Positions 1-64,000 of a DNA stretch of 64,000 nucleotides are shown here, one piece after another; within the stretch, counting starts at the first letter, position 1, and the number at the start of each line of letters is the position of its first letter. This DNA is from Waddliaceae bacterium (GTDB lineage Bacteria; Chlamydiota; Chlamydiia; Chlamydiales; SLFE01), in contig CAVYRW010000004.1 of assembly GCA_963771045.1 (NCBI GenBank), forward strand, positions 1,760,001 to 1,824,000, read 5' to 3'. The position numbers were made by a program, and so were the translations under genes. Below the pieces are notes generated by a model. The model was given only the letters and a program-made list of their open reading frames with translations, made no database searches and was not told the origin of the DNA.

Positions 1-599
1 CCCTTTTGCTTTCTGACATCGGGTTTTTCAATACCATGATCGACAGCATTTCTTAGCAAATGCATCAAAGGCGTTTCAAGCTTCTCCAAGATATCCCGGT
101 CGACCGGCGTCATCTCCCCAATAATCTCAAGCCGCACTTTCTTGCCTAGCTCCCTGCCTTCATCCCTCACATACCGGGGAAATCCTCTGACCCCATCCGC
201 AAGAGGCCTCATGCGGATATCGATGACCTCTCCGTAGAGCCGTTCGGACAAGCTTGTGTGCCGGCGGATGAACATTTCAAGCTCCGACATCCTCTTGTCG
301 AGGTTTTGGCGGCAGGTATTATTCTGCTGTTGCAAACTCGAAAGGAAACCAAAAACCTTTTCCTCGACTTCTTCGGCTTTTAGTGATTCGCGGATTTGGT
401 CCAGATCTCTCCCCATCTCATTGTGTAGATGCTTGAGTGTAAGAAGAGCCTCTCCGAACGGTTCAAGCCAAAGCGATTCGACTAGCGTCTCGCCCGCAAG
501 CCCCATCAGCCTGTTCAAACTCAGTGAACTGACCCTTAAAACCCTCTCATTCCACACTCCCGACTTCTTTACCTTCTCTGATTTGACAACCTGCGTCAT
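1..599 (-). CDS. CheA/WspE-type histidine kinase, dimerization and HATPase part (runs off the window)
   Basis: Manual translation, open from 659 to the edge in the same frame as 660..1463, first ATG at 599: RVLRVSSLSLNRLMGLAGETLVES ... MRPLADG..FPRYVRD..RELGKKVRL ... VDRDILEKLETPLMHLLRNAVDHGIE. Confidence 0.88.
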   Translation of the reverse strand, partial: MTQVVKSEKVKKSGVWNERVLRVSSLSLNRLMGLAGETLVESLWLEPFGEALLTLKHLHNEMGRDLDQIRESLKAEEVEEKVFGFLSSLQQQNNTCRQNLDKRMSELEMFIRRHTSLSERLYGEVIDIRMRPLADGVRGFPRYVRDEGRELGKKVRLEIIGEMTPVDRDILEKLETPLMHLLRNAVDHGIEKPDVRKQK

Positions 600-659
600 G
601 TCTTTGCCGCCAGTTTCCGGATAAGGCTTTTCTTCTCTCGGGAAATCTGAGAACAGAGA

Positions 660-1463
660 TCAGATTTTGAAGCGTCTGCTCGCTGCTTGGCAATATCTCG
701 AAGCGATAAGATTTTTGGGCTGATGGATCAAAGAAGAATAGTAATCGACCGACTGAAACAGCGCATCCATCAGCTCGGGACTTAAAAGCGACGGCTCTTT
801 TTCCAGAAAAACAAAACAATCTTCCATAGCATGGGCCAGTTCCACAAGAAGATCGAGCCCCACGACTTTAGCGGCCCCTTTTAACGAATGGGCGGCCCTC
901 ATCAGGTTGTGGTAGGTTTCGCCAGTGGCATTTTGACTCTCCAAAACCAGCAGCCCCTGATTCAGAATGGAAGCTTGGGATTCGGCTTCTACGCAAAAAA
1001 GATCCACCAGCGACGGGTCGCAAATCTTCCCTTCGCTCTTTAAGTCAGGCTCCTTCATTTCGACAATTTCAAGTCCCGTCATTTGAGTAAAAAATTTCTC
1101 AAGTTCCCGGGCCTTTTGCTCGATTTCCTCCGCCTTTCCGGGTAAATTTTCCGAAGAGCAATGCTCGAGCTTCCTAAGCAGATTGACCACCCTTTTGACG
1201 ACCTCGATATCCCGGGCCGATAATTTATGAATTTTTTGCAGGGAAAGGGCTAGATTTCGGGTGAACCTGGAGATAAAGTCAAAACGGATAATTTTTGCCG
1301 AACTTTGAATGATATTAAATGTTTTGACCACATCTTCCAATGAGCCGCTGTCAAGAGCATTTTCAAGGTTGTCGAGATGTCCTGAAAGCTCCTGAAGAAA
1401 CAGATCTAGCAGCTCTTTGCCGATCTGCTCTTTTTTTTCTTTTTTATCCTGCCCGGCTTCCAT
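660..1463 (-). CDS. CheA/WspE N-terminal part with two Hpt-like domains
   Basis: Second domain has LMRAAHSLKGAAKVVG (phospho-His motif). First has FNIIQSSAKII, without the His. Ends at an in-frame TGA (660-662). Confidence 0.82.
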   Translation of the reverse strand: MEAGQDKKEKKEQIGKELLDLFLQELSGHLDNLENALDSGSLEDVVKTFNIIQSSAKIIRFDFISRFTRNLALSLQKIHKLSARDIEVVKRVVNLLRKLEHCSSENLPGKAEEIEQKARELEKFFTQMTGLEIVEMKEPDLKSEGKICDPSLVDLFCVEAESQASILNQGLLVLESQNATGETYHNLMRAAHSLKGAAKVVGLDLLVELAHAMEDCFVFLEKEPSLLSPELMDALFQSVDYYSSLIHQPKNLIASRYCQAASRRFKI

Positions 1464-1466
1464 AAT

Positions 1467-2045
1467 TTACAGAGACCTTTTTAAACTGTAGAACAAGAGC
1501 TCTTCATCCAAAAATCCGACGCTTTTTTCTTTCCATGTCAGCACTCCTCTCAGATAATTCGTCGATGATTTGGCCACATTGACTGGAACGTTTTCCAAAG
1601 CGCCCATATCGAACTGATAGATTCCGTAAGCTTCGTCGACAGGAAAAACAAAGAGCTGGCCGCCATTTTCAATCACGATCATCCTGTTGTAAATGATCGC
1701 GCTTTGAGGCGGCGGCATCTTTTTATCCTCTTTGATCTCGAATAAATTCTTCAAGTCGACGCAAAGCCTCATCTGCCCTCCAATATTGACCAGTCCTTTT
1801 AAGATCGGATTCTGCTTATGAGGGATGATATGGATCGGTTTCTTTTCGCAGATCTGATTAAAAAAAGAGGTCGAAAGACCAAACCATTCGCTGTGCAGAC
1901 GAAATAATAGAATGGAATGTTCCCGCGTTTCCAGATAGGTTTTTTTTCCCTCTCTTAGAATTTTAGTCCATTCTTTAATATATTGAGGAGAGACCGGCCG
2001 AGACAACAGCTTATCTGCGGAATAGGAATCTTCACTTACTGACAT
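1467..2045 (-). CDS. CheW-like protein (WspD-like)
   Basis: LLFRLHSEWFGL ... IHIIPH..NPILKGLVNIGGQMRLCVDL ... FVFPVDE; lies between CheR and CheA. Confidence 0.85.
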   Translation of the reverse strand: MSVSEDSYSADKLLSRPVSPQYIKEWTKILREGKKTYLETREHSILLFRLHSEWFGLSTSFFNQICEKKPIHIIPHKQNPILKGLVNIGGQMRLCVDLKNLFEIKEDKKMPPPQSAIIYNRMIVIENGGQLFVFPVDEAYGIYQFDMGALENVPVNVAKSSTNYLRGVLTWKEKSVGFLDEELLFYSLKRSL

Positions 2046-2047
2046 TT

Positions 2048-3235
2048 CTACTTCTCCGTCATTTTTTTAGATTTGCCGCTATCTGCCATCAAGTCGAGAT
2101 ATGTTTTCGCTTCTTCGTTGCCGGGATCAAGATAAAAGGCTTTTTGAAATAAACGGTATGCCTGGCTTTCACGGCCCATGGCGTGCTGTATGATGCCCTG
2201 CAAGTAGAAGGCACGTGCGTCGCTTCCAAATTTTTTGATATAATCTTCAATGGAAAGTTGCGCCTCGATCAGCCGGCCGCGGTCGGCCAGCTCGCGAGCC
2301 TTCTCATAATCGATATCTTTTTTGCTTTTTCCTTCTTTAACTTCTTCGTTCTCTTTGCCGCTGCTTAAGATTTGATCAATCTCGTGAAAAAGTTCTGTCT
2401 TGTAGCTCAGCCGATCTTTCTCTTCTTCTTTTTTGCAATAAGCGGATATATTACCGTATTTAACAGTTTGAAAGTCCAGGTGGCGGATTTTGTCATATTC
2501 AGCCTCTCCAAGAAGTAAAATGCCTTGCGTCATAAGAGCCTTTTCGATCCTTTTTAACAGATTGTACTGAAGCTGGGGCGATAGATAAATCAAGAGGTTG
2601 CGGCAAAGGACAACGTCATACTTGTTTTGGCTTTGCGAATTGGGATAATCGACAACATTGCCTCTTTTATACCTCACAGAAAACCTGATTTCGTCTTTCA
2701 ACTGATACCCGTTTTCCACCTGGTTGAAATAGCGTCGCTGATACTCCAGATTTTTATCCCGAAAGGAATTTTTTCCGTAAATGCCTTTTTGTGCAAAATC
2801 AAGAGATTCCTTGCTCACATCGACAGCTTCGACACGAAAGGATCCCAAAGGCATCGCCGCTTCGAGCAAACACATCACAACCGAATACGGCTCCTCCCCG
2901 GTAGAGCAGCCCAAAGAAAGTATTCTAAGAGGACGCCCCTTCCGATATTTTTCCTGATTGTCCTTAGCAAAAACCTTCAGGAAATCGAAACATCTTTTTT
3001 CGCGAAAAAACCATGTTTCCGGAATGACGATCATATGGATCATCTGCTGCATTTCCGTAAGCGAATTTAAAAGATGAGCAAAGTATTCGCCAATGGTTTG
3101 ACATTGGCACGCTTCCATGCGCTTTTGAACGCACGCCGCCCAATTATTCGGCGACAAACTGTGGGGATGAAGCCCGATTTTTTCTTCCATGAGCTTTTGA
3201 ATACGTTTTAAATAGCGGCTGTCTACTTCATCCAT
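2048..3235 (-). CDS. CheR-type methyltransferase with C-terminal TPR (WspC-like)
   Basis: IPETWFFRE, LRILSLGCSTGEEPYS, YDVVLCRNLLIY; C-terminal ARELADRGRL..A / AFYLDP TPR. Confidence 0.92.
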   Translation of the reverse strand: MDEVDSRYLKRIQKLMEEKIGLHPHSLSPNNWAACVQKRMEACQCQTIGEYFAHLLNSLTEMQQMIHMIVIPETWFFREKRCFDFLKVFAKDNQEKYRKGRPLRILSLGCSTGEEPYSVVMCLLEAAMPLGSFRVEAVDVSKESLDFAQKGIYGKNSFRDKNLEYQRRYFNQVENGYQLKDEIRFSVRYKRGNVVDYPNSQSQNKYDVVLCRNLLIYLSPQLQYNLLKRIEKALMTQGILLLGEAEYDKIRHLDFQTVKYGNISAYCKKEEEKDRLSYKTELFHEIDQILSSGKENEEVKEGKSKKDIDYEKARELADRGRLIEAQLSIEDYIKKFGSDARAFYLQGIIQHAMGRESQAYRLFQKAFYLDPGNEEAKTYLDLMADSGKSKKMTEK

Positions 3236-3680
3236 TACGCGATCCTATTAAATAGTCTTTAAGAGAATTTTGCAGTTTCTCGACTTTGACAAACTGAACC
3301 GTGTTATTTCCTTCCGACATAATGCCGCCCAGGCAAGGCAGATCTTTGACAACAACCCCCCCTTCGACAAACTTCTCCAAAGGAGCGTCGATGGTTTTCG
3401 TCACCTTTTCAGCCATCAGGCCGAATTCAATTTCCCTCTCTTCTTCGAAAAATCGAAATAATATGATCCTTGTATGCATTGCCTGCCTGGAAGGCCTCTC
3501 AAGCACAAGGCTGCACCAGTCAATAACGGGAATCGGCTTCCCCCCCACATTGATCGACCCTTTGATAAATTCAGGCATATGGAAAATCGGTTTGATCGCC
3601 ACTTGGGGAATGATTTCACTAATATGATCGCACCTGCAGGCGTATCTTTCATCGCCGGCATGAAAAACGAGCAGCAACAT
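3228..3680 (-). CDS. CheW-like protein (WspB-like)
   Basis: MLLLVFHAGDERYA ... G.INVGGKPIPVID ... TRIIL ... GLMAEKVT. Confidence 0.85.
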   Translation of the reverse strand: MLLLVFHAGDERYACRCDHISEIIPQVAIKPIFHMPEFIKGSINVGGKPIPVIDWCSLVLERPSRQAMHTRIILFRFFEEEREIEFGLMAEKVTKTIDAPLEKFVEGGVVVKDLPCLGGIMSEGNNTVQFVKVEKLQNSLKDYLIGSRNG

Positions 3681-3900
3681 ACTAATATTCCTTTACCTGC
3701 ATTCTCTTTGAAAAGGATTTTTTTTAGAATGGGCTATCCCGGATTTCTCACACTATTTGAACAAATCTGAACAAATTTTTGACGATCTTGCCATAAGTTG
3801 CTCATTGCCAATATGTAAAGCATATTGACTTCGTCGCAATTTTAGCAACCTCATCCAAACACTCTGTACATCTTTACTCAAATAAGGTGAAAAATCTGGG

Positions 3901-4137
3901 CTATTTAACAACTCTCAGATAGTCCTTACTTTCAGTGATTTCAGATTCAAATTCCGAATCGATACCGGCCTTTGCCCCTTCCAGAAGGTAGGAAGCGAGG
4001 GCAGGGTCCCCTTCATAAGACATATTGACGTTCATATTGCCGTCTTTAGTCTCGTTGTCGCAGGTAATTAAGATAAAACACGCATGTTCTTTAGCCAAAA
4101 GCTCCATAAACTCCTTATAGTTTTCGTGCCTCATCAT
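3901..4137 (-). CDS. Small hypothetical protein
   Basis: 78-aa ORF with AAGGGAGG RBS; HACFILITC...MSYEGD..LASYL. Confidence 0.6.
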   Translation of the reverse strand: MMRHENYKEFMELLAKEHACFILITCDNETKDGNMNVNMSYEGDPALASYLLEGAKAGIDSEFESEITESKDYLRVVK

Positions 4138-4216
4138 GCCCTCCCTTAAGCTCTGAAATTTGAACGCAACCTTAGCTAACGGTGTAATTTATTACAAATT
4201 AAATTATTTTGAGTTT

Positions 4217-5437
4217 ATGGACGAGTATCTTCCCTACATCAAGCCGATCGAATCCCGCCAAAACATTATGCTTGAGCGAGTTCAAAACTGGGCCGAAATC
4301 AACACCCATTCCCTGAACACAGAAGGACTGGCCGTGATGCTTTCGGCGCTAAAACGGGACTTCGTTTCCTTAAGAGCATCTATCGAAGAAATCCCCTTAG
4401 GCCCGATAGATACACTAGATTCTCATGGCAAGCGGGCAAAATTAGAGCTGGGAAGCGTTCTTCGCATCTCTCAAAGGCCAGGCGCCCCAATCCGTTTTTT
4501 CTTTGGAGGCCATTTCGATACCGTATATCCTGTTGAAAGCGGTTTTTTGAACACCCGGCTCATCGATGCCAACACGTTAAATGGGCCCGGTGTTGCCGAT
4601 ATGAAAGGAGGCATAGCCGTCATGCTCGCTGCTTTAGAAGCGCTGGAGGCTGCCCCTTTTGCAAGCTCTATCGGTTATGAAATTCTTCTCAACCCCGATG
4701 AGGAGATCGGCTCTCCCGGTTCGTCATCCCTTTTCAAGAAGCTCTCCAAAAACTGCCGGGCTGCGATGCTCTTCGAGCCTGCCTTTTCCGACGAATCCCT
4801 TGCCGGCGCAAGAAAAGGTTCCGCGAATTACACGATTCTCGTCAGGGGCAAGTCGGCCCATGCCGGCAGGGATTTTTTCAGCGGGAAAAGCGCCGTCGCC
4901 ACCCTTTCGAAGCTCCTTGTCAGCATCCACGCCCTCAACCATCCCGAAAAAAAGACAACGATCAACCTCGGTTATATTTATGGCGGCGGCCCCGTTAATA
5001 TCGTCCCCGATCTGGCCCTTTGCCGCCTTAATATTCGGGCAGCAACAGGTAAAGAGATGGAATTGACAGAAACTCGCCTTAGTGAAATGATCCGAAATTT
5101 GGCAAGAGAGCATCAAGTGGAATGCCAAATGTTTTTAGAAAGCAAACGGCCCCCCAAGCCTTTTGACAAACAAACCGAAAAGCTGTTTAAGGATTTTGAG
5201 GAATGCGGCAATGCGCTTGGGCAAAAGATCTCCTGGCGCCCCACCGGCGGAGCCTGCGACGGCAACACCATCGCCGCCGAAGGGATTCCGACAATCGACT
5301 CGCTCGGCGCCGTCGGCGGCAATATCCACACCGAAGACGAGTACCTTCTTGTCGACAGTTTAACCAAGCGGGCAAAATTGACCGCACTTTATTTAATCAG
5401 GCAGGCCCATGCAGAGTCCGGAAAAATTATTCAATGA
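4217..5437 (+). CDS. M20-family metallohydrolase (putative desuccinylase/deacylase)
   Basis: GGHFDTVY, GPGVADMKGG, NPDEEIGS, GKSAHAGR, GGACDGN, GGNIHT. Probable ATG at 4217. Confidence 0.85.
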   Translation: MDEYLPYIKPIESRQNIMLERVQNWAEINTHSLNTEGLAVMLSALKRDFVSLRASIEEIPLGPIDTLDSHGKRAKLELGSVLRISQRPGAPIRFFFGGHFDTVYPVESGFLNTRLIDANTLNGPGVADMKGGIAVMLAALEALEAAPFASSIGYEILLNPDEEIGSPGSSSLFKKLSKNCRAAMLFEPAFSDESLAGARKGSANYTILVRGKSAHAGRDFFSGKSAVATLSKLLVSIHALNHPEKKTTINLGYIYGGGPVNIVPDLALCRLNIRAATGKEMELTETRLSEMIRNLAREHQVECQMFLESKRPPKPFDKQTEKLFKDFEECGNALGQKISWRPTGGACDGNTIAAEGIPTIDSLGAVGGNIHTEDEYLLVDSLTKRAKLTALYLIRQAHAESGKIIQ

Positions 5438-6785
5438 CCCAAAAGTCATAGAAGCTAAAAAGCTTCTTATCGACTCTGTTAAAGAGCACAGCCGCCATAT
5501 TGAAAAAGTCAAAGGGCCCGATCCCGATCTTGCAGCCCCTTATAAGGAGCTTCTGGAAAGTTATGAAAAAATGCGCGGCGGCCCCCTCTTTTATCCTTAT
5601 ATAGGGAGCGGCCTTGGAAACGGCGCCCTCGTCGAGCTTATGGACGGCAGCGTCAAATATGATTTCATCACAGGCATCGGCGTCCACGGCTTTGGCCACG
5701 GCCATCCCGACATTATCGACTCTTCAATAAACGCCGCCCTCACAGACACAGTCATGGAAGGACACCTGCAGCAAAATTCGGACGCGTTTGAACTCACCAA
5801 ACTCCTTATCGACGTTTCCGGACTCGACCACTGCTTCCTCACCTCGACAGGAGCCATGGCCAATGAAAACGCATTCAAAATCTGTTTCCAAAAAAAACAT
5901 CCCGCCTCGCGCATCCTCGCCTTCGACCACTGCTTTATGGGAAGAACCCTAACAATGGCCCAGGTGACCGACAAACCGATGAACCGCGTCGGCCTCCCTT
6001 TGAACCAGCCTGTCGACTACATTCCCTTTTATGACCCCAGCCGCCCCGAAGAGAGCGAAAAAGAAGCCGTAAACGCACTCAAAACCTTCATCGAAAGATA
6101 TCCCGGGCAGCACGCCCTGATGAGTTTTGAGCTGGTCCAGGGAGAAGGCGGGTTCAATGTCGCAGCCCCCGAGTTTTACAAAATCCTGATGGATATTTTA
6201 AAAGAAAGCGGCATCCCCATCATGATCGACGAAGTGCAAACGTTTGGAAGGACCTCGCAGCCCTTTGCTTTTCAACACTTCGGCCTCGAAGACTATGTCG
6301 ATGTCGTCACCATCGGAAAATTGTCTCAAGCCTGCGCCACTCTTTACAAACATCCAATGAATCCCGCCCCTGGCCTCCTCAGCCAAACCTTCACCACAAG
6401 CTCGTCTGCCATTCGTTCATCGAAAGTGATCATCGAAAAGCTCCTTAACGAAGGACACTTCGGGGAAAATGGAAAAAACGCCGCCATCAACAAGATCTTT
6501 TCCGAAAGATTTGAAAATATCTGCAAGAAACACCCCGGCCTTGTCAAAGGCCCCTACGGAATCGGATGCATGGTCGCCTTTACCCCTTTTGACGGCGAGC
6601 GTAGCCGCGTCCTCCATTTCTCCCATGAGCTTTTCAAGCAAGGGGTGATGGGATTTATCGCCGGAAGCGGCCCCACCCGCTGCCGATTTTTGGTTCCCAT
6701 GCTCGCAGTCGAAGAAAAAGATATCGACGAGGCGATGAATATTGCCGAAAAGACTCTCCTTTCCTGCAAGGAACTGCACCCATGA
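5409..6785 (+). CDS. Class III PLP aminotransferase (succinyl/acetylornithine transaminase-like)
   Basis: TGAMANENAFK, FELVQGEGG, IDEVQTFGRT, DVVTIGK (PLP Lys). Confidence 0.85.
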   Translation: MQSPEKLFNDPKVIEAKKLLIDSVKEHSRHIEKVKGPDPDLAAPYKELLESYEKMRGGPLFYPYIGSGLGNGALVELMDGSVKYDFITGIGVHGFGHGHPDIIDSSINAALTDTVMEGHLQQNSDAFELTKLLIDVSGLDHCFLTSTGAMANENAFKICFQKKHPASRILAFDHCFMGRTLTMAQVTDKPMNRVGLPLNQPVDYIPFYDPSRPEESEKEAVNALKTFIERYPGQHALMSFELVQGEGGFNVAAPEFYKILMDILKESGIPIMIDEVQTFGRTSQPFAFQHFGLEDYVDVVTIGKLSQACATLYKHPMNPAPGLLSQTFTTSSSAIRSSKVIIEKLLNEGHFGENGKNAAINKIFSERFENICKKHPGLVKGPYGIGCMVAFTPFDGERSRVLHFSHELFKQGVMGFIAGSGPTRCRFLVPMLAVEEKDIDEAMNIAEKTLLSCKELHP

Positions 6786-7765
6786 GAGTCATCAGACCTA
6801 TCAAAGCTCAAGACCGAACCGCTTTTGAGCGCATGGCTTTTACCGCCTCCATGGGCATAAGGAGCCTCCCCAAAAACTCGGAAAAACTCTATGAAAAGAT
6901 TCTCCAGTCTCAAAACCGGCGCCATCATTTATACATTTTCGTCCTCGAAGACCTCGAAACCGGAGCTATTGAAGGGACATCGGCAGTCAAAGCCAAAACC
7001 GCAGTTGAGGAGCCCGAATATACCTATTGCATAGAAACCGTCGAGAGCAGAAGCAAAACAGAGCATGTCCCCGAAACCCTCCGCGTCTTAAGGCCCAGAA
7101 TCCACAGAAACGGCCCCTCCGAAATCTGCGGGCTGTACTTGATGCCCTACAGCCGCATGTCGCATCTCGGACGCCTCCTCTCCTACAGCCGCTTTCTCTT
7201 TATCGCAGCCCATCCGGACTGTTTCGCCGATACCATCATCGCCGAGATGCGGGGCTACTTCGACGAGGAGGAAAAAAATCCCTTCTGGACCCATGTCGGG
7301 CGCCATTTCTACAACGTTGCCTACGAAGACGCCGTCGACAGGTACTCCCTCTCGACAGATTTTATTCCCGACATCCTCCCGAAATATCCCATTTATCTCG
7401 ACCTGCTTCCAGAGGGCGTCCGGAATGTCGTCGGCAGGACCCACCCCAACACCGAGCCGGCCCTCAATCTTTTGAGGCAAAACGGCTTTTCTCTGACAAA
7501 CGAAGTGGACATCTTTGACGGCGGCCCTAAAATTCAAGCTTCGACAAATGAAGTTTCCACGATAAAAAACAGCAAAACCGCCCCTGTATCCGACATTGCC
7601 GAGGAGCTGGAGGACGGCGACTGGATCATCTCCAACGCATCCCCGGATTTCCGCGCCGCGGCAGCAGGACTCATACAAAGCGAAAAAGGAATCATCCTCA
7701 GCCGAAAGACAGCCGACGCCCTTAAAGTCAAAATAGGCGACACCGTCCGCTACGTCCCCCTTTAG
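6782..7765 (+). CDS. astA: Arginine N-succinyltransferase
   Basis: GPSEICGLYL, GRLLSYSRFLFIA, IIAEMRG, PFW..VGRHF, P.YPIYLDLLP, VDIFDGGP. ATGA overlap with the upstream gene. Confidence 0.9.
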   Translation: MRVIRPIKAQDRTAFERMAFTASMGIRSLPKNSEKLYEKILQSQNRRHHLYIFVLEDLETGAIEGTSAVKAKTAVEEPEYTYCIETVESRSKTEHVPETLRVLRPRIHRNGPSEICGLYLMPYSRMSHLGRLLSYSRFLFIAAHPDCFADTIIAEMRGYFDEEEKNPFWTHVGRHFYNVAYEDAVDRYSLSTDFIPDILPKYPIYLDLLPEGVRNVVGRTHPNTEPALNLLRQNGFSLTNEVDIFDGGPKIQASTNEVSTIKNSKTAPVSDIAEELEDGDWIISNASPDFRAAAAGLIQSEKGIILSRKTADALKVKIGDTVRYVPL

Positions 7766-7842
7766 TACGATATTTAAATATTCTTAATAAAAAATTAATA
7801 TAGCTATATTAAAATACTTCTTTACGCTATAAGATTATATCA

Positions 7843-8152
7843 ATGAAAATATCAAATAAAGACTGTAAAGAAATTTTAGGAAATTTCAATCATTATTTCA
7901 AAGGAAAACCACAAAAAATCAAACAATTAAGTCAAAGTGAAAGGAAGTTAATTCTAAAAGCAAAGAAAAATTTTAATCGTTGCCATGAGAAAACTGACAA
8001 AAAAACCGATTATTTAATGGGTAGCATCAAAATTAAAGCATTTAAAGACCCTAAAATTAAGAAATACAGTTTTATTTTATCATTTTTTAATGGGTTTAGA
8101 AACATATTTTTTTGATAGAATATCTTCAAGAAAACTTTTAAAAATTGGGTAG
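7843..8152 (+). CDS. Small unknown protein, paralog 1 of tandem trio (C-terminus frameshifted at a T7 run)
   Basis: ORF 7843..8115. Removing one T at 8107-8113 restores FFDRISSRKLLKIG, matching the GRISS motif of paralogs 2 and 3. Confidence 0.65.
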
Positions 8153-8162
8153 AAAAATATAC

Positions 8163-8216
8163 TTTACAAAAAAACTTTATTTTGTTATAATAATTTGTAA
8201 TTTACACAATAGGAGG
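8163..8216 (+). promoter_or_regulatory. sigma70/sigma66-type promoter and RBS of paralog 2
   Basis: TTTACA (8163-8168), 17 nt spacer, TATAAT (8186-8191) preceded by TG; AGGAGG at 8211-8216. Confidence 0.7.
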
Positions 8217-8223
8217 CAATATT

Positions 8224-8586
8224 ATGAAACTATCAAAAGCTGATGCAAGTGTAATAATTAAAACAGTTGAAAACCTTAATGACAATGGAATAGGTTCCAT
8301 AAAACATTTCAACCAAAAAGAAAGGAACCTTATTATAAAAGCATTTAACACAATGAAAGAGGGAGAAAATTTAGAAGACGCAGATACAATCCAAAACGCA
8401 AAGATAAGTGCTTTAAATTGCAGTATCTATCACAAAATTTCGATAGAACCAAAATCGCATCATTCCAACTTAGTTAAAAAAATCTTCAAAGGTTTTCTCA
8501 ATCTATTTGGCCGCATAAGCTCTAGAAAAATCGAAAATAAGATTATACATTTTAATGGAACTTCGCCTCAATTGTACAATTATTGA
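8224..8586 (+). CDS. Small unknown protein, paralog 2
   Basis: IGSIKHFNQKERNLIIKA ... EPKSHHSNLVKKIFKGFLNLFGRISSRK. Confidence 0.75.
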   Translation: MKLSKADASVIIKTVENLNDNGIGSIKHFNQKERNLIIKAFNTMKEGENLEDADTIQNAKISALNCSIYHKISIEPKSHHSNLVKKIFKGFLNLFGRISSRKIENKIIHFNGTSPQLYNY

Positions 8587-8634
8587 CCCAGTTCCTAAAT
8601 ATATCTAAAATTTATGTAATTCGCACATTCATAA

Positions 8635-8660
8635 GGGTTCTGACAAACAGAACCCCTTTT
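8635..8660 (+). terminator. Intrinsic terminator
   Basis: GGGTTCTG-acaaa-CAGAACCC followed by CTTTT. Confidence 0.7.
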
Positions 8661-8708
8661 CCTTATGGAATAAATCTTAATTATGTTATATTGCGTTAAC
8701 AAACACCA

Positions 8709-9101
8709 ATGAGGTTGCAAATGTATTTAACAAAATCAGAAGCTAATAAAGTATATCAAGAAGCAATAATTTTTGATAATAAAATCGGAAATATAAAACT
8801 TTTAAATCAAAAAGAAAGAAAGCTTATTATAAACGCTATCAATATAAGTATTCTTGAAGAAAACCAACCAGAGAACCAAAGAGTGATCTGGAGTGATGAA
8901 ACACGAGAATTACTTAACAATATACTAGATAAAGCCAAAGATGAACCAAAATCGAAACACTCCAACTTGTTTGTTTCCTTCTTCAAAGGTTTTGCCAATT
9001 TATTTTTAGGCCGCATAAGCTCTCAAAAAGTCCACAATAAAATTAAACTGTTGACTCCGCCACAATTTCAAGAGAATGGTTTATACAAACCTAAAAATTA
9101 A
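8709..9101 (+). CDS. Small unknown protein, paralog 3
   Basis: IGNIKLLNQKERKLIINA ... EPKSKHSNLFVSFFKGFANLFLGRISSQK. Confidence 0.75.
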   Translation: MRLQMYLTKSEANKVYQEAIIFDNKIGNIKLLNQKERKLIINAINISILEENQPENQRVIWSDETRELLNNILDKAKDEPKSKHSNLFVSFFKGFANLFLGRISSQKVHNKIKLLTPPQFQENGLYKPKN

Positions 9102-9120
9102 GTAAATTCGCACACTCTTA

Positions 9121-9315
9121 CAGCAATTCCCGCTGGAAATTCTGACTCAAGCTTCATGGAAAAAGAATGCGATTCAAGCGTTTCCTCTAGGGGAGCGATA
9201 AAAGAGTCAGTGGTTAAAAATAGTTCAAGATCGGTTAAATTAGAGACCGATTCTACGAAAGAGGCTGTTTTAACTAATTCTGTTTCAGCGATTTCAGCTC
9301 CAGCGGGAATTGCTG
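9121..9315. mobile_element. MITE (195 bp, non-autonomous)
   Basis: Perfect 17-bp TIR CAGCAATTCCCGCTGGA; 9-bp direct repeat ACACTCTTA at 9112-9120 and 9316-9324; no transposase. Confidence 0.88.
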
Positions 9316-9335
9316 ACACTCTTAGGCGTTTAAAT

Positions 9336-9364
9336 AAAGGGTTCTGGCAAACAGAACCTTTTTT
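9336..9364 (+). terminator. Intrinsic terminator (paralogous to 8635-8660)
   Basis: AAAGGGTTCTG-gcaaa-CAGAACCTTTTTT. Confidence 0.7.
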
Positions 9365-9409
9365 CTCCAAAGTTTGAAGTTTTCTCGTCGGTCTGCTACA
9401 ATTCTTCCT

Positions 9410-10993
9410 ATGAATATCACACTTCAGGGCATATCTAAAGTTTTCGGCAGCCGCGTTCTTTTCGACGGCGTCAACATGACGTTCAACGCAGGAGGCCGCT
9501 ACGGACTGACCGGCCCCAACGGCGCTGGAAAGTCAACTCTTCTTAAAATCATCATGAATGAGGAATCCCCTTCCAGCGGAACAGTGAGCCTTCCCGACAG
9601 AGTCGGCATGCTCCGGCAAAATATCGAAGACTATCGCGAATTCGATGTCATCGACGCAGTTGTTATGGGAAACAAGAGACTTTGGGACGCCATGCAAGAG
9701 CGCGACCGCCTCTATGAAGAGGAGATGACCGACGAGCTCGGCATGCGCCTTGGCGACCTGGAAGGGATCATCGTCGAGGAAAACGGCTATACCGCCGAAG
9801 CCGACGCCGAAGTCCTCCTTCAGGGGATGGGCATCCCCGACGAACACATCATTTCCAAAATGCGGGAAATCCCCACTGACACACAGTTTAAAGTATTGCT
9901 CTGCCAGGCCCTTTTCGGCGAGCCGCAAGCCCTATTGCTCGACGAGCCCACCAACCACCTCGACCTCGACTCCATCCGGTGGCTTGAAGACTTTCTGCAC
10001 AATTATCCAGGCATGCTCATCGTGATCAGCCACGACCGCCACTTCCTCAACGCCGTCACCACCCATATCGCCGACATCGACTACGACACCATCTTCGACT
10101 ACCCGGGAAACTATGACGACATGATCATGCAGAAATCCGCAATTAGAGAGCAGGCTGTCAGAGAAGCTAAATCCAAAGAAAAAAAGGTGGCCCAGCTTCG
10201 GGAATTCATCGCGAAATTCGGCGCGGGAACAAGAGCGAGCCAAGTGCAGTCCCGAAAAAAAGAAATGGAGAAGCTTCAGCCGCAGGAGCTCAAAAAATCC
10301 AATATCGAGCGCCCTTACATCCGCTTTATCCCCTCGGAAAAGGCTCCCGGCAAACTCGTCCTTAAAGTTGAAAGCGTCTGCAAGAGCTACGATGGAGAAA
10401 AAGTCATCGAAAAAACATCATTCGAGGTGCATCGAGATGATAAGATCGGCATTATCGGAGCTAACGGCCTCGGAAAATCCACGCTGGTGAAAATGCTCTC
10501 GGGCTGGTTGAAGCCAAACAGCGGAAACGTCGAGATCGGCCACAACGCTAAGATCGCCTATTTTCCTCAAAACCACAAAGACGTCATCGATAAAAACACC
10601 GACATGTCCGCTTTCGACTGGCTCAAGAGCAGGCAGAAAAATGTCTACGACCAGGATGTCCGCTCAGTGATGGGAAAACTTCTTTTCGGCGGCGACGACG
10701 CCTTCAAAAAAGTCAAAACCCTCTCTGGAGGCGAGACCGCCAGGCTGCTGCTTGCCGAGATGATGCTGCAGGACCACAATGTCCTCATACTCGACGAACC
10801 CAATAACCACCTCGACCTGGAAGCTGTGTCCGCGCTGGCCTGGGGACTCGATGAGTACAAAGGGACTGTCATTGTCGTCAGCCACGACCGCGACCTGATC
10901 GAAAACGTCGCCAAAAAGCTGCTCATCTTCACAAAAGAGGGCATCGAGTTGTTCAGCGGCTCCTACTCTAAGTATTTAGAAAGAAAAAGTTAA
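9410..10993 (+). CDS. ABC-F family ATPase (YbiT-like)
   Basis: Two Walker A motifs (GPNGAGKS, GANGLGKS), LLLDEPTNHLD, LSGGE, ILDEPNNHLD; no TM segments. Probable ATG at 9410. Confidence 0.92.
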   Translation: MNITLQGISKVFGSRVLFDGVNMTFNAGGRYGLTGPNGAGKSTLLKIIMNEESPSSGTVSLPDRVGMLRQNIEDYREFDVIDAVVMGNKRLWDAMQERDRLYEEEMTDELGMRLGDLEGIIVEENGYTAEADAEVLLQGMGIPDEHIISKMREIPTDTQFKVLLCQALFGEPQALLLDEPTNHLDLDSIRWLEDFLHNYPGMLIVISHDRHFLNAVTTHIADIDYDTIFDYPGNYDDMIMQKSAIREQAVREAKSKEKKVAQLREFIAKFGAGTRASQVQSRKKEMEKLQPQELKKSNIERPYIRFIPSEKAPGKLVLKVESVCKSYDGEKVIEKTSFEVHRDDKIGIIGANGLGKSTLVKMLSGWLKPNSGNVEIGHNAKIAYFPQNHKDVIDKNTDMSAFDWLKSRQKNVYDQDVRSVMGKLLFGGDDAFKKVKTLSGGETARLLLAEMMLQDHNVLILDEPNNHLDLEAVSALAWGLDEYKGTVIVVSHDRDLIENVAKKLLIFTKEGIELFSGSYSKYLERKS

Positions 10994-11078
10994 GCATTCG
11001 ATGATCTATGTTTCAAGAGAACGCAGCAGACCGCAAGCCCCCGCAAGTTATCTAGAAACATAGTTCATTGAATGCTTA
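10991..11078. repeat. Palindromic repeat element, short (internally deleted) copy
   Basis: TAAGCATTCGATGATCTATGTTTC ... GAAACATAGTTCATTGAATGCTTA; core CGCAGCAGACCG.AAGCCCCCGCAAGTTATCTAG shared with the copy at 50294-50452. Confidence 0.8.
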
Positions 11079-11100
11079 CAGAAAAACCAAAGTGTGAGTT

Positions 11101-11847
11101 TTGGAAGAATTCACGAAAAAAAAGTTTCTTTCTCTTGCTCCTGAAAGGCGGCATAAAAAATGCGCCCTTTTGCTGAAACAGATCTACGACCGGCTCCTGC
11201 AAAACAACGACCCAGAGCCCCTGTGGCGCAAATACCGGGAATGGATGCTGTGGATGAAAGAGGGAACCGGCCCCTGCATCATCAAATCAATTGCCGATTC
11301 CTATCACCGCCATATCAAGCTCTCAGGCCAATACCTAAAAGAGCACAACTTCCTGCCGCGCATTGAAACAGAAGATAAAGTTCAGGCTCACCCTCCCTTA
11401 AACATTGCCGTTGTCCTCGACAATATCCGTTCAGCCCACAATGTCGGAAGCATGATCCGCACCGCTGAAGCTCTTGCGCTCGGAGAGCTCTATTTCAAAG
11501 GCATGACCCCTCTTCCCTCAAACAAGCAAGTTCGGGACACATCCATGGGAACGCATGAGTGGATCCCATGCCACTCCTTTCAGGATTTTGCAAAACTCCT
11601 CTCTCCTGTCATCGCCTTGGAAACCAGTCCCGACGCCCTTTCCCTCTCTGAATTTATTTTTCCCGAGTCTTTTACCCTGGTTGTCGGAAATGAGGAATAT
11701 GGCTGTTCGGACGAGACGCTTCAGGCGGCCGATATACTCCTCTCCATTCCCCTATACGGCCGCAAAAACTCCCTCAATGCCGCCAACGCCTTCGCTATAG
11801 CCGCCAATCAAATCCGCTGCCAAAGTTTCCTTGCAAACATTCGGTGA
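11101..11847 (+). CDS. TrmH/SpoU family RNA methyltransferase
   Basis: LDNIRSAHNVGSMIRTA, LVVGNEEYG, IPLYGRKNSLNAANA. Confidence 0.9.
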   Translation: MEEFTKKKFLSLAPERRHKKCALLLKQIYDRLLQNNDPEPLWRKYREWMLWMKEGTGPCIIKSIADSYHRHIKLSGQYLKEHNFLPRIETEDKVQAHPPLNIAVVLDNIRSAHNVGSMIRTAEALALGELYFKGMTPLPSNKQVRDTSMGTHEWIPCHSFQDFAKLLSPVIALETSPDALSLSEFIFPESFTLVVGNEEYGCSDETLQAADILLSIPLYGRKNSLNAANAFAIAANQIRCQSFLANIR

Positions 11848-11965
11848 ACCTACGTCCTTTGAGGACGCAGCTAATGGCAAAAAATGCAAAACGCTTAGAT
11901 AGCAGGCAACCCCACCAGGGGCTGCTGAAGCAGGCGGGCGCAGCGGACGTTATCCGAGGACTTAA
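11832..11965. repeat. Palindromic repeat element, diverged copy
   Basis: CATTCGGTGAACCTACGTCC ... CAGGCAACCCC ... GAAGCAGGCGGGCGCAGC ... GTTATC aligns by eye with 50294-50452; right arm is degenerate. Confidence 0.7.
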
Positions 11966-11971
11966 GACCCT

Positions 11972-12526
11972 TGAGGAGCTTAGAATTGGCAAACCCGAGA
12001 TTCCTTTCGATGTACGACCGATAATTCTCTGGAAGGGCGTCTCTTTCTTAACAGGTCCCTGCAGATTTGCTGGCATTCTTCATACTTTCCAATCCAATAA
12101 GCACAAATGGAAAGCTCCAAAGCCAAACCGTAATCATATGGCCATTGCTGCAAATCAAGCGCTCTTAGGGTTGTATTCTCTTTCAGCGCTTCGGCAAGTT
12201 CTTTTGCCTCGTCAGCGCCGATACTACATTTTGATAAATTGAGAAATCTTAGATTTGTTAACTTTAGAAGCTTTTCTACTTGTTGAGCTGAAAGTTGAGT
12301 ATTAGACAAGTTAATTGTTACGAGATTTGGAAATTTGCTGACCAACTTATCTAAAAGTTCATCTGTCATTTGTAAATTTGAAAGATCGAGTTCAGTAATC
12401 AACCGAGTTGTTGGGGAGGTTCCAGCACGTGAATCGTTAGCAGCGCTGCTTGGCTAGCGTACCTAGCAAATGTATAGATTTGTATAGGTTTTTAGGAGCG
12501 GTACTAGATCAGTATCGAATCGATCA
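11972..12526 (-). pseudogene. Decayed LRR (RNI-like) gene fused to a duplicated glycosyltransferase 3' end
   Basis: ITELDLSN..., LVTINLSN, LRFLNLSKCSIGADEAKELAEALKENTTLRALDL, then QQWPYDYGLALELSICAYWIGKYEECQQ. 11972-12152 repeats 12651-12831. Confidence 0.75.
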
Positions 12527-12630
12527 TTATGAACTCCTTTAGCTCTGGAACCATACAGGAATATCTTTTCGACAAAAAGAAGGTTAATGAGTTCTCTAAA
12601 AAAATAATATTTTTCAACCTCTTCCATATA

Positions 12631-13797
12631 CTACTGCTGGCAAATGCCTTCGAGGAGTTTGGAATTGGCAAATCCGAGATTTCTTTCGATGCACGACCGA
12701 TAATTCGCAGGAAGATCGTCTCTTTTTAACAGGTCCCTGCAAATTTGCTGGCATTCCTCATACTTTCCGATCCAATAAGCGCAAATGGAAAGCTCCAAAG
12801 CCAAACCGTAATCATATTGCCATTGCTGCAAGAATAAAAGGTCGCTTGACTGGGGAACGGACATGCCCAGTTTGGCGACCCTGTAACCGGCTTCATAATT
12901 TTCTTTGCTTCGGTAGTAGCAGGCCAGTTGATAGAGAGGCTCCAAGCGAGATGGGCGGTACTTGAAAGCCTTCATATAGCTTTCGACAATTTTTTCTTCC
13001 GGCGAGCCAAGGATTTCATGAAGATTGCCTACCTTGTAAAGAGACCAGAACACCTCCTGATCAAATCCCCCCATTTCCGCCCGCTTCTCATAATTTTCCA
13101 GGGCCTTTTCAAACTCGCGGGCAGAAAGACAACTTTGGGCAAGATAAAAAGTGTAGCGGCTATCATCCGGTTTTTTCTCAAGCTCCCTTTCCAATATTTC
13201 TATATCCTTGACGAATTTTAAAGGATCTTTCGACCTGGCCCCGTCGCATGTGTATGTGTTGGTTACTTTCTGCAAGGTAGCGAAAGTCCTCGAAGGAGGG
13301 GGGCAAATCACCTCGTGCAACACCCCTTTCCATTCCCAATCAAAATGATTGTTGATCAGTTGAATCTTCCCATACTTCATCCCGCCGCAAGTAATCGTCA
13401 CATAATAATAGTCAAGATTTAACTCGGGCAGCTCAAACTCGGGCTCATAAACCAAATACTCATCAGCGTCGATAAAAAATATATAGTCACTCTTACCTCG
13501 AGCCAGCTCCAAAGCCTCATTGCGGTTGTGCTCAAAGTTGATCCAGGGCCTCTCGTGAAGCTCCCCCGGCACCCCCTTCTTTTTCATATAACTGCGTATG
13601 AGATCCTGAGTTCCGTCCGTCGATCCGGTATCGACAATGACCCAGTAGTCGATAATAGGCAAAACCGAGTCGATGCATCGGCAGATGACATCGGTCTCAT
13701 CTTTGACAATCATGTTGAGACAGATTGTCTTGTGGTCCTCCGCTTGCAGTGTGAAAGCGGCGATGACAAGAAGAAAGACTCTGATAAATGATTTCAT
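12631..13797 (-). CDS. GT2-family glycosyltransferase with TPR C-terminus and signal-peptide-like N-terminus
   Basis: MKSFIRVFLLVIAAFTLQA|EDH; ICLNMIVKDE, IVDTGSTDGT, FFIDADE, WKGVLHE, RYTFYLAQS. Confidence 0.88.
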   Translation of the reverse strand: MKSFIRVFLLVIAAFTLQAEDHKTICLNMIVKDETDVICRCIDSVLPIIDYWVIVDTGSTDGTQDLIRSYMKKKGVPGELHERPWINFEHNRNEALELARGKSDYIFFIDADEYLVYEPEFELPELNLDYYYVTITCGGMKYGKIQLINNHFDWEWKGVLHEVICPPPSRTFATLQKVTNTYTCDGARSKDPLKFVKDIEILERELEKKPDDSRYTFYLAQSCLSAREFEKALENYEKRAEMGGFDQEVFWSLYKVGNLHEILGSPEEKIVESYMKAFKYRPSRLEPLYQLACYYRSKENYEAGYRVAKLGMSVPQSSDLLFLQQWQYDYGLALELSICAYWIGKYEECQQICRDLLKRDDLPANYRSCIERNLGFANSKLLEGICQQ

Positions 13798-13819
13798 AAC
13801 TATAAAAAAATTGGAAAGT

Positions 13820-13843
13820 TAACTTTAGCTCATGCTAAAGTTA
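13820..13843. promoter_or_regulatory. Perfect inverted repeat at the centre of the divergent GT promoter
   Basis: TAACTTTAGC-tcat-GCTAAAGTTA, nearly equidistant from the ATGs at 13797 and 13868. Confidence 0.6.
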
Positions 13844-13867
13844 TCTTCGGCTATTTTCAAGGTTTTT

Positions 13868-14986
13868 ATGAAATCTTTTTGCATTTTTTTACTCGCTCTT
13901 TTCATCGTTTCCTCCAACTATGCCGGAGAGAGAAAATCGATCCTCATTTCAACATTCACTGTTCAGGGCGTCAAACCGTGGGACCCAGACAGCGTCAAGC
14001 AAGGAATTACAGGCTCAGAAGAGGCGGTCATCTACATGTCGCAAAAACTAGCCAGCATCGGCTACAGGGTCATTGTTCTGGGAAATCCCCCGCAAAGTTC
14101 GCCGCATTCGGCTTCCGGTGCCAACCCCAGATTCGTTGGGAATGTTTCCGATTTGACTCATTGCGATATCGCCATCTCATGGAGAAATCCAAGAAATGCT
14201 AAAGAACTGAGGAAATTTGCAGACAAAGTCTATTTATGGCCGCATGATTCCTGCTTTCGTCATGTGCCTGAAAAAATGATAAACGAATTCGACGATGTTC
14301 TCTGGCTGTCAAACTGGCAAAGAGAACAGTGGTCTTCGGTCAATCCCGCATTCGCCAAATTCCATAGAATTTTTGGCAACGGCATCAACCCCGAACAGTT
14401 TCACCCTGTTGGAGAGAGACGCAATCCCTACTCATGTGTCTACGGTTCAAATTACGGTTTGGGTCTGGAGACGCTTCTCGACATATGGCCCAAGATCAAG
14501 GAAAAATATCCGATGGCCACGCTTGATATCTACTACGGCTGGCAGCATTGGGGTTTCCTTTCCCCAGAAAAAGAGAGAAAAATGATGAATCAGGTGGTCG
14601 TCCTCGCTTATCTTGATGTCCGCGATCACGGGCTGGTCAGCCACGAAGAAATCAACCGCGCCTACGAAACCTCCTCATTCTGGACCTATCCGTTAAACGC
14701 GACCGAAACCTTCTGCATCACAGCCTTAAAAGCCCAGATTGGAGGCGCGGTCCCCGTCGTTATTCAAAGAGCCGCTCTAAAAGAAACCGTCAAACACGGC
14801 TACACATGCGAAAAAACCGAAGAATATCTGCCCATGCTTCTCAAAGCTATGAGCGAGGCCGAAACAATATCTGTCGAAGACAGAAAAAAAATGAGAGAAT
14901 CAATCACCGGGAATTATACCTGGGAAAAAATCGCTTTAAAATGGGATGAATTGTTCAATGATAAAAATACACATTCAGTCTGCTGA
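13868..14986 (+). CDS. GT-B (GT4-like) glycosyltransferase with signal-peptide-like N-terminus
   Basis: MKSFCIFLLALFIVSSNYA|GE; GITGSEEAVIYM, LWPHD, GNGINP, ETFCITALKAQ.GGAVPV, ALKETV, YTWEKIA. Confidence 0.85.
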   Translation: MKSFCIFLLALFIVSSNYAGERKSILISTFTVQGVKPWDPDSVKQGITGSEEAVIYMSQKLASIGYRVIVLGNPPQSSPHSASGANPRFVGNVSDLTHCDIAISWRNPRNAKELRKFADKVYLWPHDSCFRHVPEKMINEFDDVLWLSNWQREQWSSVNPAFAKFHRIFGNGINPEQFHPVGERRNPYSCVYGSNYGLGLETLLDIWPKIKEKYPMATLDIYYGWQHWGFLSPEKERKMMNQVVVLAYLDVRDHGLVSHEEINRAYETSSFWTYPLNATETFCITALKAQIGGAVPVVIQRAALKETVKHGYTCEKTEEYLPMLLKAMSEAETISVEDRKKMRESITGNYTWEKIALKWDELFNDKNTHSVC

Positions 14987-14997
14987 CGTTTTGCACC

Positions 14998-17643
14998 GTG
15001 ATTGCCCTGGCGGCGTTTGCGCTCAATAAAACATCGCCCAAGGAGGCAAAACCCCGCCTGTCGATCATTACATCCGTATTTAACGGAGATCGGCATATTC
15101 GAGGCTTTCTTGAAAATATCACCAGCGTCAATCACTTTGAAGACTACGAACTTCTCCTCATCCACCCTCCCGGTCCCGGCCATGAAGAAACCATTATCAA
15201 GGAATACCTCCCCCGCTTTGCCAATATCCACTACATCAAAATTGACAGCGACCCGGGAGTTTACGGCGTCTGGAACCTGGGAGCCAAAATGGCAAAAGCC
15301 GATTTTCTCACAAACGCCAACGTCGACGATAGAAAACATCCGGAAATGTTAGACCGGCACCTCCGGCATCTTGAAGAAAACCCCGATATTGACCTGGTGT
15401 ACTCCGACTTCATTATGACCCGTATTCCGAACTCCGATTTCGCCGCCAACAAAAGCACAAAAGTCATCCGTTACGATGATTATTCTCCGGAAAAAATGTG
15501 TTTATGCCTGCCGGGGCCGGGGCCGCTCTGGCGGAAAGATGTCCACAGCCGCTTCGGCTGCTTTCGTGATGATTTCATAGCAGCGGGAGATTTTGAAATG
15601 TGGAACCGCATGGCAGCCGGCGGAGCCAAAATGAAAAAACTGCCTGGGGTCGGCGTACTTTTCTACGAGAATCGCTTGGGACTGATCTACAACCCTTCTC
15701 CCGAAAAAACAGCCCAAAGAGAATGGGAAAATAATTATGTCAAACATGCCTATTCGTATCTTTGGAATCAAATTCCCGAAGAGAAGCCCCTTCTTCTCGT
15801 CCTTATGCCCACAAGGTCGCGTCCCGAGCTTTTTTTTAAACAGCTCGACAACTACTATTACAACCTCTCCGGAGAAACTCGCTACCGCTTTCTTATCAAC
15901 TGCGACGAAGACGATGAAACCATGAATAATCCCGAGGTGCGAGAGCGGCTCGGCACCTACCCCAATCTCATCTATTCGTTTCAACCCGGCAGCACAAAAA
16001 TCGACGCCTATAACAGAAACATCTTTTCCACTTCCTATGATGTTCTTCTTGCCGCAAGCGAAGATCTCGAACCTCAGGTGTGGGGCTACGACAAAAAAAT
16101 CTTGGGCCAAATGAAAGCACATTTTCCGGGCTATGACGGCGTTCTCAACTACCATGACGGCTATGTCGGCGAAAGGTGCAATATCTATCCCATTGCAGGC
16201 CGCAAATTTATTGAACGTCTGGGACACTTTTACCACCCCGAATACACCTCCCTTTATGCTAACGAAGAGCTCACAGTGATCTCCCGAATTTTAGCCAAGG
16301 AAAAAATCATCAACGAAGTGCTGCTCAAACACCGCCATCCCGCCCATGGTGAAAGGCCCTGGGATGCTCTGGATAGACGAAATGAAGGGTTTAAAGAACA
16401 AGATAAGCAGGTATTTTTAAAACACAAAGAAAACCGATTTGATTTAGACGGCAAAGATTTTTTTGAAAAGGACTGGAGCATCCTGATCTGCACACTCGAT
16501 GAACGGAAGCAGATTTTTGAAAACCTCTATAACGAGCTGCTCGATCAAATAAGAAAAGCCGGGCTAAGTGATAAGATCGAAGTGCTTTATTATAGGGATA
16601 ATCGAGAAAAATCTATCGGATTTAAACGAAATGCGCTCATGAGACACGCTCGTGGAAAATATGCCTGCTTTATCGACGACGACGATGAAGTACATCCCGA
16701 ATACATCAAAATGATTCATGGAAAAATGCAATCCGATCCGGACTGCATCAGTCTGAAAGGCATACTGAACAATCCCAAAGGACAAACTTATGTATTCGAA
16801 CACTCGTTAGCTCACGGCACCCAATACGCATTTAAAAACGGTCGATATATCCGCCCTCCCAACCATCTCAATCCTATGAAAAAAGTTGTCGCCGCTCAAT
16901 TTTTATTTCCTGAAATTAACTTAGAAGAGGATAAGTTATGGGCAATGGATATCGCCCGTTCCGGAATTTTAAAGACCGAAGAAACCATCGAAGATCCCTA
17001 TTATTTTTACACCCCGTCCGAGTATGCCGCAAATATCAGTCTCGAAAAAAAAGAAAGAGACCTCCTGATAACCTGCTGCGCAAGGAGTGGAGCTGCATTT
17101 ATGACACAATTTCTCAAAAAAAATAAAATGGATGTGGGCCATGAGAACGACGGAAAAGACGGCGTTGTCTCATGGCTAATGGCTGTAGACAGCAACTTAG
17201 CCCCCTGGTGCTTGCCATCAAATGCCTATACATTCCAGCATGTATTGCATCAAGTGAGGCACCCGCTCAAGACCATCGCTTCCGCAGGAAATGAACCCGA
17301 CCGTTCATGGCTTTTTATTCAACGCTTTGTTCCGGAGATAAACCTGGAAGATCCCAAGATAGTCAAAGGAGCCAAGTATTGGTATTACTGGAACCTCCTT
17401 GCAGAAAAAAAGTCGGAGTTTACCTACCGCGTGGAAGATTTGGACAGCGCCGTTGATGAAATTAACAGCCGCCTAGGACTTAACCTGAATAAAAATATCC
17501 TTAAGGAGATCCCAAAAAACGTCAATACCCGGGGTTATAAGGATATCTACACCTGGCAGGACCTCAAAGAAAATCTGGAGCCTGAACTCTACGATAATAT
17601 TGTCGAGATGGCCACGCGTTATGGCTACCTTGTCCAAGACTGA
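14998..17643 (+). CDS. Multidomain protein: three GT-A (GT2-like) domains plus a sulfotransferase-like domain
   Basis: Domain 1 LSIITSVFNGD...LTNANVDDR; domain 2 MPTRSRP...CDEDD...YHPEYTSLY; domain 3 WSILICTLDER...SIGFKRN...FIDDDD; C-terminus ITCCARSG...HQVRHPLKTIAS...YRVEDL. Confidence 0.8.
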   Translation: MIALAAFALNKTSPKEAKPRLSIITSVFNGDRHIRGFLENITSVNHFEDYELLLIHPPGPGHEETIIKEYLPRFANIHYIKIDSDPGVYGVWNLGAKMAKADFLTNANVDDRKHPEMLDRHLRHLEENPDIDLVYSDFIMTRIPNSDFAANKSTKVIRYDDYSPEKMCLCLPGPGPLWRKDVHSRFGCFRDDFIAAGDFEMWNRMAAGGAKMKKLPGVGVLFYENRLGLIYNPSPEKTAQREWENNYVKHAYSYLWNQIPEEKPLLLVLMPTRSRPELFFKQLDNYYYNLSGETRYRFLINCDEDDETMNNPEVRERLGTYPNLIYSFQPGSTKIDAYNRNIFSTSYDVLLAASEDLEPQVWGYDKKILGQMKAHFPGYDGVLNYHDGYVGERCNIYPIAGRKFIERLGHFYHPEYTSLYANEELTVISRILAKEKIINEVLLKHRHPAHGERPWDALDRRNEGFKEQDKQVFLKHKENRFDLDGKDFFEKDWSILICTLDERKQIFENLYNELLDQIRKAGLSDKIEVLYYRDNREKSIGFKRNALMRHARGKYACFIDDDDEVHPEYIKMIHGKMQSDPDCISLKGILNNPKGQTYVFEHSLAHGTQYAFKNGRYIRPPNHLNPMKKVVAAQFLFPEINLEEDKLWAMDIARSGILKTEETIEDPYYFYTPSEYAANISLEKKERDLLITCCARSGAAFMTQFLKKNKMDVGHENDGKDGVVSWLMAVDSNLAPWCLPSNAYTFQHVLHQVRHPLKTIASAGNEPDRSWLFIQRFVPEINLEDPKIVKGAKYWYYWNLLAEKKSEFTYRVEDLDSAVDEINSRLGLNLNKNILKEIPKNVNTRGYKDIYTWQDLKENLEPELYDNIVEMATRYGYLVQD

Positions 17644-17746
17644 AATCATAGAAGTTGGATAAGGCACATCGTTCGATTAACCTGCTTGACAGTTCTATTA
17701 ATATAATGTAAAAGATTTTTTTTACTTATTTTATAGGAAAGCGACC

Positions 17747-18088
17747 ATGTCCGGTGTCACAGCCTATTATCAACGTTGGGAAAGGCATAAACGAAATGCG
17801 CAAACCCGCCCAGCCGGCTATTCCCTTCATCAATCACCAGAAAACTGCAAGAAATTTGCTCAAGAATTCTGGAGTAGGCAACCTGAAAGGGTTCCAGAAG
17901 AATATATACATGAATCCGGAGAACCTTTTAAAGTTAGTGTGAATGGCAAGCTAATGCAGAACCTCAATGCTCAACCTGCGGGTTTCCGCATCAACGATCT
18001 TCGTTCGGGAGAGTTCAAAATCCTGCCGCAGCAAAAATCCAAAAGAAGCAAATCCTGGAAGAGACTGCCGACTTATAAAAAACATTGA
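17747..18088 (+). CDS. Hypothetical protein
   Basis: 113-aa ORF with AGGA RBS; WE...TRP.GYSLH...FW...P..VP.EY pattern. Confidence 0.6.
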   Translation: MSGVTAYYQRWERHKRNAQTRPAGYSLHQSPENCKKFAQEFWSRQPERVPEEYIHESGEPFKVSVNGKLMQNLNAQPAGFRINDLRSGEFKILPQQKSKRSKSWKRLPTYKKH

Positions 18089-18110
18089 TTTTCAAGAGAA
18101 TTGCAAAAAA

Positions 18111-18453
18111 GAGGGAAGGCGGTAAGCCGGATTCTGTCGTTAAGTCATCATTTGTCTAGGGATCCCGTCGCCGGAATCCTCAAGCGGCTGTCTTCAGAGC
18201 TCTGCGGAGTACAGTGAAGCGCCCTGTATTTACCTTGCTTCGGATAGGGTTTGTCGCAGCCGGCGGGTCTCCCTGCCGGGGCCGGGTCTTAAACCCAGCG
18301 TTTCAGCCTGCCCGTCCCGAGGGGCGGCGGTATACTTTCTGTTACACTTTCCGTAGCCTTTCGGCCCCCAGCCTTTCACTGGTATCCTCTCCTGTGAAGT
18401 CCAGACTTTCCTCCGCTGCTTAGAGAATGCTGCGGCGATGACCTGCCTTCCCG
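18111..18453 (-). ncRNA. rnpB: RNase P RNA (bacterial type A)
   Basis: Minus strand has GAGGAAAGTCTGGAC near the 5' end and ACAGAATCCGGCTTA near the 3' end; P1 helix GGGAAGGC/GCCTTCCC. Confidence 0.95.
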
Positions 18454-18461
18454 AGATATTA

Positions 18462-19235
18462 TTAAGATGTTGCCTTGGAAGAACGCCTTCTCCGTTTGGT
18501 CGGAGCGGCAGTCGTTCCTTCCAGCTTTTCGCTTTCCTGCCAATAATGGATGCGGGAACAATGCTCGCAAAAGATGATGCGCTCCCCTTTTCTCACAAGG
18601 TTTTCATCCTGTGCGGTCAATGTGATATGGCAGCCGCTGCAACAGCGATTTTCAATCGGAACAACAACGCGATTCTTCTTGTTGCGAAGCAGCCTGTCGT
18701 AGATTTTAAGAGTATCCGGATCGGCCTCTTTAGTCATCTCGTCGCGCTCCGCCTTGATCTGCAGCCCCTCTTCGTTAATCTGACGGATGCTTTCAAAGAT
18801 TTCCTCCTCAAGCTCCTTGCTATTGGTGATCGTTTGATCCAAACTTTCCTGAAGGCTCTTGAGAACGTCTTCTTCCGCAGTCAGCCTGTCGTATTGATCG
18901 CTTAGAACTTGCTCTTTAGCGTGCCGCTGCTTTTCGGCAGCAGAAATTTCATGGGTCAGAGCATTGAACTCATCGACTTTTTTGATGGCATTTTGCTGAC
19001 TTTCAAGCTTTTTGATCTTTTCATTGATCTCTTCAACTTCAAGCTCCATAATCTTGATGTCGCTTTTGATCTTCATGATTTCCTCTTCCTTGCCCTCGAC
19101 CTGGCCCCGGAGATCGTCTTTGATGCGGCTGAGCTTTTTCAGCTCCTTCTGACGCTCTTTCTTAAGGCGGATCAACCGGATCATCTTCATGTCGAGTTCT
19201 TGGATATCTAGAATTTTTTTGAGGACTTCTAACAT
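18462..19235 (-). CDS. cdsZ: Coiled-coil/C4 zinc-ribbon protein (CT398/CdsZ family)
   Basis: ILDIQELDMKMIRL, long coiled coil, VVVPIENRCCSGCHI ... FCEHCSRIHYW. Confidence 0.88.
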   Translation of the reverse strand: MLEVLKKILDIQELDMKMIRLIRLKKERQKELKKLSRIKDDLRGQVEGKEEEIMKIKSDIKIMELEVEEINEKIKKLESQQNAIKKVDEFNALTHEISAAEKQRHAKEQVLSDQYDRLTAEEDVLKSLQESLDQTITNSKELEEEIFESIRQINEEGLQIKAERDEMTKEADPDTLKIYDRLLRNKKNRVVVPIENRCCSGCHITLTAQDENLVRKGERIIFCEHCSRIHYWQESEKLEGTTAAPTKRRRRSSKATS

Positions 19236-19437
19236 TTTGATTCCTTAGAATGGATTGCAAGTTAATAATGATATTTTAGGCATTTAAGGCTTAGTTCTCA
19301 AGAAAAAAAGCTTTCCACATAGCAATTTTACCCGAATTTATGATTTTCTTGCTAAGCCGAGCGAATATGTTGCGCCCCAACAGATCGTTGTGATAACCTT
19401 CAATAGAATTTAAATCGCAAACTTCAGGCCCTTGAAT

Positions 19438-20937
19438 ATGACTTACTTAAAAAAATATCTTGATAGCCGAAAAGACTACGATCCCGGAGCTGCCGCTTTT
19501 TTTGCCTCACTCGACCTGATTAGTCAAACAAATCCGGAAATCGCCGAAGCCATTATCCAGGAATTAAGAGACCAGCGAAACTACTTAAAGCTGATCGCCT
19601 CGGAAAATTTCTGCTCGCTCGCTGTCCAGCAGTCAATGGGCAACCTTTTGACCGACAAGTATTCAGAAGGCTACCCCCACCACCGTTTTTATGCCGGATG
19701 CGATAATGTCGATACGGTGGAAGACCGGGCGGCAACTCTCCTAAAGGAGCTATTCGATTGCGACCATGCTTATGTACAGCCCCATTCCGGCGCAGACGCC
19801 AATCTGGTGGCTTTTTGGGCTATTTTGATCCACAGAGTGCAAAACAGGGAAGTGGAAAAGCTTGGAAAAAAATCGGTCGACGAGCTCACCGGCGAGGAGT
19901 ACGAAGCTGTCAGACAAATGATAATTAATCAAAAGGTGATGGGGCTGTCGCTCGGCTCCGGCGGCCACCTGACACACGGATACCGCCACAATATTTCCTC
20001 CAAGATGATGCGCTCGGTAAGCTACGACGTCGACCCGGCCACAGGACTGCTTAACTACGACCATCTCGCCAGGCAGGCAAAAGAAGAGAAGCCCGACATC
20101 CTCCTTGCGGGATACTCGGCCTATCCTAGATTGATCAACTTCGCCAAAATGCGGGAAATCGCCGACTCGGTCGGGGCGGTTTTCATGGTCGACATGGCCC
20201 ACTTCAGCGGACTTGTCGCAGGAAAAGTGTTTCAGGGAGACTACAACCCGGTGCCGCATGCCCATATTGTGACCTCGACGACCCATAAAACATTAAGGGG
20301 GCCGAGAGGCGGACTGGTGCTGTGCAAACAAGAGTACGCCGATGTGGTGAATAAGGGGTGTCCGCTTGTTTTAGGCGGCCCGCTCCCCCATGTCATAGCG
20401 GCCAAAGCCGTCGCGTTCCAGGAAGCAAAGACCAAAGAGTTTCAAGATTATGCCCGCAAGATTGTGGAAAACGCGAAAGCTTTGGGCGAAACCCTGGTCA
20501 GAAAAGGAATACCTGTCCTCACCGGAGGAACCGACAACCATCTGCTTCTTCTTGATCTTTCGGAATTTGCTATTACCGGGCGGCAGGCCGAAAAAGCTCT
20601 TCGCGACGCGCACATCACTGTCAATCGCAATGCCATACCTTTCGATAAAAACGGCCCCTGGTACACCTCCGGCGTCCGAATCGGCACCCCGGCAATCTCG
20701 ACCCTTGGCATGGGAATAGCCGAGATGGATACGATTGGAGAGGTCATTTATGACGTACTCACAAATTCTAAACCAAAAATAGTAGAGAAAACCCAAAAGC
20801 CAAGCAAGGCGCAATACGAGATCGACGACAAGATTCTAAGCCGATCGAAAGATCGAATTCGCGAACTTCTGGACTGCTTTCCGCTTTATCCCGAAATCGA
20901 GCTGGCACTGGTAGAAGAATTAATTGTTAAACATTAG
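19438..20937 (+). CDS. glyA: Serine hydroxymethyltransferase
   Basis: LKLIASENF, TDKYSEGYP, GGHLTHG, VDMAHFSGLVA, TSTTHKTLRGPRGG. Confidence 0.96.
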   Translation: MTYLKKYLDSRKDYDPGAAAFFASLDLISQTNPEIAEAIIQELRDQRNYLKLIASENFCSLAVQQSMGNLLTDKYSEGYPHHRFYAGCDNVDTVEDRAATLLKELFDCDHAYVQPHSGADANLVAFWAILIHRVQNREVEKLGKKSVDELTGEEYEAVRQMIINQKVMGLSLGSGGHLTHGYRHNISSKMMRSVSYDVDPATGLLNYDHLARQAKEEKPDILLAGYSAYPRLINFAKMREIADSVGAVFMVDMAHFSGLVAGKVFQGDYNPVPHAHIVTSTTHKTLRGPRGGLVLCKQEYADVVNKGCPLVLGGPLPHVIAAKAVAFQEAKTKEFQDYARKIVENAKALGETLVRKGIPVLTGGTDNHLLLLDLSEFAITGRQAEKALRDAHITVNRNAIPFDKNGPWYTSGVRIGTPAISTLGMGIAEMDTIGEVIYDVLTNSKPKIVEKTQKPSKAQYEIDDKILSRSKDRIRELLDCFPLYPEIELALVEELIVKH

Positions 20938-20940
20938 GAG

Positions 20941-21541
20941 ATGGATTTCATGGCAAAAGACGAAGAGATCAATAACTTTAAGGTGCAGGACAAGATCGAC
21001 CAGTCCCTGCTGGACGCAAGGCGCGTTTTTCTCTCGGACGACATCAATACAGATTCGGCCGAAGACGTCATCCGCAAGCTCTGGTATCTTGAAATGAAAG
21101 ATCCAGGAAAACCGATACTGCTTATCATCAACAGTCCGGGAGGAGCGATCGATTCGGGATTTGCGATTTGGGACCAAATCAAAATGATCACCTCGCCTGT
21201 CATATACGCTAGTGACAGGGCTTGCCGCTTCAATGGGCTCGATTTTAAGCCTCGCTGCCGACCCCGACAAACGATTTGCGACGCCTCATTCGAGAATCAT
21301 GATCCACCAGCCAAGGCTGAGCGGCGTCATTCAAGGGCAGGCGACAGACCTTGAGATTCAGGCAAAGGAAATGATCAAAACACGCGAAATGATCATCGAG
21401 GTCTATATGGACGCCACCGGCAAAGACCACGACACCATTGATGAGTCGATTGACAGAGACACATGGTTCGGCGCCGAAGAAGCGAAAAAGTTCGGCTTGA
21501 TCAGCGGCATCGTGAATTCATATAAAGAGATTCCGATGTGA
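20941..21541 (+). CDS. clpP: ClpP protease subunit (+1 frameshift near 21202)
   Basis: INSPGG in one frame; [10 protein letters not shown] and RIMIHQP in the +1 frame. Confidence 0.9.
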
Positions 21542-22321
21542 CGATCAATTTTAGCAAATACAGCGGCATGGGAAATGATTTCATTTTGATAGACAATCGA
21601 AGTGGAAATGCTGTTTGCCTGCAAACAAGGAGCGATCGAAAATCTCTGTAAACGGCGTTTAGGCATCGGAGCCGACGGCATTATTTTACTTGAGTCCTCC
21701 AAAAAAGCCGATGTCGGCATGCGTATTTTCAACGCCGACGGCTCCGAGGCGGAAATGTGTGGAAACGGTATTCGCTGCCTGATGAAGTACATGCTGGAGA
21801 TCGGGATGCCCGAAAAGCCCTATAGCATTGAGGTGTACGGATCAGTGCTGAATGCGAAATATGAAAACGACCTGGTCTCGGTAGACTTGGGAGCGCCTAC
21901 TGAAATCGCCTGGGATATGATTGTAGAGGGAACCCGCCTCCACTTCTTGAATACCGGCGTTCCCCACGCAGTCGTCTTTGTCGAAAATTTGTCTGATGTG
22001 GATATTGAAGCCGAAGGGCGCTTCTTAAGAAGGCATAAAACCTTTACCCCCCGCGGGACGAATGCGACTTTTGTTCAAATCCTCTCCCCCGGCCGCCTAA
22101 TCTTCAGCACCTATGAAAGAGGCGTCGAAGCCGAAACACTGGCCTGCGGCACGGGGGCTGCGGCAGCTGCGTTTGCCTACCTCGGCCGCGAAGGAACTGC
22201 CATAGTGGAAAATAAAAATGGCGAAAATATGTCAATTAGAGTGGACGAGCAGCAGCGCATTCATATGATTGGCCCTGCCCGGCTTGCCTACAAAGGACAG
22301 TTCTTAATTGAAAACAACTAA
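21538..22321 (+). CDS. dapF: Diaminopimelate epimerase (+1 frameshift near 21607)
   Basis: GTG start gives FSKYSGMGNDFILID; the next frame has GIGADG, NADGSEAEMCGNG, ERGVEAETLACGTG. Confidence 0.9.
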
Positions 22322-22351
22322 ATGTTGATCTAAACTGATAGTTAAAAAGGT

Positions 22352-23350
22352 ATGGTTATGTCTGCCAAAAAGAAATTGCAAGAAGCTAAAAACCCTTTGA
22401 TTCTTCGCTCGCAGCGTTTGATGGAGGCCTTCGCCAAATCCGATGACGAAAGAGACTTTTATCTCGACCGCCAGGAAGGGTTTATTGTTTACGCCGATCT
22501 CGACGAATCCGAAGAGAATTTAAACCGCCTATTCGAGGAACTGGCGACAAGCCCCGACCGGTATTGCATGATTCCCAAACTAAGCTTCTACGAACAAAAA
22601 AAAATCATGGAAGGATTCATCCACGAGAAGGTGTACGATATCGACACCAAAGAGAAGCTCATGGACATCATTCAGTCCAAAGAAGCCCGCGAAAACTTTC
22701 TTGAGTTTCTCTATGACCACCATGGCGAGCTTGAAAAGTGGCAGCAATATTATCAGGAAAGATCCCGAGTACGGATTATCGAATGGCTGCGTAACAACAA
22801 TTTTCATTTTGTCTTTGAGGAAGACCTGGATCTGGGAATCTCGCTTATAGAAAAACTTAAAAAAAACCTCTTTGACGACAAGGTGCCAAAAGATGTGCAA
22901 AATGCCCGGAAAGTTTTGACAACAAAAGCAAAAACCTACTACTCGAATGAAGCATTGAATCCCCGTCCGAAAAGAGGACGCCCTCCAAAGCAGACGCAAA
23001 AAACCGAGCTTGAACCCCAAATCTCGGTCGATATCTACAACACCGTCCCTCAGTCAATACGCCCATTTCTCTTCACTCCCGATCTGTCGATCGTTGGCGC
23101 CGCTTCCTTTTCGTCCAAATTTGAAACCGAAGAGGAGATTCTCGCCCATCGCCGCCAGGCAGCCAGAGAGGAGTCGGAAAGCGCCCTCGAAAACCTCAAT
23201 CAGAAACTTGAAACTCTGAGAAAACTCAGCAATAAATTCCGAGGTGAAGAGCCCGGCGAGGATGAACTCGAAGTGATAGAGAGCAAAGAAGAGGAAGAGG
23301 CTCCTAATAAAAAAGCAAAAACGAAGCAGAGCCGCAAGAAAAAATCATAG
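22352..23350 (+). CDS. UPF0158-family chlamydial conserved protein (CT429-like)
   Basis: LMEAFAKSDDERDFYLDR, YYSNEALNPRPKRGRPPKQ; synteny downstream of dapF. Confidence 0.82.
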   Translation: MVMSAKKKLQEAKNPLILRSQRLMEAFAKSDDERDFYLDRQEGFIVYADLDESEENLNRLFEELATSPDRYCMIPKLSFYEQKKIMEGFIHEKVYDIDTKEKLMDIIQSKEARENFLEFLYDHHGELEKWQQYYQERSRVRIIEWLRNNNFHFVFEEDLDLGISLIEKLKKNLFDDKVPKDVQNARKVLTTKAKTYYSNEALNPRPKRGRPPKQTQKTELEPQISVDIYNTVPQSIRPFLFTPDLSIVGAASFSSKFETEEEILAHRRQAAREESESALENLNQKLETLRKLSNKFRGEEPGEDELEVIESKEEEEAPNKKAKTKQSRKKKS

Positions 23351-24319
23351 ATTTTTTTTAAGCTGTTCAACAATATTTTTTTCGACAAGCATCGCAGCTG
23401 CTGCGATGCTGTTCGCTATAGAAGCTGCTGTAGAAGAACCGTGGCATTTGACCAAAATGCCATCGACGCCGCACACAAGAGCGCCGGGATGCTGTTCATC
23501 ACAAAACTGTTTCCTGAGAGCCTCGTAAACTGCCTGGGGAAACTCATAGCCCGCCCGGCTGAGTGCCAGCCGGCAGGCTTGGAGGGCGGCCAGCGAAACG
23601 CCTTCTGCGGTCTTTAAGAATACATTTCCTGCAAAACCATTGGCGACGAGCACATCGATATCCCCCTTAAAGACTTCGCTCCCCTCAATATTGCCGAGAA
23701 ATGAAACATCCATTTCGGGAGAAATCTCTTCAAGTTTTGCGTAAGCCTCCTGAAGCTCTCTCGGCCCCTTTCCGGATTCTTGGCCAATATTGAGCAATCC
23801 GATATTCGGACAAGGATTGTCGAAAACGCATCTTTGGTACGCGGCGCCCATCAAGGCAAACTGAACCAATTTATTTGAATTGCAGAAAAGATTGCCCCCA
23901 ACATCAACGACAACAATCGGCTTTTTTTCCCTAGGAAGAACCGCTAGAAGAGCCGGACGGTCAATTGCGGGAAATTTGGGTAAATACAAAGCGGAAGAGG
24001 CTATTAGGGAACCTGTATTCCCGGTAGTGACGAGGGCGTCGGCCTGCCGGTTTTTGATCAGCTCAATCCCTCTGACCAGAGTCGATCTTTTTTTCGTTTT
24101 AGCAGATTGCAGAGGACTCTCGCTCATCGAGATATAATTATCGGCAGTATGAAACAGAAGTCGGTCGGAACATTTCCGAGGCAGCTGATCCAGAACTTCC
24201 TGAGGTGCGATTACAATAAAAGATGCGGCTTGCGGCAGATCTTCAATACTTTGTAAAACTCCCTCAAAGAGCTCTTCTGGAGGGCTGTCGCCCCCCATCA
24301 GATCCAGTGCCAAACGCAT
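23345..24319 (-). CDS. plsX: Phosphate acyltransferase
   Basis: LALDLMGGD..P, TTGNTG, IDRPAL, GLLNIG.E..KG, GNIEG, GF.GNVFLKTAEG, VKCHGSS. Confidence 0.93.
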   Translation of the reverse strand: MRLALDLMGGDSPPEELFEGVLQSIEDLPQAASFIVIAPQEVLDQLPRKCSDRLLFHTADNYISMSESPLQSAKTKKRSTLVRGIELIKNRQADALVTTGNTGSLIASSALYLPKFPAIDRPALLAVLPREKKPIVVVDVGGNLFCNSNKLVQFALMGAAYQRCVFDNPCPNIGLLNIGQESGKGPRELQEAYAKLEEISPEMDVSFLGNIEGSEVFKGDIDVLVANGFAGNVFLKTAEGVSLAALQACRLALSRAGYEFPQAVYEALRKQFCDEQHPGALVCGVDGILVKCHGSSTAASIANSIAAAAMLVEKNIVEQLKKNL

Positions 24320-24324
24320 ATTTT

Positions 24325-24510
24325 TTATTCGGCTTCCTCAGGATAAAAGTTCCTTTCGGAATAAAATCCGCATTCGGGGCAAATGATATGGGACTTCTTT
24401 CTAACGCCGCAATTCTTGCATGCGATAAAATGCTTGACGGGTCGTCCCTGGTGGGCCCGTTTTTTATTCCTTCTCGAGGTAGAATGTCTGTTACGCGGGC
24501 AAATTGTCAT
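24325..24510 (-). CDS. rpmF: 50S ribosomal protein L32
   Basis: PRNRHSTSRRNKKRAH, CKNCG...HIICPECGFY. Confidence 0.92.
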   Translation of the reverse strand: MTICPRNRHSTSRRNKKRAHQGRPVKHFIACKNCGVRKKSHIICPECGFYSERNFYPEEAE

Positions 24511-24531
24511 GGCTGGTTAGACTCCTCTTAA

Positions 24532-24996
24532 TTATAAATCCGTAAATGGTTGATAACCCTCTTCAATATCGGAGGTTTCAGTTTTAAAATATTTCGTATA
24601 CTCATTCCGCTTTGGGCATTTTCCCCCAGAGCATTCATGGACTGTCGGCAGTTTCAGGATAATTTCCTCCCTAACGATAGGGCTAAAATCAAAAATAGCT
24701 CCTTTTATATCCTCTAAAGGGATCACCTCATAGAGATTATCCAGAACTATTTCGACCGGCGACATCTCATTGCAGATGGAACAAGGAACCAAAGCCTCCG
24801 TCTTGACAGATAAATGGAGGACAAGCTCCCCTTCTCCTTCGGCAATATAGGCCTCTCCGGCGATATCGACAGGTTTTTCAAATTTTAATTCGTTTTCATC
24901 AACTCCAATAAAATCAGGCGGATAAACATCCTTGATTTTATGAACTTTCCCTTGGGAAAGCCGGTCAATATAAATTTTAAAAGCATCAGTATACAT
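24532..24996 (-). CDS. YceD/DUF177 family protein
   Basis: CSICNE, REEIILKLP, PF.DL terminus; upstream of rpmF. Confidence 0.8.
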   Translation of the reverse strand: MYTDAFKIYIDRLSQGKVHKIKDVYPPDFIGVDENELKFEKPVDIAGEAYIAEGEGELVLHLSVKTEALVPCSICNEMSPVEIVLDNLYEVIPLEDIKGAIFDFSPIVREEIILKLPTVHECSGGKCPKRNEYTKYFKTETSDIEEGYQPFTDL

Positions 24997-25132
24997 TAAC
25001 GAGGATAATTATAGCGTCTCAAACGTTTTTTTTCCAGTAGGATTTTTTTGCCGCGGCTATGATGGCAATATTGCTGGTTTTCTGGTATTATATAAGCTAT
25101 AATTTAGATTACCATAAGTTAGGACACTTTGT

Positions 25133-26668
25133 ATGAAAGAGCTGCTTTTAAATGTTGAACCCCGTGAAATCCGCCTTGCCCACCTGATCAATGGACAATT
25201 GTTCGATCTGGATGTCGAGAGAAAAAGAAAAAGGCGCCTGACAGGAAATATCTACCGGGGCAAAGTAACCAATATCCTTCACAATATCCAGTCGGCCTTC
25301 ATCGACATCGATGAAAGCGAAAACGGGTTTATCCATATTACCGACATTATCGAGAACACAAAAACGCTGAAGCAAAGGTACGATCTCGATTTTGAGCTGG
25401 ACTATGGTGTTGAGCAGGAAGGCGAGAACAAGCAGGATGTCGATATCGAAGAGGTTCTGAAAAAAGACCAAACAGTCCTTGTGCAGGTAGTCAAAGAGCC
25501 GATCGGAACAAAAGGCGCCCGCCTAACATCCAATATCTCGATCGCCGGCCGCTATCTGGTCCTCCTCCCCAACTCCAATCATCGGGGCGTTTCCCGAAAA
25601 ATCGAAGACCGTGCCGTGCGCGAGAGGTTGAAAAAGCTGATCCGCTCCTTCGAGATGCCGCAAAAAATGGGGCTGATCTGCCGCACTGCCAGCCGTGTGG
25701 CTACCGAAGACATGCTGATCGACGAGGCTCATGAGCTTCTCTCTAATTGGGAGGTCATTATAGAAAAATTTCAGAAATCCAATGAACCCTGCCTCCTTTT
25801 CGAAGAATCCGACATGATCAAAAAAGCTGTGGAAACTTCTGTCGATAAGCGTTTCGACCGCATGCTCATCGACGACTACCACACGTATCAGGTGTGCAAA
25901 ACGCTTTACAAGAAATATAGCGGAGAACATCCTCTCCGCATCGAATTCTACCGGGACAAAGTCCCTATGTTCGAGCGCTTTAATGTCGAAAAAGAAATAG
26001 AAAAATCTTTAAAAAGAAAGATTTGGCTTCCCCGTGGAGGATATATCTTTTTCGAGAGGACCGAAGCGATGTACACAGTGGATGTCAACTCCGGGCGCAG
26101 TTCTTCGGGAGAGACAGATGTGGAAGAGTCTCTTGTGAGAATCAACCTGGAAGCGGCCGAGGAGATTGCCAGGCAGCTTCGGCTGAGAAACGTCGGCGGA
26201 TTGATCGTGATCGACTTTATCGACATGCGCCTCCGCCGCAGTCAAAGACGGGTTTTGGACAAACTCAAAGAGTGCATGAAAGAAGATTCGGCCAAATGCC
26301 GCATTCTGGGAATGAGCGAATTCGGGCTGGTGGAAATGACCCGTCAAAGAAGCCGCGGCTCTCTTAGGCAGCTGCTCTATACCAGCTGCCCCTACTGCCA
26401 GGGCAACGGAGTGATCAAGTCCAACGAAAGCGTAGCTATAGAAATCGAAAGGGCTTTGAAAAAGATCATCCTCTATCATCAACAGTACGGAATCAAACTT
26501 CAGCTCCATCCTGTTCTCTATGAGTATCTTAATAACGAAGAGATGCCCCATCTTCTGAAAATTGCAGAAGAAAATAACGCCCGCCTTGAATGGGAAGTCT
26601 CCGACGACATGCATTTAAACGACTATCATTTCATATCCACAACAAGCAATGAACTGATCGATGCCTAA
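25133..26668 (+). CDS. Ribonuclease E/G family
   Basis: GNIYRGKV S1 domain, VQVVKEPIGTKGARLT, VDVNSG, LRNVGGLIVIDFIDM, CPYC.G.G. Confidence 0.93.
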   Translation: MKELLLNVEPREIRLAHLINGQLFDLDVERKRKRRLTGNIYRGKVTNILHNIQSAFIDIDESENGFIHITDIIENTKTLKQRYDLDFELDYGVEQEGENKQDVDIEEVLKKDQTVLVQVVKEPIGTKGARLTSNISIAGRYLVLLPNSNHRGVSRKIEDRAVRERLKKLIRSFEMPQKMGLICRTASRVATEDMLIDEAHELLSNWEVIIEKFQKSNEPCLLFEESDMIKKAVETSVDKRFDRMLIDDYHTYQVCKTLYKKYSGEHPLRIEFYRDKVPMFERFNVEKEIEKSLKRKIWLPRGGYIFFERTEAMYTVDVNSGRSSSGETDVEESLVRINLEAAEEIARQLRLRNVGGLIVIDFIDMRLRRSQRRVLDKLKECMKEDSAKCRILGMSEFGLVEMTRQRSRGSLRQLLYTSCPYCQGNGVIKSNESVAIEIERALKKIILYHQQYGIKLQLHPVLYEYLNNEEMPHLLKIAEENNARLEWEVSDDMHLNDYHFISTTSNELIDA

Positions 26669-27644
26669 AGAATTTTACGAAAAGCTGGAGAGTTTAAACG
26701 GGCAGATCCCCGAGAAATTACTGACCCTTATGTGCCAGTGCTATAAAAATTATCGAACAGCCGTCTACACGTCGGATGAGTCCTGGATCTCAAGGGAAAA
26801 AGTCTTTTGCACCTACCTCGATCTTGTTGAAAAGCAGGTCAATGAACCTTACGATTTCGAACCTTTTCACAAAAAAATCAGAAAACCCTACGATTACGAA
26901 GCGTTCAGCATGGATTTCATGAAGCCCTTGATTGTCCTAGAGCAGTCGACTGTCCTTGGGGAAAAGAATCTGAAAAAAATCGAAGAGCTGATTTTGTCGG
27001 GCAGCAATGCGATACTTTTTTCCAACCATCAGACCGAACCCGACCCGCAAATCATCTCAGTGCTTCTTCAGAAAAATCATCCCAAACTTGCAAAAAATAT
27101 GATTTTTATTGCGGGAGACCGCGTTGTGACCGACCCGATGGCCGTTCCTTTCAGCATGGGTTGCAACCTAATCTGCATTTATTCCAAGAAGCATATCGAA
27201 ACTCCTCCAGAGCTGAAAGAAGAGAAATTAAAGCATAATCAACGCACAATGAAGATCTTTCGCGAGCTTCTCAGCGAAGGAGGCAAGTGCGTTTGGGTCG
27301 CTCCCAGCGGAGGGAGGGACAGACCAGAAAAAAATGGCGCTCTCGAAGCAGCCCCTTTCGATCCTCAAAGCATTGAAATGCTTTATCTGATGGCGAAAAA
27401 AGCGGATAAGCCAACGCATTTTTTCCCTCTGACGCTAAGCACCTATAATATCCTCCCGCCCCCTAACAGCGTCGACCAAGAGCTCGGAGAAGAGCGAAAA
27501 ATCCAACGTTTTCCCGCTCATCTCGCCTTCGGGGAGGAAATCAACATGGATTTTTTTCCCGGAAGTGAAGAGATAGACAAAAAAATCAGGCGCCAAAAAA
27601 GAGCCGAGTTTATTTGGTCGCTGGTCAAAAACAATCAAATATAA
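26661..27644 (+). CDS. plsB: Glycerol-3-phosphate acyltransferase (soluble, plastid/chlamydial type)
   Basis: SNHQTEPDPQ, AGDRVVTDP..VPFSMGCNLICIYSKKH, WVAPSGGRDRP. Confidence 0.9.
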   Translation: MPKEFYEKLESLNGQIPEKLLTLMCQCYKNYRTAVYTSDESWISREKVFCTYLDLVEKQVNEPYDFEPFHKKIRKPYDYEAFSMDFMKPLIVLEQSTVLGEKNLKKIEELILSGSNAILFSNHQTEPDPQIISVLLQKNHPKLAKNMIFIAGDRVVTDPMAVPFSMGCNLICIYSKKHIETPPELKEEKLKHNQRTMKIFRELLSEGGKCVWVAPSGGRDRPEKNGALEAAPFDPQSIEMLYLMAKKADKPTHFFPLTLSTYNILPPPNSVDQELGEERKIQRFPAHLAFGEEINMDFFPGSEEIDKKIRRQKRAEFIWSLVKNNQI

Positions 27645-27657
27645 TATATATGATTGG

Positions 27658-30513
27658 ATGAAGATTTTTTTGATCATCGCCATACTCTTTGTTTCCTCCA
27701 GCCTGGCGTCTTACGAAATCATCAAGGATGAAAACCATCTGCCTCCGCCTGTCTCATCCGAGGCTAAAACCCTTAAGATCAGACTAAAAAACGGCCTGGA
27801 AGCCTACCTCATTTCCGATCCGCGCGCCAAAAAATCGGCCGCCATTTTGTCTGTCAATGTCGGAAGCTGGCAGGATCCGAAAGCGCACCCGGGACTGGCC
27901 CACTTTCTTGAGCATATGCTCTTTATGGGAACAAAAAAATATCCTCAGGAAGCCGGATTTTCCGAGTTTATCAAAACCCATGGAGGACAAAACAACGCCT
28001 TCACCGAAGACCAGTACACCTCTTATGTCTTTGACGTGGACACCTCGGCCTTTTCCGAAGCGCTAGACCGCTTTTCCCAATTTTTTATCTCGCCCCTCTT
28101 CAAATCTTCGGCCCTCAAACGGGAGGTCCACGCCGTGGAGCAGGAGTTTGCCGGGAAGAGCCAGCTGAATATAGCGCGAAGGCTCATGATCTATAAAAAG
28201 TACGGATATGCCGGCCATCCTTTTAAACGCTTCAATTTCGGCAATGCCGAATCTCTTAAAGGAGCCGAGCAGAAAGAGCTTCAGGAGTGGTTTAACAAAT
28301 ATTACAGCGCTAATCAAATGCGCCTTGTAGCGGTCTCGCCGCTCCCCCTTGACGAACTTGCCTCCCTCATCGACAAATATTTCTCCCCCATCGAAAACAA
28401 ACACACTGTGAAGCCGGAGTATTTGACTCCTCTTCTCTCACAGGACCTGAAGGGGAAGATGCTCTTTGTCGAGCCGCTGGAAGACAAACGTTCGCTAATG
28501 CTGCTTTGGGAACTGCCTTCAAGATTCGCTAAGTCTCTGGAAACGAAGCCCCAGGATTTTCTCTGCTGGATATTGGGCCAGGAAGGCAAAAACAGCCTGC
28601 TCGGAGAATTGCGCAAACAGGGGCTGGCTCTGGAACTTGACTGCGGGGCCACTCAATGGGACGGGGATAATATGATCTTTATGCTCGGTTTGGAGCTGAC
28701 TGACAAAGGAGTGCGGAATGTCAATGATGTGGTCGGCCAAATTTACGAGACCTTCGCCACAATCAAAGACATGGGAGTCCCCCGCTATATCTTTAATGAT
28801 ATGAACGCCATAGAAACTCTTGAATACCTATATCCCGAAAACGATACACCTTTTAAGGAAGTCATCAGCCAGTCGAAAAAGATGCGGCTGGAAAATCTGG
28901 CAAGTTATCCGGAAAAAACGACAATCATAGAAAAATTCGATCCACAGATGGTCCGGCAGCTTCTGCACCATTTAACACCTCAAAATATGACCATGGACCT
29001 TCTGGCAAGTCCCTCGCTCACCCATGTCATCTTTAAGCAAACGGAAAAGTGGATGGGGACGAAATATACAATAAAGAGCATCCCGAAAGATCTCATGGAA
29101 AAGTGGAGCGAAGCAAATGATCATCCGACGGTAAAAATTCCTCCTCCCAATCCCTACATCCCAAAAAACCTGGCTTTGCAAAAGAAAGAAAGCCGAAAGG
29201 TCATTGAAAATGAAAAGGGCAAACTCTACCTCATACCCGGCAACTACTACAAGGTTCCCAAAACCAGCTGGACGATACTTGTCAAAACTCCCGCCATAAA
29301 TGCCGGCAGGCCCGAATCGATTGTACTGGCCGATCTTTGGATTAGAAGCATAAAAAAGACGCTTTCCCCGTACAGCTTCGAGGCCGAGCTCGCCGGGCTC
29401 GATTACGATATCGACCTTGAAGACAACGGAATCAAAATCACCCTGAACGGGTATAGCGAAAACGCCCCCCGCCTGCTAAAAGACATTCTGGCAGCAGTCG
29501 CAAAACTCGATCTTGATGAAGAGAAATTCCAAGAATATAAAAAAGCGCTCCAGCAGCACTATCGCAATTACGATTTCAAATCCCCCTATTTGCAAGGACT
29601 GGACCTGATCAAGGAGATCATCTATAAACGCTTCACATCTTTTGTCGAAAAACAAATCGCTGCCGAAGCCCTCACTTATGACAGTTTCAAAAAGTTTTCC
29701 CAAAACATTTTTGATCAAACATATATCGAAGCGGTCTTTTACGGAAATATCGAACTCGATTCTTCGAAAAAAGTCTGGGAAAATCTGTTAGCCCTATCGC
29801 CTGCTCCTTATCCGGAAAAGGACCGTCTCGAAAAAGAGGTCGGAATCCTTCCTGAGGATTCGGGACCGTATTATCTCGAAAAAACGATCAATACAAAAGG
29901 AAACGCTCTGATTCTTCTGATCGAAAACCCCGATTTTTCGTTCAAAAACTACGGAGCTCAAGAAATTCTCTCTGAAATGATGAGCACTCCCTTTTTCGAT
30001 GAACTCAGGACCAAGCAGCAAACCGCCTACATTATCGGGAACCTGGAAGAAGAGATACAAAAAGTTTTCTTCCAGTTTTTCGTTTTGGAATCCTACTCCT
30101 ACGACCCGCGCGACTTGCTGGCCCGCCTGGAGCTATTTATCGAAGTGTTCGCCCACTCGCTGAATCATAAGAAAGACACAAAAGAAAAATTCGAATCGAC
30201 AAAAGGATCTCTGATCAACAAACTGAAAAACCCTCCCGAAAATCTGAAGGAAAAAGGAAAGCAGCTTGCCGAAATCGTTTTTAAACACGAAGCCGATTTT
30301 GACTGGATTCAAAAACGGATTGAAGGGCTTCAATCCTTAAGCTTTGAAGAATTTATTGACTACGCAGAAAAAACCCTCTCCAAAAACAATAAAAGACGGC
30401 TTGCTGCTTTGATGGAAGGACACGAAAACAACCTCATATTGCAATATACCGAAGCCAAAAGCCCTGCCTTCCTTCGCGGAAAAACAAACTATATTCCGGA
30501 CGAAAAGCAATGA
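27658..30513 (+). CDS. ptr: M16A insulinase/pitrilysin-family protease, secreted
   Basis: Signal peptide; GLAHFLEHMLFMGT (HxxEH); FFDELRTKQQTAY. Confidence 0.9.
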   Translation: MKIFLIIAILFVSSSLASYEIIKDENHLPPPVSSEAKTLKIRLKNGLEAYLISDPRAKKSAAILSVNVGSWQDPKAHPGLAHFLEHMLFMGTKKYPQEAGFSEFIKTHGGQNNAFTEDQYTSYVFDVDTSAFSEALDRFSQFFISPLFKSSALKREVHAVEQEFAGKSQLNIARRLMIYKKYGYAGHPFKRFNFGNAESLKGAEQKELQEWFNKYYSANQMRLVAVSPLPLDELASLIDKYFSPIENKHTVKPEYLTPLLSQDLKGKMLFVEPLEDKRSLMLLWELPSRFAKSLETKPQDFLCWILGQEGKNSLLGELRKQGLALELDCGATQWDGDNMIFMLGLELTDKGVRNVNDVVGQIYETFATIKDMGVPRYIFNDMNAIETLEYLYPENDTPFKEVISQSKKMRLENLASYPEKTTIIEKFDPQMVRQLLHHLTPQNMTMDLLASPSLTHVIFKQTEKWMGTKYTIKSIPKDLMEKWSEANDHPTVKIPPPNPYIPKNLALQKKESRKVIENEKGKLYLIPGNYYKVPKTSWTILVKTPAINAGRPESIVLADLWIRSIKKTLSPYSFEAELAGLDYDIDLEDNGIKITLNGYSENAPRLLKDILAAVAKLDLDEEKFQEYKKALQQHYRNYDFKSPYLQGLDLIKEIIYKRFTSFVEKQIAAEALTYDSFKKFSQNIFDQTYIEAVFYGNIELDSSKKVWENLLALSPAPYPEKDRLEKEVGILPEDSGPYYLEKTINTKGNALILLIENPDFSFKNYGAQEILSEMMSTPFFDELRTKQQTAYIIGNLEEEIQKVFFQFFVLESYSYDPRDLLARLELFIEVFAHSLNHKKDTKEKFESTKGSLINKLKNPPENLKEKGKQLAEIVFKHEADFDWIQKRIEGLQSLSFEEFIDYAEKTLSKNNKRRLAALMEGHENNLILQYTEAKSPAFLRGKTNYIPDEKQ

Positions 30514-31769
30514 TTGCGCTGGCGACGTTTATTGTCTGTTATGTTTTCTTTGTCCTCATCGGAAGGAAAAGATCCACAGTCGCTCTGCTCGGCGCGTTAG
30601 TTTTGCTCTTTACAGGAACCATTTCCCCATTCAACGCGCTAAACTATGTTCAGTGGAATGTCATCGGACTTTTTTTCGGCACCCTGATACTCGCCGAACT
30701 TTTTATGCAATCCCATATGCCGGCAGTGATGGCCGAATGGGTTGTCGACAAGACAAAGACGGTAAGAGGAGCGATCATTGCGGTCACGGCCCTGTCAAGC
30801 GCCCTGTCGATCTTTGTTGAAAATGTCGCAGTTGTTCTCATTATTGCTCCGGTTACTTTAAAACTTTGCGAAAAAATTCAACTATCTCCCATCAAACCTC
30901 TCATCTTTCTTGCGATTTTCTCGAATATTCAAGGGACCGCAACATTGATCGGCGACCCTCCCAGCATGATCCTTGCAGGCTATCTCAAGATGAACTTTAC
31001 CGATTTTTTCATCTATAAGGAAAAGATTGGTATTTTCTTTTTTGTTCAGGCAGGAGCGCTTGCCGCTCTTTTGCTCGCCTGCTGGCTGATGCGCCGCCAC
31101 ACTGAAAAAACTAAAATTATCACCATTGAAAAAGCCCGCTCGTTCATTCCCTCCCTCTTACTGATTCTGCTTGTCATCCTCCTTTCATTTGCTTCGTTGA
31201 TCGATCCCGATTTTCTCTGGTTTGCGGGCACAGCGTCAATGACGCTGGCCGCTATCGGACTCATCTGGTATGAACTCGGACCTAGGTGGACCTCCGTCAA
31301 AGATCTGATAATTCAACTTGACTTTGAGACGACAATTTTTCTGATCGGCGTATTCATCCTTGTGGGGGCGCTTATCGACGCCGGCTGGATCTCGGCTCTC
31401 TCTCACGGCATATCCGCCTACCTTTCCGGACACATCCTCTGGACCTATGTACTTATTATCGCGTTTTCGGTAGCGATATCCGCCTTTGTCGACAATGTTC
31501 CCTATCTGCTTGCGATGATCCCTGTCGTGCAGAATGTCGCCTCCGATATCGGCGCACCGCTGCCTCTCCTGATGTTTGCGCTTCTCATCGGTTCATGCCT
31601 GGGAGGCAACATAACACCCATCGGCGCTTCTGCCAACATCGTCGCAATGGGTATGCTCAGAAAACATGGCCACGTTGTTACATTCAATACCTTCACCCGT
31701 CTTGGCCTTATCCTGACGTCCGCTGCAGTGATTGCCTCAAGTATTTTCCTCTGGTTTATCTGGGCTTGA
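30510..31769 (+). CDS. ArsB/NhaD/CitMHS-superfamily ion permease
   Basis: Many TM helices; SNIQGTATLIGDPP, SAFVDNVP, LGGNITPIGASAN. Confidence 0.85.
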   Translation: MIALATFIVCYVFFVLIGRKRSTVALLGALVLLFTGTISPFNALNYVQWNVIGLFFGTLILAELFMQSHMPAVMAEWVVDKTKTVRGAIIAVTALSSALSIFVENVAVVLIIAPVTLKLCEKIQLSPIKPLIFLAIFSNIQGTATLIGDPPSMILAGYLKMNFTDFFIYKEKIGIFFFVQAGALAALLLACWLMRRHTEKTKIITIEKARSFIPSLLLILLVILLSFASLIDPDFLWFAGTASMTLAAIGLIWYELGPRWTSVKDLIIQLDFETTIFLIGVFILVGALIDAGWISALSHGISAYLSGHILWTYVLIIAFSVAISAFVDNVPYLLAMIPVVQNVASDIGAPLPLLMFALLIGSCLGGNITPIGASANIVAMGMLRKHGHVVTFNTFTRLGLILTSAAVIASSIFLWFIWA

Positions 31770-33159
31770 AGCAAGTATAAAATGCAGAATAACTTTTAAA
31801 TAAGCGATTGTAGTAGCAAAGGGTTAAATTTGGGTGCTTACTAAATAACTGCTTAACTTGCCTAAAAGATATCTTTCTACGTTCAAGATCAAGAAAGTCT
31901 AGTTTAGGAAAAGCCTCGGCGATTTCCAGAAGAACTTTGGTTGAAAGGTAGTGGTAATTCACCAGTCGAATAATTGGCGGATTTTCAGTCCCTGCAATCG
32001 CCTCAGACAGACTGCTCATCTTAATCTCTGTTGCCAAAATATTATTGATATTCAATTTCAAGACCTTCAATGAGGGCTGATTAAAAAGACTGGTCCACCC
32101 CTCCATCGACACTTGAGACACGGGACTGCAAACCAGGATCCTAAGATTTGGACAAAGTTTTCTAATAAGACTGAGCATATCATCTGTGAACCAAGCGGCT
32201 CTTCCGACATCCAGGGAATGAATTGAAAACAAGGGATCGATATAGGCCAAAGTTTTGAGATTATCGATAGTCGGTGAACGCCGATAAGCTACCAAAAGCC
32301 TGCGATTATTCTCCTTAATCTTCAAAAGTGAACTATTCTCAATGAGCCATTCAATGGCAAGCCAGGCTAAAGATTTCGGTAAAATGAGTGTCTGACAGAG
32401 GGATAAAAACTGCACAGCCCCCTTTTCTTTCACACTATCAAAATTGGGTTTGAAGTTATATTCAACAAAACTGTGTATCAGCCCGAAGACCTTGGGATCG
32501 GCGCCAGGCAAATCAAAATGGCTGATTTCCCTCTCTTGACCCAAAAATATTCGGCATTGATCCTGCAGAAGAATCCGATGGAACTCAAAATCAGCTGATC
32601 CAACCTGAACCTTAACTTTGTCCGGATTATCAAATACTTGGCAGCTTGCCTTGGCAATGGCCCTTAGCATCCTAAGCGAATACTTTCCCTCACCGGCAAA
32701 ATTCTCAATTCCTTGATAAACCTGCCTTAAAGAACCCGTATATAGTTCATTTCCTCTCCGGCTGCCATAGAGAAAAACAGCTGCCAATTCCATGGGGTCT
32801 TCTATCGAATCGGGCTTTTGGATTTTTTCCAGCAGCAATGTCTCAAACAGATTGTGATTTTTTTCAATGAGATGATCGAGATCCTTTTGTAAGGTTAAGC
32901 AGCTGTTTCTTAAAGACTTGTATTCTCTGACAGACTTGAAATCAAGGCACTTAAATATTTGAAAGATTAAAAGGCACCTCGGACTAGCCTCCCTATTGAG
33001 ACACCAAACATGATCCTTTATGTTCCTAAGCCCATAGATGTTTCTTTTACAGATCTGAAGGGAAATATTGACGCTCCAATCAGGATCGTATTGATCGCAC
33101 TTTTCCCTGAGTAAATCCAGCTCATTGCGCTTTCGCTCAATTATCATAAGATTTAACAA
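31756..33159 (-). CDS. Hypothetical protein with BTB/POZ-like and LRR-like regions (candidate effector)
   Basis: VQVGSADFEFHRILL...FDLPGADPKVFGLIHSFV; FTDDMLSLIRKLCPNLRIL; LLEIAEAFPKLDFLDL. Confidence 0.55.
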   Translation of the reverse strand: MLNLMIIERKRNELDLLREKCDQYDPDWSVNISLQICKRNIYGLRNIKDHVWCLNREASPRCLLIFQIFKCLDFKSVREYKSLRNSCLTLQKDLDHLIEKNHNLFETLLLEKIQKPDSIEDPMELAAVFLYGSRRGNELYTGSLRQVYQGIENFAGEGKYSLRMLRAIAKASCQVFDNPDKVKVQVGSADFEFHRILLQDQCRIFLGQEREISHFDLPGADPKVFGLIHSFVEYNFKPNFDSVKEKGAVQFLSLCQTLILPKSLAWLAIEWLIENSSLLKIKENNRRLLVAYRRSPTIDNLKTLAYIDPLFSIHSLDVGRAAWFTDDMLSLIRKLCPNLRILVCSPVSQVSMEGWTSLFNQPSLKVLKLNINNILATEIKMSSLSEAIAGTENPPIIRLVNYHYLSTKVLLEIAEAFPKLDFLDLERRKISFRQVKQLFSKHPNLTLCYYNRLFKSYSAFYTCFKPR

Positions 33160-33168
33160 TACCAGGTT

Positions 33169-34152
33169 TTAAAAATGGCGGCCAATGACGAGTCCGCCGC
33201 CGTAGCGAAACGAGTTCTTCTTGGTGATGCGCGCGGGCCCGTCATCGTCTTCACGGGGATTGTAAATCCCCGGAACATAACTCAGATAATCGACAAGCGC
33301 CTCGGCGCCAATATGATATTCGCACCACTGCCAAAGAATCGCACCGCGAAGCCCCCCTTGATAGGCCACTTCACAAACGCTCTTTTTATCCAGATAAATC
33401 GTAGGAAAGCCGATCTGCCCCCAATTCTGCACGCCGTCAATTTCCGTACAGGCTCGGTAGATACCGAAAAAAGGGGCCGCCGTGAAAACCCAGAATTGAC
33501 AAAACCTCTTGGAAATCCCCAGCTCTAAATTGACGCCGTGATAAGTGGTATCCAGCGTCTCGTGAATGGTTCCGTTATCTAAATCGGCGAGGGCAAAATT
33601 GACAAGCTGACTCTCAAACGTCTGATTCTGGCTGATGAAGCCATAGCCAATAGCGGGATAAAGGGTGATGCCGTCGCACCAAGAGTATGTGGTGGCAATT
33701 AGAGCGCTCGCGTGAATCTCCTCATTGCAAAAATGAAAATAATTGGTTTGCTCCTCGGGAATCGTCCCACCGATGCCTCCTCCATTAATCGCAAATAATT
33801 GTATGAGCCCGTTTCCATCTATGTTTTTTTTCTCTTTAAAACCGCAATTAAAATAAGACACAGTCCCAATCACTCTGACAGGATCGCAGCGTTTGAAGGG
33901 ACGCCCGCACCATCCGACAGCCCCGCTCCACTGTGTCGCCAAACAATTCGTGTCCCACTGGACAGCTGACGTATCATAGGGATCTACAAGCCCGTAAAAA
34001 CCCGCCTCAGGGTTTTCAACCAAGATCCCTTCAACAGCTCCATCGACAAAAAACCCGCATTCAGTATAGGGGTAATAGAGAGGGAGAGATTCAAGGTTTC
34101 CGAATACCACGCATCCGATAAAGGCCGGAATGGAAAAAAAAAGCGATTTCAT
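33169..34152 (-). CDS. Putative Cys-rich outer-membrane beta-barrel protein
   Basis: Signal-like N-terminus, alternating aromatic/Gly strands, C-terminal YGGGLVIGRHF. Confidence 0.6.
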   Translation of the reverse strand: MKSLFFSIPAFIGCVVFGNLESLPLYYPYTECGFFVDGAVEGILVENPEAGFYGLVDPYDTSAVQWDTNCLATQWSGAVGWCGRPFKRCDPVRVIGTVSYFNCGFKEKKNIDGNGLIQLFAINGGGIGGTIPEEQTNYFHFCNEEIHASALIATTYSWCDGITLYPAIGYGFISQNQTFESQLVNFALADLDNGTIHETLDTTYHGVNLELGISKRFCQFWVFTAAPFFGIYRACTEIDGVQNWGQIGFPTIYLDKKSVCEVAYQGGLRGAILWQWCEYHIGAEALVDYLSYVPGIYNPREDDDGPARITKKNSFRYGGGLVIGRHF

Positions 34153-34220
34153 TGTAAACTCCTGCTAATAACAAGTATCCCTTTATAATGCATATTGCTT
34201 TTTTACAGTAGGTCCTTTAA

Positions 34221-35027
34221 GTGAAGAAATTGTTTTTTTTGTCCCTTGTCCTCATCGCTTTTTCCGCCCATGCCTGGCTGAGCGAGCCTTCTTTGGAAAT
34301 GCAGCGTGCTGTCCGTCCCTATCTGCTGCCTGAAGACCATCCGGCCGCCGGAATTCTCGACGAACTCTTCGCCGCCACGAGAGTTACGGCGAAATTGAAT
34401 TCTTTAAAACAAGCCGGTTTTTACAACGTTGATTTAAGAAAACGGGGCATTGTTTTTGCCAGACACCCCAAACTTCCGGGCTATGTTCTAAAAATGGTCC
34501 TCGATTATACCGGCCATTCAAACGACAAGTGGATAGGATCTTTCCGCCTGCAGGACGAATATGTCGAATTTACAGGCCGGATCAAAAAGCGCAATGAAAT
34601 CCAACAGCATATTGACGACTATAACCTCAAAGCCTTCATCACCCCGAAAAAATGGATTTACCCGATTCCAACACACATCAACCCTCCCAAAAATCACAAG
34701 ATGATCAAAAAGTTTTATATTTTGATAGCCGAAGATATGGATATCGAACCTTTTACGATAACTGCAAAACTTTGGAAAACAGCCTTTAATAAAGAAATGG
34801 TCGATGACTACTTCTTTATCGCCACCAGCTTGAAATTACGCGACCTCGGCCCCCCCAACCAAAGCTTTACCAAGTCCGGCTTTCTGGCCTTCATCGACAC
34901 TAAGGACTGGCCGGAAGAGCTTTGGAATAATTTAAAGAGAGTTCCCAAATTTTTAAGCAAGGAAATGGGAGAGTATTGGAAGACTCTTCTCGAAAACGGC
35001 CTCCCCGAAGACAAGTATTCTCAATAA
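34221..35027 (+). CDS. Secreted hypothetical protein, possible atypical kinase fold
   Basis: MKKLFFLSLVLIAFSAHA signal; LPGYVLKM; LRDLGPPN...LAFIDT. Confidence 0.55.
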   Translation: MKKLFFLSLVLIAFSAHAWLSEPSLEMQRAVRPYLLPEDHPAAGILDELFAATRVTAKLNSLKQAGFYNVDLRKRGIVFARHPKLPGYVLKMVLDYTGHSNDKWIGSFRLQDEYVEFTGRIKKRNEIQQHIDDYNLKAFITPKKWIYPIPTHINPPKNHKMIKKFYILIAEDMDIEPFTITAKLWKTAFNKEMVDDYFFIATSLKLRDLGPPNQSFTKSGFLAFIDTKDWPEELWNNLKRVPKFLSKEMGEYWKTLLENGLPEDKYSQ

Positions 35028-35097
35028 TTTTAGAGCCGCTTGCAAAATTCCGGCAGATTGATTGCAAATAATCAGGGATTTAAGTATAATTTTTATT

Positions 35098-35394
35098 ATG
35101 TTGGAACAAGATAATTTCAAAAAAAAGCTTAACGAAATCAAGAGACAGGATGAGGCCTTCGAGAGAGAGAAAAAGAAGGTTTTTGAAGATCTCGGACTCA
35201 CACCCGCCCTCATTCATGAAGCGCTTAAAGATCCTTCGCAATATTCGGAAAGCGAGTGGAAGACTTTGCAATCACTAAAAAAAGACTTGCATGAGCAGCT
35301 CCGAATGAAGCTCGACAATATTCGCGATGCCGAAAAATCAAAGAAAAATCTCGAAAGCCTCAGCCTTCCCCCCTGGGCCCTCTTCTGCAAATAA
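35098..35394 (+). CDS. Small coiled-coil hypothetical protein
   Basis: Charged helical ORF filling the gap before proS; probable ATG at 35098. Confidence 0.55.
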   Translation: MLEQDNFKKKLNEIKRQDEAFEREKKKVFEDLGLTPALIHEALKDPSQYSESEWKTLQSLKKDLHEQLRMKLDNIRDAEKSKKNLESLSLPPWALFCK

Positions 35395-35409
35395 TCAAAG
35401 AGAATTCCT

Positions 35410-36939
35410 TTAGTAAGCCTTAGCAAAGATGGCGTCAAGCGTCGCCGGCCTGCCCGTCAGGATACACTTTCCTTCCGTGCCGCTCTGATCAAGGGGCAGG
35501 CAGCGGATCGTTACCTGAAATTCTTTGAGCGCCTCTTCGGTCGACTCATCTCCGCACCACTTGGCTTTGACAAAACCGCCGTGGATTTCGGGTTTGTTTT
35601 TATTTTTTGGAGTGAAGAACGCTTTAAGCTCGTCGAACGTCTCGATGTTGTCGCGAAGGTGCTGGTCGCGATAGGCCTTGGCCTGGTCAAAGTAAGATTG
35701 CTGCATCTCATCTAGCCAACCGACGAATTGCAAGGGGATTTGATCGATAGCCATGCTTTGTTTATTCTTGTGGTCTTGATCTCTTCTAGCAACCATAGCC
35801 TTTTGGTTTTCCATATCCCGAGGGCCAACTTCTATACGAAGGGGAACGCCTTTTTTGATCCATTCCCAATTCTTCTCGCCGCCGCGGATATCCCGTTTGT
35901 CGACGTTGACGATCACAGGCTGTCCATAGTAGTCAAGTTCTCTTAGAGATGACGCAAGTGCCTCGGCATAGGCGAAAACTTGCGACTCGAGCTCTTCGGA
36001 GGGAACCACTGGAATGATAACTGCGTGAGCGGGAGCGATGCGCGGAGGGAGGCGGAGGCCGTCGTCGTCGGAGTGCATCATCACAATGCCGCCGATCAGC
36101 CGGGTCGTCACACCCCACGATGTGGTGTAGGCGTATTCGAGATTCCCCTCTTTCGAAGTAAATTGAATATTAGAAGCTTTGGCAAAATTTTGTCCCAGGA
36201 AATGAGACGTTCCCGCTTGCAGGGCTTTGCGGTCTTGCATCATCGCTTCGAGGGTGAATGTGTTGTCGGCGCCGGGGAATCTTTCTCCAGAAGACTTTTC
36301 GCCAATGATAACCGGCATGGCCAGCCTCTCTTCTGCAAACTCGCGATACATCTCCAGAATCGACAGCGTCTCATTCATCGCTTCTTGTTTTGTCGCGTGT
36401 ACGGTATGACCTTCTTGCCACAAAAACTCAGTTGTTCGTAAAAAGATGCGGGGCCTCATTTCCCACCGGACAACATTGGCCCACTGATTGATAAGCAGAG
36501 GCAAATCGCGGTAAGACTCGACCCAACGTGAGTAACAGTCGCCGATAATCGTTTCGGATGTCGGACGGACGATTAGCGGCTCCTCCAGTTCGCCGCAGGG
36601 AACCAGCTTTCCGCCTCTCTCTTCAAGGCGGTGATGAGTCACGACGGCGCACTCTTTGGCAAACCCTTCGACATGCGAGGCTTCTCTTTCCAGAAAGCTG
36701 AGAGGAATAAACAGAGGAAAGTAGGCATTAACATGCCCCAGCCGCTTGATCTCCCGATCAAGACCTCCTTGAATATTTTCCCAAATCGAAAAACCCCAAG
36801 GCTTTATAATCATAGAACCTCTGACCGGAGAATTCTCAGCGAGATCTGCGAGCTTCACAACCTGCTGGTACCATTCGGGATAGTCTTCCTCTCTTCGAGG
36901 GGAAACGGCATTTTTGGGCTTTTTTTCGGTCATCTTCAT
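35410..36939 (-). CDS. proS: Prolyl-tRNA synthetase (archaeal/eukaryote-like type)
   Basis: YPEWYQQVV, VRPTSET, NQWANVVRWE, FLRTTEFLWQEGHT, QAGTSHFLGQNF, C-terminal FAKAY. Confidence 0.95.
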   Translation of the reverse strand: MKMTEKKPKNAVSPRREEDYPEWYQQVVKLADLAENSPVRGSMIIKPWGFSIWENIQGGLDREIKRLGHVNAYFPLFIPLSFLEREASHVEGFAKECAVVTHHRLEERGGKLVPCGELEEPLIVRPTSETIIGDCYSRWVESYRDLPLLINQWANVVRWEMRPRIFLRTTEFLWQEGHTVHATKQEAMNETLSILEMYREFAEERLAMPVIIGEKSSGERFPGADNTFTLEAMMQDRKALQAGTSHFLGQNFAKASNIQFTSKEGNLEYAYTTSWGVTTRLIGGIVMMHSDDDGLRLPPRIAPAHAVIIPVVPSEELESQVFAYAEALASSLRELDYYGQPVIVNVDKRDIRGGEKNWEWIKKGVPLRIEVGPRDMENQKAMVARRDQDHKNKQSMAIDQIPLQFVGWLDEMQQSYFDQAKAYRDQHLRDNIETFDELKAFFTPKNKNKPEIHGGFVKAKWCGDESTEEALKEFQVTIRCLPLDQSGTEGKCILTGRPATLDAIFAKAY

Positions 36940-37029
36940 ACGGTCCTTTAAAAGATTTTCAAGGATTGACTATAGCATATCGGCGAGTATTTGGACAGAT
37001 TATTTGCTAATAATGTATAAGCGTTTTAT

Positions 37030-38478
37030 ATGAAAAAAAGTCTGCACTATCCCCTGATCGTCATTGGGGCGGGCGCCGGAGGCCTTGTTCCGGCAATCGG
37101 CTGGGCCAAAGCGGGTAAAAAAGTTTTATTGATTGAAAAGGGTAATTATGGCGGCGATTGCACGAATTTCGGCTGCATTCCGAGTAAAGCGATTATTGCA
37201 GCCGCCGAAACAGCTCATGCCTTTGCCCGGGCCAAGGAGATGGGTATTGAAGCGAATATATCCTTCGACGCAAAAGGGGTTTTGACAAGGACGAAGGAGA
37301 TCGTCCGGGGCGTGCGGGAAAAAGAAGAGCCCGAAGCCCTCGCGAAGCTTGGCGTGGATACTCTGACAGGCCTTGCCTCTTTTACTGATCCTCAGACACT
37401 GGATGTGGCGACCGAAGGAGGAGCTACAATACGTGTATCGGCAGAGACCATTATATTGGCGACGGGTTCTTATCCCGCAAAACCGGACATTGAGGGAATC
37501 GACGAGGTCCCCTATTTGACCAATGAAACGGTTTTTAACCTTTCTGAAATTCCTGAGAAACTAGCCATTCTCGGGGGCGGCCCTATCGGATGCGAACTCG
37601 CCCAGGCTTTTCACCGTCTCGGTTCGAAGGTCGCGCTCATTCAGCATGCTCCCCGTCTGCTGATGAAGGAAGAGCCGGAAAGCCAGAAAGTGATTGAAGA
37701 GACGTTCAGGAAAGAGGGAATTGAACTTTTTCTGTCCCATGAGCCGAAAAAAATCGCGAAAGAAGAAGGCCGGCTGATCATTGCCTGCTGCGACAAATCC
37801 AATAATCGGGAATTGACATGCCCGGCAACCCATCTCCTTGTCGCGGCCGGCAGAAGGCCTGCTATTGAAAAGCTCAACCTGAAAGCTGCGGGAGTTGACT
37901 TCGACAAAAAGGGAATTCAAGTCGACAGATACGGCCGCACAAGCCAAAGCCGCATATGGGCTATCGGAGACTGCACCGGCCAGGCTCCATTCACCCACAT
38001 GGCCGAGCACGCCGGCAGAAGGGTTCTTTACAACCTTCTCGTTCCAAGGCTTCTCCGAAAAAAAGAAAAAGAGCCTTGGAATGTCCCGCGGGTCACCTTC
38101 ACCGATCCGGAAATTGCGGCTTTTGGTTTGCTTGAAAAAGACGCTGTGGAGAAATATGGGAAAAGCAGGCTGGCGATTTACTTCTTTCCGTTCTCAAAAT
38201 TAGACAGGGCGATAACAGCAGGGAGAACTGAAGGTTTTGTCAAAGTGATCACAAAAAAGTGGAGCAGTAAAATTATCGGAGCAACTGTTGCAGGGCCGAG
38301 AGCCGGTGAAATGATCCTCGAGCTCGAGGCAGCCATGCATGCTGGAATCCCTTTGCGCAAATTGGCCGATGTCATTCACCCCTATCCCACCTACAGCCTT
38401 GCTATCAGAAAAGCCTCCGACATGTGGCTGAACGAAACACTGCTGCCCGCACTAAAAAAAATTTCAGGAAAAAAATGA
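37030..38478 (+). CDS. Pyridine nucleotide-disulfide oxidoreductase (MerA/LpdA-like)
   Basis: GAGAGG, GGDCTNFGCIPSK, GGGPIGCELAQ, HPYPT; no C-terminal Cys-Cys pair. Confidence 0.88.
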   Translation: MKKSLHYPLIVIGAGAGGLVPAIGWAKAGKKVLLIEKGNYGGDCTNFGCIPSKAIIAAAETAHAFARAKEMGIEANISFDAKGVLTRTKEIVRGVREKEEPEALAKLGVDTLTGLASFTDPQTLDVATEGGATIRVSAETIILATGSYPAKPDIEGIDEVPYLTNETVFNLSEIPEKLAILGGGPIGCELAQAFHRLGSKVALIQHAPRLLMKEEPESQKVIEETFRKEGIELFLSHEPKKIAKEEGRLIIACCDKSNNRELTCPATHLLVAAGRRPAIEKLNLKAAGVDFDKKGIQVDRYGRTSQSRIWAIGDCTGQAPFTHMAEHAGRRVLYNLLVPRLLRKKEKEPWNVPRVTFTDPEIAAFGLLEKDAVEKYGKSRLAIYFFPFSKLDRAITAGRTEGFVKVITKKWSSKIIGATVAGPRAGEMILELEAAMHAGIPLRKLADVIHPYPTYSLAIRKASDMWLNETLLPALKKISGKK

Positions 38479-39179
38479 GAAAATATATCCACTGGCTTCC
38501 TATCATTGTTATTTTCCTGATGATGATTGCCGCTTACTTTTTGGGCGCCGCCAACTACTTCACTTATGAGATGCTCAAAGAGCGGCACATGGCCCTAGAA
38601 ACATTCGTGAAAGTGCATTATCTTGCCGCTTCGGCGATTTTTATCGGCACCTATATTGTATCCACTGCCCTATCGCTTCCGGTTGGCATTTATATCAGCC
38701 TGATCGGCGGCTTTCTCTTTGCTCAGCCCTGGAGCACTCTCTTTGTTGTTTTCGGCGCGACAATCGGGGCATGCATTTTATTCCTGGCGGCAAAAACGGC
38801 ATTAAGAGATTTGCTGACTCAAAAATATACCGGAACTCTGTCGAAAATGAAAAAGGGTTTCAACGAAAACGCCGCCAGCTATCTGCTTTTTCTCCGCCTT
38901 GTTCCCATATTCCCCTTTTGGCTTGTCAATCTGGCGTCCGCCCTATTCGGAGTGCGATTTTGGACCTTTGTCTGGACAACGGCTGTAGGCATTGTTCCCG
39001 CAGCTTTTGTTTTCACGCAGTTCGGGGCGGGACTAGGCGCTGTTTTTGAAGGAAAAAAAGAATTCTCTTTAAATAATGTCTTCAACAACGATGTGAAGAT
39101 AGCTCTTGCGGGCCTGGCGATTCTTGTGGTAATCCCTGTAGTCGTCAAAAAAATCCACAAAAGGAATAAAAATGCTTGA
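38475..39179 (+). CDS. TVP38/TMEM64 (DedA/VTT) family membrane protein
   Basis: ALSLPVG..ISLIGGFLF, GATIGA, YLLFLRLVPIFPFWLVNL. Confidence 0.88.
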   Translation: MRKYIHWLPIIVIFLMMIAAYFLGAANYFTYEMLKERHMALETFVKVHYLAASAIFIGTYIVSTALSLPVGIYISLIGGFLFAQPWSTLFVVFGATIGACILFLAAKTALRDLLTQKYTGTLSKMKKGFNENAASYLLFLRLVPIFPFWLVNLASALFGVRFWTFVWTTAVGIVPAAFVFTQFGAGLGAVFEGKKEFSLNNVFNNDVKIALAGLAILVVIPVVVKKIHKRNKNA

Positions 39180-39786
39180 GCATTACTTAAGACCGCGGAT
39201 GGAACCTCTATTTTTTCATCCCCTCGCAAAACTCGTAGGCCGAACAAAAGCGGCTCCTTCTTTAGTCACTCTCTTCAGCCTCGCCTGCGGCATTGCAATT
39301 ATCCCTTGCATGCTGTTTCGTTTCCCCGCCGCGGCAATCGGCATGCTTTGGCTCTCGGGACTTGCCGACGTTATCGATGGATCTTTGGCAAGGCTGTCGA
39401 ATCAAACGACCCCTTTTGGAACGATTCTTGACATTGTCTCCGACCGCATCGTCGAGTTTTCCGTCGTCCTGGCTCTTTTTCTCATCGATCCTGATAGAGC
39501 TTTAGTGTGCCTAATGATGCTGGGGAGCATACTCGTCTGCGTCACTTCTTTTTTAGTTTGCGGCATTATCTACGAAAAAAACGGCGCGAAAAGCTTCTAC
39601 TACAGTCCCGGCCTTATGGAAAGAGCTGAGGCGTTCATTTTCTTTACCCTGATGATTCTCTTTCCGAAGGCTTTTCCTTTTTGGGGATGGGCTTTTGTAT
39701 TTCTTGTTTTTCTGACTGCCCTGTTCCACATAGCCGCCTTTTGCAAGGCGGCTCATTGTAGTTCAACGCCGCGGCCATCGGCTTAG
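39172..39786 (+). CDS. CDP-alcohol phosphatidyltransferase family (YnjF-like)
   Basis: DVIDGSLAR...G.ILDIVSDR; KSFYYSPGLMERAE. Confidence 0.88.
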   Translation: MLEHYLRPRMEPLFFHPLAKLVGRTKAAPSLVTLFSLACGIAIIPCMLFRFPAAAIGMLWLSGLADVIDGSLARLSNQTTPFGTILDIVSDRIVEFSVVLALFLIDPDRALVCLMMLGSILVCVTSFLVCGIIYEKNGAKSFYYSPGLMERAEAFIFFTLMILFPKAFPFWGWAFVFLVFLTALFHIAAFCKAAHCSSTPRPSA

Positions 39787-40262
39787 GCCGGCCCAACCTC
39801 CACAGCAGCGGCTGAGTCGTGAAAAACCGGTAAAAAGGAGAAGAACCCTAAAAAAATTCATGAAACTCCTTTTTTAGCAGCCAGTTTGAACAGGCGATCG
39901 GCTTCTTTGGTGTCTTTTTCGACTCCATCTCCATCTTTATAATACATTGCCAAATTGTATTGCGCTGCGGCACTTCCCTGATTAGCAGCTAGTTTATAGT
40001 ATTTAATGGCTTTTAGGAGATTTTTTGGGACGCCTTCTCCTCTTGCATAACACATGCCCAAATTATTTAACCCCGGGGTATATCCCAGATCGGCGGCTAG
40101 CTCATAGTATTTAAAAGCTTTCCGGGGATTTCTCTTGACTCCTTTTCCTTTTTCAAGTTGAGTTAAGAACTTTCGCTCATTTTGAGTTAAATCATTTTTA
40201 TCTTTAAGAGCGTTTATGAAGTCATGAAAAAAATAAACGCAGTACTTGTTGTACTGATTACC

Positions 40263-41463
40263 CTCTGTACTGGACAAAAAATTATTTCACACATGACAAC
40301 CTCCTCTTTCTAAGCAGGCTAAAGGCCACAGTATCTGTTTGATTTCATTAATATTAGACCCGAGATTCATGAGAGCCCTCCGAATTATATCCAGTCCCAG
40401 TCGAAATTTGCTTTTACTCTTTCTCCCATGGGATTTCTTCCGAATGGGGGTGATCTTGGACTGGATTTCACCCGTTCTATAGGCCCAGCAGAAGGCGATA
40501 GCCAAGACAAAGAGGATTTTCTCGATCTTATCTGGATCGGTTACATGAGTATCCTCCATGCGAAAGCCGCGACTTTTAAGACACCCAAAAAGCGTCTCTA
40601 TTTCCCATCGCCTTTTGTAGACCGCTAACGCATCTTCAAAGTCATGATTCGAAACCACAATCATGGGCTCTTTCGAACCTTTTTTGCCTTTCCGAAAGGA
40701 TAAATACAGCTGCAGCCCCCATAGCTCTACCGGGACATTGAGGACTTTTTTTCTTCTTCCATAGCGTTTCAGGATTTGATGAATGGAAATCGATTCATCA
40801 GAGTCTAGCTCGAAAATCTTATACGAGCCCTTCACACGAATAACGAATGGAATACGTGCGTCTATCAAGAAAAGAAACCAATCTTCGCCAATAAATTCTC
40901 GATCAGCAGTAAAAGCTTCGATTTTCTCGGGTGAAAACTTTTTGAGAGTGCGCTTGAGCAGCGACACTCGGTCGTGTGTGGATGAGTTACCTTCCAAGTC
41001 TAATACAGACCAGAAAAAAGGGATGCTGATCCCTTTATAGGCGATTGAGAGCATCAATATGTTAATCGGGGTCTTGCCCCACTTCCAGTTCGTCCGATCA
41101 AGGATGAGCGTACATTTCTGATCCAGGGGAAACAATTTAAGGATGAAAGGGGCTATACAACTGAAGTCAAATGAGAAGTCAGTAAAGAATCTGCATATCC
41201 TGCGATAAGCAGACTCTTCTTTACAATCTGTTTGGAATGCCGTCGCGATTTGTGCCAGGTTGATGGTCCGCACGCAAAACAGAGCTTGGACGATGTGGGT
41301 CAAGCAAGTGATTCTGGCCTTGTTCCAATTGAAAAAATTGGCTAGAATGGTTCTTAGTTCGCTGATGTGATTCATAAATGTACCTCGCTAGATTTGGTTT
41401 TCAACGAGTTACAATCTCATCAGCGACATTTTTTTATCAAATCATTTTTTGTCCAGTACAGAG
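40263..41463 (-). mobile_element. IS4-family insertion sequence, apparently intact
   Basis: 20-bp perfect TIR CTCTGTACTGGACAAAAAAT; 9-bp TSD CTGATTACC (40254-40262 and 41464-41472). Confidence 0.93.
40287..41375 (-). CDS. IS4-family DDE transposase
   Basis: LILDRTNW, ADREFIG, YKRRWEIETLF..LKSRGF. Confidence 0.92.
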   Translation of the reverse strand: MNHISELRTILANFFNWNKARITCLTHIVQALFCVRTINLAQIATAFQTDCKEESAYRRICRFFTDFSFDFSCIAPFILKLFPLDQKCTLILDRTNWKWGKTPINILMLSIAYKGISIPFFWSVLDLEGNSSTHDRVSLLKRTLKKFSPEKIEAFTADREFIGEDWFLFLIDARIPFVIRVKGSYKIFELDSDESISIHQILKRYGRRKKVLNVPVELWGLQLYLSFRKGKKGSKEPMIVVSNHDFEDALAVYKRRWEIETLFGCLKSRGFRMEDTHVTDPDKIEKILFVLAIAFCWAYRTGEIQSKITPIRKKSHGRKSKSKFRLGLDIIRRALMNLGSNINEIKQILWPLACLERGGCHV

Positions 41464-41768
41464 CTGATTACCACTTGAGCTAATATGATATTTTTTTTTT
41501 AAAATTCGATATAAGCATCTCGAATTTGATCGGTTTTCAGATAAGTCATGACTTTTATAAACATTAAATCCACCCTTTGATAGGGAAGATAAATCTTTTC
41601 CAAAAATTTCAGCGCTTCTTTAGGCTTACTATCCAGATATAATCTTTGAGCAGCGAAGGCATAATAACGCCACCGCCCTTTTTTTCGGAGCTTGGTCGTA
41701 CGCATGCTTAATTGTATCAATACGCCTAGGGTCAATCACAAAAAACTCCCGCTCATGGTATGGATAGG

Positions 41769-43595
41769 CTATTCCACAGTGACGGATTTGGCGAGGTTGC
41801 GGGGCTGGTCGATTTCGCAGCCGCGCTCAAGAGCCGAGTAGTAAGCGAAGAGCTGGCAGGCGACAGCTGCGGGTATGACGGCCAGTTCATCAATCGTTTG
41901 AGGAACAGCAATGATGTCATCGGCCACTTCTTCAATCCCTTCCATACCCTCTTCGCAAATCGCGATAACCGGACCGCTTCTGGCTCTCACTTCCATCAGA
42001 TTGCTTAGCATTTTTTCCAGCGTGAATTTGTCACTGCAAAGCGCCGTTGTGAGGCAGTCGGGATTGATCAGGGCGATCGGACCGTGCTTCATCTCGCCGG
42101 CAGGATAGCCGTTGGCGTTGACATAGGCGATTTCTTTGAGTTTAAGCGCCCCTTCCAAGGCTCCGGGGAGCATATAACGCCTTCCTAAAAAGAAAAAGTT
42201 GTTTAAGTTCTTATATTTCTTGGCAATCTGATGGATTTGTTCGGACTTGCTGAGTACGGCTTCGACTTGATCGGGAATTTTTTTCAAATGCTTGAGGAAC
42301 TCCCGCCCGTCTTCCTTTGTCATATTCCGCATTCTGGCAAGCATGAGGGTAAAAAGGGAAATCACAGCCACCTGGCTGGTAAAAGCTTTAGTCGAACAGA
42401 CTCCGATTTCCACTCCCGCCCTGAGATAAAGGCAGCTGTCGGCCTCCCGGGCAATCGAAGAGTCGTGAACGTTGCAAACGGCCAACACCGTGGCCCCTTT
42501 GGCTTTCAGCTCCCGAAAAGCAGCTAGCGTATCGGCCGTCTCCCCCGACTGGCTGATGGCGATGACGAGTGTGCCATTTGGAACAATGGGATTCTTATAC
42601 CGGTATTCCGACGAGATTTCCACTTGGGTGGGGATGCGGGCAATTTCTTCGAGCATATATTCGCCGATAAAACCCGCGTAATAGGAGGTGCCGCAAGCCA
42701 AAATGATGATACGCTCGACAGAGAGAAGTTTCGACATGTCGATATGAAGGGAGTCAAACTGCGCTGTTCCATACTCTTCGATGCACCTGCCCGCAAGAGC
42801 CGACCGAAGAGCCTGGGGCTGTTCAAAAATCTCTTTAAGAGTATAGTGTTCAAAATTTCCAAGAGACACTTCTTCTGCGGCTCCGATCAACTCTTTTGTC
42901 TCTTTTGAAATCTGGTTCGAAGACGAATCGTAGATCCTGTATCCGTCTTGTTTGACGACAGCCACTTCGCTGTTTTCCAAAAAAACAACTTTGTGGGCAT
43001 CTCCTCCAAAGGCGTGGAGGTCCGAGGCGACAAACATCTCTTTGTTTCCAATGCCAATCGCAAGAGGCGACTGATGCCCGATGCCGATAATTTGATCGGG
43101 ATGATCTTTATGGATCAGCGCAATAGAGTAAGATCCTTTTAGTAGAGGCAGCGCCTTTTGAACGGCCAGCAAAATATCGCCTGAATAAAAATCGGCGATC
43201 AAATGGACAATCACTTCTGTATCGGTTTCGGAAACAAAAACCACGCCTTTTTTCTTGAGCATATTCCGCAGACTGGAATGATTTTCGATAATTCCGTTGT
43301 GCACAAGAGCCAAAGACCCACTGCTGTCTAAATGGGGGTGGGCATTTTCTTTGGAAGGCTTTCCATGCGTGGCCCAGCGGGTTTGAGCGATCGCGATATC
43401 CAGCGACATTTTGCTTTGCCGCACTTCTTTTTCCAATTCGGAAATCTTGCCGATCTGTTTGCAATAAAGAAGCTTGCCGCCGTGGATTCCCGCAATCCCC
43501 GAAGAATCGTACCCTCGATACTCAAGCCGCTTAACGCCTGCTAAAGTAATGTCTACGACGTTTCTGGGACCAACGTATCCAAAGATTCCGCACAT
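41769..43595 (-). CDS. glmS: Glutamine-fructose-6-phosphate transaminase
   Basis: MCGIFG, LEYRGYDS, TRWATHG, SQSGETADT, PRNLAKSVTVE. Confidence 0.97.
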   Translation of the reverse strand: MCGIFGYVGPRNVVDITLAGVKRLEYRGYDSSGIAGIHGGKLLYCKQIGKISELEKEVRQSKMSLDIAIAQTRWATHGKPSKENAHPHLDSSGSLALVHNGIIENHSSLRNMLKKKGVVFVSETDTEVIVHLIADFYSGDILLAVQKALPLLKGSYSIALIHKDHPDQIIGIGHQSPLAIGIGNKEMFVASDLHAFGGDAHKVVFLENSEVAVVKQDGYRIYDSSSNQISKETKELIGAAEEVSLGNFEHYTLKEIFEQPQALRSALAGRCIEEYGTAQFDSLHIDMSKLLSVERIIILACGTSYYAGFIGEYMLEEIARIPTQVEISSEYRYKNPIVPNGTLVIAISQSGETADTLAAFRELKAKGATVLAVCNVHDSSIAREADSCLYLRAGVEIGVCSTKAFTSQVAVISLFTLMLARMRNMTKEDGREFLKHLKKIPDQVEAVLSKSEQIHQIAKKYKNLNNFFFLGRRYMLPGALEGALKLKEIAYVNANGYPAGEMKHGPIALINPDCLTTALCSDKFTLEKMLSNLMEVRARSGPVIAICEEGMEGIEEVADDIIAVPQTIDELAVIPAAVACQLFAYYSALERGCEIDQPRNLAKSVTVE

Positions 43596-44971
43596 TATGA
43601 ATGTTTTCCTATTGATTTTTCGACGCTATGAGCAATGCTTGCCACATGTTTTTCAACAATTTTGCCAACAGGCCCCTCAACCATAACGCGGCAAATATTT
43701 TCCGTTCCCGAATAACGGACCAGCACCCTTCCATTGCCCGCGAGTTCTTTTTCTACACGTTCAATTTCCCGCTGCACATCTTTCAATTTTTCCAAAGGAG
43801 GCTTTGAGGAGATCTCGACATTTGCCAAATGCTGGGGATGCAATTTAACCTGCTGCTTCAATTCTGAGAGAGGCACCTCCTTTTCAATCATGATGCTTAG
43901 TACCTGAAGCGCAGCAATCAAAGCGTCCCCTGTTGTGTTGTGCTCAAGGCAGATGATGTGCCCGCTTTGTTCGCCCCCTAAAATGGCATCGCTGCCCTGC
44001 ATGTCCTGAATCACATAGCGGTCCCCGACTTTTGACTGGATCACATCGATTCCCGCCTCCTTCAACGAACGGATCAAACCGAAGTTACTCATCACTGTTG
44101 TCACCACCCGGTTATTCTTGAGCAGCCCTTTTTCTTTGAGATCCAAGGCAAGGATGCCTAAAATCACATCCCCGTCGACAATTTGGGCTTTTTCATCCAC
44201 CAAAATCACCCGGTCGCCGTCGCCATCGAGAGCAATTCCCACATGAGCGTGATGATCGATAACTCTTTTTTGCACCAGTTCCAGATGGAGCGATCCGCAG
44301 CCCAGATTAATATTCAGACCATTAGGTTCGATGCCGTAAGAATGAATTTCGGCTCCGAGTTCCCAAAATACATGAGGCGCAATTCGGTAGCTCGCTCCGT
44401 TGGAACAATCCAGAACAATCCTCATATTATTGAGCGTCATCTGCTTGGGAAACGTCGATTTCACAAACTCCGTGTACCTTCCATCAGCGTCGCGCACCTT
44501 GGCATTCCTGCCGATATCCTGATCCGTAGGCAGATCGCTGTCAAAATTATTCCTGTAAACAATCTCTTCGATTTCTTTTTCGATTTTGTCGGCAAGCTTG
44601 AAACCCTCCGAAGAAAAGAATTTGATCCCATTGTCGTAGAAAGGATTATGCGAGGCGGAAATCACAATGCCTGCATCGGCCCGGTAGGCCCTTGTGATAA
44701 ACGCCACCCCCGGCGTCGGGAAAGGGCCCAGCATCAGCGTATCAACGCCCATAGAGCAGAGTCCGGAGATCAAGGCATTTTCAAACATATAACACGAAAG
44801 CCTGGTATCCTTTCCGATCACGACTCTATGCCTTCCGTCATGACGGCGGAAGATCCTCCCCGCGGCTCTGCCGAGAGCCAGCGCCACTTCGACCGTCATA
44901 GGAAAGTAATTCGCCTTTCCTCTGACACCGTCGGTTCCGAAAATTCTAACTTTTTCCTTTCCACGCCTCAT
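43595..44971 (-). CDS. glmM: Phosphoglucosamine mutase
   Basis: FGTDGVRG, GKDTRLS, ISASHNP, DGDGDR, GGEQSGH, RYSGTE. Confidence 0.95.
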   Translation of the reverse strand: MRRGKEKVRIFGTDGVRGKANYFPMTVEVALALGRAAGRIFRRHDGRHRVVIGKDTRLSCYMFENALISGLCSMGVDTLMLGPFPTPGVAFITRAYRADAGIVISASHNPFYDNGIKFFSSEGFKLADKIEKEIEEIVYRNNFDSDLPTDQDIGRNAKVRDADGRYTEFVKSTFPKQMTLNNMRIVLDCSNGASYRIAPHVFWELGAEIHSYGIEPNGLNINLGCGSLHLELVQKRVIDHHAHVGIALDGDGDRVILVDEKAQIVDGDVILGILALDLKEKGLLKNNRVVTTVMSNFGLIRSLKEAGIDVIQSKVGDRYVIQDMQGSDAILGGEQSGHIICLEHNTTGDALIAALQVLSIMIEKEVPLSELKQQVKLHPQHLANVEISSKPPLEKLKDVQREIERVEKELAGNGRVLVRYSGTENICRVMVEGPVGKIVEKHVASIAHSVEKSIGKHS

Positions 44972-45095
44972 ATATTCTTTAAAATTAATGGATATCCTTC
45001 TCATAATCAAGGAAAATTTAAGCTAAGATCCTGATTTGACTTTATACTCATTTTCCTTTAAATTAAGGGGTTTGTAAGGAGAAGAAGCCCCTCAC

Positions 45096-46358
45096 GTGGA
45101 ACCGAACATTTATTTATTTGAAGATCATGGCATAAATCACCACTTCATCGATCCGGACGCTTTATTTATCGTCAACAGACTGAGAGACTCAGGTTTTACC
45201 GCATACCTTGTCGGCGGATGCGTCCGCGATATCCTCGTCAATGAAAAACCGAAAGATTTTGATATTTCCACATCGGCGCTGCCCGAACAACTCAAGCAGA
45301 TTTTTAAGAAAAACTGCCTGCTTATCGGCCGCCGCTTCCGCCTGGCCCATATCAGATTCGGAAAAAAAGTTTTTGAGGTCTCCACTTTCCGCGCAGGAAA
45401 TATCGAAGAGAGCGAACTCATCGTGCGCGACAACGAATGGGGAACACCGAAAGAAGACGCGATCCGAAGGGATTTTAGCATCAACGGCCTTTTTTACGAC
45501 CCCTACCACCAGACCGTCATCGATTATGTCAACGGCTGGGAAGACCTGAAACAGGGCATTATACGCTCCATCGGCAATCCCGATACACGCTTTAAGCAAG
45601 ATCCGGTCAGAATGATACGCCTTTTGAAGTTCCAGGCGCGATTTGACTGGAAAATCGACCCTGAATGCCTTAAAGCTCTGGAAAATTGCCGCGAGGACAT
45701 CAAAAAAAGCGCCCCCGCGCGTATTTTGGAAGAACTGCTGAGAATGCTTGAATCGGGACATGCCGCCGAATTTATCCGGCTTTTGTCCGAGCATGAAATG
45801 CTGGGACTTCTTATCCCGAAACTCGAAGAGTTCCTCAAAAGCCCTGAGGGACAGCAGGTTTTCAATTATCTCGAAACCATTGACGAAATCCATCGCCGCA
45901 ATCCAAAGGTCAAACTCAAACGCTCCCTTCTCATCGGATGCCTGATTTTTCCTTTTGTCCAAAAAGACGTCGAAGAGAGGTTTTTGAAGTCGGGAAAAAC
46001 CCCAAATCTCGGCGAACTGACGATACTTGTCGGTTCTTCAATTCGGGAATTCATGGCTTTGAGCTTTACCCATTTTCCGAAAAAACTGTCGGCTGCCGCG
46101 ACTTATATCATCACAACCCAATACAGGCTGACTCCTCTGGAAAAGAAAAAAAAGACTAGGTTCAAATTCCTTCATGACAAGGATTTTCCTCTTGCGTTAA
46201 AGTTCCTAAAGATTCGGGTCCTCATCGACGAAGAGCTTGCCGAAATCTATTTCAATTGGGAAAATATGGTTAAAAAGATAAAGCACCACCATCCCGAAAG
46301 AAAAACCAAATATGCGTCCAGACAGAGAGGAAAAAAAAGTGACCGAAGATCAAATTGA
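45096..46358 (+). CDS. pcnB: Poly(A) polymerase-family nucleotidyltransferase
   Basis: YLVGGCVRD, PKDFDIST, LIGRRFRLAHI, RRDFSINGL, QDPVRMIR. Confidence 0.9.
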   Translation: MEPNIYLFEDHGINHHFIDPDALFIVNRLRDSGFTAYLVGGCVRDILVNEKPKDFDISTSALPEQLKQIFKKNCLLIGRRFRLAHIRFGKKVFEVSTFRAGNIEESELIVRDNEWGTPKEDAIRRDFSINGLFYDPYHQTVIDYVNGWEDLKQGIIRSIGNPDTRFKQDPVRMIRLLKFQARFDWKIDPECLKALENCREDIKKSAPARILEELLRMLESGHAAEFIRLLSEHEMLGLLIPKLEEFLKSPEGQQVFNYLETIDEIHRRNPKVKLKRSLLIGCLIFPFVQKDVEERFLKSGKTPNLGELTILVGSSIREFMALSFTHFPKKLSAAATYIITTQYRLTPLEKKKKTRFKFLHDKDFPLALKFLKIRVLIDEELAEIYFNWENMVKKIKHHHPERKTKYASRQRGKKSDRRSN

Positions 46359-47100
46359 ACTGGAAACCGGCCAAACGTTTTATTTTGCCGGCCCCCCTCT
46401 TGAGCGCGGCCCTCTGCCTGCTTTTTTTTATTTTTCTTTATCCGGCCAAGACAGTCTAAACCTGGAACCCTATAACCAGCCTGCCGCCTATGCTGCAAGT
46501 GAAAGTTTAAGAGTTTTCTCCACAAGCCTCCCCTTCCACGACGATTACGATAAAAAAGAGGTGATGAGCAAATGGGCCGAAGAGATTGCAAGCAATCGCG
46601 ACTTCCTCACTCCTTTTCTTGATAAGACCCATCAATCACTTCTTAAACTGATAGAGATGAGCACAGTCGACCCTGCGCATTTAGCTGTCGGGGGTCTTTC
46701 CCGCGGAAGTTTAATCGCCGCCCATTTAGCGGCGAGAGAAAAACAGATCCATTCCGCCGTACTGTTCGCTCCCCTCACAAGGCTGAAAGGGTCGGCCAGC
46801 TTTTCCCATTTGAATGAAAGCCCCATAATGGAAAACCAAAGCCTTTTTTCTCTCATTCCCAAACTGCGCCGCACAAACATCCGGATCTACATAGGAAACC
46901 GGGATGTCATGGTAGGAACGTCCAACGCCTACGATTTCATCAGGCAATTGACCGACGAGGCCTTTGAGGCGGGAGTTCGATCCCCGCCAGCAGAACTCAT
47001 TATCAGCCCTTCAATCGGATATAAAGGGCATGGCACCCCCTCCCATATCTTTGAAGAGGGGGCCGGGTGGATCGCAGCAAAACTAGAAGGAAAAGCATGA
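46339..47100 (+). CDS. Alpha/beta hydrolase
   Basis: GGLSRGS nucleophile elbow, IGNRD, GYKGHGT. GTG start at 46339. Confidence 0.75.
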   Translation: MTEDQIELETGQTFYFAGPPLERGPLPAFFYFSLSGQDSLNLEPYNQPAAYAASESLRVFSTSLPFHDDYDKKEVMSKWAEEIASNRDFLTPFLDKTHQSLLKLIEMSTVDPAHLAVGGLSRGSLIAAHLAAREKQIHSAVLFAPLTRLKGSASFSHLNESPIMENQSLFSLIPKLRRTNIRIYIGNRDVMVGTSNAYDFIRQLTDEAFEAGVRSPPAELIISPSIGYKGHGTPSHIFEEGAGWIAAKLEGKA

Positions 47101-47804
47101 AATATTCACTTGTCATCCCATTAAAAGACGAAGAGAGCAATATTGAAGAACTGGTTGCCGAAATCGAACCTGTCATGGAAAGTTTAAGCCAGCCGTGGGA
47201 GATGATTTGCATTGACGACGGGTCGAAAGACAAAACGCTGCCTCTTTTGGAGCGGCTCCAACAGACAAGACCCCATCTGCAGATACTCTCTTTTGACCAA
47301 AACTACGGCCAGACAAGCGCTTTCGACGCCGGTTTCCGGAAGGCAAGAGGCGAATTTGTCATCACCTTGGATGGAGACCGCCAAAACGATCCCGCCGATA
47401 TTCCCCTCCTCATTTCATCAATGAACGGCTTTGATCTGATTTGCGGACAACGGGTCGCAAGAAAAGATCCCTTGACGAAAAAAATCATCTCGACCATCGC
47501 CAACTCTGTCAGAAGCCGGATGTGCAAAGACGGCATCTCGGATACAGGCTGCTCACTCAAGATTTACCGCAGCTGCTGCTTAAAAGAAATTCCTCTTTAT
47601 GAAGGGATGCACCGATTTCTACCGGCGCTGTTTCTCATTTACGGCTTCAAAGTAGGAGAGGTCCCAGTAAGCCACCGAGAAAGGACTCAAGGGCTGACGA
47701 AATACAATATTTTTAATCGCTCGCTCAATACCATTTTCGATATGTTCGCCGTCCGCTGGATGGCCAAGAGACATCTCGGATACAAAATCAAAGACGCCTC
47801 ATGA
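47097..47804 (+). CDS. GT2 polyprenol-phosphate glycosyltransferase (DPM/ArnC-like)
   Basis: YSLVIP, IDDGSKD, NYGQTSA, TLDGDRQNDPAD, DTGCSLK, GMHRFLPAL. Confidence 0.9.
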   Translation: MKYSLVIPLKDEESNIEELVAEIEPVMESLSQPWEMICIDDGSKDKTLPLLERLQQTRPHLQILSFDQNYGQTSAFDAGFRKARGEFVITLDGDRQNDPADIPLLISSMNGFDLICGQRVARKDPLTKKIISTIANSVRSRMCKDGISDTGCSLKIYRSCCLKEIPLYEGMHRFLPALFLIYGFKVGEVPVSHRERTQGLTKYNIFNRSLNTIFDMFAVRWMAKRHLGYKIKDAS

Positions 47805-48496
47805 TTGCCGAGTGGAGAGATTTTGCCTACCCCCTCGGTTTCATGGCCAATCTCTGTTTCTTTTTACGATTTATCTACCAGTGGGGAAACAGCGAACTCA
47901 AAAAAAAGAGCATCGTCGATCCAACCTTTTGGAAAATCTCGCTGTTTGGCAACACCATTATGGTCCTCCATACTATGATCCAGCTGCAACTCGGCGTCCT
48001 GCTGATCCAAACCGTAAACGGCATGATCTCCTGGCGCAATCTCAACCTGATGAAAGAGCCGAAAAAGCAGTGGACTTTTCGCTCGACTACCCTGATTTTC
48101 ATTGCGACGATAGCGTTGGCGGCGATATGTTTTCTCCTGCAATGCCGCTTCCAAGGAACATTTATCTTTGCGAGAACTCCTCAATTCCTCGGAAGGATGG
48201 CTGCCCACCCCCTTCCTCTTACCTGGCATATTTTTGGAATGGGCGGAGCTACTCTTTTTGCCAGCAGATTTTGGATTCAATGGTGGTGCTCGGAAAAACG
48301 GCAAAAAAGCACTCTTGGAAAATCCTTTTGGTGGATCAGCCTGATAGGCGCTGCCATATCGTCGGTTTATTTCATCATGATGGCCGATGTTGTCAATTTT
48401 ATCGGGCCTGCAATTGGCATGATTCCGTATATAAGAAATTTAATTTTAATCAAAAAACAACAAGTCTATGACATCGATCTTCTTGCTGGCGGCTGA
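47801..48496 (+). CDS. Membrane protein with two lipid A biosynthesis N-terminal (LAB_N) domains
   Basis: Repeated F..RF..QW..SE..KKS....FW.ISL.G motif. Confidence 0.85.
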   Translation: MIAEWRDFAYPLGFMANLCFFLRFIYQWGNSELKKKSIVDPTFWKISLFGNTIMVLHTMIQLQLGVLLIQTVNGMISWRNLNLMKEPKKQWTFRSTTLIFIATIALAAICFLLQCRFQGTFIFARTPQFLGRMAAHPLPLTWHIFGMGGATLFASRFWIQWWCSEKRQKSTLGKSFWWISLIGAAISSVYFIMMADVVNFIGPAIGMIPYIRNLILIKKQQVYDIDLLAGG

Positions 48497-49589
48497 AGCC
48501 AGCGCAGACCTAATGGGAAGCCGCCTCATCCCCGCTCTTAGAGACATTGATCCCTCGGCTGTTATCTGGGGCGTGGGGGGACCAAAAATGCGCAAAACAT
48601 TTTTCGAGTCCCTGATTCCCATGGAAGAGTTCCAGATGATGGGTTTCAAAGACTGCTTGACAAGACTGCCGACATTGATCCATCAGCTAAGAACCCTTCG
48701 CAACCAGATTCTCGACCGCAAACCAGGCATAGTCGTCCTGATCGACTACCCCGGATTTAACCTCCGTCTTGCTAAAAGCTTGAGAAAGCATGGCTACAAG
48801 GGAAAAATTGTCCAATACGTATCGCCGACGGTTTGGGTCTGGGGAAAAAAACGAATTGAAGTCATCGCCAATTACTATGACCAACTCCTGTGCATCCTTC
48901 CCTTTGAACCACCCCTTTATGCCCATACAAATCTCGACGTCCGCTATGTTGGCCACCCCATTGTCGAGGCCATCGACTGGTATCGAAAAAATCCGTACGC
49001 CCCTTCAAATAAAAAAATCCTGGCCCTTTTCCCCGGCAGCAGGCACGCGGAAATCCGCAATAATTTTTCCCTCCAGCTAAACGTCGCCAAAGGCCTGATC
49101 CCGAAATATTCCAATATGGAAGTCGCCGTATCGTGCTCCCAGCAGCAATACCGCCCTCTCATCGAACAAATGCTTGCGGACGAAAACATGGAAAACCACA
49201 CTTCGATTGTTGATGACAACTATGCGCTTATGGAAAGCTGCCATGCGGCGCTTGCCAAATCGGGAACCGTGACCCTGGAACTTGGCCTCTTCAACAAGCC
49301 CGCCGCTATCGTCTACCAGGTCGATAGGATCAACCGCTTTATTGCTAAACACATCGTCCGTCTCAACCTCTCCCATGTCGGCATTGTCAATATTCTGGCC
49401 AAAAGGACCGTTCAACCCGAATTCGTCCTTGAACCTTTCACTCTGGACCAACTCATTGAATCGGTGGACAATCTCATAAGCAATGAAAACACTCGCCGCA
49501 CATATCTGGAAGGCTGCCGTAAAGCGGCAGATATTCTCGGCCAAAAAAAAGCCAGCCTCGAAGCTGCCAGCGCGATTATGAATGGTTAG
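48468..49589 (+). CDS. lpxB: Lipid-A-disaccharide synthase
   Basis: AAEASAD.MG, GVGGPKM, IDYPGFN, YVSPTVWVW, VGHP, FPGSR, KSGTVTLE. Confidence 0.94.
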   Translation: MTSIFLLAAEASADLMGSRLIPALRDIDPSAVIWGVGGPKMRKTFFESLIPMEEFQMMGFKDCLTRLPTLIHQLRTLRNQILDRKPGIVVLIDYPGFNLRLAKSLRKHGYKGKIVQYVSPTVWVWGKKRIEVIANYYDQLLCILPFEPPLYAHTNLDVRYVGHPIVEAIDWYRKNPYAPSNKKILALFPGSRHAEIRNNFSLQLNVAKGLIPKYSNMEVAVSCSQQQYRPLIEQMLADENMENHTSIVDDNYALMESCHAALAKSGTVTLELGLFNKPAAIVYQVDRINRFIAKHIVRLNLSHVGIVNILAKRTVQPEFVLEPFTLDQLIESVDNLISNENTRRTYLEGCRKAADILGQKKASLEAASAIMNG

Positions 49590-49632
49590 ACAAGCTGACT
49601 CACAGTTACTTGTAGAAATTTGATATTTACTC

Positions 49633-49661
49633 TTGACGTAACACGTAACACCAGGTATCAT
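49633..49661 (+). promoter_or_regulatory. higBA promoter
   Basis: TTGACG, 17 nt spacer, TATCAT; tandem CGTAACA repeat across the -35/spacer; ATG starts 6 nt after the -10. Confidence 0.6.
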
Positions 49662-49667
49662 AATAAT

Positions 49668-49946
49668 ATGATTCGAACTTTTCGATGCAAGAAAACGCAA
49701 ATGGTCTACGAAGGAAGGAATGTTAATCAATGGAAATCGATCTCTAAGCAAATTGAAAAGAGATTACAAATTTTAGACAGTGCGACATCCTTAACTGACT
49801 TACAAAGCTTACCAAGTAATCTTTTTGAATCTCTTTAGGGGAAGAGAAAAGGTCAGTATGGCATAAGAATTAATATACAATGGAGAATCTGTTTTAAATG
49901 GATTGATAGTGAACCCCATGATGTTGAAAGCGTGGATTATCATTAA
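49668..49946 (+). pseudogene. higB: HigB/RelE toxin with an internal TAG
   Basis: MIRTFRCKKT...LPSNLFESL*GKRKGQYGIRINIQWRICFKW...VDYH; stop at 49836-49838. Confidence 0.88.
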
Positions 49947-49954
49947 AGAGGTTT

Positions 49955-50260
49955 ATGATGAATAACAAAATGCGTCCTATACATCCCGGAGAAATTTTGA
50001 AAGATGAGCTTAGAGAGCTTGGACTCTCAGCCAGAGCTTTTGCCAAAAAATTATCCGTTCCGGTCAATCGCATCACCTCGATTTTAAATAAAAAAAGATC
50101 CGTTACTGCCGATACTGCATTAAGGCTTTCCAGATATTTTGGAACAACGCCTGAATTTTGGCTCAATCTTCAAGTTTCTTATGATTTAAAGATTGTTCAA
50201 AGAAAGAAAGGCAAGAAAATTCTCAAGGAAGTCATTCCTTGCGATGAAGAAGCCGCTTAG
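49955..50260 (+). CDS. higA: HigA antitoxin (HTH)
   Basis: PIHPGEIL, VTADTALRLSRYFGTTPEFWLNLQ..YDL. Confidence 0.93.
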   Translation: MMNNKMRPIHPGEILKDELRELGLSARAFAKKLSVPVNRITSILNKKRSVTADTALRLSRYFGTTPEFWLNLQVSYDLKIVQRKKGKKILKEVIPCDEEAA

Positions 50261-50293
50261 CTCGTACTTTTCACACGATACACAAGGAAATTG

Positions 50294-50452
50294 TAAGCAT
50301 TCGGCGATCTACGTCCCTAGAGAACGAAGCGCGGACAACGGTATGCAAGGCGTCCGATACAGGCAACCCCTCCATGGGATTGCCGAAGCAGGCGGGCGCA
50401 GCAGACCGGAAGCCCCCGCAAGTTATCTAGGGATGTAGGTCGCCGAATATTT
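50294..50452. repeat. Palindromic repeat element, longest copy
   Basis: TAAGCATTCGGCGATCTACGTCCCTAGA ... TCTAGGGATGTAGGTCGCCGAATATTT; right end abuts the IS66. Confidence 0.8.
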
Positions 50453-50538
50453 GTAAGCGTCAATTAAACCCATCTTCTTTCTGATTTTCTTTCCGGTTAT
50501 TCTTTCCTCAAAACTCGATAAAGAAGGGGAGGAAAGAT

Positions 50539-50856
50539 ATGCACAATGAACTATCGGATACAGCTTTGGTTTGGAAAGATAGAATCCAAGATTGGCAGGC
50601 TAGCGGTAAGTCTTTAGCTCAGTGGAGCAGAGAAAATAATTTCGTCTATTCTCGCACCGTTTATTGGAAGGTGCGGTTCTTGGGATCTCAAAGCGAGAAA
50701 CATTCATCTCCGAAAGGATTCTTGGAATTAAAGGATGAGAGTCGACCCGATGCCGGAATCATTATCGAAACGGCTGCAGGCCGCATCCATCTTTCAACTA
50801 ACTTTGACCAATCTACGCTTGCTCGATGCCTGGAACTTTTAGGAAACCTATGCTGA
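50539..50856 (+). CDS. IS66 accessory protein TnpA
   Basis: W..RIQDWQASGKSLAQWSRE...YW; position within the IS. Confidence 0.8.
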   Translation: MHNELSDTALVWKDRIQDWQASGKSLAQWSRENNFVYSRTVYWKVRFLGSQSEKHSSPKGFLELKDESRPDAGIIIETAAGRIHLSTNFDQSTLARCLELLGNLC

Positions 50857-51185
50857 CAATCACAGGAAATGCTCGTATTTTTGTCTTCGGCGAGCCGGTT
50901 AACATGAGAAAGAGTTTCGAGGGTTTATGCGCTATCGTAGAGCAATCCTTGGAAGAGCCGACATCAGGTGCTTTCTTTGTTTTTCTCAATCGCCAGCGCA
51001 ATAAAATGAAAGTGCTCTACTGGGATAATGACGGTCTTGCGATCTGGTATAAGTGTCTTGAAAAAGGACGCTTTCCTCTTAAAGCTTCCGGAAAAATTGC
51101 CATGAACAGGAGGGATTTTTTCATGATGCTTGAAGGCATTATTCCCAAGCGGATCAGCACCCGATTTTTTCTCGAAAAAACTTAA
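50850..51185 (+). CDS. IS66 accessory protein TnpB (Orf2)
   Basis: PVNMRKSFEGL, FVFLNR.RNKMKVLYWD.DG..IWYK.LEKG.F. Confidence 0.9.
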   Translation: MLTITGNARIFVFGEPVNMRKSFEGLCAIVEQSLEEPTSGAFFVFLNRQRNKMKVLYWDNDGLAIWYKCLEKGRFPLKASGKIAMNRRDFFMMLEGIIPKRISTRFFLEKT

Positions 51186-51229
51186 ATATTTCCTTTTTTT
51201 AGAGAGTGTTTTTTGGTAAAATATGGACT

Positions 51230-52783
51230 ATGAAAGCGATACAAAACCCTTCTATAGAACAGCTTCAGAAAGAAAATTCAGAACTCAAAAATGAGATCAA
51301 TTACTTCAAAGAACAACTGGAATGGTTCAAACGCCAGATATTTGACAAACGCTCTGAAAAGATCATCCCCCAGAATGAAAATCAACTGGAATTCGATGGC
51401 TTCGGTAATCTTCAAGGAGAAGAAAAAGAAGAGAAAAAAACGGTTTCTTCCCATACAAGACGAAAGCTGAAAAGAAACGGAAAAGACAAAATCACTCTAC
51501 CCGAAGATATCCCAACGGAAGTTATTCCTGTCGACATTCCCGAAGAGGAGAAAGTATGCCCTGAAACAGGAAAACCTCTCGTAAAAATGGGGGAAGAGGT
51601 AACCTATAAGCTTGCTTGCAAGCCCACCAGCTATTACCTTAAAAAGTAAGTTCGTCCCAAGTACGTTTCTCCGGATCGTCCTGAGCATGGAGTTTCAATA
51701 GCGCCGCTTCCGGGTTCATTATTAGATCGTTGTTTTGCGGATGAAAGCCTGCTTGCAGACATTATGGTTAAGAAATACGCCGACCACTTGCCTCTATACC
51801 GCCAAAGTGAAATGCGTGCAAGGGAAGATGTTAGGATAAGCCGGCAAAACCTTTGCACATGGGTTGTAAAAGCGGGTCTCGCCTTAAAACCCTTGTATAC
51901 ATTAATGAAAACAAAAATTCTTGAAAGTGAAAATGCTTTTGCGGATGAAACTCCTGTCAAGATGCTGGCTCCCGGAAGAGGAAAAACTAAAGAGTCTTAT
52001 GTATGGGCGCTCGCTGGAGGAAAAACAAAAGATCCGCCTTATCGGATTTATCAATTTTTCGAAAACCGCAAGCATTGCAACGCGAAAGAACTTTTAAAAG
52101 GTTTCAAGGGGACTCTTCATTCCGATAAATATGGAGCTTATGAAACGCTGGCAAATATGAAGCAGTATACCTGGTGCCCCTGCATGGCGCACATTCGTCG
52201 TAAATTTTTCGATATCCAAAGCGGCGATAAAGAGTTTAAAGATTGGTTTTTAGCCCAAATTCAGGAGCTTTACAAGTATGAAAAAATCGCTTGGGGAAAA
52301 TCCCCCGAAGAACGATTAAAAATACGGCGGGAAGATGAGGAGCCGATCATCAGCGAAATGATCAAACAGGCGAAAAAAAAGCTTCAAGACCATAAAATTC
52401 TCCCAAAATCAAAACTAATGGCAGCGTTGAAGTATTTTTGCGGCCTTATTCCTCATCTTAAAAACTATATTAAAAATCCTTTTGCCCATCTTGATAACAA
52501 TGTTGCCGAACGAGCAATACGTCCCTTAGCAATCGGTCGTAAAAACTGGCTCTTTTTTGGAAGCGCTAATGGAGGGGAAGCAGCAGGAATCATATACTCC
52601 CTTATTCAAACATGCCGTGAACTTGGCATTAATCCCCACGAATATCTTGAAGATGTCATGCGCAGTTTAATGGATCACCCCGCAAACAAGCTGTACGAAC
52701 TTCTCCCCGATCGCTGGGCTAAGGCAAAGGGGCTCTCGATCTCTAAAGAATCTGGAATAATTTTTCCAGATGGGCTTAAATGA
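51230..52783 (+). pseudogene. IS66 transposase TnpC with an in-frame TAA
   Basis: ORFs 51206..51649 and 51764..52783 share a frame (KK*VRPKY); ADETPV, CMAHIRRKF, DNNVAERAIRP. Confidence 0.88.
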
Positions 52784-52862
52784 CGCTTACCATTATACGT
52801 GCTTATATTCAATTCCAAGGCGATAATTGTGGACGCAACGTGATAATGACAACTATTAAAAA

Positions 52863-53611
52863 CTAAGATGAAATGTGAGGGTGTAAAATAAACTGTGTAA
52901 ACACATTTACAGCCTCATCTGCTAGTTTGGGATTTCGATAGACCCACCGTTGTCCCGATACCTCTTTCACCTCTTTTTGAACGATCACTTCTTGTTTGTT
53001 CTTTTTGCTGCATTTTCGAGAATCATCGATGTGCTTAAATTTAGTTATAACTTTATCCCTATGGAATCTTCCCCTGTCTTCCCAGGTAACGTAAAATGAC
53101 TCGATTTCAGGATCCTTGGAAAGTTGTCTTTCAATTTCGCGCTTTCTTTCCTCTCCCTTACCTCTTTCCACTTTTTCTTCATTTTTATGCCCTCGGCAGA
53201 CATCCACTACTTTCCTTTCTTCAGGGATATACACCGTTTCCAAGACAAGCTCCCTAATATTTGTAAATTCAAAGGAGTCTGCCGCTTCTCGGCATGTCTC
53301 AAGTGTATAGCTCCCATTGCCTTCAGTATATTGATTATCTGATAGAAACTTCTCATTGCTATGAAAATTCGTATTAGCCGTATTGTCTTTGACCCCGTCG
53401 CTTTCTAAAAAGTCTACAAGCTCATTGTTGTCGATATTTCCCCAAGTTACTTGATATCATCTGAAGAAGTCTTACTAATTTGTGTGTAGGCATTTTTCGA
53501 TTCTTCCTTTCCAAAATTGACACCCATTTCACGATAATGATCTAATGAAGCAACTAAACCTGTAGAACTTGTTGTTGTACAAAGTAGAATTAATATTCTT
53601 ATCGTTTTCAT
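52863..53611 (-). pseudogene. Frameshifted and truncated secreted protein, possibly the 5' part of traN
   Basis: ATG at 53611 with a signal-like MKTIRILILLC; frame break near 53450; spaced Cys residues; downstream of traU. Confidence 0.4.
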
Positions 53612-53613
53612 AG

Positions 53614-55068
53614 TTAAAACAAACTGTCGATGTTGATCTGATTATCCACTGCTTCAAGATAATTAGCATTTTCCTTTGCGCCATAAGGAGTTATGAGAGT
53701 TGTGAATAATGCCTTCTTGGTTTTTGTTTTCTCAGCAAATAATACCTGCTTCCTAAGCAGCTCTTTTGCATATGTCTTTGTCACAGTGAAAGTTGAATTA
53801 TGAAATTTCATTTCACAAAGATTGATACACTGATCAGCTCGATCAATCACAAGATCAACTTCACTTTCTTTTTTCCCATTTTCGAATGATTTCCAGTGGC
53901 TTACCTCTGTCAAAACAGCGCTAATACCCAGAGCCTCTTTAATCTTGGAGACATGCTTAAAGCAAAGGCATTCAAAAGCGAATCCTGACCAACTTTTCCA
54001 TGAAGGATCAGTCTGCTTTTTTATCCAGTAATCCTTCTCTAATCCGTGAAGAATGATGCTTTTTACATCATCTATCCAATTGAGATAAAAGAGGCTATAT
54101 TCATCGATGAGGTAATAAAATGACTCTTTTATATTTTTCCCGGTTTGAGGGAATATCAAGATAAATCCGGATTCTTCAAGCTCTCGCAGAATTTCAGATG
54201 ACCATCCTCCGGTTTTTAAACCTGCTTTTTTGAGAAGTTCGTTTCTTGTCATTCCTTGTCTTTTTTTAGCTAAGGTTTTGACAATTTCAATGTGAACATG
54301 CGAATGATGAAATAATGAATGGAATAGCTTATGAAATTCAGTTAAGAGAGGTGATTGAGGAGTAAAACATAATTTGTGAATATTTTGCGCAGCGGACATT
54401 CCAGGTTCAACGTAAGAGAGATATTTTGGAATCCCTCCTGTAACCATGTAAATTTCGCATATTTGTTTATTTGTAAGATCTATATTGCGAGATTGGAAAT
54501 ATTCTTTAATCTCTGAAAGAGTAAAGGGATTTAACCTCAATTGAGCGCTTAGCCTTCCATACAGGCCGCCGGTATTATTGATGATATTACTAATCATCCA
54601 TGATGCGGCAGAACCAGACACAACCAATAACAAGTTATCCAACCTAGACCAATAGAGATTCCAATAATGGTCAAGGGCTTGCAAAAATCCTGATTTATCC
54701 GATGCCAGCCAAGGAAGCTCGTCAAAAAACAGGATAATTTTTTGACCAGAACTGATTTTTTCCAATTCATTCGTAAGGTTATCAAAAGCATCACTCCATG
54801 TCTTTGGCCGTTTAATCTGTTTTTCTTGTTTAAATAGTGCGCAATATTGCCTGTGGAAATTCTCAATTTGTTCATCTTCGGAAGCGTTATAGGATCCTGT
54901 GATCTCAAAAAATATTCCTTTATCTTTGAAATATTGAGTGATTAGAAAGGTTTTTCCAACCCTCCTTCTCCCATATATTGCTAAGAATTCTGCTTCTCTC
55001 GATTTGTAAAGCCGATCGAGAAGCTTCAATTCTTCCTTCCTCCCCACCAAACTTTTTTTCGTCATCAT
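53614..55068 (-). CDS. AAA-family ATPase with winged helix and C-terminal PD-(D/E)XK-like domain
   Basis: YGRRRVGKT, LFFDELPW, VSGSA, TGGIP.YL, G.AFE..C..H, EVDLVIDR...LCEMKF. Confidence 0.85.
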   Translation of the reverse strand: MMTKKSLVGRKEELKLLDRLYKSREAEFLAIYGRRRVGKTFLITQYFKDKGIFFEITGSYNASEDEQIENFHRQYCALFKQEKQIKRPKTWSDAFDNLTNELEKISSGQKIILFFDELPWLASDKSGFLQALDHYWNLYWSRLDNLLLVVSGSAASWMISNIINNTGGLYGRLSAQLRLNPFTLSEIKEYFQSRNIDLTNKQICEIYMVTGGIPKYLSYVEPGMSAAQNIHKLCFTPQSPLLTEFHKLFHSLFHHSHVHIEIVKTLAKKRQGMTRNELLKKAGLKTGGWSSEILRELEESGFILIFPQTGKNIKESFYYLIDEYSLFYLNWIDDVKSIILHGLEKDYWIKKQTDPSWKSWSGFAFECLCFKHVSKIKEALGISAVLTEVSHWKSFENGKKESEVDLVIDRADQCINLCEMKFHNSTFTVTKTYAKELLRKQVLFAEKTKTKKALFTTLITPYGAKENANYLEAVDNQINIDSLF

Positions 55069-55116
55069 ATTCCCCTTTTTCTTCTTTTATACAACAAAGA
55101 AAGAATAAGTTCAATA

Positions 55117-55200
55117 GATATGGCGTAGAAATTGGGATATTTACGCCATATCATGATTTATATTAGCATTTGTGGCGCATATAACTCTTATTTCACGCCA
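55117..55200. promoter_or_regulatory. Two TGGCG-N18-CGCCA inverted-repeat sites upstream of the ATPase
   Basis: 55121-55148 (extends to an 11-bp perfect IR, GATATGGCGTA) and 55173-55200. Confidence 0.55.
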
Positions 55201-55240
55201 TTAAATATTTTTATACCCCATTTTTTAGCCCTTAAACGAT

Positions 55241-55278
55241 AAAAACGTCTATACTTGGCCATAAGTATAGGCGTTTTT
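55241..55278. terminator. Hairpin downstream of traU (possible terminator)
   Basis: AAAAACGTCTATACT-n8-AGTATAGGCGTTTTT. Confidence 0.5.
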
Positions 55279-55294
55279 AACGGATTATGTGGCC

Positions 55295-56290
55295 TCATTC
55301 CCCTCCTCCGATTATTAATTCGGCTATTTCGACTGCATCTAAACAGCAGTGCTTTTTCTGCCATAGAATATAAACAAAATCCTCTCCCTCAAATGGGTAC
55401 GATTTGCACGACCCCCATAAGACATCTGTTTCCCCTAGAGCATGGCATCCATTGCTTGTATCGGCTACTGGGTGAGCTAGCTGGGTCTTGTAGAGGGTTT
55501 TCTTTATGATAGGCATATATGTGGCCTCGCAGAAATTGTCCTTCTCATAGCCGCGGATGAAGCCTGTTTTGTGCATTTTAGCGAGGCCTCTTTGGAGAAG
55601 GAGCTGGCTGGCCTGAATCCCCCCGACGTGACTGCCAACAAAGCCTGTAAAGGGATAAAGGGATCCGTGACAGCCTGCGCACCAGAAAAGGGCGTCTGTG
55701 GGCCTATAAAAGGTCGAGGAGGCGCAATCTGCGATGCAGGCGGCATGGGACAAGGGATTGGCAAAAAGGGCCACCTCGGGGTTTAGAATATTGGTCAGAC
55801 TGTCATCGTACCAGGTATAGTCGAGTTCGCTGAAGTATGAGAGGTCCCATGATCCCTTTTCTACGCAAGTGAAGTCGGTCAGGATGTCCAGGATGGCAAA
55901 AACGGGATAATCGTAGATATGGACGTGGGCAAAGCTTGATTTAGTGCCCGATTGGTGACTGCTGAGGCAGCCTCGATTTTTGATGCTTTCGGTTCCAATG
56001 GAAACCCCTCCGAGGCCTATGAGCTTGTAGGCATGATGAGTGACATCGATGAGTTTAGTCGGCTCCCAAAAAGTGATGGGGACACCGGGTCTGGGAGGAA
56101 CTCCGGGGCAGATGCAATAAATAGCATCGTAATCGGTGTAGTCTTTGTACTCAGGAGTTGTATTGACCGATGATACTGTAATGGGAAACATGCACTCCCA
56201 GCAGATATCCGTCAAAGGATTGACGACAGTCCCCTCTTCAGCAAAGAGGAGGCCAAAACCTGTTATTAAAAGAAAGAGTATTCGGACCAT
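55295..56290 (-). CDS. traU: F-type conjugation protein TraU
   Basis: NPLTDICWECMFPI, FWEP, Y.SELD..W, ACIADC, LFWCAGC.GSLYP.TG, GEDFVY.LW.K..CC. Confidence 0.93.
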   Translation of the reverse strand: MVRILFLLITGFGLLFAEEGTVVNPLTDICWECMFPITVSSVNTTPEYKDYTDYDAIYCICPGVPPRPGVPITFWEPTKLIDVTHHAYKLIGLGGVSIGTESIKNRGCLSSHQSGTKSSFAHVHIYDYPVFAILDILTDFTCVEKGSWDLSYFSELDYTWYDDSLTNILNPEVALFANPLSHAACIADCASSTFYRPTDALFWCAGCHGSLYPFTGFVGSHVGGIQASQLLLQRGLAKMHKTGFIRGYEKDNFCEATYMPIIKKTLYKTQLAHPVADTSNGCHALGETDVLWGSCKSYPFEGEDFVYILWQKKHCCLDAVEIAELIIGGGE

Positions 56291-56862
56291 CAGGCTCCCC
56301 TATTCAGTTTGTCTAGAAGGGATTTAGCGTTTTTCGTGTCTCCTTGCTTTTCGAATGTTTCAAGAGCATAGCGTATTGAGGTTGTTCCTGTCATTTTGTC
56401 AAAGCGGTTATCGTCAATGAGAATCGTTGTGGGGACCAAGTTTATTTGATACTTGGAAAAATCCGGTGGGTTAAGAACAATGGGGGCATGAACTCCCCTT
56501 TTCCTAAGAGAAGCGACTTTATTTGCGAATGATCTAAAGCTATTGTCTGGAAGCCCTCTGATAACAAAAGCGCCGCCGACTTTCTGAAGGCTTTCGGATA
56601 ATTCAACCCAAAGTCTGTCTGGAACGGAAAAGGACATGAATACTAAAAGACTTGGATCATCCTGACTAACTGGTGGAATATAGCAGGGTTTTTTGTAGTT
56701 TTCTTTCAGTATCTCATTGTTTCTTGCCTGAATTTCTGAATAGTCATATTGGGAATTTGCCTCGGCAACTTTTTGTTTTACAATCTTTTTGAACCAATCG
56801 GAGGATTCTTCAGCTGAAAGAATCCCCATGGATAGAAGAAATAGAAGTGCGGCAGTTTTCAT
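56290..56862 (-). CDS. trbC: F-type pilus assembly protein TrbC
   Basis: LLVFMSFSVP, FVIRGL, I.LNP..F.KY.I..VP. Confidence 0.85.
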   Translation of the reverse strand: MKTAALLFLLSMGILSAEESSDWFKKIVKQKVAEANSQYDYSEIQARNNEILKENYKKPCYIPPVSQDDPSLLVFMSFSVPDRLWVELSESLQKVGGAFVIRGLPDNSFRSFANKVASLRKRGVHAPIVLNPPDFSKYQINLVPTTILIDDNRFDKMTGTTSIRYALETFEKQGDTKNAKSLLDKLNRGA

Positions 56863-57461
56863 TCCCCTCCCCCGACTGGAATTTCTTCGATTTTTAGATA
56901 CTTACCCTCCTGAGAGACTCTGGCCGGGACATGAGAAATGTTTAGGTGTTTGCATAATACCCCGCCCTGGTCGAAATACATGGGATTTTCGAGCTTTTCC
57001 TCTAATTCCAGGGGATTACCTTTAATAAGGATCCATGCCCCGCGTTCATTGGAGGCCCACTCGATGTGAGACTGATTGGATCCGTCAATAAAAAGTAGAT
57101 TTTGGGAAAGTGAAGTGGCAAATAACGGATTATAGACAGTTCCTTTTTTGGCAATTATATTCCCCTCGTGATCTTTGATGTCCTGATTGACGGTTATCGT
57201 AGGGTCGAAATAGTGCGATTTATAACTCTCAGATTCCGTAATGCCATTTACAGAGGGAGGATGAGTGAGCCTATCTGAGTAGTGGTCTTGCAGTTTTTTT
57301 TGCAGAGATTTTTTTTGAGAATCAGAGAGGTTATCAACTCTATTTTTCAGAAAATCAATCAGGTCTTGCTCTGATATGGAAAAAGTATTTCCCCTTGTCC
57401 CGAAATCTTTTGCATAGGCTGAGTTGAAGAGAAGGAGTGCTATGATTATAAAACGGGCCAT
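56859..57461 (-). CDS. traW: F-type pilus assembly protein TraW
   Basis: KDFGTRGNTF.I.EQD, YFDPT, KGT.YNPL, YFDQGG.L...L.I..VPA.V.QEG. Confidence 0.92.
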   Translation of the reverse strand: MARFIIIALLLFNSAYAKDFGTRGNTFSISEQDLIDFLKNRVDNLSDSQKKSLQKKLQDHYSDRLTHPPSVNGITESESYKSHYFDPTITVNQDIKDHEGNIIAKKGTVYNPLFATSLSQNLLFIDGSNQSHIEWASNERGAWILIKGNPLELEEKLENPMYFDQGGVLCKHLNISHVPARVSQEGKYLKIEEIPVGGGE

Positions 57462-57907
57462 AGCTCCTCCTCGATGTTCTCTGCAGGGATCAGACCGAAT
57501 TCTTCATAACGCGAGTCAAAGCTATCCTCATGGGGACAAAAGACAAAGTAGAGTCCCTTAGGTATGACCTGCTCAGGTATGGGATGCAGATCAAACCCGG
57601 AGAGAGATTTGTCTTTAGCTATCGCAATCTGACTTCCATTGATCGAGATTTTTCCCTCTTTATGGGTGATGCGGTCGCCGGGAACACCGATAACCTGCTT
57701 TGATAGCCTTGAATCATAATTGGGATGCGAGAGTGTGACAAAGCTATCTTTTTTCATCTCGTGGAGGGGTTTGCTCAGGAGGAGGGTATAGGCATGACTT
57801 GGAGTTAAATTGATCCTGATGGAATAGGGGCTAAAAATAAGAAAAACAATGAGAGCTAGTAGAGCCGAGGATATAAAAAAAAAGCGGTTTGCTTTTCTGT
57901 CCGTCAC
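57446..57907 (-). CDS. Conjugative S26 signal peptidase (TrhF-like)
   Basis: INLTPS, K.VIGVPGD, H.DSFDSRY..FGLI. Confidence 0.88.
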   Translation of the reverse strand: MTDRKANRFFFISSALLALIVFLIFSPYSIRINLTPSHAYTLLLSKPLHEMKKDSFVTLSHPNYDSRLSKQVIGVPGDRITHKEGKISINGSQIAIAKDKSLSGFDLHPIPEQVIPKGLYFVFCPHEDSFDSRYEEFGLIPAENIEEELWPVL

Positions 57908-60362
57908 TTTCTTCTCTCCAGCATGATTTTTAAGGCCTCAATAGTCGATTTGCCCTGTTCTTTGAGGGCTTGCAGATCGGCATAATCTTCTGCTATTGTG
58001 CTATAGAGAAGCTTGGAAAAGGGATCCAATATTGTTCTGGCTATCGAATATCCGCCGTGGGCATCGCAGATCATTACTTCGGAATATTCTGTCCCTTTCT
58101 TGATTACGGTTTCTAAGGCTCTCCGCTTATTCTCGTCGAAAATGTCCATATCAACAGCTTTTTTCAATGAACTCGGTTTCTGTTTGAGAAGGCACATCCA
58201 GTCTGAATTATCATAAGCGGCCTTAGCGCCCGTACTCTTGAAAAAGTCTTCTAGACTTTGGGTTCCTATGACGAGGGATCCTCGGTATTTTCTTAGGCGC
58301 CTGGCAAGCGTTTCGATGAAGGGGCCTGTCTGCTCCCCTTTCAGAAGATCCCAGGCTTCGTCGATGCAAATGAATGTAGGTGTCTTTCGATCACCCATGA
58401 AAACACGGTTGCTGATCTCCATAATGAAAATCTGGAGAATGACCGATTGGAGGTCTTTTCTTCCTTTGAGTTCCTCTAGCTCTATGAGAACCATATTTTC
58501 ATTAAAGTTAACGTTTGAATCACCATCGAAGTAATGGCCGTAATTGCCGTTTTTCATATAAGGCGTTAGCATTGTTCCGAGGCTGTAGGCCTCTTTTTCC
58601 TTTTCATTGAGGAGAATATTACCAACATCTGTGATCTGAGCTTTTCTCCCCTTTTCTTCCCAGGCTCTGGCTATGGCCATTTCAATAAAGGCATTTTGAT
58701 AATCTGTTGTCCCCTCTGATGGGGCAGCCATACAAGAAATGATCGATTTTATCCCGCTGAAGGCAACTAACCTCTCTTCAGGATCGTTGGGTATGTTGGT
58801 AAAGGGATTTAGGCAAAGGGTTGTTCCTTTGTTGAACTCGATTTTTTGGCCTCCAATAACATCGCAAAGTTTTTCAAAGCTTCGACCGACATCAAGGACG
58901 TAAACCTTGGCGCCTGTCCCCAGGCCATTCATCATAAGTTCTTGCATGAAGACGGACTTTCCCGAACCGCTGTCTCCGACGACAATTGTGTTGAAGTTCC
59001 CTGTTCCGTCGAAGGGATTGAAATTGAGGATCTGTCCCCTCCTCCCGAGAAGAATGGTTCCGGGATTGTGAGTCCCCATCCATTCCCCTTGCATAGGTAT
59101 GAATGAGGGAGTTTCCGGGGAAAGGGTTGTTCTGAGCAAATTCAAGTCTTTTAAGTCCTGAGAGTATTCAGCTCATGTCATGGGGAGGATGGACAGGAAT
59201 TGAGGGAGGTGAATGAAGGTATTTTCGGCTAAGCGAAATTCGTTAGCCCTGTATATGCTTCGAATGACCTGCTCAATGTTTTCGACATTTTGAGGAGTCG
59301 ACCAAAAACCTGTCGATAGTTCGGTTGTGACGAATTTGGCTCCTTCCTTAAGTGAGTGACGAATATGATCGCATTCATTGATTTCATCTTTGAGCGAGGT
59401 GATCATACGACAGAGGGCGGCTGACTGTCCTTGCTTTTCTATAAGCTGGCTTCTTCTCCAGTGCCTTCCCTCTTCTACAGACTGCTTGGGACAGTGGATT
59501 CCGTAGTGGATGTAAAAAGGGGTGTTGATTCGGTAGTTGTCATTGATGAAGTCCCCTATCAGATTCCCCATAAGGTTTAAATGCCAATAGTCGGGATAAT
59601 CGACGGCCCTAAAGCTTTTAAAGACTGCGGAAGACTCTTTTTCCCAGATGAGGCGTCTGCTTCAACTGTCATATTACCACCCGTTGTCAGCTGGGATGAA
59701 AGGCTCTGAAGGGGATTCCATTTTTTTCTCACAGGGAAGGGAGAAAGATCAAAATCAACCAAAGATCCAACATTGTCTAGAAAATCTTGCGCCCTCCAGC
59801 TTTGAGCATGAGAGAGCATTTTCAAGACTTTCAAGGCCTTATTCTTTTTATTTTTGACCCTGTCTGCAAGATTTGAGCTATATTTCCCTTTCATGCTGAA
59901 GGAGAAGAAAAATCGGAAGATCCTTGGACTCGTCAGCTGGGTTTCATTGAAAAACTTGGCCCTCTGTTTGATGAATTCATAGAAGATATCCCCATGTTTT
60001 GCTCTGATCTGGGCATGAGATTTCAGATAGTGATTGATCCTGTGGTCTGCAAAAAGAAGGCACTGGATTGAAGATCCTTCTTCAAGGGTCTCTTCAAAAA
60101 GCCCTTTAAATTCCCTCTGGGCCGTCTCGTCCCCTCCAACCAGTGGTGGCATCTCAATCGTGAATCCAAGACTATCATCGTTGATGAATAAGCCGCTTTC
60201 CTCATCGTAGGACTGGTAAGGTAAGATCGAAGCAAGAGTGTCGAAGGAAAAGACGCTTTCTTTGATCTCGGGCCTTTTGAGAAGCGATTCCTTGATTCCC
60301 ACGTCGGGGTCACCAAAGAATCCGGCAATTCTCCTCCCCGCTTTGCTCAAACTGTCAATCAT
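57904..60362 (-). pseudogene. traC: TraC (VirB4-like ATPase), fragmented
   Basis: GDSGSGKSVFMQ, VLDVGRSF, IDEAWDLL, ARRLRKY.G. Frameshift near 59650 and in-frame TGA at 59173-59175 (PMT*AEY). Confidence 0.9.
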
Positions 60363-60714
60363 GGACTACACTCCCCTCCCCCACAGGTTTCTTGAAAGTA
60401 GATGTAGTGTCCATCTGTTTTGGAACACCCAAACTCCTCCCCTTCAACCCATACTCGTTTGAGTATGGCATTACTTCCCACTCTCCCGGGATGAGTCCGG
60501 CACCGCCTTTCTTTGCAGTCTGTGCAAGAGGTTCTGGGGATTTTACCGAGAAAAATGTCTGGGCCCCCTTCCGGGGTTTCAATGATCATGCTTTGAATTT
60601 CGGATACAGAGGTGCAGGGAACACCCTCCCGGGTGGGCAGTCAAATTGAGTCTTGTATGCTTGGCAAGAACAAAGCACAATTGGTATCAAAAGCAGGAGT
60701 TTTCTAGCGTTCAT
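60359..60714 (-). pseudogene. traV: TraV lipoprotein, frameshifted
   Basis: MNARKLLLLIPIVLCSC lipobox, FDCPPG/GVPCTSVSEI across a shift near 60628, C-terminal RVWV...GHYIYF. Confidence 0.75.
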
Positions 60715-60909
60715 GGGCCTCCAGGGAATAGAATGCCTCATTTGTTTCCAAATAGGACTCTTCATCCTCAGGATCTATATGTCAATCACGACTATTGATG
60801 TCTACATATATTTGTGCGTATATGTATATTTTTGTTGTTTTTATATTTTTATCTAATGAAATATGTCTCTCACTGTCGTAGGAGAAGTGACCATCTACCA
60901 ATAAAAGAA

Positions 60910-62542
60910 GTATCCGTTCACGGGGTAACTCTAGGAACGGCTACCGCCTCGCGCGCTACCCCACAAAAATAATAAAAATTTTATACGGCATAAAATAAGA
61001 TTTTTATTATTATTCTGGTTGTTCAAAACCACTTTATAACATGAAGCCAACCTACGAAGAACTCTTTGAAAAGCTGAATAAAGCCTTGGAGGAAATTGAA
61101 ATCCTCAAAAAGGAAAACCAGGCACTCAAGGCAAAAGTTAAGGAGCTCGAAGATAAACTCAACACCAACTCTTCGAATAGCTCTAAGCCCCCCTCGCAAG
61201 ATCCTTTCAGAGCTCAAAGAAAGAAGGAACCTACGGGGCGTAAACAGGGAGCACAAAAAGGTCATAAGGGCCACCCCCGTCAACTAGTTCCAATTAATCA
61301 GGTGCAGTCGCTGCATAACATAAAGCCGGACACTTGTCCGAACTGCCACTCCCACTCGTTTAATTCGGAGGTGGTCAGAACGGATGTACGACAAGTAGTG
61401 GAATTACCGGACGCTCCTCCGGAAGTTACTCAATACAACATTCACACCTGTCAGTGTAGCGGATGTGGTAAGCATGTAAAGGCTGATATTCCCGAAGAAG
61501 CGCGATTTGGTTTTGGTCCCCGATTAATGGGTTTCGTCACTTCTCTTTCAGGAGAGTTTAGATTATCCAAACGTCAAGTCTGTGCTCTAATGGGCAGACT
61601 CAATATTCGGATATGTTCCGGCAGCGTGTGTAAAATCCATGTCCGAGCTAGTCAGATTTTAAAAGCACCATACGAAGAAATTAGGACACACACTCTAAAT
61701 GAAGAACATATTTATGCCGATGAAACGAGTTGGAAAACGATGTCGGAAAAGAGATGGATTTGGGTCGGAAGCGGCAAGGAAACTGTGTTTTTCGCAATCA
61801 AGGCTTCACGCAGCAACAAGGCATTCCGCGAGATCTTTGGTTCTTTCAAAGGGGGTTTAACAACCGATCGCTATAATGCCTATAATTCGCATGAAGGTCT
61901 GCGACAACTTTGCTGGTCGCATGCAGATAGAGATTTTGAAAAGATTGCAGGCAGGGATGGATTTGATAAATGGATCGGGGAACGGTTGTTAGAGTGTAAA
62001 AAGTCGATATTCAATCTTTGGCATAGCTACAAAAACGGTGAGATTGCAAGGGACGAACTGATCGAGAAGATCGAAATAGGCCCAAAAGAAGATTTGAAAG
62101 TCCTCCTCAAAGCTGGTGCAATTCACAAAGAATGTTGCAATAAAACGAGGTCGACTTGCGCTGATTTTTTTGGACGGTTCGAGATGTTATGGGTATTTGC
62201 CTATCATGAGAATATCGAACCGACTAACAATACAGCCGAGCAACGTCTTAGAGGCGGAGTCATTTGGAGGAAGCTATGCTTTGGCTCACAATCAGAAGAA
62301 GGTGAGCGATTTGTCGAACGGGTGTTAACAGTTGGTATGACATTGAAGTTACGTGCTCAAAATTCGTTCGATTATTTTACCGAATGTTTTAAAGCATACA
62401 TTCATGGCGGACAAGCGCCGCCGATATTTTCAAAATAGAAAACGGTTTCCTACGACACAAATTCACGAGGTAGTTCTCGGTTAACAAAACGTGTTAGAAG
62501 TTTACGACTCCCCCTGGGGGGGGTACCCCCGTGAACAGATGC
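60910..62542 (+). mobile_element. IS66-family single-ORF element (ISBst12-like)
   Basis: TIRs GTATCCGTTCACGGGG and (reverse complement) GCATCTGTTCACGGGG; no TSD seen. Confidence 0.85.
61041..62438 (+). CDS. IS66-family transposase
   Basis: NSSNSSKPPSQD, G.QKGHKG, CPNC...C..CG, ADETSW, QLCWSH..R, PTNNTAE..LR. Confidence 0.92.
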   Translation: MKPTYEELFEKLNKALEEIEILKKENQALKAKVKELEDKLNTNSSNSSKPPSQDPFRAQRKKEPTGRKQGAQKGHKGHPRQLVPINQVQSLHNIKPDTCPNCHSHSFNSEVVRTDVRQVVELPDAPPEVTQYNIHTCQCSGCGKHVKADIPEEARFGFGPRLMGFVTSLSGEFRLSKRQVCALMGRLNIRICSGSVCKIHVRASQILKAPYEEIRTHTLNEEHIYADETSWKTMSEKRWIWVGSGKETVFFAIKASRSNKAFREIFGSFKGGLTTDRYNAYNSHEGLRQLCWSHADRDFEKIAGRDGFDKWIGERLLECKKSIFNLWHSYKNGEIARDELIEKIEIGPKEDLKVLLKAGAIHKECCNKTRSTCADFFGRFEMLWVFAYHENIEPTNNTAEQRLRGGVIWRKLCFGSQSEEGERFVERVLTVGMTLKLRAQNSFDYFTECFKAYIHGGQAPPIFSK

Positions 62543-62771
62543 AAATTTATGAAAATATTCGTGATAGAACACTAGAGGAAAATACCCTAATCTTGTAATA
62601 TAACCTTCATGAACAGAGCTATGGCCTTGAGCGGATTTCACACCCATCATAAAATATCACGGGTGAAAAAACCCCGCCGCGAAAAAAAAGTCGACAAAAC
62701 GGCGAAAAACCATTTCAAGAATCGCCAAAGGGTGGAGCCAAGGTCTCGGCAATCTCTTTTGGCTCGCGTTT

Positions 62772-63293
62772 TTAAATGTCTACTGCCCTGCTTTCCTTCT
62801 TGACTTGATCCAGCAGAGCCTTCCCGTCGCTAGAGAGCTCGGGATTGGCAACAGCCTTATTTTTGAGGAGAAGTTTTATCAGTGCCACATTTTTGGTTTT
62901 TTCAACAGCGGCCCAAAGGGGTGTCGCCTCAGCAGGAACGCTGATACAGCCATCGCATTCCTCAGACGTTGCTAGGTTGATATCGGCGCCTAGCTCGACC
63001 AGCACTTGAGCTGCGCGATATCCGCAACCAACGTCGGTACAAAGAGAAGCGCAAAACAGGGGCGTCCATCCAAATTTATTGCCTAAATTCAGAATTTTTT
63101 CCCTTCCTTTCCCTGCGATATGGCGTACCAACTGGGGATTGCCGTTGTATGCCGCAGTTCCAAGAGCAGTCCATCCGCAATTTCCTCCATGACTAAAAGA
63201 GTAGCCGGGAAACATTCTTACAAATTGATCGAAGTCCTTCGGGCAAATTTTTCCTGTTATGTGCTGACAAATCAAAGCAGCATGATTATTCAT
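62772..63293 (-). CDS. Ankyrin-repeat protein
   Basis: GWTALGTAAYNG, GWTPLFCA, LVELGADIN, TPLWAA; AGGAG RBS. Confidence 0.8.
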   Translation of the reverse strand: MNNHAALICQHITGKICPKDFDQFVRMFPGYSFSHGGNCGWTALGTAAYNGNPQLVRHIAGKGREKILNLGNKFGWTPLFCASLCTDVGCGYRAAQVLVELGADINLATSEECDGCISVPAEATPLWAAVEKTKNVALIKLLLKNKAVANPELSSDGKALLDQVKKESRAVDI

Positions 63294-63306
63294 ATATGAT
63301 CTCCTC

Positions 63307-64000
63307 TTAAGATTCTTTCACCCTCTCCCAGGCTTTGTGGTAAAGCAGGATATGATCCCCCACGTCTTCAAGAGGCTGAAGTTTTTCGAAAATGCTCTGG
63401 GAAGGGAAAATTCCGATTAATTTCAGTGTTTTTTCAGGTAAAAGCGGGTAGGCCGCTTTGTTGGGGATTCTTTCAAAAATACGCTTCATATTCTTAGCGG
63501 CCACTTCGGGCTGATAGAGAAAATTCATGAACTCATAGGCCAGGTCACTATCCTGCGCTCCTTTTGGTATGGCCATCTGATCGTAGGAGATAATCGAACC
63601 TTCTTTGGGAAAACTGAAGGCCACATCGAGATTTTCCTCGGCAACCTGCATCAAATCGCTGCTGTATCCCTGAACTATCAGAAACTCTGCCGTCGCGATC
63701 CCGTTTTTGTACTGCTCGTTTTCGAATTTGGCGATGTTTTTCTTCCATTTGATTAAAAGATCTGCTGCTTGTTCGATCTCGCTTTCGTTTATGGTATTCG
63801 GACTAAAGCCTAAAGTGATCAGCGCTATGCCAAGCGTTTCCCTTTCATCGTTCAGAAGTGTCATCCGCCCCCGGTACCGGCTGTTTCCATAGACTGTCCA
63901 GGAAGGCTGAAAGTCTTTGATGCGGTCTTGCCGATAGCCCAAACCGGTATAGGAAACGGCAAAAGGCACGCTGTATTGGAGCAGCGATTTTTCGATAGGC
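63307..64000 (-). CDS. potD: Spermidine/putrescine ABC transporter substrate-binding protein (5' end outside the window)
   Basis: LLNDERE..G.AL..LG.S.N, QGYSSD, FPKEG....D.MAIPKGA....AYEFMNFL..PE. Confidence 0.85.
   Translation of the reverse strand, partial: PIEKSLLQYSVPFAVSYTGLGYRQDRIKDFQPSWTVYGNSRYRGRMTLLNDERETLGIALITLGFSPNTINESEIEQAADLLIKWKKNIAKFENEQYKNGIATAEFLIVQGYSSDLMQVAEENLDVAFSFPKEGSIISYDQMAIPKGAQDSDLAYEFMNFLYQPEVAAKNMKRIFERIPNKAAYPLLPEKTLKLIGIFPSQSIFEKLQPLEDVGDHILLYHKAWERVKES

Follow-up and report, generated by a model that had tools for sequence, protein, structure and literature searches.

The window analysed here, a stretch of 64,000 nucleotides from a soil chlamydia, contains three glycosyltransferase open reading frames, all lying where an earlier sequence-only reading of this DNA had placed them. 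The first encodes a GT2 (GT-A) protein with TPRs (GT2-TPR, 388 aa) on the minus strand at 12631..13797. It is divergent from, and head-to-head with, the gene for a GT4-like (GT-B type) glycosyltransferase on the plus strand at 13868..14986 (alternative start 13832), with 70 bp between the GT2-TPR ATG and the GT4-like ATG at 13868. The third, for a multidomain protein (multi-GT), is on the same strand as GT4-like. Because the strands are divergent, a single transcript for the three genes is excluded, and we rejected the idea of one operon. Promoter and terminator scans of the cassette stayed at chance level (10 versus 8.0 ± 2.5 for the sigma-70 consensus). The neighbours are a SpoU methylase, an LRR remnant, a 113-aa unknown, RNase P RNA and a CT398-like zinc-ribbon protein; when read and profile-searched they included no flippase, polymerase or nucleotide-sugar gene, as had been claimed. 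There are no phage genes near the cassette, and a prophage remnant was rejected for this reason. At E 1e-3 the genome holds no paralogue of the three genes except a small 186-bp duplicate, 91% identical, of the GT2-TPR 3′ end (12647-12831). This lies on the minus strand at 11969..12153, fused to the LRR gene remnant (ORF 11980-12402) and outside the enzyme set.

GT2-TPR matches PF00535 with 45.5 bits against a cut-off of 23.3, its D-A-D at residues 110-112 is invariant in the alignment, and its predicted model has a pLDDT of 93.9. PF00535, a GT-A fold and an acidic metal motif, as expected of GT2/GT-A enzymes, were found in both GT2-TPR and multi-GT, domain 2 of the latter being the exception. 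The best PDB folds for GT2-TPR are SunS/ThuS (TM 0.60), and predicted folds from giant viruses (Pithovirus, Harvfovirus, Indivirus) are closer, with TM 0.83-0.87 and 35-37% identity. SunS/ThuS and Listeria GmaR, which are cytoplasmic enzymes, have the same GT-A plus TPR architecture (profile matches E 7e-18 to 9e-14). The identity is nevertheless only 15-18%, and the cassette has neither a flagellar neighbour nor, among ORFs of at least 80 aa, a glycocin neighbour; no glycocin exporter was seen among the GT2-TPR neighbours. With a score of 40.2 against a cut-off of 350, GT2-TPR falls outside TIGR04195, the SunS family of peptide S-glycosyltransferases. From its modelled fold, we predict that GT2-TPR is a protein-priming glycosyltransferase.

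The GT4-like protein scores 20.5 bits against PF13692, below the cut-off of 27, and its profile matches to GT-B enzymes are weak; many homologues are annotated PF00534/PF13692, the ESM Atlas places it at 0.99 with clusters of these two families, and it matches phrog_2170 (E 8e-10). The E-X7-E motif of GT4/GT-B enzymes is incomplete, with an invariant first Glu and Lys/Arg at the second position in the chlamydial consensus. Cluster look-up returned no taxon for 10 distant homologues.

Multi-GT had been described as preceded in frame by a hydrophobic run. The run is indeed in frame, but it follows two stop codons and has no start codon. At 14963, within the A5 run 14963-14967, a short-read contig (run X1, depth 4.2) is one A shorter, which brings an ATG at 14958 into frame with multi-GT. 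This is the only contig over the position (runs X2 and X3 do not cover it), a single contig of depth below 5 can itself be wrong, and X1 is possibly the source sample. In the closest named relatives (L006, L007; 79-87% identical) the leader is intact and the corresponding position holds an in-frame ATG, and homologue P0070 has a GT4 C-terminus consistent with the reading that is one base shorter, under which the GT4-like stop would move to near 15029. Thus, the assembly probably carries one surplus base in the A5 run, the multi-GT start codon being lost only thereby, and the probable true start and signal peptide occupy 14958..15030 on the plus strand.

Three glycosyltransferase domains follow on that strand. 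Domain 1 (15052..15765) has a GT-A fold by structure prediction and profile searches. Domain 2 (15775..16455) is GT-A-like (phrog_14945; loci L002-L005), with a weaker metal motif and no Pfam match, and domain 3 (16465..17040) is a GT-A domain with a D-rich metal motif (PF00535; phrog_14775, E 1e-29). Both domains 2 and 3 occur as separate, signal-less genes in the same T4-like phage contigs. The C-terminal domain (17044..17643) is sulfotransferase-like by its ESM Atlas matches (0.94, the third being a phage-rich 'sulfotransferase family' cluster) and by L102, a stand-alone, signal-bearing homologue with 49% identity; no Pfam, NCBIfam, PHROG or PDB sequence match was found. Just 3 of 17 alignment rows contain the domain, which keeps its pLDDT below 50, and most multi-GT homologues have another domain in its place. 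The PAPS-loop motif, intact in L102 and P0002, is degenerate in the multi-GT copy, where two Thr kept in relatives are absent.

The best PDB folds of multi-GT are two-domain chondroitin/heparosan polymerases, a likeness at fold level only (11-14% identity). Together with the precedent of luminal glycogen (PMC4829429), this could mean that the product is a glycogen-like matrix of free or lipid-anchored polysaccharide within the inclusion lumen, in place of glycoproteins. The peptide-acceptor architecture that GT2-TPR shares with SunS/ThuS argues for protein glycosylation instead, as does its being the most widespread member of the cassette (128 of 300 sampled Chlamydiota genomes), and we consider the matrix very unlikely.

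The sequence-only reading had also assigned Sec-type N-termini to GT2-TPR and GT4-like, and this is borne out. The predicted signal peptides, each of 19 aa, lie at 13741..13797 (minus strand) and 13868..13924 (plus strand), respectively. With an in-house hydrophobicity heuristic, used in place of SignalP, the three leaders of the window score 2.9, 3.45 and 2.6. None of 32 cytoplasmic controls from the window reached 2.2, whereas 2.5 was reached by all four proteins expected to be exported and by 15 of 1810 internal windows; these controls led us to reject chance hydrophobicity. The crude background of leaders in the source genome is 215 of 1442 proteins. Among close homologues, signal peptides are predicted for 113/120 of GT2-TPR, 95/120 of GT4-like and 31/31 selected for multi-GT (P0002-16, P0018-19, P0021-34; about 39 of all 64 non-self matches, judged by eye), counts that treat non-independent kin as separate rows. 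Leaders are nearly absent outside close kin, being found in 5 of 127 distant GT4-like proteins and likewise rare in the 10 phage genes checked. Homologues are found in Chlamydiota and Babelota, which fits the intracellular lifestyle that had been supposed. Signal sequences occur on 44% of all Babelota proteins (PMC6561590), so leaders there are less informative.

Could these leaders instead anchor the proteins to the membrane, their catalytic domains staying on the cytoplasmic side, and could the genes serve conventional LPS or capsule synthesis? The family does include signal-less versions of cytoplasmic type, basic residues follow the multi-GT leader, and a Wzy_C gene and a wza/wzc-like locus lie elsewhere in the genome. 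The charge pattern is rather that of N-in, cleavable Sec signals. Net charge of the n-region is at least 0 in 238 of 239 scored leaders, the first charged residue past the h-region is acidic in 180 of 239, and the uncharged run ends in Ala/Gly more often than expected (54 vs 19 and 66 vs 23). By the same heuristic, applied to 271 homologues and 32 controls, the leaders follow the Sec/SPase I pattern of positive n-region, hydrophobic core and small c-region residues. A lipobox with Cys (SPase II) occurs in 3 of the 271 and in none of the window leaders, and the cassette enzymes, of soluble GT-A/GT-B type, have no further transmembrane segment. Eight other GT2/GT4 matches in the genome are leaderless (one GT2 and a GT92 have leaders, and one match is a fragment). 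Neither a Wzx/Wzy nor an ABC-type LPS/capsule locus is present at the cassette, PF01943 has no match above cut-off in the genome, and no flippase or polymerase was seen near the homologue loci read as ORF lists, most neighbours being without a Pfam scan. Orthologues mostly keep their leaders, and the cassette lies outside LPS/capsule loci. We regard cytoplasmic anchoring as highly improbable and export of the cassette enzymes as well supported by these sequence patterns.

GT2-TPR and GT4-like also travel together. They adjoin in 16 of 26 chlamydial loci, and in all 14 scorable pairs the signal state agrees (9 both present, 5 both absent); the remaining two are a fusion and a pair whose GT4 is broken. 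Fusions to GT2-TPR make up 27 of the 127 distant GT4-like homologues. In phage MW202524 the major capsid gene is followed two genes later by such a fusion and then by glycosyltransferase and methyltransferase genes, and in MW202497 the two genes lie between terminase and portal. By these sequence comparisons the pair is an old module. Truly signal-less GT4, GT2-TPR and GT11 exist in a minority of chlamydiae, namely G117, G186 and G173, and signal-less GT4-like/GT2-TPR pairs in G269 and G127. The quick GT4 tree needs 11 changes of signal label, at least 3 of them forced; since it is a quick tree with two mislabelled rows (P0118 by the heuristic, P0146 by a late start call), we claim no direction of leader gain or loss. 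In 17 wider loci the sole recurring neighbours are FkbM-like methyltransferase look-alikes, and there is no conserved acceptor gene beside the cassette.

The source genome (90.6% complete) yielded no APS kinase, ATP sulfurylase or CysD/CysH family member, and no orthologue of Gmd, Fcl or ManC. It does encode five Sulfotransfer_1 matches, four with leaders, and signal-bearing forms of GT11 (two), GT92, Cap59-like, RXYLT1-like, pyruvyl transferase and methyltransferases, as well as a signal-bearing homologue of the UDP-xylose synthase UXS1 (E 2.5e-101). Across the Chlamydiota sample, sulfotransferases occur in 98 of 301 genomes (66 without APS kinase, 32 with) and GT11 in 88 of 301 (49 without gmd, 39 with). 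Leaders are present in 24 of the best 30 sulfotransferase loci, seven of these 24 being in genomes that have APS kinase, and in 24 of 30 GT11 loci checked. GDP-mannose dehydratase (Gmd) itself has a leader in 7 of the best 12 loci across the phylum, and WecB in L018. Export cannot be deduced from the lack of a donor pathway alone, since G117 and G186, with their signal-less versions, also lack gmd. The missing PAPS and GDP-fucose synthesis and the exported nucleotide-sugar converters elsewhere in the genome and phylum suggest that host donors would be used, a proposal supported only indirectly. A caution is provided by gonococcal Lst, an enzyme using host donors and once thought surface-exposed, which proved to be cytoplasmic and has no signal peptide (PMC8092323).

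It is also conceivable that an unrecognised inner-membrane nucleotide-sugar exporter feeds the exported enzymes with the bacterium's own donors, host donors being unneeded. UDP-sugars and SAM need not be host-derived, because the genome encodes cytoplasmic UDPGP-family, GalE, GlgC-like and RfbF-like nucleotidyltransferase enzymes and MetK, and the phylum counts above include genomes with both enzyme and donor pathway. Against this, the source genome has no detected route to PAPS or GDP-fucose, and exporting Gmd and UXS would be needless were donors completed in the cytoplasm. We therefore find an own-donor supply distinctly unlikely and host donors the better proposal.

Leaders on normally cytoplasmic enzymes, here and in most chlamydial relatives, make it likely that a sugar coat is built outside the cytoplasm. 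Our preferred reading, to which we give a probability of about 50%, is a mobile glycosyltransferase cassette with Sec-type leaders that likely glycosylates the bacterium's own surface proteins outside the cytoplasm, likely with host nucleotide sugars. Its starting point is the N-in, cleavable-type leader on all three enzymes, as indicated by sequence and conservation. The enzymes would be released into the periplasm and perhaps onward to the inclusion lumen, through the type II secretion system suggested by a gspDEFG-like cluster (scores below NCBIfam cut-offs). Judging from its fold, GT2-TPR may place the initial sugar on a protein, much as SunS/ThuS modify peptides; chain extension would fall to the GT4-like partner and the three GT-A domains, and capping to sulfotransferases and methyltransferases exported from other loci. 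Donors could arrive from the host via porins, or via host transporters on the inclusion membrane, and be tailored outside by exported enzymes, the signal-bearing UDP-xylose synthase among them. In the end the infectious particle would wear a coat of glycans, a bacterial counterpart of particle glycosylation by phages and giant viruses.

The cytosol is rich in the donors and in the NAD(P) that Gmd and UXS need as cofactor. This would suit effectors, exported by Sec and type II secretion, that act at the inclusion membrane or in the cytosol on proteins or glycans of the host. The type II genes are present, F-box/LRR genes adjoin the cassette in L007, and chlamydial proteins that depend on Sec have been reported from both the inclusion lumen and the host cytosol, CPAF being exported by Sec and then type II secretion (PMC6717882). 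However, an extending, capping and donor-converting set suits glycan building better than single-sugar sabotage, no host-targeting domain was found apart from the TPR, and the phage homologues sit among virion genes. We think host-directed effectors unlikely, and favour the particle's own surface as the target, as the phage and giant-virus homologues suggest by analogy. Phage virion-glycosylation cassettes of the mycobacteriophage Che8 type (described in PMC11256854) and giant-virus glycosylation (PMC9614988) resemble the system found here: GT2-TPR/GT4-like homologues sit among phage structural genes, and glycosyltransferases cluster with methyl- and sulfotransferases. The viral genes checked lack signal peptides, whereas the cassette is chromosomal, bears export signals and has no phage genes. 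The likeness to Che8 is analogy and not homology, as no mycobacteriophage match was found at E 1e-4.

A wider reading, held at a little short of even odds, is that environmental chlamydiae and Babelota moved a whole nucleotide-sugar pathway across the inner membrane, making the periplasm or inclusion Golgi-like and using host donors to coat infectious particles. The pathway so conceived would take in enzymes for priming, chain extension, sulfation, methylation and donor conversion, in part common to phages and giant viruses. Golgi glycan enzymes have type II anchors and receive their donors through SLC35 transporters. Members or look-alikes of the lumenal set (UXS1, RXYLT1, GT92, Cap59, GT11, sulfotransferases) bear signals in this genome; unlike theirs, the cassette leaders look cleavable. 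Bacterial extracytoplasmic glycosylation is held to require lipid-linked donors, nucleotide sugars and PAPS staying inside. PglB/PglL, ArnT, GtrII and WaaL, polytopic GT-C enzymes with lipid-linked donors, likewise add glycans outside the cytoplasm (for the cassette the side is predicted), but the cassette enzymes are soluble. Leaders on whole sets of nucleotide-donor enzymes would mean that bacteria living inside eukaryotes, and only these, have an additional route. Through it, environmental chlamydiae would gain a glycan coat, variable and mobile, that could determine which hosts they infect and how well they resist digestion, and the export reading links them to giant-virus glycobiology.

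The closest precedent is in Chlamydia trachomatis, where secreted glycogen enzymes (GlgA, with host SLC35D2) use host UDP-glucose in the inclusion (PMC4829429). GlgA is likewise a chlamydial Leloir glycosyltransferase acting outside the bacterium on a host UDP-sugar in a multi-enzyme pathway, the side again being predicted for the cassette. The glycogen enzymes are type III secreted, make a storage alpha-glucan and are encoded by core Chlamydia genes; the cassette instead has Sec leaders, GT2, GT4-like and sulfotransferase families and a probable heteroglycan product, and was not found in the 29-30 sampled genomes of family f4 (1.0-1.2 Mb). Full-text searches of the main texts of largely open-access papers found no report of Sec export of glycosyltransferases or sulfotransferases in either Chlamydiota or Babelota. 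The strings 'glycosyl' and 'sulfotransf' are absent from PMC8242063, bioRxiv 2021.12.21.473556 and PMC13229535, and PMC11495043 held nothing relevant. The cultured species Parachlamydia acanthamoebae and Waddlia chondrophila both encode a signal-bearing GT2-TPR (P0198 and P0257).

Leaders, or predicted Sec-type signal peptides, were called with a hydrophobicity heuristic, not SignalP. By this measure they are present in 113 of the 120 best homologues of GT2-TPR and in 95 of 120 for the GT4-like protein, where the 25 negatives are in part fragments or late start calls (P0070, and P0146, which is identical to a signal-bearing gene) and in part truly signal-less. All 31 chosen close matches of the multi-GT carry one, a count that omits P0017, P0020 and P0035–P0065; by eye, 25 of this last group have no leader, and these are single-domain matches, one of them a Synechococcus protein. 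The leaders have positive charge ahead of the hydrophobic core and are mostly acidic behind it. Their ends are Ala or Gly with about three times the frequency seen in shuffles, and a lipobox is almost never present. In contrast, 0 of 32 cytoplasmic window proteins and 15 of 1810 internal windows were leader-like, and the Sec-type N-termini that the sequence-only reading gave to GT2-TPR and the GT4-like protein are borne out. Leader-like scores occur in 5 of 127 distant GT4-like homologues (<46% identity) and leaders in none of ten phage genes checked. Judged by these sequence features, the three enzymes are very probably exported.

The strongest argument for surface glycosylation with host nucleotide donors is the export of enzymes acting solely on nucleotide sugars, since such sugars must then be outside the cytoplasm, or there would be no substrate. 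In the genome containing the window (2.57 Mb, five contigs, 90.6% complete), a UXS1-like UDP-glucuronate decarboxylase (E 2.5e-101; L116:5144–6139, equivalent to G000:C4:1745143–1746138) bears such a leader of Sec type. Searches of this genome found no APS kinase, ATP sulfurylase or CysD/CysH-family genes, and no Gmd, Fcl or ManC orthologues. It has five sulfotransferase matches, four of them leader-bearing, and two signal-bearing GT11 proteins, along with one GT92, proteins resembling Cap59 and RXYLT1, a pyruvyl transferase and methyltransferases. Across the Chlamydiota sample, APS kinase is missing from 66 of 98 genomes with sulfotransferases, and gmd from 49 of 88 with GT11. Among top-scoring matches, which are not a random draw, leaders are found at 24 of the best 30 sulfotransferase loci, 24 of the best 30 GT11 loci and 7 of the best 12 Gmd loci; two of the signal-less sulfotransferase loci lie within sugar-synthesis-type loci of APS-kinase genomes. 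It is fairly likely, on this pattern, that the exported enzymes work on host-derived donors. The loci where a GDP-mannose 4,6-dehydratase or, in L018, a WecB epimerase was seen with a Sec-type leader are L137, L139–L142, L146, L147, L030:17922–19094 and L018:8582–9802. Elsewhere in the window's genome, four tandem Legionella-MOMP-like porin genes (L036, G000:C2:75656–79964) are candidates for donor entry or glycosylation acceptors.

Several observations count against host donors used outside the cytoplasm. Four genomes, each with at least six GT2-TPR copies (G117, G186, G173 and G269; loci L057, L058, L060, L069, L150, L161 and L173), have GT4 and GT2-TPR without leaders, and in three of them GT11 is likewise signal-less. 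Because G117 and G186 combine signal-less GT11 with the absence of gmd, donors may also be imported, or GT11 may use another donor. Gonococcal Lst similarly cautions that host-donor use can take place in the cytoplasm (PMC8092323). MetK and several cytoplasmic enzymes of UDP-sugar metabolism are encoded in the window's genome, the sulfotransferase loop (PAPS-loop motif) of its multi-GT is degenerate, and signals are reported on 44% of Babelota proteins (PMC6561590).

A gspDEFG-like cluster in the genome suggests a possible export route, and CPAF is reported to reach the inclusion lumen via Sec plus T2S (PMC6717882). The exported enzymes may act in the periplasm or the inclusion lumen, both compatible with the data. 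SLC35D2 is described as bringing host UDP-glucose into the lumen for secreted GlgA (PMC4829429); the present case differs in export route, in enzyme families and in its probable coat, and would extend the known luminal glycogen case in all three respects. The chance that the product is a glycoprotein on the chlamydia's own surface appears about even. A literature search, taking in few subscription papers and no supplements, found no description of Sec-exported glycosyl- or sulfotransferases in Chlamydiota or Babelota.

GT2-TPR (12631–13797, minus strand) is divergent from the GT4-like gene (ATG at 13868, plus strand) and the multi-GT, and adjoins GT4-like in 16 of 26 chlamydial loci. The two are fused at L065 and L070, GT2-TPR fusions make up 27 of the 127 distant GT4-like homologues, and signal state matches in 14/14 scorable pairs; together they form a module. 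In phage MW202524, a GT2-TPR/GT4 fusion lies two genes after the major capsid gene, followed by further GT and methyltransferase genes (L083:1656–11978), likely a virion-glycosylation cassette outside actinophages; in phage MW202497 both genes lie between terminase and portal. The GT2-TPR model (pLDDT 93.9) has SunS/ThuS as its best solved-structure match and giant-virus proteins as its best viral models. Since phage enzymes are reported to glycosylate phage capsid proteins (PMC11256854, citing the original) and glycogene clusters occur in giant viruses (PMC9614988), we infer from these matches and the capsid-side loci that the acceptor would be a protein on the organism's own particle.

The multi-GT (to 17643, plus strand) has three GT-A domains and a C-terminal sulfotransferase-like domain, with the model confident to about residue 670. 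It is a modular fusion, because the fourth domain is exchanged or absent in homologues and its domains are also found as individual genes; domains 2 and 3 correspond to two neighbouring genes of T4-like phage contigs, neither of them with a signal. The hydrophobic run noticed in frame ahead of it is kept as a leader in close homologues, but as assembled it lacks a start codon. This is probably an assembly error: the A run at 14963 is one base shorter in a single short-read contig (depth 4.2), an in-frame ATG stands at the matching place in relatives, and the GT4 C-terminus of P0070 is consistent with the shorter run. A clpP-like gene (20941–21541) is split between two frames and gspD/gspE-like genes (G000:C4:123391–127327) also appear split, probably through long-read indel errors.

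At strict thresholds, 128 of 300 sampled Chlamydiota genomes have GT2-TPR and 28 of 301 have the GT4-like gene, with neither gene in any of the 29–30 sampled members of a small-genome family (f4). One cultured carrier is Parachlamydia acanthamoebae, which encodes the GT2-TPR homologue P0198. Relatives of the multi-GT occupy 27 loci (7 named chlamydial, 12 Babelota/Dependentiae, 6 other bacterial and 2 weak cyanobacterial matches), and in Babelota and some chlamydiae they lie within long signal-bearing arrays of GT2, GT10, GT92, FkbM, TylF and sulfotransferase genes. The genomic position of the cassette varies freely among loci. The nearest named record for the multi-GT is a Waddliaceae MAG (79–87% identity), whose record set has two distinct multi-GT copies (L006 and L007, 79% and 87% identical to that of the window), both with leaders.

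Housekeeping neighbours, such as a CT398-like protein, fit an environmental chlamydia, and the sequencing runs containing the window's DNA are soil metagenomes from one study only. The window also holds an RNase P class A RNA (18107–18454, minus strand), a chemotaxis-like cluster (660–3680; Hpt, two CheW, CheR-TPR) in this chlamydial genome, and F-type conjugation genes between IS66 elements (55295–60362; traU, trbC, traW, S26 peptidase and traC, split in two). Three short tandem paralogue-like ORFs of 90–130 aa, with no Pfam match, lie in a low-GC patch (7843–9101), and similar ORFs occupy the same place in L134. Finally, an LRR gene remnant is fused to a 186-bp copy of the GT2-TPR 3' end (11969–12402); at the matching position L007 carries three long LRR genes, the one scanned being F-box/LRR, and the region is a recombining effector-like array.
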